Position numbers and translations under genes: made by a program. From Eledone cirrhosa (lineage: Eukaryota), in the NCBI GenBank assembly GCA_964016885.1, contig OZ024742.1, positions 102,734,001 to 102,798,000 on the forward strand: a DNA stretch of 64,000 bases, read 5' to 3'. The notes beneath the pieces were generated by a model. It did not search any database. It was not told where the DNA came from and saw nothing but the letters and a program-made list of their open reading frames with translations. Shown piece by piece: positions 1 through 64,000 of this stretch; position 1 is the first letter of the stretch; each line of letters begins with the position of its first letter.

Positions 1-794
1 TACAGCATGGCTGAATAGCTAAGAAGTTTGATTGTTCTGTGTGGTATCTTGGTGAAGTTTCATTCACCATAGCCTTGGGCCAACGCATGTCTTTTGAGTG
101 AAATTGGGTAGACAGAAACTTTTTCAGAACTTATTGGATAGATTGTACCAGTAATTTAAAGTGCTAGCCTTGTCACACACACACACTGCCAAACTAAATC
201 TCCCTGAGAATTACTTAAAGGATACATGTATCTGTGGAATGCTCAGCTTGCATGCTAATTTCATGAGCAGGCTGTTTCATTGACTGAATAACTGGATCAC
301 TTATTATCAAATCCAAATGAGGCCCATTCTAGAACAAGGAATGTGGTCTTGGAACAAGGTGAACACTACACCCTAATTTATCAAGAAAATTCTAAAGAAG
401 AATCATCTGCCAATGATAGGAAAATTTAAATGTTTACTAAATAAAGCTGAGTTGAGTTGTTAATAAGATTATAATTTTTTTTTCCACATTATTAATCTCA
501 TTATTAAAGATTATATATTTTTCAACAGTTATCTCTTCATTATGTTTTGGTTGGTTGTCTTACTCCCGGATGTCTATATCATATGAAACTGGATTTCAAT
601 TAGGAGAATTTATTTCTAAACTAACAACATTAATTAATTTCAAATCCTGCGAAGGTTAACTTTGCCTTTCATCCTTAAGGGGTCGATAAAATAAAGTACC
701 AGTAATGCACTGGGATAAATGCTGGCCTTGTGCCAAAATTAGAAACAATTAATTAATGATATTCAGTTTTTCAAATCCAACATGGTACTTATTA

Positions 795-1140
795 TCATCA
801 TCGTTTTTACATCCGTTTTTTCACGCTTGCATGGGTTGGGTGGGTCCTTCTCAATACAGCATCTCTCCGCTCATCACGTTCCTTTGTCATCTCCTCTGAG
901 TCTCAGTGATTTGAGGTTAGCTCTCCCAACATCTGCTCAGGTCTTTCATGATCTACCTCTACTGCGGCTTCCTTCCACTGGCATTTCCTGGCACTTCTTC
1001 ACCCAAAGATCATTGTCAATGTGCAACACATGTCCAAACCAATGCAGTCTTTTCTCCTGCACACCTCCTTGGTTTCCTCTTAAACCCAGCTTTTCTCTTA
1101 TCTTCTCCAAGCTCTGCCTTTCTCTCACGCTTACATTGTA
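795..1140 (-). mobile_element. RTE LINE 3' fragment
   Basis: Encodes KRLHWFGHVLH..WVKKC..VEGSRSRGR and ends in CCCATGCAAGCGTGAAAAAACGGATGTAAAAACGATGATGAT. Confidence 0.85.
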
Positions 1141-1169
1141 TAGCGGGAAGGAGAGCAAGGGCTACATAT

Positions 1170-1800
1170 TGATAATTTTAGGTTCATAACTTTGCTAAAT
1201 GCAGAGTTCAAAATTTTGGCCAAGGTATTAGCGATGAGGTTGCCACTTGTCATCGGTGGTCTGGTAGGGGTGGAGAGACATATGTCATTCTTAAGAAATC
1301 CATCCATGACAACTTCCACCTTATGCGATACATCATAGGGAGGATGGCTAAGGAACCTGGCACAGGTAGGGCCCTGATCAACTTAGATCAATCAAAAGCA
1401 TTCAATAGGGTCGACCATCAGCACCTGGTGGTGGTTCTCAAAGCAGCTGGCTTTGAGCCTGTTTCAGAAAAGGGATCGCTGCTATGAACAGTGATGATAC
1501 TGTCCTGCACACATTTATCCAGTGTCCGACTTGTGGGGTTATGTCGAACACCTGTTGTCATGTGTAGAATGAATTCGTCTATCAGCTGAGTCCATTGTGA
1601 AGATCACTCTGCTGCCTTCCTTTAATCAGGAAAGGCAGGCTGTTTTTATCTGTCTGACAAGCAGTTTGAGGAGAGAAGTAAGCATAACCTGAGTGAATGG
1701 GCCTGCTTTGAGTGTGCGCCTGTAGATTGGAGAAGGACAACTGGGACAGGGCACTTGTCCTAGAGATCAGGGCACCTATAGTTTTATGGGTTTTTTTCTA
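1170..1800 (+). mobile_element. Degraded L1/Tx1-type LINE RT fragment
   Basis: Encodes ITLLNAEFKILAKVLA (about 1187) and INLDQSKAFNRVDH (about 1377). Confidence 0.75.
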
Positions 1801-2044
1801 TGAGCAGCCCTTGAACATTTCCTCCCTATTGAGGAATTCCCATTGTTGAAATATTTATTATTACCTTAATTTTTACTTTTGTTAAACCTGTTTACCCCCC
1901 CCCCCCCACAAAACCCACACACTGATACACACACACACACACAAAACCCACACACTGACACACACATACATCCACTCTATATTTTCATCCTGTGTTGTCC
2001 TAATGTTTTTCTTAATGTAAGCCCTTTGTGAGGATTAAAGAAAT

Positions 2045-2085
<41 letters not shown>

Positions 2086-2957
2086 TTCCTCCCAAATTCA
2101 TTTTTTACTGTCTGCTTTCACTGCATAACTGAGTGCAGTTATGTGTGACTTGAGTATGTGCAGTATTTGTGGTGGTGGTGGTGGTGTATGTTTGTGTGTG
2201 TGCATGTGTGTGTGGGTGTGTGCATGTGTATGTGTGGGTGTGTGTAATTTCTCTAAACATAGTTATATATCTGACTGCATCTCTTTCCGCAGGAGAGATT
2301 TCTAATATTTATATCATAAATCCTGGAAATGATGAGGTTAACTTGACTTTAGAGGGATTTCATTCAGAGACATGAGGCACTGAAGTTAGATACTGCATAA
2401 CAGAGAATTTCTATACAGTTATCTAACTGTAATATCCTTTATATATATTAAAAAAATTATTTAGATTATTCTTAAGTTAAATTGTGTGAGAGAGAGAGGG
2501 GGTTGTGTCTATAAGAGGAACAGTGTGTGCATAAGTGTGTGTGTGTCTATATGAGAGTGTGTGTGAATCATCATTCTATATTCTTTTATTCTTTAACCCT
2601 TTTAACCAAACTGCCTGAAGCCACCTCTAGTTCTATGATATGTTGTTTTAAAGTGTTTATATTTATCTAAAAACCTTCCATCATAATTCTATGAAAGAAA
2701 CTTGGTTTCAAACACCAGCATAATAATAAAAAAGTTTGTTATACTATTAAATCCCTCCAAATTCTTGATTATTTTCCAAATTATTTGAAAATAATAGGCA
2801 GCTCATTCATTAGAAATATAGTAATGAAAGGGTTACTACTAACCTGCTTGGGACTGCCTGTAATAAAGTGTTCATATTTAAATTATAGTTTTTATTTAGA
2901 ATCTCATTATAACATGAATGGTTATGAGATTTCAGTTAGTCAAAACCAACATAATAG

Positions 2958-3275
2958 ATTCATCATCATCATCATCTTTTTTCCAGCACATGTTCCTTCC
3001 ACTTGTGCTCCTTTACCATTTTCTCTATAAGGTTTAGTGTTTTGATATCACCTCTCACTACCCTTGCCCAGCATTTATTTGGTCTTCCTCTACTGTGGTT
3101 TCCCTCCACTTGGAACTCATAGTGCTTCTTCAGTGATCACCATCCATACCCATTACATGACCATACCAATGCAGTCTTCTCTCTTGCACACTACATTTGA
3201 TTCCTCTTATACTCAGTTTCTCTCTCAGCCCATCCATGCTTCAATGTTTATGCACATTAACATTATCCATACATA
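2958..3275 (-). mobile_element. RTE LINE 3' fragment
   Basis: The minus strand encodes ERRLHWYGHV..M..G..RGRP and ends in a (GAT)n tail. Confidence 0.75.
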
Positions 3276-5024
3276 AAAAGGGAGCTTGATCTGCAAGAAA
3301 GAGTAATGAAATTCCCCTCAACTCATACCTTATCACTTTAAAAGGAAGGAAAGATACATGGTGTAATGTAGTAAGAGGTATACAACCCAATTAAATGGTA
3401 ACAGGTGGAACAATTTTGGTCATAGGTTTGCTCAATCTGGACTGACTTGCAGCTAAACAACTACAACAGAAACAAATTAGTAAAGTTACAGATATTCTAT
3501 TATAAAATCCCTCTGAAAATCTTGATTATGTTGAAAATTGATTGAAATAATTAGAAAATATATTCATAGAAAAATAGACACAAAAATATTCATCCTGTTT
3601 TCTCAATCAATTTCGTTGATGGGCATTCAGTTGTTTTGTTAACTATGTATCCTGTTTGTTAAATTAATATATAAGTGGCTGAGGGTATACAGACATGTGT
3701 GTGCTTAACATGATATGCAAGCCAAACCAGCAGGACACAGCTTATAATAATAATTACAAGTACAGCCCATCCAATGAGCTTCCACACAACCTAAACCATG
3801 GTAAAAGAGTCTTACCTAAGACATCACTCAGTGGGATCAAACCCAGAATCTCATGATTGCAAAACAAACTTCTGACTCACTCTGCCATCGCTACATTCAC
3901 AAAAAGGTTAATCTGAAGAAGGCCAATGCTCATGGTTTTCTTAGTTCCTTTTAAATTTTTAAATAACCAATTTGTTTCATTATTAAGTTGGTGGTTGGAA
4001 CATAGATAACTAATAGAAAGGTCTTTAGATAAAATTATTAGGGAAAGTTTTAATATCAACATTTAAAAACAGAAGGTTTTGTATCACACAGTCATACATT
4101 CATAGACAGTATTAGGTAGGAGGAGAGGGGTCTGGAGGAAGATGACATACCCATGACTTTTGAAGATCTTCTGAGACTGCTGAGATCAACACAGCTAATG
4201 TTCCTTTTGGACAGTTACATGTCGCTGAAAAGCATGTGCAGGGATGGAATTCTGTGTAAAAAAAAATTGGGTGTAGTGATTAGTGCAGGGACTGGTGCTT
4301 GGAAAGGAGATGGGCACTAACAAAGGCCTAAGGCCTATTGACATACCATGATGGACACACAGCAGAAATGCCTTTGCAGTTTTGTCTGCAAGGCACAGCC
4401 CAAACACTGCCCATCCCTAGGACCAGAGCCCATCACGTTCTCTTTCTTCTGTGACCCAAGATTCCTTGCTTTTTCCTTCCTTTTCCTCTCATTTTTTGCA
4501 TTTATAATCCTTTCCTCTACTTTCCCATACAGCCAGATCTGTCCTTCTTTACCCTTTCCACTTTTTCTCATTACTTGATTTTGTTTTTTATCTTTCTTTT
4601 TCATATTTATGTAATTACCAATAGTTTTTAAGCCAACTTAGTAAGTGAAACATATGTATTATGAATACCCCCCCACAAAAAAAAAAAAAATTGAGATGTC
4701 TAGCGTAGCACCCCAATGACTGTTGCACTAGTTGCAGGAACTTGATTGATTTAAACTTGGAAATTAAATTAAGTTTAGTCCTATTTAACATTTCATTATT
4801 TGGTGTTAATAACTTACTAGCTATTAGAAAGTCAACCTCTGTTGTAACATCATGATTGGGTGATGATGGTGGGTGTGGCTGTGTTAGAAGTAGACCAAGG
4901 AAGGTGTGAGAGGAAGTGGAGGCAGGAGATAAAAGAACTTTGAGTAGGGTTTGTCTTGAAGACAAGGTGAGCAAAGGTGTGCTCTGTTGGTAGATTTACC
5001 TGTCCAACCCATAGTAACAGAGAG

Positions 5025-5295
5025 CAAGAATGATGATGATTCTGTTGACAATGATGGTGTTGATGATGATAATAACTCCACTGATAATGATGGCAATGAC
5101 GAAGTCACTACTGACAATGATAGCATTGATGATGATGATGATGATGATGATGAAACCACTGACAATGATGGGGTTGATGATGATGTAAATGACAACAGTA
5201 GTGAAAATGATAGTAATGATGATGATGCCATTGACTGACAATAAAGATGGTGACGATGATATGGATTGCTGTTGTGATGATGAATGTTGACAGTG
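5025..5295. repeat. Degenerate (GAT)n simple repeat
   Basis: GAT/GAC/AAT triplet run. Confidence 0.85.
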
Positions 5296-5499
5296 TTAAT
5301 GTGTTAATCTTCTTGCCTAGACCCAACCAACATTTGCTGGTGCTGATAACATATTTTGATTGGTCTCACGGACTTACCAGCTTACCGGCTCTTTACTTTC
5401 TAAGTTTCATGCTTTCATCAGTGCCTCTATTCAATAGTTCTGATACAAGATTTATTTTTCTCTCCCTCTTTCTTATGCACAAAATCTCTCTCTTTCTCT

Positions 5500-5550
<51 letters not shown>

Positions 5551-5687
5551 CATATATATATACTCTATCTATTTCTCTTTGTTCTCTGATCAAGAACCAT
5601 CTATCTGTCTGTCTTTCTCTCTCTCTATATATATTATCATAATTTAATCTCTATTTACCTTCCTAACAAAGGTTGGATGGAGCAAGA

Positions 5688-5738
<51 letters not shown>

Positions 5739-5835
5739 TATCGGAGGGGGGGGGGGTTATATAATCTGCTCGCTGATATAATACTCATCTATTTTATCTA
5801 TATATATTTCTCTCTCTCTCTCTCTCTCTCTCTTG

Positions 5836-5866
<31 letters not shown>

Positions 5867-7759
5867 GCTCTCTTCATTCAAAATGAGCTGGAACTGATAA
5901 TTTTGATTTTTCTCGGACTGAAGGATCATATAATTGTGTACAGTTATAGTGAATAGGTTTGGACACGAGGGTCCATTTAGATTCTTCTGTCTGACTGTAT
6001 TGTCAGAGAAGTCCCTAAGGATACATGTCATTCCTTCTTTGCTTGCCACCAAAATAGAGATGAGGTCTTTTCAGAGTTTTTCATCTCCATAAGACATCAG
6101 AATAAAATGAAAATCCATGAGCAGATGAGAGAAAGAGCTGATGATGGTGGTGGTGGTGGTGGTGGTGGTGGTGGTGGTGGAAGTGAGAGAGTGGGCTGAT
6201 GGTGATGGTGGTAACCAATTGATTGTCAGGGGTTGGAGAGCAGGTTAACTTAGGTTAAGTGAAGTGAAGAGGAAGGAGAGGTGTAGCTTAAATTAGATTA
6301 AGTTTGGTCATTGATTGGTTGGGGGTCATTGATTTTTAAACCCCCCCCCCCCCCACATATATATATTTGTCTGTTTTTTTTGGTTTTGTTTTTTTAGGGT
6401 CATTTCTGATAAAGGAAAACTAATATAAGAGAAAAACCTCTGTTTATCATGAGACGTTTTTTTCTGTTTTAAATGGGAGAACAGGAACATGGTTTTTGCA
6501 TGCATGTTTGTGTGTGTGTGTATTTGTGTCCGTGTTTGTGTGTGTTTATATGTGTGTGCATGTGTGTTTGTGAATGTTTGTGTGTGTGTGTACACGTGCA
6601 CATGTGTGTGTGTGTTAATGCTATATAGTAAAGGAGAATGAATGGGTGACAAATGAAAGGCAGCAGGGGAGGGGGGCTGTGTGTTTTGTAAGTTGAAAAG
6701 CAGAGTAGGAAGAATGTGTTTTTTCTTTGGGTGGGGGTGGGGGGATAGAGCTTTTATGTAAAGGGATCATAATAATAGTGATGACAAGGGGAGATAGTGT
6801 GTGTGTGTGTGTGTGTGTGTGTATGAGAGAGAGAGTGAAAACACCTCAATAGCTAAGAAGAGGTAACTGAGAGAAGGTTTCTTTAACTCAAAAGAAGGTG
6901 GAGGTAAAATGGAAACAGAACACATACACAAATGCACACACATACACTAATGCACACGTGCACACACACACACACATGTACACACACACATGCACATGCA
7001 CACACACACAAACGACAAAACAAAGCAAAACACTCCAGCTAACCCCTTTATTTTTGCATTTTTATTCGTTTGTTTATTTTTATTATTTGTTTTGTTATTT
7101 ATTTGTTTATTAATTCTCCTAAGAATGTTGATGGCTGGTGTATTATCTTCATCTCAGACATGGAGCAGTTATCCAGCATAGGGCAGATTTAAGATTTAAA
7201 GATTGTTGAGGGAGCTAGGAGTTAGGGAGTTAAGAGAGAAGAAACAATCTACAGAAGAAGACAGAAACTTACTTTCTGCACCTCACCCACCACCACCACC
7301 ACCACCACCACCAATAATAATAACATCACTAAAACTGGAAGATAGAGAGAGAACATTTCCAAAATAAAACAAAAATAAACTACTTCACCACCCCTATCAC
7401 CAAACACACTCCACACCCAAATTTTGTTCCATGATAGATAAAAACTGGGAGTTATTTCTTCTTCCTTGCCCATATTTTTACCAAATTTCTTACAGATGTA
7501 AATAGTTAGAACCTTTCTCTTTTTTTTTTCCTGTTAAAATATTTAAGCGAAAGAGGGTGGTGGTGGTAGTGGTGTTGTTGTTGTTTTTGTTGTTGTTGTT
7601 GGTGGTGGTGGTGGTGGTAATGGTAGTGGTGGTTGTGTTGGTGGTGTTGGAGGATGTTGGTAGGTGGGTTTGGGGTTGGAGGTGTGTATGGAATAATCAA
7701 AATTATCTGTAATCCCTGCAATGTTATTACTGATGTGTTGAAGCCATAATGCTGGAGTT

Positions 7760-7761
7760 TT

Positions 7762-7804
<43 letters not shown>

Positions 7805-7885
7805 GTGTGTATGTATGTGTGTGTATATGTATGTTTATACATATTATATATATACACATGTGTACATATACATATATCTATATGT

Positions 7886-7956
<71 letters not shown>

Positions 7957-7977
7957 TACACACACATACACACACAG

Positions 7978-8047
<70 letters not shown>

Positions 8048-9048
8048 TCTCTCTGAATGAAGCAAATGGGAAATTAATCAGTTACTCTGTACATATGTCA
8101 TTGCTTAACTCTTGTTTTGGAAATTATTCAGTTAAATATAATTAAAGAGGTATATCTCTTGTGTCTCCAGGGGATGCCGTACAGTAAACACTCTCTTCTA
8201 TATATCATTCTCTCTCTCTCTCTTTCTCCTTCTCTATCTATCTATCTATCTGTCTATCTGTCTATCTGTCTATCTGTCTATCTCCTTCTCACACTCATTC
8301 ATCTTTCTTTTTACCCCCCCCCCCTCTTTCTCTGAGTGTCTGCTTGTGTGGCTGTGTAGTTTGTGTGTGGTTGTATGTCACTGTGTGGTTGTGGCTGTGG
8401 GGATATGTGGAGGTGTATGTGTGTGTGTGTGTGTGTTTAGGGGTGGGGGCTGTGTGTTTGTGTGTTTAGGGGGTGAGGGCTGTGTGCGTGTGGGCTAAGA
8501 TGTGTGTTTGTGTGTGTGACTGTGTGGCTTTGTTTGGAGCTGCTGTGTGTAGTGTGTATGTTACACTCTGTGTATGTATGTGTTTGTGTGCATGTGCATT
8601 ATTCTATGTGTGTGTGTGTGTACATGTGCATTGATGTGTGTGTGTGTGCATTGTTGTATGTGTGTGTGTGTGTGTGTGTGCATTGTTGTATGTGTGTGTA
8701 TGCACATGGTTGTGTGTGTTCCTGTGTGTGTGTGTGTGTGGTTCTGAGAAAGAGAGAACATTTTTTTGTGCATCTTTGTGTGTATCTGTGTTTCTGCGTG
8801 TATGTATGTATTAATTTGTGCTGTGCTGGATGTGTGTGTGTAAGTAGCCATTTGTGTGTGTACCCTTCTCTGTGTATGTGTTTGCATGTATATGTTTTTA
8901 CATGTGTTCTAGTTTAAGGGTATGCACATGTGTGCACGTGTATGTGTTTGTGTGTAAAACATGATAAAATAAATAATGAATACACCCAACCAATTTGTCT
9001 TGGAAGAGGCAGTGATATTCACATGTGTACTGAATATACACATATATG

Positions 9049-9087
<39 letters not shown>

Positions 9088-9088
9088 A

Positions 9089-9121
<33 letters not shown>

Positions 9122-9472
9122 GGTGTGTAACGTTTAGTTACTATTGGGGTTCACCATATGTATATAAGTATGAATGTATATATATATATATATATATGCA
9201 TGTACGTATTTATATACATACGTACATACACACACACACACACATATATATATATACATATAAATATACATGCATATCTATATATACATGTATATATATA
9301 TATATACATGTATATATACATTTGTATATATATATGTATATATACATGTATATATACATTTATATATATATATACATATATGTAAGTATATATATATGTA
9401 TATATGTAAGTATATATATATATAAGTATATATATGTATGTAAGTATGTATATGTATGTATATGTATGTATG

Positions 9473-9543
<71 letters not shown>

Positions 9544-9587
9544 TGTGTGTGTATGTTTATATATCTATATATAGCTATATATGTGTA

Positions 9588-9655
<68 letters not shown>

Positions 9656-9680
9656 CATTATACATGTATGTGTATAAACC
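7760..9680. repeat. Compound (TA)n/(CA)n/(TG)n microsatellite field
   Basis: Directly visible; it explains the YI/CV/HT-rich ORFs. Confidence 0.95.
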
Positions 9681-10914
9681 CTAAAACTATCAATAATGGA
9701 TGTATCTAAACTTTATCATGCCTTTGTTCATTAATATTTCAGGAAAACAGCAAGGTGCAGAATGACAATGGGGAGAGACACAATGTGAAGGGCTGGACTT
9801 GTATAAAATAAATTTGATAAATAATATAATAAAAAAAAAACTGGACCTAAAACAAAGAACCTTACTTGCTACTATAGCTAAACTGATAGTGCACCGTGTT
9901 GCACTATCAGACATAATCAATAAAATCCTAAGGATTCTGTTGTTATTGTCAAATAATGCAACGCTGTGCAGCTGTAAGTCTTTAGTGTACTGACTTAACA
10001 TGCTGGTGTTCAAATCACCCCCCCCCCCCCACACACACACACACTTCTGGAGTTGCTTCTTCACTTATGTAACTCATTCAATTGAAAGATGTTTGCATCT
10101 CATATTATCTTCCCTTGTCCATTCTACTATAACTCTAATTTTCACTCATATATAAGAAACTAGTTATCTGGGAGTTTAACCCTTCTGCCTGAACCTGCCT
10201 CTAGTTCTATGTGATAAAACTGTCCATTTTAAAGGATTCATATTTAAATATAATCCTTCTATTATAATTGTATGTAAGAGTTTTGTTATGTTCTAAACAT
10301 CAACTTAACAAAAAAGTTAGTTTACTAAATTCCTTCAAATTCTTGATTAGTTTCAAAATTACTTGAAACACATTCATTGTAATTTCATGAGAAATATGGT
10401 AACAAAAAGTTAGACAAGTTTTTAGTTTGCCATCCTTACATATACTAAGAGGTTAATTCAATCAACTGCATGCCCATTTCCCATAAATGTGAGGCTTTGT
10501 TGCAGTGTAAGAAATCGATAGTTGTAAACCAATGATGTGAGTCTCAGTGTGGCTATTCAATCTGCTAGAAATAGCAGTCAGATCCCTCAAATTATACTCT
10601 CCTGTCTTATTAAAGAAAGGATGCATTGGATAATGTAGTCTTGGTTGCGCTATATCTGAAGTATAGACAGGAACTTTGCCTTTCATCCTTTTGGGGTCAA
10701 TAAAAAACAGATCAATCACATACTGGGGTTTATGAAAATGGTTTCCCCCTCCTCACAAATTGTTGGCCTTGTGCCTCAATTAGAAAATGAAGGGATATAG
10801 CTAAATATTGATTTCTGAGCTCAGATCCCACAAGAACTGTTAAAAAGATAAGTATTAGTAATACACTGAGGTACATTCAGTTGATTATACCCCTTCAATA
10901 TGTTTAGCAAAAGA

Positions 10915-11135
10915 AGGGTGGTGAATTGTCAGAATTGGTAGAGAATCAGATAAAATGCCATTGTGGCGTTTGTTCTGGCTCTTAACATTCTTAGTTCAAA
11001 TCCTGCCATGGTTAACTTTGTCTTTCGTCCTTCTGGGTCAATAAAATAAAGTACCAGTCAAGTACTGGTGTTGATTTAATCAACTTTGCTCTTCCACCAA
11101 ATTTGTTGGTCTTGTAACTGAATTAAAAATCAATA
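10915..11135 (+). mobile_element. SINE family A, older longer variant
   Basis: Diverged copy with an extra GTTGATTTAATCAACT segment. Similar copies lie at 18393-18610 (-), 54950-55167 (-) and 55787-55970 (+). Confidence 0.75.
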
Positions 11136-11648
11136 TATTTAGTGAAGAAAAATTTGCAATAAATTCTTTCCTCTTCTTTCATAAGCCAGCCACAAAGCAA
11201 TGAAAATTAATAAGTATTTGTAGAAGGGGACCACTAACTTTGTAATCACTTGTGAGTGTTCAGGTGACTTACAAGTTACAGGTGAAGAGGTAAAGCAGGC
11301 CAAAAATAAGATTATATGGGGGTGGGGAAGGCTTTGTTTCCACCAGTTATAATGCTAATCTGCAATACAGCTGATAAACTGCTATTTATTTATGATAGTA
11401 AGTGAGATATGTGAATTAGTACGAAATGTAAGGGGACAAATTTTCCATTTCAAATTTTCCTTAAGTCATCAAAATTGTTCTGCTGTGGGCCATAGAAAAG
11501 TAGTTTGAGACACCTGGTATAGAAAGTAACCACATTATCTGGTAAAGAATCGTTGACTTGCCTCTTCTGTCCACATGTTCTGAACTCTTTATGAAGGAAT
11601 GTCATTTAGCTTTGTCTTGTTTCAGTATTAACATATTGGAAGAGGAAC

Positions 11649-12460
11649 TTAACCCTTTTAATACCAAACTGCTTCGAGCTACTTGTAGTTTTATGATACA
11701 AAACTGTTTATTTTAAAGTGTATATATTTATCTGAAACTTTCCATCATAATTTTATATAAGGGTTGATGTAAAGTTATGTTCCAAACACCAGCTTAACCC
11801 ATTAACATTTAAACCGGCTGTATCCAGCCAGAATTCTCTCACCTCTTTCTGTTCAAACTGGCCATAACTGGCCACTCATACTGATGTTAAGGTATTGTTC
11901 TCAAAATAAATAATATCAAATTCTCATAGATTCGATATTATGTGAGGTAAAGCCTTTACTGTGAAAATATAATAGTAAATATAGAGTAATGTAAATGCTA
12001 AAGGGTTAAGTTAGTTATATTATTAAATCCTTTCAAATTCTTGATCAATTTCAAAATTATTTGAAAATGATAGGCTTTTTTCATTTAAAATATGGTAACA
12101 AAACAGTTAAAATGCTTATTGTTATCTTCCCTTCATAATTTTATGTAGTAGCATTTATAAAGTTATGTTCAAAACACCAGCTTCAGTAGTTATATTTCTA
12201 AAACAAGAAAGTTAGTTATATTAGTAAATCTCTCTAATTTTTGAAATTATTTTTCAAATTATTTGAAAATGGTAACAAAAGGATTGAAGTGTTTATATCT
12301 ATCTAAAAACCTTCGATCATAATTTTATGTAAGAACCTTTAAGGTATGTTCCAAACACCAGCTTAATAATAAGAAAGTTAGTTATATTACTAAATCTTTG
12401 CCACATTCTTAATTATCATAGGCAATGTTTCTCATTAGAAATATGGTAACAAATGAGTTA
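11649..12460 (+). mobile_element. Tandemly expanded AT-rich TTAA-type (piggyBac-like) MITE
   Basis: TTAACCCTTTT...AAATATGGTAACAAAA..GTTAA family. Dispersed copies lie at about 2593-2835, 10176-10410, 35251-35485, 47000-47263 (-), 59570-59900 (-) and 60280-60490 (-). Confidence 0.65.
11798..12005. mobile_element. piggyBac-like MITE nested at a TTAA site
   Basis: TTAA|CCCATTAACATTTA...TAAATGCTAAAGGG|TTAA, located inside the host MITE. Confidence 0.75.
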
Positions 12461-12464
12461 AAGT

Positions 12465-14548
12465 AGGTATCACTGAATTTTTGAAAATACTTAAATCTAA
12501 CTGCTGTTGTGCCTTTTCTTGGAGAGCATCCAAAAAGAAACATTTTCATACTTCATTTGTGAAATTTGAATGAATATTTTAGGAAATATGACAATTTGAA
12601 TGGTTAAACGAATTGGTCGAAATTTTGCCTAATCAGGCCTAAATGAATAATTAGCAATATTTGTCATGTCATATCTCTGCAACCGAGGTTATGAGCATCT
12701 TCAAATAACACAAATTAATAGTGTCCATGGAATTGTAGTTGTCTAGTTATTTTTTTTTTCATGTTCTTGAAAACGAAACTTTTTGGGATGACAATTTAAA
12801 AAATATTTATGAAAAGCATATTTTGTTGTATGTAACAAACAACCGAGTTCGCGACGCAAGGGTAAGCTTTTCATGTGTTTTCAGACCTAGCTAATTCCAA
12901 AAGTACAAGCGACAGTGACTTGTATTTTGGCACATTTGTAGTAGGTATAGAACTAAATAAATCCTGAGATTTGGGGACATGATATCATTTCAATAAAATT
13001 TTAATGGATTATTAAAAATAGCTATAAACAATTAAATTACAGTGATTAAAAGCCGTCACAAGCTTTTCATGTATTTTCAGACATGGCTATATTGCAATCC
13101 GTTATCTGTAGGGGGCTCGGCTTTGAAACAATGGTATGGGGTATAAAACTGAATCCTCTCTGTAAGTTTAGAGTCCCTACAATACATTTAATAGGTATCC
13201 CTATAAAGCTCTCTGGAAGGGGCAACATGCACATTTTCATGTCAAAATATATTTTTTCTGTGGACAATTATATATCATTTGAAAGTTCTTTATTCTCATA
13301 TACGTTTGATCAAAATTCGACCCTGACACATCATGCCAGGTTACGAATTCAATACGGACATTGCTGAGGCTTAAAAGTTAACCAAAGTGTTACTAACAGC
13401 CCTTTACAAAGTGTTAGTGATATTTATTTAAAACATCATTCAATTTTATTTAATTATTAATGAAACTTTCTCGGAATTGCATGTAGACCTAGATTAAAAA
13501 ACAAACAAAATTCGAAAACTAATTCCTGTAAGCAAACTCGTAAGTAGCAGAGAGAGAAAAAAACACGAATTGGCAGTACTTGTGAAAATGTAAACAATCC
13601 ACGACTATATTAAAAATAGAAAGAAAAAAAACCCCCAACAAAACATCGAACTTTAATAGTCAACAAAATAATATTCATTGTGCAATATAATTTTTATTGG
13701 CAAAATTTGACCAATATTTATCAAAGAAAAGCTTAAATTCTGACCTCATTCTCTACATGTTAAAATAGTGAGAGGGAATAAACAACATTCTCAATATGAC
13801 GATTCCATGCTAATTTGGGGCTCTAGAATACTTATGTAGCTCAATTTAGCGCATTTTTTCGTCCAACTTTTGAAATTCTGGCTCAAACTCGATATTTGAA
13901 GCCTTGGATTCGTGTTTCGTTTCAGCTCTCGCCGATCGGGAATACGCCCTTTCAATAAGTAGAGTCAATATGTGTATTGAACATCCATGGTATTTCCCTT
14001 TTTATTGATTTTGTGCCTTTGTGTCATGTTGTGGCTAGAATTGGCAATGGCAGTATTAAATTTGCAAGAAATCTTTGTTTCTTGTGGTATAAAAATCTTG
14101 AAGTAAATATGTTCTTTTCTAAATGAAAAGTAACGATAAAATGTTCACTTTTATATTTCATAACCATCCTCTGACCCCATCGATTTCTATATCAAAATAA
14201 CCCCCAAATGTCCTCTTCATGACTATTATTTTCAACACAAATCGAGTTATAGTGCTCCAGCCTATTGAACTAGAACTAGTGTTATCGTTCAGCAGTTAAA
14301 AACGAAACCAGGACAAATGTTGTAAATGGGTGGAAATACGAGGGTGATTGAAGGGATCTGTCATGATATGTAAGTGTTGGATTTTGATGAAAAGTATGAG
14401 ACGAAAGTTCACATCCAGAACTTTCAAATGATATATAATTGTCAATGGAAAAAAATGTATTTTGACATGAAAATGATCAAGCAAAAAGCGGATTTTTGCG
14501 TTGTCAAACTGTGCTTATCGACCCTTTTTGGAGCTAGATGTGATCCCT
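12465..14548. mobile_element. 2.1-kb non-autonomous DNA transposon with 9-bp TSD
   Basis: AGTTAAAGT occurs at 12456-12464 and 14549-14557, and the termini are AGGTATCAC / GTGATCCCT. The element interrupts a repeat unit that resumes after it. Confidence 0.75.
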
Positions 14549-16679
14549 AGTTAAAGTGTTTATATTTATCTAAAATCTTTAATCATAATTTTGTAAGACC
14601 CTTTATGTTCCAAACAAGATTAATAATTAGAAAGTTAGTTTTATTATTAAATCTCTTCAAATTCTTGATTATTATTGAAATTGTTTGAAAATAATAGAGA
14701 ATATCTTTCATTAGAAATACAGTAACGAAAGTGTTAAAAATAATAAATTAAATCAATTTTCTGGCCAGTTGTTGAAGCCTGCTTTCTTATGACTTTCTAA
14801 TTGTTCACCTACAAGATTGCAAATAGAAATACATCTTAGCTAAGGAGAAGATATGTTGTACAGAGAAATCTTATCTCTTCAGTAAAGAGCTTTATGTTTA
14901 TTATGCCTGCTAAACATTGGGATGTTCTTCCAATTGACATTCTATTGTCTAGCTTGATTGACACAGTGAAATGCCACACCAAAACGATATTATTCAATGA
15001 CTTGAACATCATACAACATAGCCCCCAGAAGTAATCTCACATCAATGCCTGATGCTCTTCAATGATGATAAGTTTTTGTTTATTCAGGGTATCATTGACC
15101 AGTCTTTCTGCTGCTGATTTTACACAATTACAATACTCCTTGACTCTTTCATGACCACATTTTTTCTAATAAAATACACTTTATTTCAATTACTCGAATA
15201 TCGACCGAGGAATATGTGAGCCAAAAAATCGATGGTAAAATAGTGGTGGTGGTGGGTTGTTTGGTGGGTCCGGCTTATATTTGGGATCAATATTTTGATG
15301 ATTTTCACCAACTTCAAATCCTACATGAATAAGGTGCTAAACTATCTGGAGTGATTATTTCACAATGAAACAGTTTTTCTACATTTACTATACTGTCATG
15401 AGTTTTATTTATTTATGCATTGCTTTGAAAACATTCCCAATTTACCTTTATTATTTGAACTTTTTAATACATAAATATCCCCTACACATATATGCATACA
15501 CACGTGCACCGACTGTTTTTCTCTGTGACTTAATTATACTATTCCTTTCAATCTTGTTTTGTTTTATTTCACTTGCTTGTTCCTTCTCTCCCTCTCTTTT
15601 CTCACTCTGCCTCTCTGCTCTCTTGATGTCTCTTCCTCCCTCTTCTACACTCAATCCTTATACAGTGTTCTCTCTCTTAGTTGATCTCTTTCAACTATTC
15701 CCTATTCAATTTGATCTCCCCTATTGTTAAAGAACATCTTTTTTTTTTAAATAATACCTTAAACAAAAATATATGAACTGAAAGAGAAACTGGGTACAAG
15801 AGGAGTCAGATGCAGTGTGCAAACCATCATTTAGCATCTATATCCATGCTTGCATGGGTTAAACAGGTTATCACATGCTGAAGTTAAACTGGTCAATTGG
15901 TCATGTCTTGGTCTGATGCTCCTTTTTTTATTTGGTTTATGTAGTTGGATGCTCTTCCTAATGCCAACCACATTGCAGTGTGTACTGGGAGCATTTTATT
16001 GTGACTCCACAGGGTGGATTGGGTGCTTTTTGTCATGACACCAGCACTACCACCTATGACAGGCAACTGTAGCACTGGTTGTTGTTGTCGTTTGACCCAC
16101 AGGTCATCCTCAACAGAGCTATGATAAAAAACATTCTAGTTATTATGGCCATTCTATATTTTCAGATAGTATGTTTATAACTACATTATCCAATAAGCCA
16201 GTCCTTCTATTTACTTATTTTATTTAAAATGTAGGGCGATTTGGTTATTATTTCTAGCAGGTCTAACGACTATGTTGAAGCTTCCTCATTAGTTCAAACT
16301 AGTCTATCATAGGTCATCTTACTGTGGGATAAATTGAAACCAATGTGGCAGTCAGCAATTCCACAGTACTTGCTTTGTATATTATGATGAATTATAACCA
16401 ACCACACACAGTACTTACTAAAGCTAGGCAAACTCAATTGTTGATATGGGTACAAGCAGAAACAATGAAATGATACAAATGACTGACATTTCAGATATCT
16501 AATTGGCTAGCTATATTCTGATACATATACAAAACAAGCCAACATCCAATTGGATTTTGACATTAAGCATTTGTGAACACAACCGAAAATGGCTGTATGG
16601 CTAAGGAGTTTGTTTCACAACTATGTGGCTTTTAATTCAGTCCTGTGACATGACACCATGGTGAAGTGTATTCTACTAT

Positions 16680-17381
16680 CTTGGTTGTCCATCATAAACG
16701 ATGATGACATCTTCTTTATTGTTGTTCCCGTCTGCCGTGGGCACGGAGGTGGCTGTGGAGGCCGATCCTTGACTTGCAGGTCCGGGGACAGTGGAGGAAG
16801 GGGAAGAGATCGGAGTCAGACCGGCAACTCCCAGAGGTTATCTCCACCTCTCGTCCATCGCCGCAGGACTTTGGGGGTGCATTTAAAGAAGAAACCTGTG
16901 CGGGAAAGCGGGAGGGCCAGTGCACCTGTGATGGTCCTACTCACTCGGCCGCAGAAGCCAGAATCCGGTGGGTCGGAGGACCGTCACGACCAGGGACTTC
17001 CTTGGCTGCAGTGGATGGCCACGACGTCTGTAGTGCCTTGCCGTGCCCTAGCACTCCACACCGCTTGCTGTCGCCGCCTTCGTGACCATTGGGACGATGT
17101 TGTCCTCCTCCACTCATTCCGCCGGGTCCAGTCTTCGCATGCAGGGGCAGGCACCCCCTATCTAACTCACCGGGGGTTTCAGACCCGTCCGGCTACCCTC
17201 AACCTGGTTCGGCCCGCCAGCCAAGGCGGTTTACCGGTGTGTGGCCGCTGTCGCATTCTACAGCTTCTTGGGGCCACAGGTGAGAGCTGAGTGTCAGGTG
17301 GGACCCAATGCAGGACGAGCTGTCCTGAAAAGGGAATGGCTAGCCCTCCCTACAGAGGTACATGCCCCTCCATGACACCCC
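16680..17381 (-). mobile_element. Internally deleted non-autonomous RTE-clade LINE derivative
   Basis: A GC-rich 5' UTR is joined directly to the RTE C-terminal C2H2 motif (CPRTCKSRIGLHSHLRAH*, ORF 16716-16925) and a short 3' UTR. No endonuclease or RT sequence is present. Confidence 0.75.
17196..17381 (-). ncRNA. HDV-like self-cleaving ribozyme at the RTE 5' end
   Basis: Minus-strand order: P1 GGGGTGT, long J1/2, P2 CTCACCTG, P3 GGC, L3 CCCAAG...AGCG, P3' GCC, P1' ACACACC, P1.1 GG, P4 CCGCC-ttggct-GGCGG, J4/2 GCCGAA, P2' CAGGTTGAG. The GC-rich sequence starts exactly at G1. Confidence 0.6.
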
Positions 17382-17447
17382 AGGCATATACACACGCATA
17401 TACATACACATACATATGTACACGTGTATATACATATTTACACATTT

Positions 17448-17642
17448 CTGGATGGCCGTTGACTCTTATGAGTTCTTCCGCCCTTTGTCAGGTTTTATGT
17501 TTTGTCCTGCAGGGTGTCCTAAATCACCCTCTTCACCAAGTAAACTTGGTGGGGCTGCCAGTTTAGTCACCAACAACCCTACCATGCGACAGGTTGTACT
17601 GGTTTACATGTTACCAGTAGCACTCAAGAGTGACCTGACATA
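17448..17642 (-). mobile_element. Interspersed repeat, possibly a LINE 5' UTR; second copy at 21976-22117 (+)
   Basis: TATGTCAGGTCAC...CCTGCAGGAC is shared in opposite orientation between the two loci. Confidence 0.65.
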
Positions 17643-20420
17643 GTATTCTACTATAGCCCCAGGTTAACCAACGCCTTGTGAGTGAAATTCAGTAGGGTAG
17701 AAACTGTATGACAGCCTATCATGTATGTGTGTGTATATTTAGGTTTACTGTTAGTGTATGGCCTGTAATTTTGTGAGTTAAGATAAAGAGATCAATAAAA
17801 TATGTACTGAACTTGAAAAAAAAGCACTGAAGAAAACAAATGAATGTTAAAATTTTACATAATCAAACTGTTTATAAAATCCTTTGAAGCATTTATATTC
17901 GGTATAGCTAAGTGTTTTTTGTGAAGATGTCAAAATGTATGTATGTGTTTATGTAGTGGCCAATGGAAACATCACGCACAAGTTGATTAAGAATTGTCAG
18001 CTCCCGGTTTATTGAATTATTATTGTGATCATCATCATCACCATTGTCATCGCCAACATCATAATAATTATGATTAATGTCTACTTTTCGATACTGGCTT
18101 GGGTTGGACAAGTTGTTACAGATCAAGTCAGTACTTAATCAGAGCTATGGTATTGGCTTTAGTGAGTTGATGAAGGTAATGAATGGGGGGGGGGGCACGT
18201 AGAGGGGAGGAGCTTATGGTTTGAATAGAGGTAGATGCTCTGATGTGCTCCTAATTTGCATGCCAAATACAGCCTCTTGTGATGGAGCCTTTTTGATAAC
18301 AATAACCAGCTGATGACATTAAGCAGAAGTGGATTTAATGATATCCTCAGAACATTTGGACATAGTCATTTTGATAACAATAAATGTTTAATAATTGTTT
18401 CTAATTTTGGCACAAGGCCAGCAATTTTGGAGGAATGAAAAGTTGATTATATGGGCCCCAGTACTGAACTAGTATTTTATTTTATTGACCCTGGAAAGTT
18501 GAAAGACAAAGTTGATCTCAGCAGGATTTGACCACAGTATGTAAAGATCTGGAACAAATACTGCTCAGCATTTGTCCACTACTCTAATGACAATGACAAT
18601 CAATCACCCTAATAGCTGTTTAATAATAATCTAAACTATAATAAAGTAAGGAGCACGGGACTGCGTACGGTTTATAATTTTTTATCCCATTAGTAAAATA
18701 AGTTGGATTACTTTGAATAAATAATTAATAAATATTACATAATTTATCTACTAAATTTTGTGGCTGTTGATTAAATATATTTGTTTATTTAAAGATTCAG
18801 TTCTTTAACATTTCTGAAATGTCAACACTTCCGGTTGGCCATCGCTTAAATAAACATACTAATTTTCTCCTAATGCAGTTTATATATAATATCGTCTTTT
18901 TTAATGTATCATGGATTACGTTACTGATTAAATAAGACAGTGTAACGCAGTCTTCATTCAATTTCTATGTATTATATATTGCTAATTACGATTTTATTTG
19001 ATGTATCATATCTACAGATGCTAGCAGAAAACCACCCGAAGTGTTGTTTTTCTGCTAGTATCGATGATTATAATAAATGGACCCCACTGTACCTAGATTT
19101 GCAGAACTATTTACCTCATGGAAATCTAATTAAAGAAATAAAAGATAATTATGGAAAATATTAATTAAAAGACTCTCAAACATGCCACCATTTTATTACA
19201 GTCCCTCATCCTTGTAATGCCTGTGTAGATTAAAACAATAATTAGTGTTAGCAAGGGCGTCTAATTGCATAATAATTAAGTGTTAGAGGAACATCTGCTT
19301 GTATTTATGGCCTACTAATGTATTTAATGTTTTTGTATGTATGTGTATACATTTGTTTATTAGTTTGTGTGTGTTTCTGTGTGCGTGTACATGCATCTTA
19401 TTAACAGGATGTGTTGTAATATAAATTTGTAAAACTAAAAGCCTATGTTAGAATGGAAATAAATAAATGTAAAAAAATATGGTTAAAAAATATAACAATA
19501 AAACATAATTCCTGGAAGCTACAAAAGTCTCATCTTCCATTATTATTAACAAACTCCAACGGTATGAGTTCAAATCCCGTCGAGGTTGACTTTGCCTTTC
19601 ATCCTTACGGGGTCGATAAAATAAAGTACCAGTAATGTACTGGGTAATTGCTGGCCTTGTGCCAAAAGTAGAAACAATTATTAACAAACTCCAACATTGC
19701 TAATAATTCCTCCACCCACACCCACATTTACCTTAAAATTTACTTTAAATATGTTTGTCTTGTGAGAGAATCAACAGTGACCTACCAGCAGTGACCCATC
19801 GGTGGTGACCCATTGGTGATTTTCATGATTATTTCTTGCCTGTTAAGAAAACAGAAAATGAACCAATCTTGAGTGTGTGTTCAAAATGTTAACTAAGCAG
19901 AATTAATTATTTTTCCTCAGAGAGATGTAAGATTTATGCTAGAAGTGATGAATATAAAGGAAAGGAGCCGATCATCAATTGGACCAAGGAAACAATGTTT
20001 CTATTAGTTTTTCCATTTCTTACACTTGGATGCAGAGCATATGCATTAACCATGATATTAAATGGTTTTTTATCATCACTGGACAGATTTTACTGGCAAA
20101 ACAGCCCAGCAGGAGACCCAGAAGTAGACAATAAGTTTGGCTGGTCTCGCTCGGGGAATTGTATTTGACAGGGCTCACTGTAAAACGTGCTTGAGGTCTC
20201 TGCTCCATGACTCTCACAGGAATAAATGGGCAAAGAATAAGAAGGTACCTGGTCACTGACTACCATCTTTCACAAGATTTTAAAGCCTTTAGTTAGGGAT
20301 GTAGGATTTGATTCCTCTGCCTCTGTCCACTTCTTTCTGTTTCCAGGGGAACTTTGTTTGATTTCCTCAACTATTATTTATAGTGATAGACTATTATTAT
20401 AGACAATTAGATATTCATAG

Positions 20421-20474
<54 letters not shown>

Positions 20475-20700
20475 CAAGAGAGAGAGACTCTGCTTGGCTG
20501 AAACCGGGGAGAGCACACAGTCGGGATTTTACCTCTCTCTCTCTAGAGAGAGAGAGAGAGGGGCAGGCGAGCAATGTGGCAGCATGCTACTACGTCCGTC
20601 TCTGGGTCAAAAGCATAGCACACACTTTTTCCTCTTTGTTTTTCTTTGATTAATCCTTAAAACTTACCATCATTCCGTTGGTATACATCTATTATGCAAT

Positions 20701-20746
20701 TTACACCTGATGAGATCACTGGCCACTGAAATGTGCATAGAGTTTA
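20701..20746 (+). ncRNA. Degenerate hammerhead ribozyme
   Basis: CTGATGA (20707), GAAA (20728), T-GTGC-A, TA. Stem II appears to have lost its 5' arm and stem I pairs poorly. Confidence 0.45.
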
Positions 20747-21007
20747 CAAAGGAAATTTAACATATTTGGCCTCCTGTCATTTCACTTTATATTATATATA
20801 ATAAAGTACCAGTAATGCACTGGATAATTGCTGGCCTTGTGCCAAAAGTAGAAACAATTATATATATACATATATATATATATACTGTATATATATATAT
20901 ATATATATATAGTCCAGAATTAGCCGTCGAAACGGCTTGAGCTCAGCTGTCGGGGTCTTACTGGTTCCTATATATATATATATATATATATACTGTATAT
21001 ATATATA

Positions 21008-21043
<36 letters not shown>

Positions 21044-21045
<2 letters not shown>

Positions 21046-21355
21046 GATATTAAACAAATGGAAACTACATTTATAAAACCATATTTATTTCATTATATAT
21101 ATTTCAGGGATATCATATTAAAAATATGGTATGCCCTCTTCAGACAAAATACAATATATAAACAGTTTTATAAATAAATTTGACATACCTTGGAAAATTT
21201 ACAACTTCCATTTAAAAAGTTGTTATATGGTTTTATAAATGTAGTTTCCATTTGTTTAATATCGTAAAATACTTCAAAATCTGTTGAGTGCTTTTATATC
21301 AGTTATAAAAATATTTACTCGTTGTAACCCAACAATTTTAAATAAAATTTTTGCA
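21044..21355. mobile_element. Non-autonomous Penelope-like fold-back element in (TA)n
   Basis: 41-bp inverted repeats at 21044-21084 and 21225-21265, an internal HHR, a unique tail, and (TA)n on both sides. Confidence 0.65.
21086..21151 (-). ncRNA. Minimal type I hammerhead ribozyme
   Basis: Minus strand: TATTTTGT CTGAAGA GGGCATACCATATT-ttt-AATATGATATCCCT GAAA T-ATAT-A TA ATGAAATA. Confidence 0.75.
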
Positions 21356-21847
21356 TATATATATATATGAATATGTATGCATGTATATTTATGTATAATC
21401 ATTGACACTGTTTAACATCTATTTTCCATGCTTGCATGAGTTAAATGGGTTATCACATTCTGAGAGGCTAGACTGGTTAGGTGACCACATTTCTATATCT
21501 ATCTATATATATATATGTATCATCATCATCATCATCGTTTTATGTCGGTTCTTCCACGCTAGAATGGGTTAGACGGGTTGTCCTTTTGTGGGCAATGTTA
21601 GGTCGGCTGACCTTGTCTTGCTCATACGGGAACTGATTCTGGCTTGATTTCTACAGCTGGATGCCCTTCCTAACAGAACCTCATTTACAGTGAATGCTGG
21701 GTGCTTTTTTCCGTGGCGCCTACACGTCCACTTTACAGTGTGGGCTGGGTGCTTTTTTTGCTGTGGCACCTCCACGACCACCTTGCAGTGGGGGCATATT
21801 GCTTATATGCTTCAGCTTCGGCTTGTTCCCTTGGGAAGTTGGGTCTT

Positions 21848-21881
<34 letters not shown>

Positions 21882-21900
21882 ATATACGTGTGTATAATTG

Positions 21901-21975
<75 letters not shown>

Positions 21976-22206
21976 TATGTCAGGTCACCAGTTGGTGCTA
22001 CTAGTAACATGTATCCCAGTACAACCTGTCTCATGGTCGGGTCGTTGGCGACTAAACTGGCAACCCCACCAAGGTTTCTTGGTGAGGAGGGTGACTTTGG
22101 ACATCCTGCAGGACTAAATAGTGAAGTTTTAAATCAACATATTAATTAAGTTGATTTAAAACTTCACTATTCACAAGTGTTTTTTAAGCTTCATATCATG
22201 TATCCC

Positions 22207-22277
22207 TATTTTATCTGATGAAAACGCAGATATCATCCAATGATGATATTTGTTTTTGAAATGCGCATAATAAAATA
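22207..22277 (+). ncRNA. Minimal type I hammerhead ribozyme (Penelope-like)
   Basis: Stem I is TATTTTAT/ATAAAATA, followed by core CTGATGA, a long stem II (GCAGATATCATC-caat-GATGATATTTGT), GAAA, a palindromic stem III T-GCGC-A and an AUA cleavage triplet (cut after 22269). Confidence 0.85.
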
Positions 22278-22638
22278 CTTGGAACTCTTTTAACCATCTT
22301 TTGATCTTATATTATTTGTACTCCAGTCCTACAAACTGTAGAGTGCTACTTATCCGATATTTGCATTGCTTTATTGTGCTACAATAAAACTCACCTCCTA
22401 CACTATATATATATATATATATATACATATATATATTAGTGAGTCCATAATACAATCGGGGGTTACCACAATGAGTAAGGTACTTAATACATTAGTAGAG
22501 TGAATACAACAAATTTAATTTAGAAATGGGTTTTACAGGACTAGAACTGTTTCATTCGCGATCATATTCTTTTGGTCATTACCCAAGATTCCTAACCATA
22601 GGTAATTAAACACTTTTTACTATGTTATATATATATAA

Positions 22639-22709
22639 TTGATCCTGATGATCTCTCTATAAGGGTATTGTAAATAATATCCATAAAGAATGAAACATGT
22701 GTAGATCAA
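22639..22709 (+). ncRNA. Minimal type I hammerhead ribozyme
   Basis: Stem I is TTGATC/GATCAA, followed by CTGATGA, an imperfect stem II (GGGTATT..AATATCC), GAAA, C-ATGT-G and a GUA triplet. Confidence 0.75.
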
Positions 22710-23758
22710 ATAAATAATGTATTAATTGTTGAACTTGGTGACCTATTTTCTTAATATATGTGATTAGAAATCTAAGATGACTGGAAGTATACCAACTGGA
22801 TTTACCTCTGAAATACCTCTTGCTATTCTGGATATAGAATAAACCACATTTGAGCTTTAGATAAATATCTGAATGCCTTACAGTTGTTTTATCAACTTAT
22901 AGAATTGAATATGTATATATATATATATGGTAATGACCTAGAAACATGTTGATTGTTCCTCAATGTCGGTGTTGAACAAACGGATGACAATTTGTCATTG
23001 ATATGGCACAGCTTTAATCGGGCCATTTGTTTAGAAACAAATTGAAAACTATTATTAATGTTTGATATAATCCATACGTACATCTGTATATGTATATATG
23101 TGTGGGTGTATATATGTATATATGTGTGTGTAGTATATATATATAAGTGTACGTATGCATACTTATATATATATATATATATAAGTCAATAGAGTGCTCA
23201 ACAGAGGGAGCCAAATAATAAATGTGAAGATCCCGTTAAGGGTGAAAGCAGTGATTCTTTGCTTAAACTTTAATCTGTTATTTTAATAAATATTTGCTCT
23301 AGGGTTCTTATATATTTGATATATATTTATCCTTATCGAGCCCTCTTTGGATTTTAGTTTTCACATTTATTATTATTACTATATATATATATATTTCCTT
23401 GAGCAAGACATTTTATTTCACATTGCTCCAGTTTACTCAGCTGGTCGTGCAGGTGCCACGGCAAAAAAGCACCCACCACTCACTGTAAATGAGGTTGGTG
23501 TTAGGAAGGGCATCCAGCTGTAGAAACCAAGCCAAAATCAGTTCCCGTCCCACCCTTGCAAGCAGGGCAAAAGCGGACGTAAAAATGAAATGATGATGAT
23601 GATATATATATATATATATATATATTAGTTAGCACCCCAAACACTAAATTGGGATAATACTTAGATATATCCTAATGTTTGTTGAGTGGGATGGAGTTGG
23701 TCGGAGTATCGCTTAAGGTTTTCTCTGTTTATGTATTGTGTATATATATATATATAGA

Positions 23759-24091
23759 TGGAGGCACATGGCTTAGTGGTTAGAGCATTGGCCTTGCAAT
23801 CGAAAGGTTGTGAGTTCAATTCTCAGACCGGATGATGTGTTGTTTCCTTGAGCAAGATACTTTATTTCACATTGCTCCAGTTTACTCAGCTGTAGAAATG
23901 AGATGATAGGGACTGGGGTCCATATCATTCCACTGCAAAGTGGTTGTGGAGGTGCCACGGCAAAAAAGCACTCAGCACTCACTGTAAATGAGGTTGGTGT
24001 TAGGAAGGACATCCAGCTGTAGAAATAAAGCCAGAATCAGATCCCGTCCCACCCTTGCAAGCAGGGAAAAGCGGACGTAAGATGATGATGA
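23759..24091 (+). mobile_element. tRNA-derived SINE family B with RTE-like 3' tail
   Basis: A box TGGCTTAGTGG, B box GAGTTCAATTC, body CCTTGAGCAAGATACTTTATTTCAC and GGTGTTAGGAAGGRCATCCAGCTGTAGAAA, and tail CCCACCCTTGCAAGCAGGGAAAAGCGGACGTAAGATGATGATG. Other copies lie at 23395-23601, 30277-30530, 21520-21790 (-) and 41025-41440 (-). Confidence 0.88.
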
Positions 24092-24159
24092 TATATACAC
24101 ACATATAAGTAAACTTTTTGTAAAGTTTACAAAAAGCTGCAATTCTTTTTGACACTTTA

Positions 24160-24965
24160 TATACACTCTGCAGCACAGTCACACCATTCCAGGAGGAATC
24201 GAAATCCCTGTGTCGGAATTGATACGAGACCTCGGTATAGACATGAACGACAATGCATCATTTTCTTCACACATCATGAGAGTGGCGACAATGTGCAGAG
24301 GACTCGCTGGCTGGTTCTTGAGAACTTTCAGGACAAGGGACCGAGAGACCATGCTGGTACTACGGAGTACATTTATCCTAAGCTGACTGGACTATTGCTC
24401 CCAACTGTGGTCACCCCATAGTGTCAGTCTAACCACGGAACTTGAAGTTACATCAAGAGGATTGCCACGTTGAAGGAGATGAGTTACTGGGAGAGGCTAA
24501 AAGAACTGAAACTCTAGAACTGAACGAAGGCAGGAGAGATACGCAATGATATACATATGAAAGATCCTGCAGGGACTAGCACCAAACTTTGGCATTGAGA
24601 GCTGACCAACCTCCGAACAGGACGTCACTGTGTGGTGCCAAAGGTCCCGTCTTTCACATCTAGAGCTAGGAGCAGATATTGCAATAGCCTGGGGTTCAAA
24701 GACCCTCAACTCTTCAATAAACTGCCAAGAAATTTAAGATATCTGCATGGTGTGGATGTGGATGATTTCAAGAAACATCTTGACACTCTGCTATCCAGGA
24801 TCCCAGTTGAACCCACAGCACAGAATGAAGGTAAACTAAGGGCAGCAACAACAAACTCCCTCCTACATCAATGGCCAGCAACACAGGCTGAATATAGAAC
24901 ATGTAGCAACAAGAGCAGTGCCCCAGCATGGCTTCAGCTGAATGGCTGGAACAGGTACAAAAATA
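24160..24965 (+). mobile_element. Degraded CR1/L2-group LINE 3' fragment
   Basis: Frameshifted motifs RDLGIDMND, DYCSQLWSPH, MSYWERLKELKL, PQLFNKLPRNLR and FKKHLDTLLSRIP. Confidence 0.8.
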
Positions 24966-25012
24966 GACTTAAAGAGTATGTATGTATATATAAAGATATG
25001 TATGTATATATG

Positions 25013-25407
25013 ATAATTGTTACTACTTTTGGCACAAGGCCAGCAATTATCTCAGTGTATTACTGGTACTTTATTTTATCGACCCCGTAAGGATGAAAGG
25101 CAAAGTTAACCTTGGCGAGATTTGAACTCAGAATGGCAAAGGCCGTAACTCTATGCGTCAAAGCATGGCGTCCGACCCTCTACCGATACTGCCAATCCAC
25201 TACCCTTATATGATAATTGTTTCTACTTTAGGCACAAGGCCAGCAATTACCCAGTGCATTACTGGTACTTTATTTTATCGACCCCGTAAGGATGAAAGGC
25301 AAAGTCAACCTCGGCGGGATTTGAACTCAGATCGTAAAGGGACGTAACTATGCTGGAAAGCATGGCGTCCGACCCTCTACCGATACTGCCAATCCACCGC
25401 CCCTTAT
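25013..25407 (-). mobile_element. Two head-to-tail copies of a tRNA-derived SINE (family A, Meta-domain-like core)
   Basis: A box TGGCAGTATCGG, B box GAGTTCAAATCC, core GCCTTTCATCCTTACGGGGTCGATAAAATAAAGTACCAG, and tail GCTGGCCTTGTGCC..AGTAGAAACAATTA. More than 20 full or partial copies occur in the window. Confidence 0.9.
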
Positions 25408-25414
25408 ATGATAA

Positions 25415-25630
<216 letters not shown>

Positions 25631-26615
25631 TACATGTTTTTAATGATATTGATGTCAAACAGCATTTGAACCCCTGCTTTTATCTGTTCTCCATGTTTAA
25701 ACATCTGTTTTTCCCATGTTTACTGACAGGGAACTGCTTTACCTCCCCCTTACCCTCCCTGGCTATCTTTCCTTCCCTCTCTTTTCTCCCACTTAACAGC
25801 CTGCCAGCCCCTTACTTTCTCAGCAGTAGTGTGTATGAGGTGGGGGTGGTAACTCCCCTCCACACTATTTGGAACGATTTTTTTTATTTGTTCTTTATGT
25901 CACCTGACATTGTAGGTAACTAATTGGTTAGCCATTTTGAAGTTGGACTACATAGGTGGTGTCTGAATAAATGTGTGTGTGTGTGTCTCTCTGGTGTATA
26001 TGTGTGTGTAGTTTGTTTGCATACGTCTATGTTATGGTGTGTATGCATATATATATATATAAATACTTATATGTATGTTTATGTGTTGTTTTGTCTGATA
26101 TATATATATATATACGTATGAGTGTATGTGTTTATAGTGTGTATGTATGTATGTGTATATGAATACATGTGTGTGTGTGTGTCAGTGGTGTCTATGTGTG
26201 TCTATATGAATACATTTATGTGTGTGAGTGTTGTTTGTTTGCATATATTTGTCTGTTTATATATATATGTGTGTGTGTTTTGGACCTTTGTCAGTTCTGA
26301 CGAAGAGTGTTCTAGTTGTTTGAATAACAGAACAGTCTGCTCATGAAATTAACTTGTAAGTGTCTGTCTGAATATTATACAGACCCGCATAACCTTAACG
26401 TTGTTCTCAGGGAGATTTGGCTTGACACTATAGGTGATAAAGCTTTACAGGTACAACTCATGTTTTCCAACTGAGTGGACTGAAGCGACACGAAATAAAA
26501 TGTCTTTCTCAAGGACACAATATGTTGCCTAGTCTAGGAATCAAAAACACAATCAGAAACCCTGCACCCTATCCACTAAGCCATGTGCCTTTGCATATAT
26601 ATATATATATACAAG

Positions 26616-26793
26616 AGTCAGGACCCCGACGGCTGAGCTCCGACCGTTTCGACAGCTAGATCCCTGAGTTCGGATCTAGCTGTCGAAACAGCTGGAGCTC
26701 AGCCGTCGGGATCCTGACTATTTTCCTATTACCCACTCTACTACCCTAAGTATCGAGTACTCTGGTACGCAATGGTCCACCTGGTTTCTTACC
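26616..26793 (+). mobile_element. Fold-back element containing a hammerhead 3' half
   Basis: Hairpin at 26616-26719. The right arm has GTC GAAA CAGC-TGGAGCTCA-GCCG TC GGGATC. The tail is shared with 29314-29526 and the element is flanked by (TA)n. Confidence 0.65.
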
Positions 26794-26801
26794 AGACTGT
26801 G

Positions 26802-26844
<43 letters not shown>

Positions 26845-26849
<5 letters not shown>

Positions 26850-27811
26850 TTAAGGATACTATTTATGGTTATGTATATACTAAAACCTTTTATAGTTATA
26901 TATATATTATACCCTAAATAGTGAAAGACAGTAATTTATTACTATCTTATTACCAGTAAGATAAATAGCTCAATGTAACAACATCAGTTGTTTTACAGAG
27001 CAGTTATATAGAGATTACATGAAACAAAGTTCTGTTTAAATCATTTATCTGCTTACAATTGTTTCTTCCAAACACACTTCCGGAATATAATACGATGTCA
27101 TCTCTCACAAAAAAAACAACCTACTCTATGGAATCAAATTAAAGAACGACAAGCTGTGATGTTCTAGCATGGTTCACCAGGCACCCAATGTTGAATCATC
27201 GTGGATTGTAAGATGGACATGTCTATAAATTGCGTTTCCTGGATTGTGAGAGTGGTGGTGTGTACGAGGACAGTGGTGCTGTTTTGCTTCTCATTTGTAA
27301 TATTTTTGATATTTTTGGTGTTTCTCCACACACGGGCTTCTATATCGTACAGGTGTGTGTGAATAATGCTTAACCAGTTCAGCCCTCATGATGCTCTTAA
27401 TTGCCTGCTTTGACTGCTTGTTTTACTTGTAACAATCTGCCGCACTATAATCCTGTATAAATAGGACACGCGTGCATGCCACACGTGTGACTGTTGCATA
27501 CACTGGCTACTCCAAACTTTCCTTTTGCTTTATCTTAGTAGACTGCCAATGTTTTAATTTTAATTTTAACTTTAATTTTGTCCTTTAATATGACTGTAAT
27601 CTTTGTATGTAAATTACGATGCTATATTATTATAATGTATGTCAACCCACTGTGGGTCAATATATACATATGTTTCTATATGTCTCTTGTGTTGAAAAGG
27701 AGGTCAAGTATGTTAAAAAATCACTGAATAATTGCTCCGAAGACTCCAAACCTCGGTTTGGAAGAAACAATTGTAAGCAGATAAATGATTTAAACAGAAC
27801 TTTGTTTCATG

Positions 27812-27819
<8 letters not shown>
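26845..27819. mobile_element. Penelope-like remnant with inverted pseudo-LTR
   Basis: Perfect 64-bp inverted repeat at 27010-27073 and 27756-27819, an HHR in the right copy, TATAAATA at about 27456, and microsatellite flanks. No recognisable ORF. Confidence 0.55.
27732..27780 (+). ncRNA. Type I hammerhead ribozyme with core U4C substitution
   Basis: TTGCT CCGAAGA C-TCCAAAC-ctcg-GTTTGGA-A GAAA C-AATT-G TA AGCAG. Stem III is palindromic; the core reads CCGAAGA instead of CTGAAGA. Confidence 0.65.
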
Positions 27820-27897
<78 letters not shown>

Positions 27898-27905
<8 letters not shown>

Positions 27906-28470
27906 AAGTGAGTCCTTCATCAGTGACCCTCCAACCGTCCTAGGCATTTCATCGCTTTAAGGGCCATATGCCTCAGGTTGGTGCGAACAACGGCTAAAAA
28001 AAGTCGTTGGGACACGTAAACAAAGGGGACGCCAGGGTAACAACAAAAAGGTTTAAGCAACGGAAAGTGAGAAGAAATAGACAAGTCCCAGATCTCTATG
28101 AATATAAACTCGGTGAAATCGTGAACAAGAGACAAAAGACCATCAAACCTGGTTGAAATGTGAGCAAGGAAAGAATTTCGCCCAAGTTTGACGGGGGGGG
28201 GAAAAAGAGAGAGATAGAAAGGAGAGAAGAGGAAGAAGAAGAAGAAGAAGAAGAAGAAGAAGAAGAAGATAAAGGGGTCTGGTCTACGAATTCGGTAAAC
28301 GTAAGTTTTGTGAAGTCGCAGACGAAAGAGACTTTTTTTAGCCGTTGTTCGCACCAACCTGAGGCATATGGCCCTTAAAGCGATGAAATGCCTAGGACGG
28401 TTGGAGGGTCACTGATGAAGGACTCACTTTTTCATATGTATCCCATTTGCAACGCCGCAGCTCCATTATT

Positions 28471-28473
<3 letters not shown>
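27898..28473. mobile_element. Non-autonomous element with 108-bp perfect inverted repeats in (TA)n
   Basis: 27898-28005 is the exact reverse complement of 28330-28437. The spacer is 324 bp and contains (GAA)n; there is a short extension beyond the right repeat. Confidence 0.7.
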
Positions 28474-28510
<37 letters not shown>

Positions 28511-29218
28511 TTAGTAAAAAGGAAAAGAAAATGCTGACAATTTTTTCCCAGTGAAAAATAGTTTAATTAGGAATAAGTATAAATTAGTAATAAGTATTAG
28601 TTAGTATTTAGTTTTAAGTTTTTACCGGTTGTGCATTTCTTATGCTTTTCAAAAATAATTTTGAGATAAAGTGCTCGTGATTTTTGCTCTAATATATATA
28701 AGTGTGAAGACTGCGCAGTTTCACCCTTATTATTTATTTAATTCATTCATTCATCCAGCAATATTGATGAAGGGTGGACACCACATATATATGTGTTTAT
28801 ACTTATGTATCTATAACTATATGTATTTTCTATAATTTGTCATAACTCCCGTATGATTGAATAAAAAATTAGGCTGAAATAGACTGCTTCTTCTAGCAAC
28901 TCTGTTACTCGCCAACAGTCTACCCTTTACTATCCCTTAGTATTGACCTTAAAACCATGTGATAATTTTCCCTTTAGAAAATTTAACTGGTAGCGGTCAG
29001 TTCGGGGAATGTGTCCCTTACACTGAAGGACTCTTGACAAGCTAACTACCTCACAGCTTGAGTGCACTTTAACTGTGCAGTTTGGACTATGAAGAAAATT
29101 TAGGGTTTTTTGTCTATTTGCTCTTCACACTTATAATTGTATATAGATCTGATTAATTGATTATTTAGTTAATTCATTCATCGAGCAAAACTGGTGAGGG
29201 ATGGACACCACACATATA

Positions 29219-29297
<79 letters not shown>

Positions 29298-29313
29298 ATC
29301 TATATATATATAT

Positions 29314-29526
29314 GAAAATGTTCAAGACCCTGGCGGCAGAGCTCAAGCCGTTTCGACGGCTATTTCTGGACTAAATTCAGAATTTAGTCCAGAAATAACC
29401 GTCGAAACGACTTGAGCTCTGCCGTCGGAGTCCTGAATATTTTCCTATTACCCACTCTACTATCCTCAGTATTGAGTACTCTGGTGCGTTATGGTCCACC
29501 TGGTTCCTTACCACACTTCCTTCGTT
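29314..29526 (+). mobile_element. Fold-back element containing a hammerhead 3' half (family of 26616-26793)
   Basis: Hairpin at 29314-29444 with GTC GAAA CGAC-TTGAGCTCT-GCCG TC GGAGTC and the same tail TTTTCCTATTACCCACTCTACTA. A truncated third copy lies at 20911-20970. Confidence 0.65.
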
Positions 29527-31231
29527 ATATATATATATATATATATATATAATGTATGTGTGTGTGTGTGTGTGTGTAAAAGGTAAACAGAAATAACAAA
29601 AATAACAAAACAAACGGTCACAGTTCATGGAAGAAATATATTTTTATATGTGTGTGTGTGCGTATGTGTGTGTGTGTATGTATGTGTGTGTGTGTGTAAA
29701 AAGTAAACAGAAATGACAAAGCAAACGACAGAGTGCAATAAACGAATGTATTTGTATAACGCTTGAAATAATAGGAAAAGAGTCATTACGTTTCGAACAA
29801 TAGTCATTCATCAGAAGATAGAGAAATAAAAGATGAAATAGAAAGATAGAGAGTGGGAAGGGGAAGAAAGGGAAACACACTCACACATTTATGCAGTTAT
29901 ATATGCAAATATATTCATTTTTAAAAATTCATTAGTTATACGTTACAGATAAATAAGCAGTGTGTGTATGTCTACATATGTTTCTATACATATCAAAATA
30001 TATGTATGCCTGTATACATGCACATACACGTATATTTACGTACACACATGCACAGATGTGTGTATAAGCACATACACATGTATGTAGATATTAACATATA
30101 TTAGTATACATATATAACCACGTTTACATTTCCACACTCAAATTAAAAAAACAAGTATGCATAAATGTATATACACAAATACAGACATGTGTATATATAT
30201 ATACACACACGTACACAGATATATACATGCATTCATATATACATGCATACATACACGTACACAGATATATATATATGTGTTGTTTCCTTGAGCAAGACAC
30301 TTTATTTCACATTGCTCCAGTTTACTCAGCTGTAGAAATGAGATGATAGGGACCCAGTCCCTATCATTCCACTGCAAAGAGGTTGTGGAGGTGCCACGGC
30401 AAAAAAGCACCCAGCACTCACTGTAAATGAGGTTGGTGTTAGGAAGGGCATCCAGCTGTAGAAATCAAGCCAGAATCAGTTCCCGTCCCACCCTTGCAAG
30501 CAGGGAAAAGCGGACGAAAATGAAATGAATGATTCATATATACAGATACATGCATACATAGATCTATACATGCATTCGTACATACACAAATACATACATA
30601 CACAGCTATATACATGCTGTTATGCATACTAAGATACATATACACCCATACAACACACACACACACGCAAGCACACACACAACACATACACACACATGCA
30701 TGTAATATGAAACTTTGAGTTGTTGACTGACCTTAACATTTAAATTTCTTTTTTTTTTATTTGAAAATAAATAAGAATTCTGATCACTACCCCCTACTGA
30801 AAACAATCACAACAACAAAAATCCCAATAGATATATATATAAATAAAATAACAGATACAACCTCCCACACACGGAGGGAGAGGCTAAGCATTTCAAAGCT
30901 ATCAAATCTCCTTAAAAGCTAGCTGTAAAACTTCTGTCAAGCCTTGTACTGTGGGAGTATATTGAGCCCTTTACTTTGTAATATTAGGATCACCTATATT
31001 TATACACATATACACACAGATATATAGTCACAAACTCATACAGACTCAGACACACACACATATATATATAGTCACAAACTCACATAGACAGACACACATA
31101 TTTATATAGACACAGACTCACACAGACAGGCACACACATATATAAAGTAAACACACAACAAACATATATGTATATATATATAGTCACAATCTCAGATATA
31201 CACATAGATATACTGTCACAAATGTGCATGG

Positions 31232-31317
<86 letters not shown>

Positions 31318-32138
31318 GTGTATGTATATATATATATAAAGCATGCATACACTTAGCCAACACGCATAGATATATAGCTACAGACACACAAATAGTCATA
31401 AACTCACACATAGACACACACATGCATAAAGCATGCATAAACACAAACACACATATATAAAGCATGCACACATAAACTGAAACACAGTTTGACAACAACC
31501 TAGAGTCAAACAGAGAAAGCCATCCTGTCACCTTTCTCAGCTTGCAATTATCTGGCAATCTGTTTCACTGTTTCACATATCATCTACCCCTGGGTTGCAC
31601 TTGGGGTCAGAGTGGTAGCTAGGGATTGGGAAAGAGGGACAGATGCTTTTGTACATAGATTCAGGGTGTGTCTTCAACTCACCACTACACACGGTTTTAC
31701 ATATCATCATCATCATCATTTTTACGTCAACTTTTCCATACTGGTATGGGCTGGACAGGACTTTTTGAAAAAATTGTTTTACAGTCAGATGTCCTTCTTG
31801 ACACCAACGCTTTTAGTTGCTTCTTACAACATACTGGGATATGGTGTACTTATTTAAAGCCACACTCACACACACACATATTAGAAAGTAAGCTTTTTTA
31901 TATATCCTACATGGGTAAAAATATAAGAAAAAGAAGTTGAAAATACAATTAGAGGCTTTCAGAAGGTTTACCTTCTTAAAGACTCTAATTGCATTTTCAA
32001 CTTTTTTCCAATATAATGTTTGCTTTATGTTCAGTATTTGATATGGGGTTTAGTCTTATAATTCTTTGAATTTGGTAAACTTTGTTCCTTTTCACATTTC
32101 CCGAAGAAATCCAGTTATATGTATTATGTCTTGTGTTA

Positions 32139-32325
32139 ATAATTGTTTCTACTTTTGGCACAAGGCCAGCAATTATCCCAGTTCATTACTGGTACTTTAT
32201 TTTATCGACCCCGTAAGGATGAAAGGCAAAGTTAACCTCAGCAGGATTTGAACTCAAACCGTAAAGGGCCGTAACTCTATGCTGCAAAGCATGGCGTCCG
32301 ACCTTCTACCAATACTGCCAACACC
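32139..32325 (-). mobile_element. SINE family A
   Basis: Full-length copy with the same core and tail. Confidence 0.88.
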
Positions 32326-32537
32326 GATACTATCTTGTGTTAATAATTGCTAATTAATTATTTCTGATTGTTTTCATATGAATGTACTATTGTAACCTGT
32401 GTTGAAATAGACAGAAATTAAAGTGGATTTAAGTTGTTAACCTTGGACTTTTTTCATTATAAATATATATATATATATATATACACACATTAGCAGGGTA
32501 CTTGTAAAAAATAACGGGATGTTTAATAGTTGTAGTA

Positions 32538-32585
<48 letters not shown>

Positions 32586-34698
32586 AGGTGGTGGTAATGC
32601 CAAATGCAGTGGTAATAAGGGTCAATATTTTGCAATGAATATATTTATGTATTTTCTTTGTTGTGATTCTGAGGTAGTCCAGAGAAATAGGTATCTTTTT
32701 ATTAGGGATTTCTAGTATTTTAGTAGCCTTTAGTCTGACTTCATTCTATTTTGTTGTTTTTTCTTGTTCCTTCTTCAGTCTTCTACAAAGCACTCCTAAC
32801 CTCTGGCTTCTTGGAACCTACCTCATATTCAGCTGTAAGTGATTGTTGCACTGAGCATGCAGCACTTTTGTTTGTTTCTAGTCTGGCTATTCACAGAGCT
32901 GTGACCACCAGTGATACTGTTGAAACAACAATAGCAGCAGCAACGGTCTTTACCTGTCAGACATGTTTTCTTGTTGTTGCTACTCTTTTGCTTCTTCTGT
33001 CCAGAGAAACTTTGATCTTTTCATCAACATATTTCTAATGAAATGTGCTACCTATATGTTTCAATTAATTATGAAAATAACCAATAGCTTTGTGGTCTTC
33101 CGATATCCATGCAGATCCCTACCTGATCATATGTTGTTGCGGGTCACCTCCACCCTCAACAGTTTCCCATAAAGTACCACAGAAGTGACAAGACAAGAGC
33201 ATACCTTCTTTTCTACCTCAGATAATGAAATAGATATTGAAGCATTGCAAAGTTCTTGGTTGCTAAAAATAACAATAACAAAAAAAAACGAAAAAAATAA
33301 CAAACAAACAAATAGAACCAACTTTTTTCATAAATTAATCCAGGAAGAAAATATCTTCTAAGCAAAGCTCTATACAAAAATGTGCTTCCACAGCAAACAA
33401 CAACAATAATAATTATGCTAATGATTTCTAATTTATGCACAAGGCCAGCAATTTTTGATGGCAGGGAAAGCTGATTAAATCAACCCCAAGTAGCTAACTG
33501 ATACTTTATCTTATTGACCCTGGAAGGATGAAAGGTAAAGTTGACATGATAGGGATTTGCCCACAATGTAAAGAGCCATAACTGAATGCTGCTAAAGCAT
33601 TTTGTTCAATGTTTTAACTCTTTTGTTACCATATTTGTAATGAAATATAATTGTTTCTACCTTTGGCACAAGGCCAGCAATTACGCAGTAGATTACTGGT
33701 ACTTTATTTTATCGACCTTGTAAGGATGAAAGGCAAAGCTAACCTTTGTATTTGTAATGAAATATAATGTACCTGAATTAATTAATAGAGAATTTCAAAG
33801 GATTTGCTAAAATTATCAGCTATTTAATTATTAAGATGATACTTGTAACGTAACTTAACTAAATGTTGTGAAATTGCTAAAAAAAAAATGTTGTAACTTA
33901 TTTCGTTTGTATCTTTTTTTTTTTTTTTTTTGCTTTAAAATTTAATTGTCTATATAAATAAGACATAATTAAGAAAAGTCAAAGGTTTCAATCATCTGAA
34001 AAATATACAAACCTAGGAAGGAAGCATTTAACAGATATTTTACAAGAAACATAGTACAAATATATCCAAAAACATAGTTTTCAATAATGTAGCAATACCC
34101 ACAAAAAGAAAGAAATGTTAAATCGTTTTTTTTTTAAATAAAAAAAAACATTAAAATTATGTTTTATATATGTGGCTTTCTATGAGGCTTTTATAAAGAG
34201 TTTTATGTTTGTATACAAAAAGCCATGACTTTGCAGTTACATAAATGAGCATTGACTGCGTGGGAAAATTTTTTTTCCTATGGGATATATATTTTTAAAT
34301 ATCTTCTACAATGTATTTTAACATTATTTTCCAGATTCATGTATTATATGTTTACTCTAGGTTCTTTTATTTAATTTGTTTTCTAAGTAAAGACACTAAA
34401 CGTGTTTATAATAGAAAGGAACAAAAGAAAACTACAAATAGTATAAAATGAAGATTTCTAGTATGGGTAAAATAATTCCCACCAGAGTCAAAAGATGAAA
34501 TTATCATCATCACAATTATTGTTATTATTATTATTATTATTATTATCATTATTATTATTATTATTATTATTATTTAACCGCCGAGGTTAACTTTGCCTTT
34601 CATCCTTACGGGGTCGATAAAGTAAAGTACCAGTAATGTACTGGGTAATTGCTGGCCTTGTGCCTAAAATAGAAACAATTATTATTATTATTATTTAG

Positions 34699-34741
<43 letters not shown>

Positions 34742-36757
34742 TTATTTTTAAATTCAAATTTCAAAGTTTGTTTAGAGAATGGTTTTGTGGAGAAGTCATT
34801 TCCCATGACGTTTCATGAGATCAGCTTCTAATGTAAATTAACACTGTCTTCTACCATTTCACTTGATAAGAACAAAAGTGGAACCGTTGGTCTATATTAA
34901 AATTTCTGTTACAAGGACACTGAGTCAAATCCTTAGAAAGAGTCACACCTCTGTTTTTAATTGCAACACAAGCTTTTGTCATAGTTTATAATCAAGTTCA
35001 ATAGATAATTAACCAAGCCAGAACTACTTTCATTCAGTGCATATCAAGCATGCTCTACACCTTCACTTGCCATGCCATGGTCAGGCCTTTTAGTCATCTT
35101 TATTAAAAGCTATCCACAAACTTTTTAGATGTCTTCCTTTTCATCTGTCATTAACTGAACTGGAACACTGCAAGTCTCTCTTCAAAACAAAGCCTTTAAT
35201 TTAATAAACTATACTTCCTATCCTACATCAACAAATACTACCACCATATTTTAACCCTTTTGATACTAATCTGCTGAAAACTGTCTCTAGCTCTATGAAA
35301 CACAACCCATTTTATAGAGTTCCTATTTAAATTAAAATCTTCAAACATGATTTGAGATAAGAACCTTTTGTTATGTTACAAATAACATCTTAATGAAATA
35401 ATTAATAATTTTAGTTAATCCATCCAAATTCTTAATTAATTGATTCAAATACAGTGTGTTTCATTAGAAATATGGTAATGAATAAGTGTCAGTTTTTGTT
35501 CCGAATGACTGCTCTCTTAGATAGGTTACAGTATCTGGGGCTTATGGAGCCCTTGTCTACTCTGTGCAGTCTTATTTAGAGAAACTGCTTTCCTAGAGTG
35601 GTTGCCTTTACTACAGCTTACAGAGCCCATGTCTAACCCATACCTACATTCTTCTCATGTCTATGTCTACCCGATATGCAAGTCTACCCTGTACCCATAT
35701 CTACTTTATCACATCATCTATTCCATCTTTAAAAAATAGCATGTTTAGTATTCTTTTCACTACAGCTAGCTCTGGGAATAACATCATCATTATTGTTGCT
35801 GCTGTCATCATTATCATTATGTTATTGTTGTTGTCATTATCATCACCACCATCGAAATCATTCAATCACTAAGAAAGTTTAAAACTGACACCTACAGACT
35901 TGATATCACTTGTATAAAAATAAAATAGAATAAAAAAGAAACAAAAATTACCAAAAAGAAAACACACACCTCACTTGTTCTAGTTAAAAATATTGAAATC
36001 TTTATTTTAAAACAGTTTTATTAAGTTTAAAAGATTACCTTTTCCTTTTTTACAAAAATACAGTCCAATTTAAAAGCTGATTAAAAAACACAGCTATATT
36101 TTAATTAATTTTTAATTATAAAAATTACTTTCAAAATAAAATAAAATTAAATACCAGTGAATTTTGCTTGCATTTTGTTATCATTTAAATCTCCTTAAAG
36201 CCTTAATTTTTAAAATCAATCTTGTTTGACAATTTTTTATAACGATCAAATCATTGTCATCATCACTATCGTCATCATTATCACCACCTTTATCATTACC
36301 CCTTTGCCCCAACAACAACACCAACACTATCGCTGCTATTATCATCATTCTAACATCTGGATTTTGTTCTATTCATTACAGGGATTTAAACACGTCTGTC
36401 TTTCACTCTCTTTCCATTTCATCTCAATATCTAGTTAGCTTCCGTAACATCCCATGTTTTTTCTGAGGTCAGCAGCCACTTTGTAGTAAATTTTATTTTT
36501 ATTTCACTATTATTTAGGTATCAATTTTTGTATCCTATTTATTTTTGTTTCGATTATATGCCTGATTGTCAGTGAGAGAGAGAGAGTGTGTGTGTGTATC
36601 AAAACAGTAAAAAAATAAATATAATAGATGAGAGTAAATAAAATAGATGAGTGAGAGAGGGGGAGAGAGGGACAACAGGGTAAGTTACAAAGAGAGAAGG
36701 AGGGAAAATGAAATCTCCGAAAGGAAAGCAATTAAGAGAAAGAAAGATGTATTATAC

Positions 36758-37027
36758 CTCTTTTGCAACTTTTAATCGTTAACACTTCAGTCAACTTGAG
36801 ATATTTCCCATTACGATCTTTAGAAATCTCTGCCTTATTCTCCAGTTTTGCCTGACTTTCTCATCTTGAGTAGCTGTGGTTCATTACCGGGATAACTTGC
36901 CTGTCAGACTGATTCTGCTGAACAAAAGTCAAATCAATGACTGCTCTTTTGCATCTTTAGCTAATTACTATATAGCCTTCTAGTTTTTCCTAGTCCTTCT
37001 TTTTAGTTGATTTGTCTGATCCCATAT
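36758..37027 (-). other. Candidate non-coding or UTR exon
   Basis: A strong polypyrimidine acceptor (TTTTCTTCCCTCCTCTTTTTCTCCTTCCAACCCCCAG) and an AG|GTATAA donor bound repeat-free sequence with stops in all frames. Confidence 0.4.
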
Positions 37028-37228
37028 CTGGGGGTTGGAAGGAGAAAAAGAGGAGGGAAGAAAATTGAAAACAATAATAATATTTCAAACGCCTTTATAT
37101 TTTCTTTCCCTGTTTTCTTGTGATATTTTCTGTCTTTCTCTTCTTTGTCATATATATAATTCATTGTTTCTTCTAGAATCTATTAATGTATGTATGGACC
37201 CATAACACCAGATGGAGTTGTAAGAGTG

Positions 37229-38243
37229 CCCTAGTGACATACAACGTATCTTGAGCATTTTAAACCTGGCAGGACGTCGAGATCCAAAACATTCTAACGA
37301 CTCTGCCAATCCACCGCCATCTCTACTAATAATGTGTAACAAAATACAACACAGGAAGACTGTGTGAGATTATAGCAGTCAAAATGTTTTGTTAATAAAA
37401 AGAAGAAACATAAACAAAATAATTTACAGGAAGATGTTAATAGTATGACCTTTAACGATTTCTTATGTGTTTTAAAATGTTTGTGTCAGTGTCAAGTTGT
37501 GAAAAGATGCCCTGATCCACCTGACCTTTTAACTCCTGCTGTAACTTATCATTTAAAGTTTTTACAGCAAGATCTTCTCTCTGTTGCCCTGGTTTAACCC
37601 CCCTACCACCTAGACCTTGCGTGCCTTTAATAGAGTTCACTTTGTTGCAAGCATTCAGATTAGGCCTTTGGTTTGAGGATACCTTCTGCTTACCCTTTCA
37701 CCGGTCTCAGAGGCCCTGAAATGGTCATGGACACTGCCTTTCTTTTTCTGACTAAACTAAACCTTGGAAAGATGAAAGACAAAATTGACCCCAGTGGGAT
37801 TTGAACTCAGAATGTAAAGGACCATAACTAAATGTCACAAAGCATTTGGCTTGACACTCTAGCGATTCTGCCAATCTACTACCCTAGTGACATACAACGT
37901 ATCTTGAGCATTTTAAACCTGGCAGGACGTCGAGACCCAAAACATTCTAATGACTCTGCCAATACACCGTCTCTACTAATAATTGTTTCTACATTTGGCA
38001 CAAGGCCAGCAATTACCAGTACATTACTGGTACTTTATTTTATCGACCCCGTAAGGATGAAAGGCAAAGTTAACCTCGACGGGATTTGAACTCAGACCAT
38101 AAAGGGCCGTAACTCTTTGCTGCAAAGCATGGCGTCAAACCCTCTACCGATTCTGCCAATCCACTGCCTTCTCTACTAATAATGTGTAACAAAATACAAC
38201 ACAGGAAGACTGTGCGAGATTATAGCAGTCAAAATGTTTTGTT
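37229..38243 (+). repeat. Local direct duplication (37229-37393 vs 37882-38243)
   Basis: About 165 bp are near-identical; the second copy carries a SINE insertion. Confidence 0.85.
37984..38169 (-). mobile_element. SINE family A with 14-bp TSD
   Basis: TCTCTACTAATAAT occurs at 37970-37983 and 38170-38183. The empty site is visible in the paralogous segment at about 37320. Confidence 0.9.
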
Positions 38244-39065
38244 TCTAAATAATACTACAAAAATAAAATTATTGAAATCATCATCATCATCTTCGTTTAA
38301 CGTCCATCTTCCACACTAGCATGGGTTAGATGAGAGTTGTCCCACTTGAGGCAAGGTTGGTCGGGTGACCGTGTCTCGCTCATATAGGACTATCTGGCAG
38401 GTTTTCTACGGCTGGATGCTCTTCCTAACACCAACCACATTTACAGTGTGGAACTGGGAACTTTTTACCGTGTTACCTACACGGCCACATTACAGCGTGG
38501 ACTGTGTTTTTTGTTGTGACACCTACACGATCTTGATCTCATTATCTCATTTATTTGGACTGGATGTTGAGGTATCAACTTTACAGAGAGAGGGTGGTGT
38601 TAGTGGGAGTGGGAGAATAGGGTAGGGGTAGTGGATTGGGGTGTATATTTGGTTAAGAGGTGCCTACTGACTGTAGGTTTCGCTTTGTACATAGACAAGG
38701 CGGGTCGTCTGTATTACTGCGTAGTGCCAAAAATCTCGGTCCAGTGACATTGTCTTAGAGAGGTGCAAGTAATAATGGTTTTTTATTTAGGTACAAGGCC
38801 AGCAATTTCGAGGACAGGGACCATCAATATTTGATTGGTCTTTTATTGACCTCTGAAGGATGAAAATTAAAGCAGTAATGAAATGCCATGAAGAATTTTG
38901 TCCAATCCTCTAATGACCCTCCCTAAGTGTCTAATTTAGGTACAAAGCCAGCAATTTTAGGAGAAAGTAAAAATCAATTCAATCAGCCCAATGCTTGACT
39001 GGTACTTTATTAATCCAGAAAGGATGAAAGACAAAGTTGACTACAGTGGGATTTGAACTCAGAAT

Positions 39066-40790
39066 ATAATAATAATAATGAAAATATTGTGTACAGTGCT
39101 CAGGTGCAGTACAACTCATCAAAAAGTGTATGTATATTACATAGGGTAATGTACAAATGTCAGGAAAATGAACAGAGCATGAGTTATGATATACATGTGT
39201 GCATGTGTATGAAAGGGGTACATCAGGTGTAGTTTTGGCGAATTTCGGAAAGCATGAGGGTTTTAAAGGATGCAGTATCTCGGCAGCTAACAACTGACGC
39301 AGGCAGTTTGTTCCATGCTTCAGCAACTCTAAGCATGAAAAAATGTTTCCGAAAGTCATGGGAGCTGTGCTGTTTTCTGATTTTGTAGGCATGTCCACGT
39401 GTGTTAGACACATGGAGATCAAAAAGGTGCTCAGGGTTGTTGTTGGCGAGATGGTTAATAACTTTGTGGGTGTTTACCAAGTCCATTGCCAGACATCGGA
39501 GCTTCAATGAATCCATGCCCAGGGAAGCAAGGCGTCCAGAGTATGGTAGGTGTCTGATGGAGGGTATGCACTTGGTTGCACATCTCTGAACAGTTTCCAG
39601 GAGGTCAATGTTCTGAGCAAGATAGGGGTTCCAGACTGATGATGCGAATTCCAAGTGTGGTCGTACCATAGCTGTATACAGCTTTAAATAAATGGCTGGA
39701 GAGCGGCTAACAAAGGTCTTGCTGAGTGATGCCAAGACACCCTCGGTCTTCTTGACAATCTTAGAGACATGCTTTGTCCAACGCAAATCACTGCTGACAG
39801 TAATGCCCAGGTCACGTTCACAAGAGGACTTCTTGATATCAGTGTTGTGGAGGGAGTATGTGGACGCTGGATTTTTCCTCCCAAAATGCATGTTGGTACA
39901 CTTGTCCACAGCCAGCTTCAGTTGCCAGTCTGTGATCCATTGCTGCATTGTGTCCAGGTCTGATTGTAGGAAAGAGTTGTAGATTTCAGGATCAGTCCTT
40001 TTGATTTCAAGGTACAGCTTGATGTCATCTGCATATTTCAGTACCGTGGCATTCTTTAAGTTGGCATCTATGTCATTAATATATGCCACAAACAAAAGGG
40101 GACCAAGAACAGATCCCTGTGGTACACCAGATGACATCTCATATGGTGAAGAATGCTGTCCTAGAACTGTGACTACCTCTTTTCGGCTGAGAATGAAGGA
40201 TTTCAACTAGTTAAAAAGATCATCCCTCACACCCATTGCAGAGAGTTTCACCATAAGTCTTTTGTGTGGCACAGAATTAAAAGCCTTAGCGAAGTCAAGG
40301 TAAACAACATCCACCCATGAGCCACTGTCAGTGAACCGGGTAATGTCTTCAAGGAACACGATAAGCTGATCACAGCAGCTGGAGTTAGGGATAAATCCAA
40401 ACTGCGAGGGCAGGATGAGGCTGTGCGAGCTCTAGAAGTTCCAAAGTATTTCTCTGACACAGGATTCCATCAGTTTGGCAATACAGCTAGTAAGACTGAC
40501 TGGACGATAGTTGACAGGTGACGTGCGGTTGCCCTTTTTGAACACTGGCAGTTTTCCACTGCTCCGGAGTAGCACCATTGTTGAGACAGTATTGAATGAA
40601 GAAAGAAAGCTGGTGCAAAAAGAAGTACCTGCCACGTTTGAGAAGCAGGTATGTAACACCATCAAGACCAGGGGAGGCATAGTTGCGCTTATTCTTAAGG
40701 TGACGTCGCAACATTGCAGGTGTAAATTCCATTGTTGGTACATGAGATGGTACATTCTGGTTTTCAACAGTATGAGCTGTAACTAAATAC
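39066..40790 (-). mobile_element. 5'-truncated CR1-clade LINE
   Basis: RT motifs YRPVSLTSCIAKLMES, YLDFAKAFNSVPH, GVPQGSVLGPLLF and YADD, plus C-terminal MVRPHLEFASSVWNP and NTRGH. The 3' UTR ends in an (ATT)n-like tail. The element is inserted into a SINE. Confidence 0.92.
39223..40206 (-). pseudogene. CR1 reverse transcriptase, 327-aa open remnant
   Basis: The ORF contains GVPQGSVLGP and KYADD. Its upstream portion is broken by a stop codon and frameshifts. Confidence 0.9.
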
Positions 40791-41436
40791 ACCATCCTGC
40801 CAAACCATCACCCTTATAACATTTAATGTGTAGCCTTATAATATAAGGCTACACATTTATTTGTGAGGGGTATAATTGATTAAATTGGTCCCAGTCAGCT
40901 ACTTATTTTTAGTGACGTGAAGGGCAAAGTATGAACTTAGAGTGTACAGGGCTGAAAGTAAATTATGCAAAATATTAAGTGTGGTTTCCTACTGCGTTTA
41001 CAATACTGTTACTATCATCCACATCATCATCATCATCACCATTTTATGTCTGTTCTTCCACGCTAGCATGGGTTAGACGGGTTGTCCTGTTGTGGGCAGT
41101 GTCCAGTCGGCTGACTTTGTCTTGCTCATATGGGAACTGATTCTGGCTTGCTTTCTACAGCTGGATGCCCTTCCAACATCATTTACAGTGAGTACTGGGT
41201 GCTTTTTTTCCATGGTGCCTACACGTCCACTTTACAGTGTGGGCTAGGTGCTTTTTTTCCGTGGTGCCTACACGTCTACTTTACTGTGTGGGCTAGGTGC
41301 TTTCTTTGCCATGGCACCTCCGCAACCAGTTTGCAGTGGAATGATAGCCCAGTCCTATCATCTCATTTCTACAACTGAGTAAACTGGAGCAACGTGAAAT
41401 AAAGCCCAATGCTCTAACCACTAAGCCATGCATCTT

Positions 41437-41467
<31 letters not shown>

Positions 41468-41570
41468 TATTATTATTATTTCTTTATTGGCTGCAAGTGT
41501 CTATACATATAATTCAAAGCATGTCATACAAAAGGGTTACAAAACCTGTTGGATTACAGGTAATTATATA

Positions 41571-42269
41571 CAGTGTACCCCCCCGACATTCGTGGAATTT
41601 CCCTTAGAATCTAACAAATAATTGTTCATGGAAACCACCACCATATTCGTAAATATCTTCTGCGACATTTTATGGCCTTTTTCGTGGCAATATATATTTT
41701 TTCACGCTTTTTAAGGGTAAATTATTAATAACAACATATGGTACTTTCCAGTCTATATATGGTACTTTCCAGTCTATATATGGTACTTTCCAGTCTATAA
41801 CATTATGTTTTGACGTCTATAGGCATTTTTATGGACCATGCCCAATATTCGCGGTTTTTAACTCTTCACGGGTGCTCTAGGAACGTAACCCCTGTAAATA
41901 CTGGGGTACAACTCAGTGGCGAAGGGTAACCTGGAAAGCAGGGCATGCAGTCCAATCGCCATGGTGGAAAGTGGGGCTGTGCAACCTTACCCCTTCCCCC
42001 CCATAAACGCTGTCGTGTGTTTGTGTGTATGTGTGTGTGTGTGTGTATGTGTGTGTTATCTTTTTATGTGTCTACGATTTAGTAAGCAGCCAACATTCTG
42101 CTTGCTTCAACCGACGCTGTCGTGTGTTTGTGAGTGTGTGTGTGTGTGTTATCTTTTTATGTGTCTACGATTTAGTAAATTCTACTTGCTTCAACTGATG
42201 CAATTGATCAACTCAAGATTCTATAACGCATGCACTGCATGCACGCATCCTTCACGCCTGGTACAACTG
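41571..42269. mobile_element. Tc1/mariner (pogo/Tigger-like) MITE interrupted in its right TIR
   Basis: TA|CAGTGTACCCC ... GGGGTACAACTG|TA, with an internal triple repeat of ATATGGTACTTTCCAGTCTAT. Confidence 0.7.
41914..42260. mobile_element. hAT-like MITE with 8-bp TSD
   Basis: GTACAACT occurs at 41906-41913 and 42261-42268; the termini are CAGTGGCGAAGG / CCTTCACGCCTG. Confidence 0.75.
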
Positions 42270-42460
42270 TATATATATACACACACACATACACACAAGC
42301 AAGTTTGGATGCAATATATATATGTGTATGTATGTGTGTAAGTTTAGAAGTGGTTGCAAACCAAACACATGGTCCTGGGGTTAGATCCCCTGGGGGTCAT
42401 CATGAGCAGTTAGCTTGAGTTAACAAATGCTTTGTGAGTAGAATTTGGTAGATAGACCTG

Positions 42461-42508
42461 TACAGAGGTCTGATGATTTCAAATGAATGAAACAGTTCTA
42501 GTTCTGTA
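42461..42508 (+). ncRNA. Degenerate hammerhead ribozyme
   Basis: TACAGAGGT CTGATGA TTTCAAATGAAT GAAA CAGTTC TA GTTCTGTA. The 3' half matches the minus-strand island at about 22440-22557 (GAATGAAACAGTTCTAGTCCTGTA). Confidence 0.4.
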
Positions 42509-42967
42509 GAAGTCATTGCTATATGAAATAAATCATGTATATATATAATAATCATCATCATCATATATACACCTATAGTATATAGGAAACCGAGATTATG
42601 TAAATTTACACATATAGACATATAAGCATGTCAAATTTACATTCTTCCCTGTAAATTGAATAAGATGATGAATATCTTTAATCAATTTTCAACCCTGATT
42701 GGATCTCATTAGAAGTTATTTACATAAATTAAGCAACTAATAACATCCAATTGAATGTAGTAGTATCACTAGAATGGACTAATTTACATATTAGCATGTA
42801 TGTAGGTAGTTAATTTAGATATGTATGAAATTGTGTGGTATGCAGCCAAAGTGTACAATAAATTTATATTTGTACATATGTAATAGATAAGCAACCAAGA
42901 CTGTGTAACTGTGTGTATAAATATAATAAATATGTATATATAAATATAATATCTATACATATAAATA

Positions 42968-43046
<79 letters not shown>

Positions 43047-44694
43047 TGGAAATCAAAAAGCCACTGGTTCTATGATACTAAGCTATTTATTATATTTATC
43101 TGAAAATCTTCTATCATAATTTTATGAAAGTTATGATCCTAACACCAGATTAATAATTCTTTCTAACATTGGCACGAGTGCTCACCACTCTATGCTACTG
43201 TAAACATTAACTATAGCATGGCTTTATGGTTAATGAGTTTGCTTTGCAATCATTAGATCACAAGTTCAATCCCACTGCATGGCATTTTGGGCAACAGCCA
43301 CAACTTCACCCATGCCTCTCTATGGCATAATGTGTAAGAGAGAGGCCGTATGAGAAAAGTACTCTAACATCACTATTCCAATGGTGTGGGGGAATGCTCT
43401 CTGGCATGCAGAACCCCAGGTGCAGGCCACCTTATGATCCCAGCAGATGGAATGGAGAAACCATTTCCCCAGAAGACGACAAAGGAGACATGAAATAGCC
43501 ATTTTAACTCAAGGGGTTCACTCTTGCAAGCGACCAATACTACCCCAATAGTAGTATGTAAGGAAGTGGTTTAGAAACCAAGAAAGCCATAAGTCTCCAT
43601 TACTACAGGCTCAATAACAAACCGAGCAGCTGATATTTCTTCAATTTATTTGGCAACATAGCCTGAATCTGTTGCCTAATGCACCAGGAAGACCATGATG
43701 CGATCTGGAGTTCTACTGTATCCTCAGTCCCACCCCACCTGCCTGAGCTGCAAAGGGAAGCCATGCTTAATAATCTTGTTGAGAGCAGTATGACATGAGA
43801 TGCAACTGGCACTAACAGCATGACAGTTGGCTTTATGAATGTAACTGGGTAAATAGAGACTATTTGATAGCCTGTCAAGCAGACTATACCTTTAATGCAA
43901 AGGGACAGCATTGACACACACTGCATCTCCCACCTGTGGAATACACAGCCACTAGCTCATCAATTTTGCATACAGGCCATTCCATTGATCAAACAGCTGG
44001 AACACTCATTGCCCAAACCACCAGAAGTCTTAGCTAGCATTTGTTATAGCACAAGACTGAGTAGTTTGAATGCTAGCTGTCATGCTGCAATACTAATTTA
44101 AAATCTGTAGAGAACAACTGCTGATTTGGTGCCAGAACTATTTGCCCTGAGAAAAAAACATGGTTCATCAAATATGGCTTTTGATTGCACATTTCATGCT
44201 AACCATTATTTCCATGTCCATTCAAGTGAAATCCATTCAATATGACATCCCTCACTTCTCTAGTTTTATGAAAGGTCGAATGGAATAACCCTGAAGCTCC
44301 TGGTGGCTTACAGAACAAAGGGAGGTAATCTCCTTGTCTGTTTTAGAGTTTTATGTTGAAATTAAAATAATTATACATAAGGCCTAAAAGTCATAAACAC
44401 ACCTTATCAGTATTAAATTAACCCTTTTACTTCATTAATAAAGAACGTAGAGAGGGATTTACTAAGATTATTAATTATTTCATTACTAAGAGAGTATTTG
44501 TAAGATAACTCAACATGAGGATTTGCTATGAAATTGTGTTGGAAGTATAGAAACTCGTTAAAATAAATTATTTTATATCATAGAACATGATGCAGCTTTG
44601 GGCAGCCTGATATCAAAAGGGTTAATTAAAAATTCAATACATGCTACTTCAAATTTATTTTGTATAAAATACACAACAAAGTGATGAAAATCAT

Positions 44695-44729
<35 letters not shown>

Positions 44730-45457
44730 CCATGAGCTTGTTGAAAGCTGAGCTGAATTTGAATTTGAAACTTTACAAATGTATACAATGATGAAATATG
44801 AATGGCACTACAGTAATTACTCTAAAAATATTGACCAAAATAAATGAATAACTAAATGAAAGATGTAATAAGAATTATGTCAGAGAAAAATCTAGATAGA
44901 CCCCTCAGTAGCTCTGCTTGAATATTGACTCAATCTATGAAGACACAGCCAACTCTTGCTAGCAGAGAAGACAAACATTAAATGATGATTATGATGGTGA
45001 TGATTATGATGATGATGATGATGATGAAAAATAAGATAGATTTCTCTTTTGAAATAATTCATCAATGGATTGCACACGCTAAGAACTAGAGATAAGGGCC
45101 AAACTTGAGCTCTCTTTTTAAAACTATTCTTTATACTTTTTATTTTGTTTGTTGCCTGATTATTTATATTTTGTTTATAAAACTCACAAATCCTCTATAA
45201 ATCTCTCATAAGTACCTTAATTAGATAAGGATTTGCTCTTTTATTTTTTTTGATATCTTACATGTTTAATCACCCTAAAAGAATAATGCGAAGGCAAAAA
45301 GCATGGCTGTGTGGGTAAAAAGTTAGCTTTGTAGCCATCAAGTACGAGGTTTGATCCTACTGTGTAGCACCTTGAGCAAGTGTCTTCTGACCAATATTTT
45401 GTGAGATAAGTTTGGTCAGTGGAAACTGTGCAGAAGCCTGTAATATGTCATCATTAA

Positions 45458-46058
45458 TTGGCAGTATCGGTAGAGTGTCGGACGCCATGCTTTGACGCAT
45501 AGAGTTACGGCCCTTTCCATTCTGAGTTCAAATCCCGCCGAGGTTAACTTTGCCTTTCATCCTTACGGGGTCGATAAAATAAAGTACCAGTCATGTACTG
45601 GGTAATTGCTGGCCTTGTGCCAAAAGTAGAAACAATTATTATTATTATTATCATTATAAGGGCAGTGGATTGGCAGTATTGGTAGAGCGTCAGACACCAT
45701 GCTTTGCAGCATAGAGTTATGACCCTTTACGTTCTGAGTTTAAATCCTGCCAAGATTAACTTTGCCTTTCATCCTTACAAAGTCGATAAAATAAAGTACC
45801 AGTAATGCACCAGGGTTGATTTAATCGACTTTCCCCTCCCCAAAAATTGCTGGCCTTGTGCCTATAGTAGAAATCATTATGCAGTATCGGTAGAGGGTTG
45901 GAAGCCATGCTTTCTAGCATAGTTACGTCCCTTTCAGTCTGAGTTCAAATCCCGCCGAGGTTAACTTTGCCTTTCATCCTTACAGGGTCGATAAAATAAA
46001 GTACCAGTAATGTACTGGGTATTTGCTGGCCTTGTGCCTAAAGTAGAAACTATTATTA
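45458..46058 (+). mobile_element. Three head-to-tail SINE family A copies
   Basis: Three consecutive units, each with a B box, the core and the ACAATTATT tail. Confidence 0.9.
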
Positions 46059-47652
46059 CTAGTTTTGCATTAGTTTGTTTTTAGACAGAATCCTATGACC
46101 GGATGCTCTTCTTGATACCAGCCATCCCTTGTTTTTTAAGTAAGATATTGTTCTTAGCATGTCTAACTACAGGGCAGTGGAACATCTAGTTATGCAGAAA
46201 CATAAACAAATATTACCGCCTGCATTAGAGAGAATATGATAAAAAAAGAGGCAGATCAAACACACAAGCACACATATATGCAACACACACACAAGCACAC
46301 ATATATGCATCATACACACACACACATACATTTAACATCCGTTTTGACTGCTAGCAAGAGTTATATATATATATTTATGTATGTATATATATAAATTATA
46401 TAAATTAATCAGTTAATTTTTCTCCTGAGAATAAAATGTTGAAATAAAAAAATTGCAAAAAAGAAAAAGCTGAATAGCAAAACATAAGAATCTTCCAAAA
46501 GCCAGGGTGGCTTTAGCAGTTGGAATGCGAGAAATGCTGACTAAGGTAAATTAGTAGAACTGGTCAACCAGTGGAAAGACTCAGTGAACATCTGAAATTA
46601 ATAGGCATGGTGGTGTTCAGGCAACCAAATGCTTTTTTTCACACTCTATTGATTGGAAGAATATCAAGATCCAAAGTTATTTCTTCTGAATCACACGGAA
46701 GTGTCATTCCCCACCTCAACCACCACCACCACCACTACTATTACCAACCACTACCAGTCTGGTTCCCCCTCTTTCCTCCTCCAGATAGAACTGTGACAAA
46801 AATCAATGTATCTCTCTCTCTAAATTCATGACGGATAGTTTTGACCTGTCAACTGCATGGCTAATTTTCTACCATATCACACAATTCATGCCGACCTGCT
46901 AGACATAAGACCTTCTTTAAATAGAGGTCAAATATTCTCTTTGAGCTAGAAACTCGAACACTTGAGAGTTTGAAAATCTCAAACAGCTACAATTTCTATT
47001 TAACTCTTTTGTTACCATATTTCTACTGAAATATAATGCTCATAATTTTCAATGAATTAAAATAATAATAATAAATTTAAGGGATTAGGGTAGAATAATT
47101 AACATTCTTATTACTAAACTTTTGTTTAGAACATCTTAAACAAAGGCTCTTGCAAAAAATCATAATGGAAGGTTTAAGTTTAAACATGAACACTTTATAA
47201 TAAACAATTTTTCTTCATAGAACCAGTGGCGGTTTCAGGTGAGCTGGTATCAAAGGGGTTTAAAATAAATATAACTGAAAACATAATAGGTGCAGACATA
47301 GCTGTATGACTATATATGTATATATATATTGATTAAAATGCTTTGTGGTATTCATTCTGGCTCTCTTCATACTGATTTCAAATTTCACTGAGGTCAACTT
47401 TGCCTTTCATCCTTTCGAGATTGATAAATAAAATACCAGTCCAGTACTGGGGATTGATTCTTCCTCTATATCTCTTTCTAACTTCTTCTCGATCACTCTT
47501 TCTCTCTCCTTCTTTGGAAGAAATTAGTTGTGCTCGAGTCTAGTGAGGGGATAGGTTCTGCCAGATTTAAAATGCCTAGGAAACACCATATGTCACAAAA
47601 GTTGACTATGAGACCACCAGGAGTTATGGATACATACATATACATATAGTAT

Positions 47653-47734
<82 letters not shown>

Positions 47735-50700
47735 ATGACCTCATCTTCTTTTTGTACATCCATGACTGTAATATTACATTATTTAACGTGTCCTTCCATT
47801 TTAAGACTGTAAAGTGTGTGTTTCGAAAGAAATTTGGCTATTATTTTTAGCAAATCAAGCAACCACAGAGGAATTCTTTTGTTTAGTTCATGTGTATTTT
47901 ATTGATTATGAATTATTGATTTATTTATATTGCAATGAATTGGCAGAGTTGTTAGTACATAGACTACATTGCAGTATTTGTTTCAGGTCTCTGTACTCTG
48001 ATTTCAAATCTCATCAAAGTCAACTTCTGTGCCTTTTATACTTTTGAAATTGATAAATAAAGTAACAGGCTCTGCATCTATCTCTTTTTTGATGGAAAAA
48101 AATCGACAGAGAGATTAACTCTACTCATTTTAAATTTAAATATTCAAGACACACTGTATGTCATGATGGCTTTTCTATGATTCCATCAGGAACTCAGGGT
48201 GTATGAATGGCTGAATTTTATTGATTAAGAAATAGTTGTATACAACAGACACCATACACAGTCTGTAATCTGAGGCAGAGTCCAGATCCAGTAATAAAGG
48301 TGGTAGACTGAGGTAGCTAGGTAGCTGACTGAGGAGGAAATGAAAGACAGGGGTTTGATGAAGAGGGATGCAGATGATAGGGAAACATAGAGAAGCTTGT
48401 TACTATATCTACAGAGCTACCTTCTGCTTTAGCAAGGAAGGTAGCTTTTAAATGCTTGTTGTTGTTGTTGTATTGATGTAGCTAGTAGAATCTTATCTCA
48501 TCTAATGCTAATCTATATTGCTTTGGTACGTTTTTTTTTTATTATTCTGAGATCTATAAAAACAGTGGCGAATTAGAGAAAAATGTTCTGCCTTGAACAC
48601 AAAGTATAAAAATGTGCTGCATATTTGAACTCATAACCCATGAATATTCATTATTCATGAGTAGAGTGTCCAATACTTCGACCATTTTGCCTCTCAGTTT
48701 TCTCATAATTCACAATGATGAAGTAGAGGAGCAATTGTTTTCTGTGAATTAATATACTCAGCCTCTAATTGTCTTTCATGAACAGAGCTTTGATGATGAA
48801 TTTAGATGTGATGTCTACTTCTACTTCTCTTCCTCCATCTCCCCTTTCTCCCGCTCCTCCAATAGTGTTCGGTGTGGTGATGACAAGAAGGCTATCTTCC
48901 CTTAAAAAACAAATTCATCACTTCAATAACCAGTGCATGTAACAGGTAACTGATGTGGAAAATTGTGACCTAGAGGACAAGGAGGAAGGCAATAGTGTGT
49001 GTCTGTGTGTGTGTGGACTTGAGTGGGGTGGGTGAAGAAAAAGTAAACAAATGAAAAAATATTAATAATAACAAAAAATAAAAGTAAAATATGTCAATAA
49101 ATACATAAGAAACCAGCCCCCTTTTGTATAATATCTCCAAGTAACACACATAGCTGTGTCCCTGATTTTTAGGGAGTGTAGGAGTAATGATGACTTGAAA
49201 GTATAATTATAATTGTTTTAATTGAGAAATTAATTCATCATCATTATCATTGTTTATTGTCCATTTTCCCTGCTAGTAAACATTAGATGGGTTATTATCA
49301 GACCAGATTGGTACTCAAGCAGAGCTACTGACCTAATGGGTGGGCTGGGAGCCTGGATCTTGCTTACTTATGTCCTTCCACTTTACCCTGCTGAGATAGG
49401 GCAGAAGCTTTCATCTTGTTTATACACGATCCTGTGTTCTACCCTGCACATTTTATCATGATATAAACCTTTTTTTTTCATTTTTTTTTGGAGGGGGGTT
49501 TAAATTCATTTTTTTCCTCATCTTTTAATGTAGATTAGGTTTGTAAATTTGCATTTAAATTATTAGAACAAAGCAGTGAATGTCTGTCCATTTTATACTC
49601 CCTAGCACACAGAAAAATAATTTATCTCTCTTTGCTAGTGTTTCTAGATACTATTTGTCAATATAGATCACTGATAGTTTCCTCTTATTCTACAGTTTTT
49701 CATGTGTGTGTGTGTGTGTGTGTGCACGCATATGTACATACCATATTTCTATGTATACAGAGTGTACTGAGTTTGTTTTTTTCGGAGCACCAGCACTATC
49801 ATGTTACAAAGTGTACTGGGTGCATTTTATCTAGGCACCAATACCATAGAGATCGCCATATGCTTGCCCCAACTGAAGCCCTCTCAAACCTTATATTTTC
49901 TCCATCCAATTGGCGAATACTGTAAACTCTAGCCTCTCGCCACTTTTACAAATCCATCCCATTAATCCTTTCATCTTGTTCATTGTCATCTCCTGTTTTT
50001 TTGTTGTTTTTTTGCTGCTGCTGTTGTTGTTGTCTTTCAGAGTTGGTTCATGGAATATATTATATAACTATGTTCCAAGTACCATAAATATACTATATAA
50101 CTATACCATAAATGGTATACATGTCTATTCTATATTACATAACTATAAGTAAAATAACTACCCTGCATAAATTGCATGACTTTTCCATTACTCTAGACTA
50201 TAATCATACACATATATACACTCAAAATATATACATACAAATATTTGGTTATGAGGATGTTTAGTAGCCCTTTATGACCTTGTCTTGCTCATACAGAACT
50301 GTTTCTGGCTTGGTTTCTACGGCTGGATGCCCTTCCTAACGGTATAACTATATTGCAGGTACCATAAATATTACTATATAACTCTAAATACTATGTCTAT
50401 ATCAGAAATAAAGTACCAGTAATGTACTGGCAAATTTCTGGCCTTGTGCCTAAAGTAGAAACAATTATATGATATAACTATATGTAAAATAAGTACCCTG
50501 TATAAGTTTCATGACTTATTCATAGTTCTAGAATATACACGCATATATATCATCATCATCATCATTATCATCATTATATTATGTTCGCTTTTTCATGTTT
50601 GCATGGGTTGGATGTGTCTTTTCCAGCACAGCCTCCCTCTACTCGCAGCGTTCCTTCATCATCACTGTGAAGTTCAACGTTTTTACATCAACTCTAACCA

Positions 50701-51204
50701 CTTCAGTCTTCCTCTCTATTTAGAATATATATACACAAATATTTGGTTATAAGGATCTTTACATGGTTCTATTTTATAACCTATTTAGCACAAGTATGTA
50801 CACATGTGCCTGTATGTGGATGTAGTGTATGTAATTATATATTTTTAGGTGTTTACATGTATGTATGTATGAATATGTGTGTATGTATGTATGTATGTAT
50901 ATATGTGTGTGTGTATGTATGTATGTATGTACATATGTATTCAATCCTAATTATCAATCAATAACATTTTAATTTAACTACTTCTTCCTTGGTTCCACAT
51001 ATTTCCATTGCAAAGTTATTTTTCATCTAGCATACATCTGTTTATATTACATACACATACATACATACATACATACTTACACTCAATGACATGCATGAAC
51101 ATACACAAACACATACATGCACACACACATGCATATACAGACATACATGCACACTTAAACTCAATTATATACATGCACACACACATACATGCACATACAC
51201 ATAT

Positions 51205-51244
<40 letters not shown>

Positions 51245-51540
51245 TCACACTTACACTCTATGACATGCATGCACATAGACATACACACACATACATGCAC
51301 ACTTACACTCAACGACGTATGCCAAATCTTGTTTAATTTGCATGAAGAAGATTAATTTATGAACCATATTTAATGTTTTTTTAAATATAATTAACATTTT
51401 TCAAGATATTATTTCTCTCTCTGAGTAGTTTTGAGTTCAAGTCAATATTTGAGTGCAGGCAAGTTTTTTTGTTGGTACATTAACTAAATATATGAGAAGT
51501 TAGTGGGAACTGCACATGTCTGAATTAATCGAGTGTCAGA

Positions 51541-52168
51541 CATTCTATGAAGGGCCCATAGATTCTATGAAGAGTCTGTGGTGGGTCCATATATCTTGTG
51601 AAAGACCTGTAGATCATATATTTATGAAGGGTTCATAGATTCTATGAAGAGTCTGTGGTGGGTCCATATATCTTGTGAAAGGCCTGTAGATCATATATTT
51701 ATGAAGGGTTCATAGATTCTATGAAGAGTCTGTGGTGGGTCCATATATCTTGTGAAAGGCCTGTAGATCATATATTTATGAAGGGTTCATAGATTCTATG
51801 AAGAGTCTGTGGTGGATCCATATATCTTGTGAAAGACCTGTAGATCATATATTTATGATGGGTTCATAGATTCTATGAAGAGTCTGTGGTGGGTCCATAT
51901 ATCTTGTGAAAGGCCTGTAGATCATATATTTATGAAGGGTTCATAGATTCTATGAAGAGTCTGTGGTGGGTCCATATATCTTGTGAAAGGCCTGTAGATC
52001 ATATATTTATGAAGGATTCATAGATTCTATGAAGAGTCTGTGGTGGGTCCATATATCTTGTGAAAGGCCTGTAGATCATATATTTATGAAGGATTCATAG
52101 ATTCTATGAAGAGTCTGTAAACCCTGTATTGGGTCGATATATCTTGTGAAAGGCCTGTAGATCATATC
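51541..52168. repeat. 77-bp minisatellite, about 8 copies
   Basis: Unit CATAGATTCTATGAAGAGTCTGTGGTGGGTCCATATATCTTGTGAAAGGCCTGTAGATCATATATTTATGAAGGGTT, starting at 51557, 51634 and onward. Confidence 0.95.
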
Positions 52169-52863
52169 TTTCTATCTCTATTGTGCTGTGTTACTTTCAA
52201 TAATTTCATTAGGTATCTTCCTCCACTTCCTCCTTCTTCTTCTTGTAGGTCATGGCATCAAAGTCCTATTGGAAGCAACTATCTCCAAAGGATCTGCAAG
52301 CAAGATCAACTGAGATTATAGTTGTTATCCAACCATCTTGCTCATGGTCTATCTCTGGGTCTCCTGCTGGTTGGCTTTGCCTGTGAAATCTGTCAGGCAG
52401 TGACTATTCAGTCTTACTAAGTGCACATGGAACTAGAATATTTAATGTGTCTTTACCTTATTTGAGATGGTAGGGTGTGATCTGAAGGAATTTTTAGATG
52501 CTATGTCTAGTAGGTGAAGAAATTATGTAGAGGGTTTCTTGTTGGTTTGTGTTACACAGAGATACTACCTATATTTGTCCCTTAATTTACCATACAAATT
52601 GGGTTATTTAGATTAAGTGTATAATATATGTAAACTCTTGCTAAGCTATTAGGAATCAGCATCATAGTACTGTGGTACATAGATAAGGTTTTTGTTAAAT
52701 TACACCAACAAATTTGTTTCAATTTCAGATTGGAGCTGTTTTGAAACCAGCCTGTCCCAAACCAGCTCTCATTCTAAGAAACAAAACTACTCATTTAAAT
52801 TAAAATCGTCCAACATAATTTTGTATAATAACTATGTGTTAAGTTGCTATCTTAATAATGAAA

Positions 52864-53057
52864 TACTGTATATATTTGAATATAATCCCACCCCCCCCCA
52901 TTTTATGCCTGAGAAATAGGTGAAAATAAAAACACTAGTTATTAACTAAGGGAGCTAATCAACACATTGTTTAGATGGCGTATATAAGCCAACTTTCTAT
53001 TTTACCATCAATTTCTTGGTCACATATTCCTCGGCTTATATTCGAGTATATAAGATA
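52864..53057. mobile_element. Tc1/mariner-type MITE
   Basis: TIR-like TACTGTATATATTTGAATATAATCC / GGCTTATATTCGAGTATATAAGATA. A related sequence lies at about 15190-15300. Confidence 0.6.
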
Positions 53058-53619
53058 ATTAGTAATTTTAGTAAATCCCTCAAAATTTTCATTAATTAGT
53101 TGAAATAGAGCATGTTTCACTAAAAATATGGTCATGAAAAGGCTAACATTTCTAATGCTTGCTGCTCTTCTAAAAGATATCTGTAGCCTAATTCTTTTAT
53201 TTATGGACTCAACTGGATTCTGCTTTCAGGACTAGTCCTTTCACTTCCCTTACAATAGAAATTCATCTGAATAATATCATTTCTTTTCTCCCACCAAGTT
53301 AAAGTCCTGCATTTACATTGGAAATCAATTAATCCTTTCATTATCAAATTTCTAATGAAAATCATTATTTATAATCTTCAAATCTTTTTGAAAGTAATGA
53401 AGAATTTGAAAGAATTTAACAATATAACTGAATCTGGTCAACTTAAGTCCTTTAGAGTAATGGTTAATGCACTTGCTGGTTATTAAAAAGATGCAAGGTT
53501 CATTTCCTCACAGGCACCTCTGTCCCCTTTTACTAGTCTCCAAATGTACTTTACTCAATTTTCTCAACTATCATTTACATTGATCGCCTGTTATTATATT
53601 CATCTCAAATAATATAGCT

Positions 53620-54060
53620 TCTTCTTCGCCCACTTATTTCTGAGAGGACTGTGAGGGCAGAGTCCTCAAGCACTCCTTCTAGAGGGTCCTATCAGAAGCA
53701 ACCATTTCCAAATGATCCGGCTGAATCCCCAATTGAGACCAGACAATCTCATGGATGTTATCAAATCATCTTGCTCGGTATCTACCCCTGGTTCTCCTGC
53801 TGGCTGGTTTTGCATATAAAATCTCTCCAGCAATTCTTGTCTGAGACATTCTAACCACATGTCTGTCCATAGTATCGGAGCTGTAATCTCTCAATTTGGA
53901 GAAGTAACAGCTCTACCTGGAATGATTCTCTTATCTCTGAGCGATGCACTCTATCGAGTAACGTTACTCTAAAGATCATTCAGAAGAACCCCATTTCAGC
54001 CACTTGTATTCACGATCATATTTTTTGGGTCATTACCCAAGATTCATGACCATAGGTAAA
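53620..54060 (-). mobile_element. RTE-type LINE fragment (second family)
   Basis: The minus strand gives degraded WLGHVVRMSQ..RLP-like and G.RPRGR-like motifs. Related fragments lie at about 52230-52420, 20080-20160 and 63270-63450. Confidence 0.6.
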
Positions 54061-56194
54061 GGCAGCATGAATAAAGAACAGGTTGCAGGTTGCGGATAGC
54101 AATATGGCCATCAGATATGATGGCTAGTTGCGATATAAGCAGGCAACTGCTGGACGAATAAGCAGCCCTGGACCAACAGCAGTAAACTACTAGGGGAGAT
54201 GGAGTAATAGGGGACACCTGTAGCACCCAAGAAAAACTCTCATAACCCAGTGACAAAACTATGACAAGATGAGTAAAGGCCGCTTCTAAAGAAGCCTAGC
54301 CTTTGTGGGCTTGACAAAGTACTAGATTAGTGACTGGCGCGAATATGACCACTGAAATAATAAACTAATTTTTAACCTGGTGTTTGGAACATAAAGGATT
54401 TTATATGAAATTGTGATGGAAGGTTTTTAAGTATATATAAATAGTTTGCAACAAACAGCTTTGTATCACAAAACCTCAGTGGTTTCAGGCAGTTTAGTAT
54501 TAAAAGTGTTACAGTTCTGCATGTATGTTAGAAATCAATTAACTGTATAAAACGTGAAACTTGGTATTATTTAAGCTGGAATTACTCATTGCTTCCTTGC
54601 TCATAAATTCAGCGTTCCATTCAATGAATTTTGAAGTGAAAGCTTTTGTTAACCAGTCTTTGGAACAGAGGAGATGCTAAACTTAGAAAGTAGTGTTGAC
54701 ATAAAACATTATGTTTAACTACCTTACTAAAGGAGAAGGAAGGTGAACAAAATTTATTTAATTTAAATAGCTATCTGTTAGTGAAATATAATAATGTTTC
54801 GAAATTTTAAGGAGATATCTAGGTAGGGATGTGATTGGCGATTGAGGTTTGATGTCGACATAAAACATGTTTAACTACTTTACTGAAGGAGAAGAAAGGT
54901 GAACAAATTTCATTTACTTTAAATAGCTATCTGTTAATGAAAAATAATGGTTTCTGATTTAGGCACAAGGCCAACAAATTTTGGAGAAGGGGAAAGTCAA
55001 TTAAATCAACCTCAGTACATTACTGGTACTTTATTTTATTGACCCTGCAAGAATAAAAGGCAAAGCTAATCTCGGCAGGATTTGAACCCAGAATACAAAG
55101 GGACGTAACTATATGCTGCAAAACATTTTGTCCAACACTCTACCAGTTCTGCCAATCCACTGCCCTCGTATATAAACAATTTACAACAAACAGCTTTGTA
55201 TCACAAAACCAGAGTGGTTTCAGGCTTTCTGGTATCAAAAGTGTTACAGTTCTGCATGTTAGAAATCAATTAATGAAAAATAATAATACTTCTACACAAT
55301 TCTAAGGAGATTTCTAGGTAAGGGTGTGACTGGCAATTGAGGTATGGTAATAGTTATATCTGTTTAAGACTGAGTATACAGAGCCTTACTAATACTCATT
55401 TTAACAAGTTTGATGAGGTATAAGATTGTTGTTGTTTAGCCTCAGGTCAGCTGGTTCAAGTAGACCTATGATCAAAAGTTTGCAATCATCATGTCCTTTT
55501 GGTTACTACATAGTTCAATATGTCCTCTCTTTGTTTAAGAATATAGTGTGTCATTTGAAGTAAATGAAACTGCTATTTCTTGCAGGTCTAGGGATCATCC
55601 ACAGGCATTGGAATTAGGCTTGAGATGTAAAAAGTAGATAATTGTTGTGAGAATTGAATGTCAAACTATAAGACAGCAAACTCAGTATTCAGTATTTAAT
55701 ACAATGTTCTGCTATCTGAAACAAATCTTTTATTTTCAATACATCCCTATATAGTGATTTATTACTTAGTCATGTTAGTCATAATTGATTAGCAGTATCA
55801 GTAGCGCATCAGACAAAATGTTTTGTGGCATATAGTTGCAAATTCTCAGTTCAAATCCTGGCAGGGTCAGCTTTTCCTTTCATCCTTCTGGGCTCTATAA
55901 AATTAGTCCAGTCAATTACTCTCTCCCTTCCCCTCAAATTGCTGGCCTTGTTCCTAAAGTAGAAATCACTGTTTAGTCATGTTCACAAATTTGTAGGAAA
56001 AGCTGTTGAGATTGAGTGGCATTTGTAATTTTCTCCACAGTACTTAGTGGTGTAATTGAATGTGAATCGGCTTAAAACTGAGAATTGAAACTGAACTAAC
56101 TGCCTGGTAAATTTGGCTGATGAGGGACATTCATATAATAAAACACTAATTTGTGTACACAAAGAAACAGATACAAACATTACACAAATATACA

Positions 56195-56550
56195 TATGCT
56201 ATGTAAGTGTGAAAGAAAGGCAAAGCTTGGACGAGCTGAGAGAAAAGCTGGGTTTAAGAGGAAACTAAGGTGATGTGCAAGAGAGAAAACTACATTGGTA
56301 TGGACATGTGATGAACATGGATGATGATCACTGAGTGAAGAAGTGCCAGGAAATCCCAGTAGAAGGAAGCTGCTGTAGAGCTAGACCAAGAAAGACTTGG
56401 GCAGAGGTTGTGAGAGCTGACCTCAAATCACTGAGACTCACAGAAGAGATGATGAAGGAACACAGCGAGTGGTAGGATGCCATGCTCAGAAGGACTTATT
56501 CAACCCATGCAAGCATGGAAAAGCAGCTGTAAATACGATGATGATGATTA
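56195..56550 (+). mobile_element. RTE LINE 3' fragment
   Basis: Encodes ELREKLGLRG..LHWYGHVMNM..KKCQEIPVEGSCCRARPRKTWAEVV and ends in CAACCCATGCAAGCATGGAAAAGCAGCTGTAAATACGATGATGATG. Confidence 0.85.
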
Positions 56551-57448
56551 GGAGAACTCTGAAGCTGTGCCATAGACATGACAACCAACCTAGTGTTAGA
56601 TTCACCCAGTACACTCTGTAAAATGATTGTTGATGGAGAGGCCATCCAGTCATTGAAACTTGCCAAACAAAGGGTCAAAAGGACTCTTCAGTTGTGCCAA
56701 AGACATGACAACCTCCCTAGTGTTGGTGATTTACACAATAAAATGGTTGGTGATAAGAAAGCCATAGAAAACAATAAAATGCACTCAGTAGTTTATGAGA
56801 TTGTTATATTGGGCTCCTAGTTCCCCTGGACATTTGTGGCTCTGTTTAAGTACTGACTGGCCCATGCTGACACATCCAACCTTTGCTAGCAGGGGAAACG
56901 GATGCTAAACAATGATGAGGATGAATCGTGTACATTCAAATCCTCCCATAAATGAGTTGTATCTGTAATTCAAAAGGCTAGCCTTGTCATACACAGTGTC
57001 ACACTGAATCTCCCTGAGAACTATGTTAAGGATACATGTGTCTATGGAAAGCTCATCTGGAACACATTGTCTGATTTGGCTTTCTGCTTCCTCTGGGATA
57101 ACTTATTGAAATGTGAACGAAATTGTACCTAGGTTTGACTCATTTGCATAATGGTATGAGCTTGATGGGTTTATGTGTGAAAACATTAAGTGTGCTGCAA
57201 TATGTACTGTAGGAAAATTTGGTGAGAATAATATGTTTGCACTACAGGAGTTATGAAGGTCGGCTGTAAATATCATAGCATGGCCAAGATAGTCTCATGG
57301 AATAACAAAATGAGGTTTATTTTTCAACATAGCCCCTTATAGGAAACAATGCTGTTATTAATAAGAAGAGTTCAAATTAATGAATGCAAGATTTCACAGC
57401 TCTAGTATCATTCCTTCATAGTCAGCCTATGAATTTGTATTACCTTAA

Positions 57449-57817
57449 ATAATTGTTTCTACTTTAGGCACAAGGCCAGCAATCACCCAGTGCATTACTG
57501 GTACTTTATTTTATCGACCCCGTAAGGATGAAAGGCAAAGTCAACCTCGGCGGGATTTGAACTCAGATCATAAAGGGACGTAACTATGCTGGAAAGCATG
57601 GTGTCCGTATCTCTACTGATACTGCCAATCCAAATAATTGTTTCTACTTTAGGCACAAGGCCAGCAATCACCCAGTGCATTACTGGTACTTTATTTTATC
57701 GACCCCGTAAGGATGAAAGGCAAAGTCAACCTCGGCGGGATTTGAACTCAGATCATAAAGGGACGTAACTATGCTGGAAAGCATGGTGTCCGACCCTCTA
57801 CTGATACTGCCAATCCA
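57449..57817 (-). mobile_element. Near-identical tandem dimer of SINE family A
   Basis: Two adjacent units of about 185 bp differ at only a few positions. Confidence 0.9.
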
Positions 57818-58415
57818 AATAATGTAGTGGTTTTACAACCTCCTCCCACCTTATATTTATACATATACTAGTGAATTAATACCACCAATAACGTTGACCA
57901 TATTTCGTTTTTGGAGTCCATTGCTAGTATTCCATATATACTAAGATTGTTGGATACATGAACAATAGTACAAACTAGGAAATTAATAGTTTGCATTAGA
58001 GAAACCATATAGTTAATGTTGAATACTGGCATGCGGAAGTGATTAAAGATAAGAATGATATTTTAATAATTTATTTCTAGAATATAATTACATAAATCTT
58101 CAGTATATGTGTACAAATAAATAAGCGACTTACAGGATTAAATGTATGAGTAACTTTGGAGAAATATAGTATTTACAAGGACAAATGTAAAATTAGACCC
58201 AGGACTCTGTGATTAGAAAGCGAACTTCTTATTGTAGCAATATAATTGATATAAGAAAATCATTTTAAATATGTGTCAATTTTAAAAATCTACAAACAGA
58301 TATAAACAAGACCGAAATATTGTGAGGGGATTACGTCACTGTAATCAAATCGAATCTAGTACGAGAATAGTTTAGAACCCGGAAGCAAACGACCATCCCC
58401 GTGTTAATAGTAATT

Positions 58416-58428
58416 TCTAATTTTAGAT
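58416..58428 (-). terminator. Putative snRNA 3' box
   Basis: Minus-strand ATCTAAAATTAGA lies about 25 nt past the U12 3' end and resembles the GTYY-N-AAA-RNN-AGA 3' box consensus. Confidence 0.4.
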
Positions 58429-58453
58429 AGTTATTTTAATGGGGTTGTTACCC

Positions 58454-58570
58454 CAGGCAGATCACATCTACCCTAGCGACCCGCGAAAGTAGGCGGGCCA
58501 CCAAGGGGCGACCTGAACCCGTGCAAAAATACGTCACAGATGAGACTGTGGAGTCAGGCATTACCCTGAC

Positions 58571-58601
<31 letters not shown>

Positions 58602-58603
58602 AT
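58454..58603 (-). ncRNA. RNU12: U12 minor spliceosomal snRNA
   Basis: The minus strand reads ATGCCTTAAACTAATGAGTAAGGAAAATAACGAGTCAGGGTAATGCCTGACTC...TATTTTTG (Sm site)...GGTCGCCCCTTGGTGGCCCGCCTACTTTCGCGGG...GTGATCTGCCTG. This matches the metazoan U12 5' end with its branch-point-pairing GUAAGGA, stem-loop II, Sm site and stem-loop III with the CCUACUUU loop. Length is 150 nt. Confidence 0.96.
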
Positions 58604-58644
58604 AACTTGATGAACGCACTGGCAATAATATATAGTATCAACTA

Positions 58645-58670
58645 TATATTTCTACTGCTGGTGTTGCTGT
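58645..58670 (-). promoter_or_regulatory. Putative snRNA proximal sequence element (PSE) of U12
   Basis: Minus-strand ACACCAGCAGTAGAAA lies about 45-60 nt upstream of the U12 start, the expected PSE position. It resembles the TCACC-type PSE only loosely. Confidence 0.4.
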
Positions 58671-61063
58671 CTTTACAATCACATGTAATTAATTTATTTC
58701 TGAATCTAGTTGAAATGTATTATTGTAAGTCACTAAAGTTATGTATTTGTTAATATTTCTGTGTAGAATATTTTTAATTATCGCAAGATTTATTTAAATA
58801 AAAGACACTTTTCGATTTAGGTTTATATTGAAGTAAGAATATTTGCTGTGTCACGTTGCAATGACGAAGGGAGGTAACTACGTGTTCTCGTTGAAAGTTA
58901 TTTTAACAGCATGTTTTTGTTTATTATGAGTCACGTAGCCTACAAGTTGTTGAGCAGCAAACTGTGATCATGTGATGTTCATACTTTCTCTAATAATAAT
59001 ATTATCGGTGTCTCTGAAACATCACATAACTGTTATATGAAATTAAACTCCCAGCAGTGAGGCGCCGAAAGACTAAATAGTGAGTCTTGTTACTCTGGAG
59101 TTTCGCCTGTTTATCACAGGGTCATAAGACAAATATATATGTATGTATATACATATGTGTGTATATATATATATGTGTGTAAATATATATATATGTGTGT
59201 GTGTGTGTGTATATATATATATAATGTGTGTGTTTTTCTTTATATATTTGTTTACAATCTACTGTCTCTCACTACATTATAAGTCAGAACTATGAGAAAA
59301 CAAACCCTATACTATTACATCGTTTGAACGTCTAACTAGGAAGAACCGAATTATAATATCTAATATATATTTATATATATATAGTTATTTAAAAAGTCTA
59401 CTTCTGTCCTCGCCATACACAGAGCCCTTGCTACATCTAACTAATATCAATCGATGTCCAGTTTTTAGTAATCTTTCAATTGGGTTTCAATTCCTTGTAG
59501 AAAGTTTACTTCACTTACGTCGTCAATGTTTGCTTCATCGAGATAGTTGACACCTCACTACCTATGTATTTTAACCATTTCGTTACTATATTTCTAATAA
59601 AAGACATTGACTATAATGATTAAATGAAGGAATAATTTTATTTTATCAAGGTGTATAAAAAAATATACAATATAATTCATTGAACAATAATAATAAAGGA
59701 GGAAAAGAAATAATTTTGAAAATTATTAAGAAGTTGAAGGGATTTAGTAATGTAACTAACTTTTGCTAGTGTTTTGAATCTAACTTTAAGTCTTACATAA
59801 CATTATGATAGGATATTTTTAGATAAATATAAACACTTAAAAACAGTTTTTTTTTAAATTGTAGAAACGAGTGGTTTCAGGCAGTTTGGTATCAAAAGGA
59901 ATTTTGCGCCTTTAAAAAAAACCATGAAAGTTTTGTTTATCACCTTCGACGCCTAATCCCAGTCATATTCAGGACTGTGGTACAAAATAGGGCCGATAAT
60001 TAATCACACGAGGCTAAAATAGCGCCGATAATTAATCGTACGAGGCTAATTTCCTATGTAAGAAAATACTTGGCGACCACGATATATTTCCATCCGAGAG
60101 TTTGTATATAATAAGAAAATTAATATAATAACACAGTAATGAGTGACAATAATAGTGATAATGGAAATGATATGTATTTATAATCTCAGGCATCTCTAAT
60201 TGAATAGGCCTGTTATCAAAGGCATTCCAGGCGTGGCATGATCGTCTTTTTCTAGGATCAACTCATCTAATGTATCTTTCCTTACCATATTTCAACTGAA
60301 AGAAACTGCCTATAATTGTGAAAATAATCAAGAATTTGGAGGGATTTAGTAATATAACTTTCTCATTAAGCTGGTATTTGGAACATAACTCGAGAAAGGT
60401 TCTTACATAAAATTATGATGGGAAACCTTTAGGTAAATATAAGCACTTTAAAATAAACAGATTTGTATCATAGAACCATGGGCGGTTTCAGCCGCGTTCG
60501 TATAAAAAGATGACTGTAGTATTTGATATAAGTATGATATGGCTGCTACTTTTAGCAAGTTGAGCGACCGCGTATAGGCTCCCATGGTAATAAAGTTGTT
60601 TAGCCACACAGGTCTGTTCCGATAGAAGAGATAAACTATGATAAAAAACGTTTATGTTGTGAATATCTTGTCTTTTTTTGTATATCAAGTATTACATTTC
60701 TATAGTGTCCGTTTTAAAGTCTGTAAAGAAAGATTTGGCTGCTATTTCTAGCAGGTGGATCGACCACGTAGTGTCTTTTTTTAGGATGGCGTCAGCAATA
60801 GAGATGTATTCATTTTTTTTCTTTTCTTTTATAAATTTCTTTTCTGAAATATCCCTATGCATTTTCCCAGTGTATCAAAGGCTGGACAGGTATATGTAAA
60901 TAAAGATTTCAACTATGTATTTTACTCACAACTTTTAACATATAGTAGCACTACTGCCGACTGTATTTAATAGAACAACTCACCGTGTTTGTAATCAACT
61001 CAATCAACTAACAACTCTTTTCGTGACCGTATTTCGAATGAAATACATTGTATTTAAATTAAT

Positions 61064-61248
61064 TAATTGTTTCTACTTCTGGCACAAGGCCAGCAATTAT
61101 CCAGTTTATTACTGGAACTTTATTTTATCAATCCCGTAAGGATGAACGGCAAAGTTAACCTCGGCAGGATTTGAACTCAGAGTGGCAAGGGCCGTAACTT
61201 TATGCGTCAAAGCATGGCGTCCGACCCTCTACCGATACTGCCAATCCA
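61064..61248 (-). mobile_element. SINE family A
   Basis: Full-length copy inserted inside a TTAA-type MITE. Confidence 0.85.
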
Positions 61249-61799
61249 ATTTTGAGGGATCTTTATGTATACAAGGATTCGGTATGTGGCACTTTAATCT
61301 GGCGAAACTCATTTCTTTTCCAAGTGTGAACGCAACCGATTTCTTAGAGAGAGAGAGTATCGATTCCAGTACTTTATTAACCTCTAGAGAATGAAAGGCA
61401 AAGTTTTACTAAGAATTACTAAAATTATTATATGATTAAGATGGTATTTGTAATATAACTTAAAAGTTCTTATGTCAAATTATGTTGGGAAGTTTTACAG
61501 AATCTGAACCTATTTTGGGTATTAAAAGGGTTAAATTCTTGTTGCTGGAGCACTGGTTAGTAATCTTTATTTTGTTTAGTTTAGTGTTTATAATGTATCT
61601 TTAATTTCTCAATTTGTGTGTATCTTGTTTAGAATAGGTTCACCGTTGTAAGAAGTGACAAAAAGGTTGGTGTTAGGAAGGGCATCCGACTGTAAAATAT
61701 TCCTTCAATATGTCCTGTCCAACCCATGTCCGTATAGAAAAATCGATGTAAAAATGATGAAGATGATGGATGTGGTTAGTTGTTGATCTGCCCGTGAAT

Positions 61800-62310
61800 T
61801 ACTGTAGGTTGCCTCAACAATAATTACAACTTGTTGAAGATGGTTGATCTGCGGCTTTTATGTACCTATTCAAGTAGGTGTATGGAAGCAGTGCAAATCT
61901 GTTGTAAGGTATTTAGATTGGGTGTGAATGACACCTGTATGTGGATAGTTATGAAGGCGTGAAGGGTGGTTTTATCTGCATTAGCAGGTAAGTAGAATGC
62001 TAATTGTACAAAGGAAAGTGCATGGGACACATAACCAAATATTGGCGTACATCAAAGTTGATATGAAGTGTGGGTTACAGATATCTAATTGATCATGGGC
62101 TATTTTGTTGAGATCAAATGCATCAAACACTGCTTTTACTTGAGTTTTCAGAAAACCTGGCATCATGGAAACCATACTGATGATGATTAAGGATGGAGAG
62201 AGAAACTGAAGGTGATAACAAAGGTGGTGGTTGTTTATGACTTTTTCTGAATGTTGAGGTTCTGGAACTGTGAACAATTGATCAGGATCAGAGAGGTTAC
62301 ACTTAATGGA
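61800..62310 (-). pseudogene. Possible highly degraded non-LTR RT fragment
   Basis: VKAVFDAFD and TLMYAN resemble the DLKAAFD and LYADD motifs; the match is weak. Confidence 0.3.
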
Positions 62311-62318
62311 GATTGAAC

Positions 62319-62391
<73 letters not shown>

Positions 62392-62392
<1 letters not shown>

Positions 62393-62743
62393 ATGATATT
62401 AAATAAATGGAAACTATATTTATAAAACCATATTTATTCTATTATATATATTTCAAGGGTACCAAAAACTTTGGTACGCTTTCATCAGATAAAATACAAA
62501 GTGTGTTTTATAAATTTTGACATAGCCAAGGAAACATACCTTATCAGTTGAATTTTCCTATCCAAGGAAAATTCAACTGATAAGGTATGTTTCCTTGGCT
62601 ATGTTAAAATATGGTTTTATAAATATAGTTTCCATTTATTTAATATCATTGAATATTTACTCCAGAAATCTGTCGAGTGCTATGAATCAGTTATAAACAT
62701 TTATATTTGTTCAATTTCCAACAAATTAAATATCCCTTCTACT
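62392..62743. mobile_element. Non-autonomous Penelope-like fold-back element in (TA)n, same family as 21044-21355
   Basis: Inverted repeats at 62392-62435 and 62607-62650, an inner hairpin with 46-bp arms at 62514-62610, an HHR, and a tail homologous to the 21 kb copy (AAATCTGTYGAGTGCT...ATCAGTTATAAA). Confidence 0.7.
62435..62496 (-). ncRNA. Minimal type I hammerhead ribozyme (same family as 21086-21151)
   Basis: Minus strand: TATTTTAT CTGATGA AAGCGTACCAAA-gtt-TTTGGTACCCTT GAAA T-ATAT-A TA ATAGAATA. Stem II differs in sequence from the 21 kb copy but still pairs. Confidence 0.82.
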
Positions 62744-62757
62744 TATATATATATATA

Positions 62758-62964
62758 AGTATTAAAGTTTCCGTTGAAAATTAAAAAAAGTCATAGTTAC
62801 AGAGCTAAATTTAATGTATAATAAACAATACAATATAATTACCTCATTACCAGAGGTTTCCCGAATAAGACGAATACAAGAAACGGAGGACGTTTCTTGT
62901 ATTCGTCTTATTCGGGAAACCTCTGGTAATGAGGTAATTATATTGTATTGTTTATTATACATTA
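62758..62964. mobile_element. Perfect palindrome with 74-bp arms and a hammerhead 3' half
   Basis: Arms at 62812-62885 and 62891-62964 around a GAGGA loop. Each arm carries CGG GAAA CC-TCT-GG TA ATGAGGT. A unique tail lies on the left and (TA)n flanks both sides. Confidence 0.65.
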
Positions 62965-63039
62965 TATATATATATATATAAACATATATACATATATAAA
63001 AGGGAACCATAAATCTGATGAGCTATCGATTCCAGAGTC

Positions 63040-63270
63040 ACTCATGTAATAAAGTGAAGACAGTCATCATTGTCCCAGTGGTGATTGGTGTTCTTGGTAG
63101 TAAAATGACAGGAAATGATATGAAAATGTTGGAGTTGCCCTAGGTTACTAGTTGTAGCCTGGTATTCCCTAAAATAACCGGCCCAAAGCAACGTCGAAGT
63201 TGGCTGTGCTAAATATTTAAATAACAATAATATTGGTATGTGGTTAGAATGTCTCAGGAAAGCATTGCTG
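63040..63270 (+). mobile_element. R4/Dong-like LINE restriction-like endonuclease C-terminal fragment
   Basis: Encodes KTVIIVPVVIGVLG, followed later by LRKAL, typical of the VPVVIGALG...LQKA motif. Confidence 0.5.
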
Positions 63271-64000
63271 GACAGATTTTACAGGCAAAACCAGCCAGCA
63301 GAAGACCCAGAGGTAGACTCCTAGCAAGATAGTTGGTTAACATCCATAAGGTTGGTTAATCTCACTTGGGCATCCAGCCAGATCAGTTGGAGATGGTTGC
63401 TTCTGGCAGGACCCACTGGAAGGAGGAAGAGGAAAAGAAGAAGAAGAATCTATTTGGAAAGCTAGTATAATTCAAATATAATGGTGGAACTAGAGTAGAG
63501 TTAAGTAAAAATAAGAAAACAATAGTTTTTGCCCTATATTTCATAATATTTCAAGGTTAGAGCCACTTTTGCAAATGAAGAATGAAAAAAATTGGAGCTT
63601 ATATGGCTATTCTTTGCTAGTGGAAGTAGGTCAGTGGAAATGTAACATATTTAGACAATTAATAGTAACTAGTACCAAGTAGCTCAGATCTGTTGCTAAT
63701 ACTAGGTTTATTCCTTTGATCCACAAATGACCAACTTTTAGAGGTTAAGCAATGCTTACTTTGCTTCTTAGGAATACATGCTTCTGCAAAATTAGGAGGA
63801 GTGTGTCCTGCCTGAAGAGGGAGCCCCAAAAAATAGAATGCTGAAGCAATAAATGTTGGTTCTTCTCTTTAGCGAAGCGTTTGTCGTTATGTCCGTTGGG
63901 TGCAGCTAAGATATTCTTTCTAGCCCTAGACTGGCGTGTAGAGTTTGCTGCTCCTCTACCATTTCCTCTTACTTATGTTATTTGATTTTTTTTTCATTTT

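Follow-up and report, generated by a model that had tools for sequence, protein, structure and literature searches.

The element at positions 62392–62743 of the window (the whole 64-kb stretch of DNA analysed here) is very probably a non-coding insertion of the Penelope-like element (PLE) type, in which one of two head-to-head arms carries a hammerhead motif and the other, tail-bearing arm resumes inside stem I of that motif. We lean, with modest confidence, towards a tail-arm start set where the reverse transcriptase stalled within the long stem I. The literature already describes both this layout and a ribozyme in PLE repeats, and on the present evidence we see an ordinary insertion of the PLE type, one detail of which is suggestive but unproven; what is new at the 62-kb locus is the pair of near-identical arm starts at the inner helix, together with a fixed fold-back distance in three copies.

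Positions along the hammerhead are given as offsets, +1 being the first base after the predicted cut, which was placed by the type I consensus at the AUA triplet ending at 62443 (cut after 62443, − strand). The element lies between a left (TA)n target tract (62321–62388) and a right one (62744–62757). Its short, tail-less arm (62392–62559, − strand) reads outward and contains the whole hammerhead motif and a 74-nt leader. Along this arm we observed the core 5′ box CUGAUGA (62482–62488, −), a 27-nt stem II of 12 positions with a C-C mismatch at pair 4 (62455–62481, −), and a stretch (62443–62454, −) that holds the GAAA box (62454–62451), a short palindromic A/U stem III and the predicted cut. 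Stem I is composed of an inner helix of 8 bp (62435–62496, −; 62489–62496 pairs with 62435–62442) and an outer helix of 11 bp (62418–62515, −; 62505–62515 pairs with 62418–62428). As the original prediction had it, the element folds around 62562, the centre of a palindrome (62514–62610) with 46-nt arms and one mismatch. The right arm repeats 45 nt of the leader with one mismatch, then lacks the next 82 nt and picks up again at +8 to +12, the gap joining an AAAT at −74 to an AAAT at +8 and being bounded by this microhomology (62607–62610, +); the measurements agree with the predicted absence of about 80 nt and resumption about 10 nt past the cut. Downstream of the gap, the long arm matches the left arm to ~+50 (common part 62607–62650, +; identical over +10 to +49) and runs into a one-sided tail of 93 nt (62651–62743, +), which contains a hairpin motif (62659–62680, +) located 8 nt past the short-arm end and with a fold that is not significant alone (z = 0.0).

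The inverted repeats, tail and layout are common to the 62-kb element and to a second copy at 21 kb, as first proposed: both are made of head-to-head inverted repeats inside (TA)n with a ~90-nt tail on one side only, and in both the type I hammerhead motif sits on the arm without the tail. The 21-kb copy comprises a short arm with the hammerhead motif (21045–21207, −; core 21143–21102, predicted cut after 21094), a 7-bp junction hairpin centred at 21212 (21201–21223) and a long arm (21225–21355, +) with the tail and its hairpin motif (21271–21291). Its right arm has no upstream part and begins at +10 (21225) behind the 7-bp hairpin. Identity between the two copies is 78% in the ribozyme arm and 69% in the tail; the arms within each copy show 0 differences over 40 positions, and the two copies differ from each other at 3 of 40. 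All three differences (21045–21084 compared with 62394–62433) are A-to-G on the RNA strand and are present in both 21-kb arms, which could reflect subfamily variation or editing.

A third, more distant relative, not listed in the original prediction, is present at 22117–22403 (+), with a junction palindrome at 22117–22171 (centre 22144), an intact hammerhead motif (core 22215–22261) on the tail arm and a tail hairpin at 22320–22346 followed by (TA)n. The (TA)n flanks are found at both ends of the 62-kb and 21-kb copies and at the 3′ end only of the 22-kb copy. The family is abundant, with 8182 contigs of the sequencing run X1 matching the element; in two RAD runs, 13,074 and 13,863 reads pass, by eye, from the ribozyme arm into tail-like letters, these figures being reads, not copies, and probably coming from few loci. 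The view that only one arm keeps the ribozyme applies to the 62-kb and 21-kb tail arms and fails for the family, because the 22-kb tail arm has the hammerhead and most reads run from the hammerhead into the tail. A ribozyme-less tail arm is thus a trait of some insertions, not of the family. Scans of metagenomes returned 0 matches in one case and 4 in another, all four without hammerhead fold, TA tract or tail. Viral relatives were also considered; the 120 short matches, with a best alignment of 29 nt, were taken as chance.

The assignment to PLEs is based on the two outward-reading arms ending in (TA)n, the short and long 3′ ends, the junction palindrome and the 82-nt gap with 4-nt microhomology. 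Published PLE insertions display an inverted 5′-truncated copy, a one-sided tail, head-to-head junction palindromes, microhomology joins and deletions (PMC8557442, PMC3846280). These features are shared between EN+ PLE insertions and the element described here, as is the hammerhead in the repeat (PMC3846280, PMC8557442); the two differ in the tail, 30–40 bp in the published cases versus 90–93 nt here, and in the ORF, absent here. In the sections consulted of these two accounts, arm starts are not related to the ribozyme. A target-site duplication, if any, would be hidden within (TA)n, and no empty allele was seen. The terminal inverted repeats and the flanking TA would also fit a fold-back DNA element, a MITE-like one or a misassembled palindrome, and no contig bridges 62607–62610 among the 16 pieces listed. 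We consider an origin of this kind, without retro-insertion, very improbable: it sits badly with the unequal ends, the one-sided tail, the variable centres and the covarying ribozyme motif on the outward-reading strand, the same layout occurs in several unrelated families of the window, and 72% of the sampled words of 61900–63300 are present in run X1, possibly the source sample.

The PLE driving the insertion would probably be Hydra-type, and the element itself may belong to that clade. Hydra-clade PLEs have (TA)n targets and hammerheads, located near the 3′ end (PMC8557442), as observed here. A hairpin of the same shape as our tail motif lies 38–47 nt after the ribozyme in three of their consensus sequences (Craig File S7, by eye), compared with 51–60 nt past the cut in all three copies; our motif is also present in two tails of another family. 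The primary sequence gives no match, by eye, to the 3′ end of the listed octopus family, and one 12-nt motif has 0 matches in the PMC8557442 supplement. Note that the clade is defined by the RWK, DKT and CxCX5C protein motifs and by RT phylogeny, and that the element here is non-coding. Among the 112 ORFs of the window, GIY-YIG gave 0 matches, and the window contains no PLE ORF; the three RVT_1 matches in window ORFs belong to other repeats. Fragments with Pfam RVT_1 matches lie at 39226–40431 (−) and 1182–1484 (+), and we read both as LINE-like.

The short arms of the 62-kb and 21-kb copies both end at ~+50, 5–8 nt before the tail hairpin motif. A search for this motif in the window, run without a chance control, gave 8 matches, 5 of them at tails and one more on the opposite strand of one of these. 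Single tail hairpins fold no better than shuffles (z from 0.3 to −1.75). For PAc Poseidon of the green anole, the tail is accounted for in vitro by a pair of internal RT start sites, which would give short and long ends; this element also resembles ours in its AT-rich targets and in the cutting and extension of both strands, and differs in that ribozyme cleavage is dispensable in vitro, with no RNA ends at the cut and, in the parts of that study consulted, no mapping of fold-back junctions (PMC11167929). Metazoan non-LTR retrozymes are similar in being non-coding and AT-rich, with a visible unit of ~260 nt, a type I hammerhead and likely mobilisation by PLE enzymes (PMC7229834; bioRxiv 10.64898/2026.07.22.740005). 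In contrast to their two or more tandem hammerhead units, each locus here has a single motif and no array, so that these loci do not qualify as retrozyme arrays. Retrozymes also express circular RNA; for the element, neither circular nor linear RNA was seen, no RNA run being among the sequencing runs listed, which carries no information on expression.

The hammerhead motif itself is recognizable in all three copies, with the core boxes CUGANGA and GAAA in order and an AUA triplet (NUH). Metazoan PLE type I hammerheads share the conserved core boxes, the long stem II, the short palindromic stem III and the covariation within genome families; here, by comparison, stem I is long (8 + 11 bp) and pair 10.1–11.1, usually G-C (PMC4209133), is A-U, G-U and A-U in the three copies, with the purine–pyrimidine order kept. 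Over the 12 stem II positions counted from the core, the 62-kb and 21-kb copies differ by three double compensatory changes, one one-sided change and one broken pair, and the C-C mismatch at pair 4 is common to both. The strings quoted in the original prediction were correct, as was its observation that stem II differs between the copies yet pairs in both. A simple null matches this two-copy covariation in 0.3% of 200,000 trials. The 22-kb stem II differs from the others yet also pairs. In the three-copy alignment, 7 of the 11 pairs in stem II carry changes in both partners (equalled by 1 of 500 shuffles) and 98% of the cells pair, compared with 36–58% when slid; these are weak statistics, as they come from three sequences only with a structure that we specified. 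A pyrimidine mismatch at stem II pair 4 is kept in all three copies, and stem I displays one-sided G-U changes. The compensatory changes in three diverged copies, the kept mismatch and the G-U changes support the predicted selection on the hammerhead structure, which would have acted on source lineages, not on each insert. Two other sources of covariation fit less well: homogenisation without selection, possible for hairpins, would not preserve the pair 4 mismatch, and ADAR editing yields one-sided A-to-G, not the double changes observed.

Stem III consists of 2 bp and a palindromic loop in all three copies, and energy folding does not recover it. For these three family copies, the ones folded among the 16 core-box matches in the 64-kb window, we obtained z values of −2.4 and −2.5 (62-kb motif), −3.0 (long 21-kb piece), −0.8 (short 21-kb piece) and −1.5 (22-kb copy). 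The Rfam hammerhead models gave no match at gathering score in the window and none at E up to 10 in 62380–62980. A microRNA was also considered and set aside, the Rfam microRNA matches to the palindrome in the search of 62380–62980 being sub-threshold. Elsewhere in the window, hammerhead core boxes and a palindromic stem III-like word, with no clear stem II, are found at 20707–20731 (+), possibly a decayed hammerhead motif.

We then consider where the tail arms begin relative to the predicted cut. The starts lie at +8 to +12 (62 kb) and at +10 (21 kb), i.e. where the inner helix of stem I ends, 7–11 nt from the cut, and none lies at +1. Two starts matching this closely are expected by chance in ~3% of pairs, or ~9% for the best of three, the copies in the window having been picked for matching. 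In addition, nine junction edges were located at +20, +48, +20, +9, ~−47, +124, ~−108, +28 and +20; they derive from five joints, in reads or contigs, for which the letters in between are given, taken from the joints (15 of 45) and letter rows (12 of 41) listed, a sample in which detection is biased. Stem I, on its 3′ strands, accounts for five of the nine (+9, +20, +20, +20, +28), and four lie outside stem I (+48, +124, ~−47, ~−108), with none at +1 to +6 and none at −12 to +6. Note that the three +20 edges coincide with a small natural palindrome and that the +9 edge may be up to 11 nt further 5′. The head-to-head rows 62424/62616, 62434/62624, 62436/62616 and 62491/62728, whose intervening letters are not given, were excluded, because the stem I 5′ strand resembles the reverse of its 3′ strand and can mimic joints; rows on the opposite strand were excluded too, as the majority of them stem from monomers that continue into the tail. 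A binomial test on the arm starts (p = 0.035) was withdrawn as it had used joints without given intervening letters. Over a 69-nt test stretch, partial fits made up only 42 of 2121 contigs, and no pile-up at +8 to +12 was seen among the 6 loose-end places listed of 31, a number from which a modest hot spot could still escape. The neighbouring palindrome-plus-tail element (62758–62962), in the same (TA)n tract, has only the 3′ half of the hammerhead motif; its predicted cut lies 40 nt downstream of the start of both its arms.

These chance levels, given only two copies chosen for matching, leave some room for arm starts unrelated to the ribozyme: the 21-kb arm would be an ordinary, random 5′ truncation, and at 62 kb a palindrome that was once complete would have lost sequence later through microhomology. 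Penelope copies often show deletions of this sort (PMC3846280), and the lack of a hot spot among the loose-end places listed points the same way. Such a history is in our view quite unlikely: five of the nine independent edges fall within a 20-nt stretch of stem I, and the deletion does not take the hairpin from base to base despite an AAAT at +22. This last point also disfavours plain slippage across the whole hairpin, for which the AAAT at +22 would be expected; the 62-kb gap used the one at +8.

The original prediction had read the ribozyme-less arm as a possible record of the 5′ end of a self-cleaved RNA. On this model, the tail arm would be copied from self-cleaved RNA with run-off at +1 and 7–11 nt lost in end-joining, and the other arm from uncut RNA of the same source; we regard this as rather unlikely. 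What stands is that both starts are just 3′ of the predicted cut, and the empty interval from −12 to +6 goes with it. The AAAT at +8 is moreover the first such word past the cut, and flap trimming after run-off gives exactly the 62-kb join. Against this, no arm starts at +1, other edges lie at +20 to +28, the 62-kb arm includes its 45 nt from upstream of the ribozyme and the 22-kb tail arm keeps the ribozyme. Furthermore, the A/U-only stem III of 2 bp is typical of ribozymes with weak cleavage of the monomer (PMC4209133), and in the anole PLE ribozyme mutants left insertion in vitro unchanged, with no RNA-seq read ending or starting at the cut in the parts consulted of that study (PMC11167929). 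Run-off plus trimming to the first AAAT yields the same product, and the data do not distinguish copying from self-cleaved RNA from a stall in stem I; we favour the stall. Counting against the latter, any such block must be leaky, since the ribozyme is traversed in both short arms, in the 22-kb tail arm and in most reads.

The second regularity concerns the fold-back. In all three copies the centre (62562, 21212 and 22144) lies at a nearly constant distance from the ribozyme, 74, 69 and 71 nt before the core (118–125 nt before the cut). A uniform null gives such agreement of three centres with a probability of 0.001–0.009, for a pattern that we recognised only in retrospect. A contig joint at 62559, the end of a contig piece at 62558 and a RAD arm end near 62551 are consistent with a fold-back boundary. 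This suggests a fixed 5′ end, or a strong stop, on uncut RNA ~70 nt before the core.

With a stall in stem I, the insertion could have proceeded as follows. A PLE RT/endonuclease supplied in trans, probably of the Hydra type, would cut (TA)n, and both DNA ends would prime cDNA on the same RNA sequence, one at ~+50 just 5′ of the tail hairpin and one ~90 nt further 3′. The first cDNA would read through the uncut ribozyme to the fixed point ~70 nt before the core and then snap back on itself, the three copies having fold-backs of 7, 24 and 46 nt; the returning strand of the 62-kb copy would have extended for 45 nt, ending at the base of the outer helix. The second cDNA would halt in stem I at the inner-helix edge (+8 to +10) whether or not the backbone is cut, because the 3′ product of a cut would remain held by 19 bp. 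The two ends would finally be joined, with AAAT as the microhomology at 62 kb and by a nearly blunt join at 21 kb.

We hold it to be unlikely that one insertion drew on two RNA states, in which an uncut RNA would have been copied as far as a fixed 5′ end, ~70 nt before the ribozyme, and a self-cleaved one up to less than 10 nt from the cut. If true, junction maps would be a genomic record of germ-line hammerhead cleavage, and PLE hammerheads, whose role is stated as unclear (PMC8557442) and whose cleavage is dispensable in the one in vitro system (PMC11167929), would have a role in setting arm length. We found no literature mapping PLE arm starts against the hammerhead cut, in a search outside which most subscription journals fall. 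As the family has thousands of contigs, the positions of its junctions offer a way to ask if arm ends are determined by the ribozyme, either through its cut or through its fold.

The surroundings of the three copies, in animal DNA, are rich in microsatellites and in other repeats. Another fold-back family in (TA)n is present at 26613–26802, 29314–29527 and 20912–20968, with GAAAC and no matched CUGANGA box, two copies of which have the same tail hairpin motif ~10 nt past the short-arm end. At 27901–28470, perfect inverted repeats of 105 bp flank a spacer of 320 nt; a short tail is present there, and the hammerhead-like boxes come in an unusual order. Two more local palindromes, without TA flanks, lie at 31930–32007 and 40825–40857. 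A tandem array with a 77-nt period, whose inner copies are 98% alike, spans 51469–52195. An abundant dispersed repeat of ~185 nt, which we read as SINE-like, occurs at 25013–25395, 32138–32332, 57447–57816, 61061–61255 and other positions. The only Rfam match in the window is a U12 minor spliceosomal RNA gene at 58454–58603 (−), with 128 bits.
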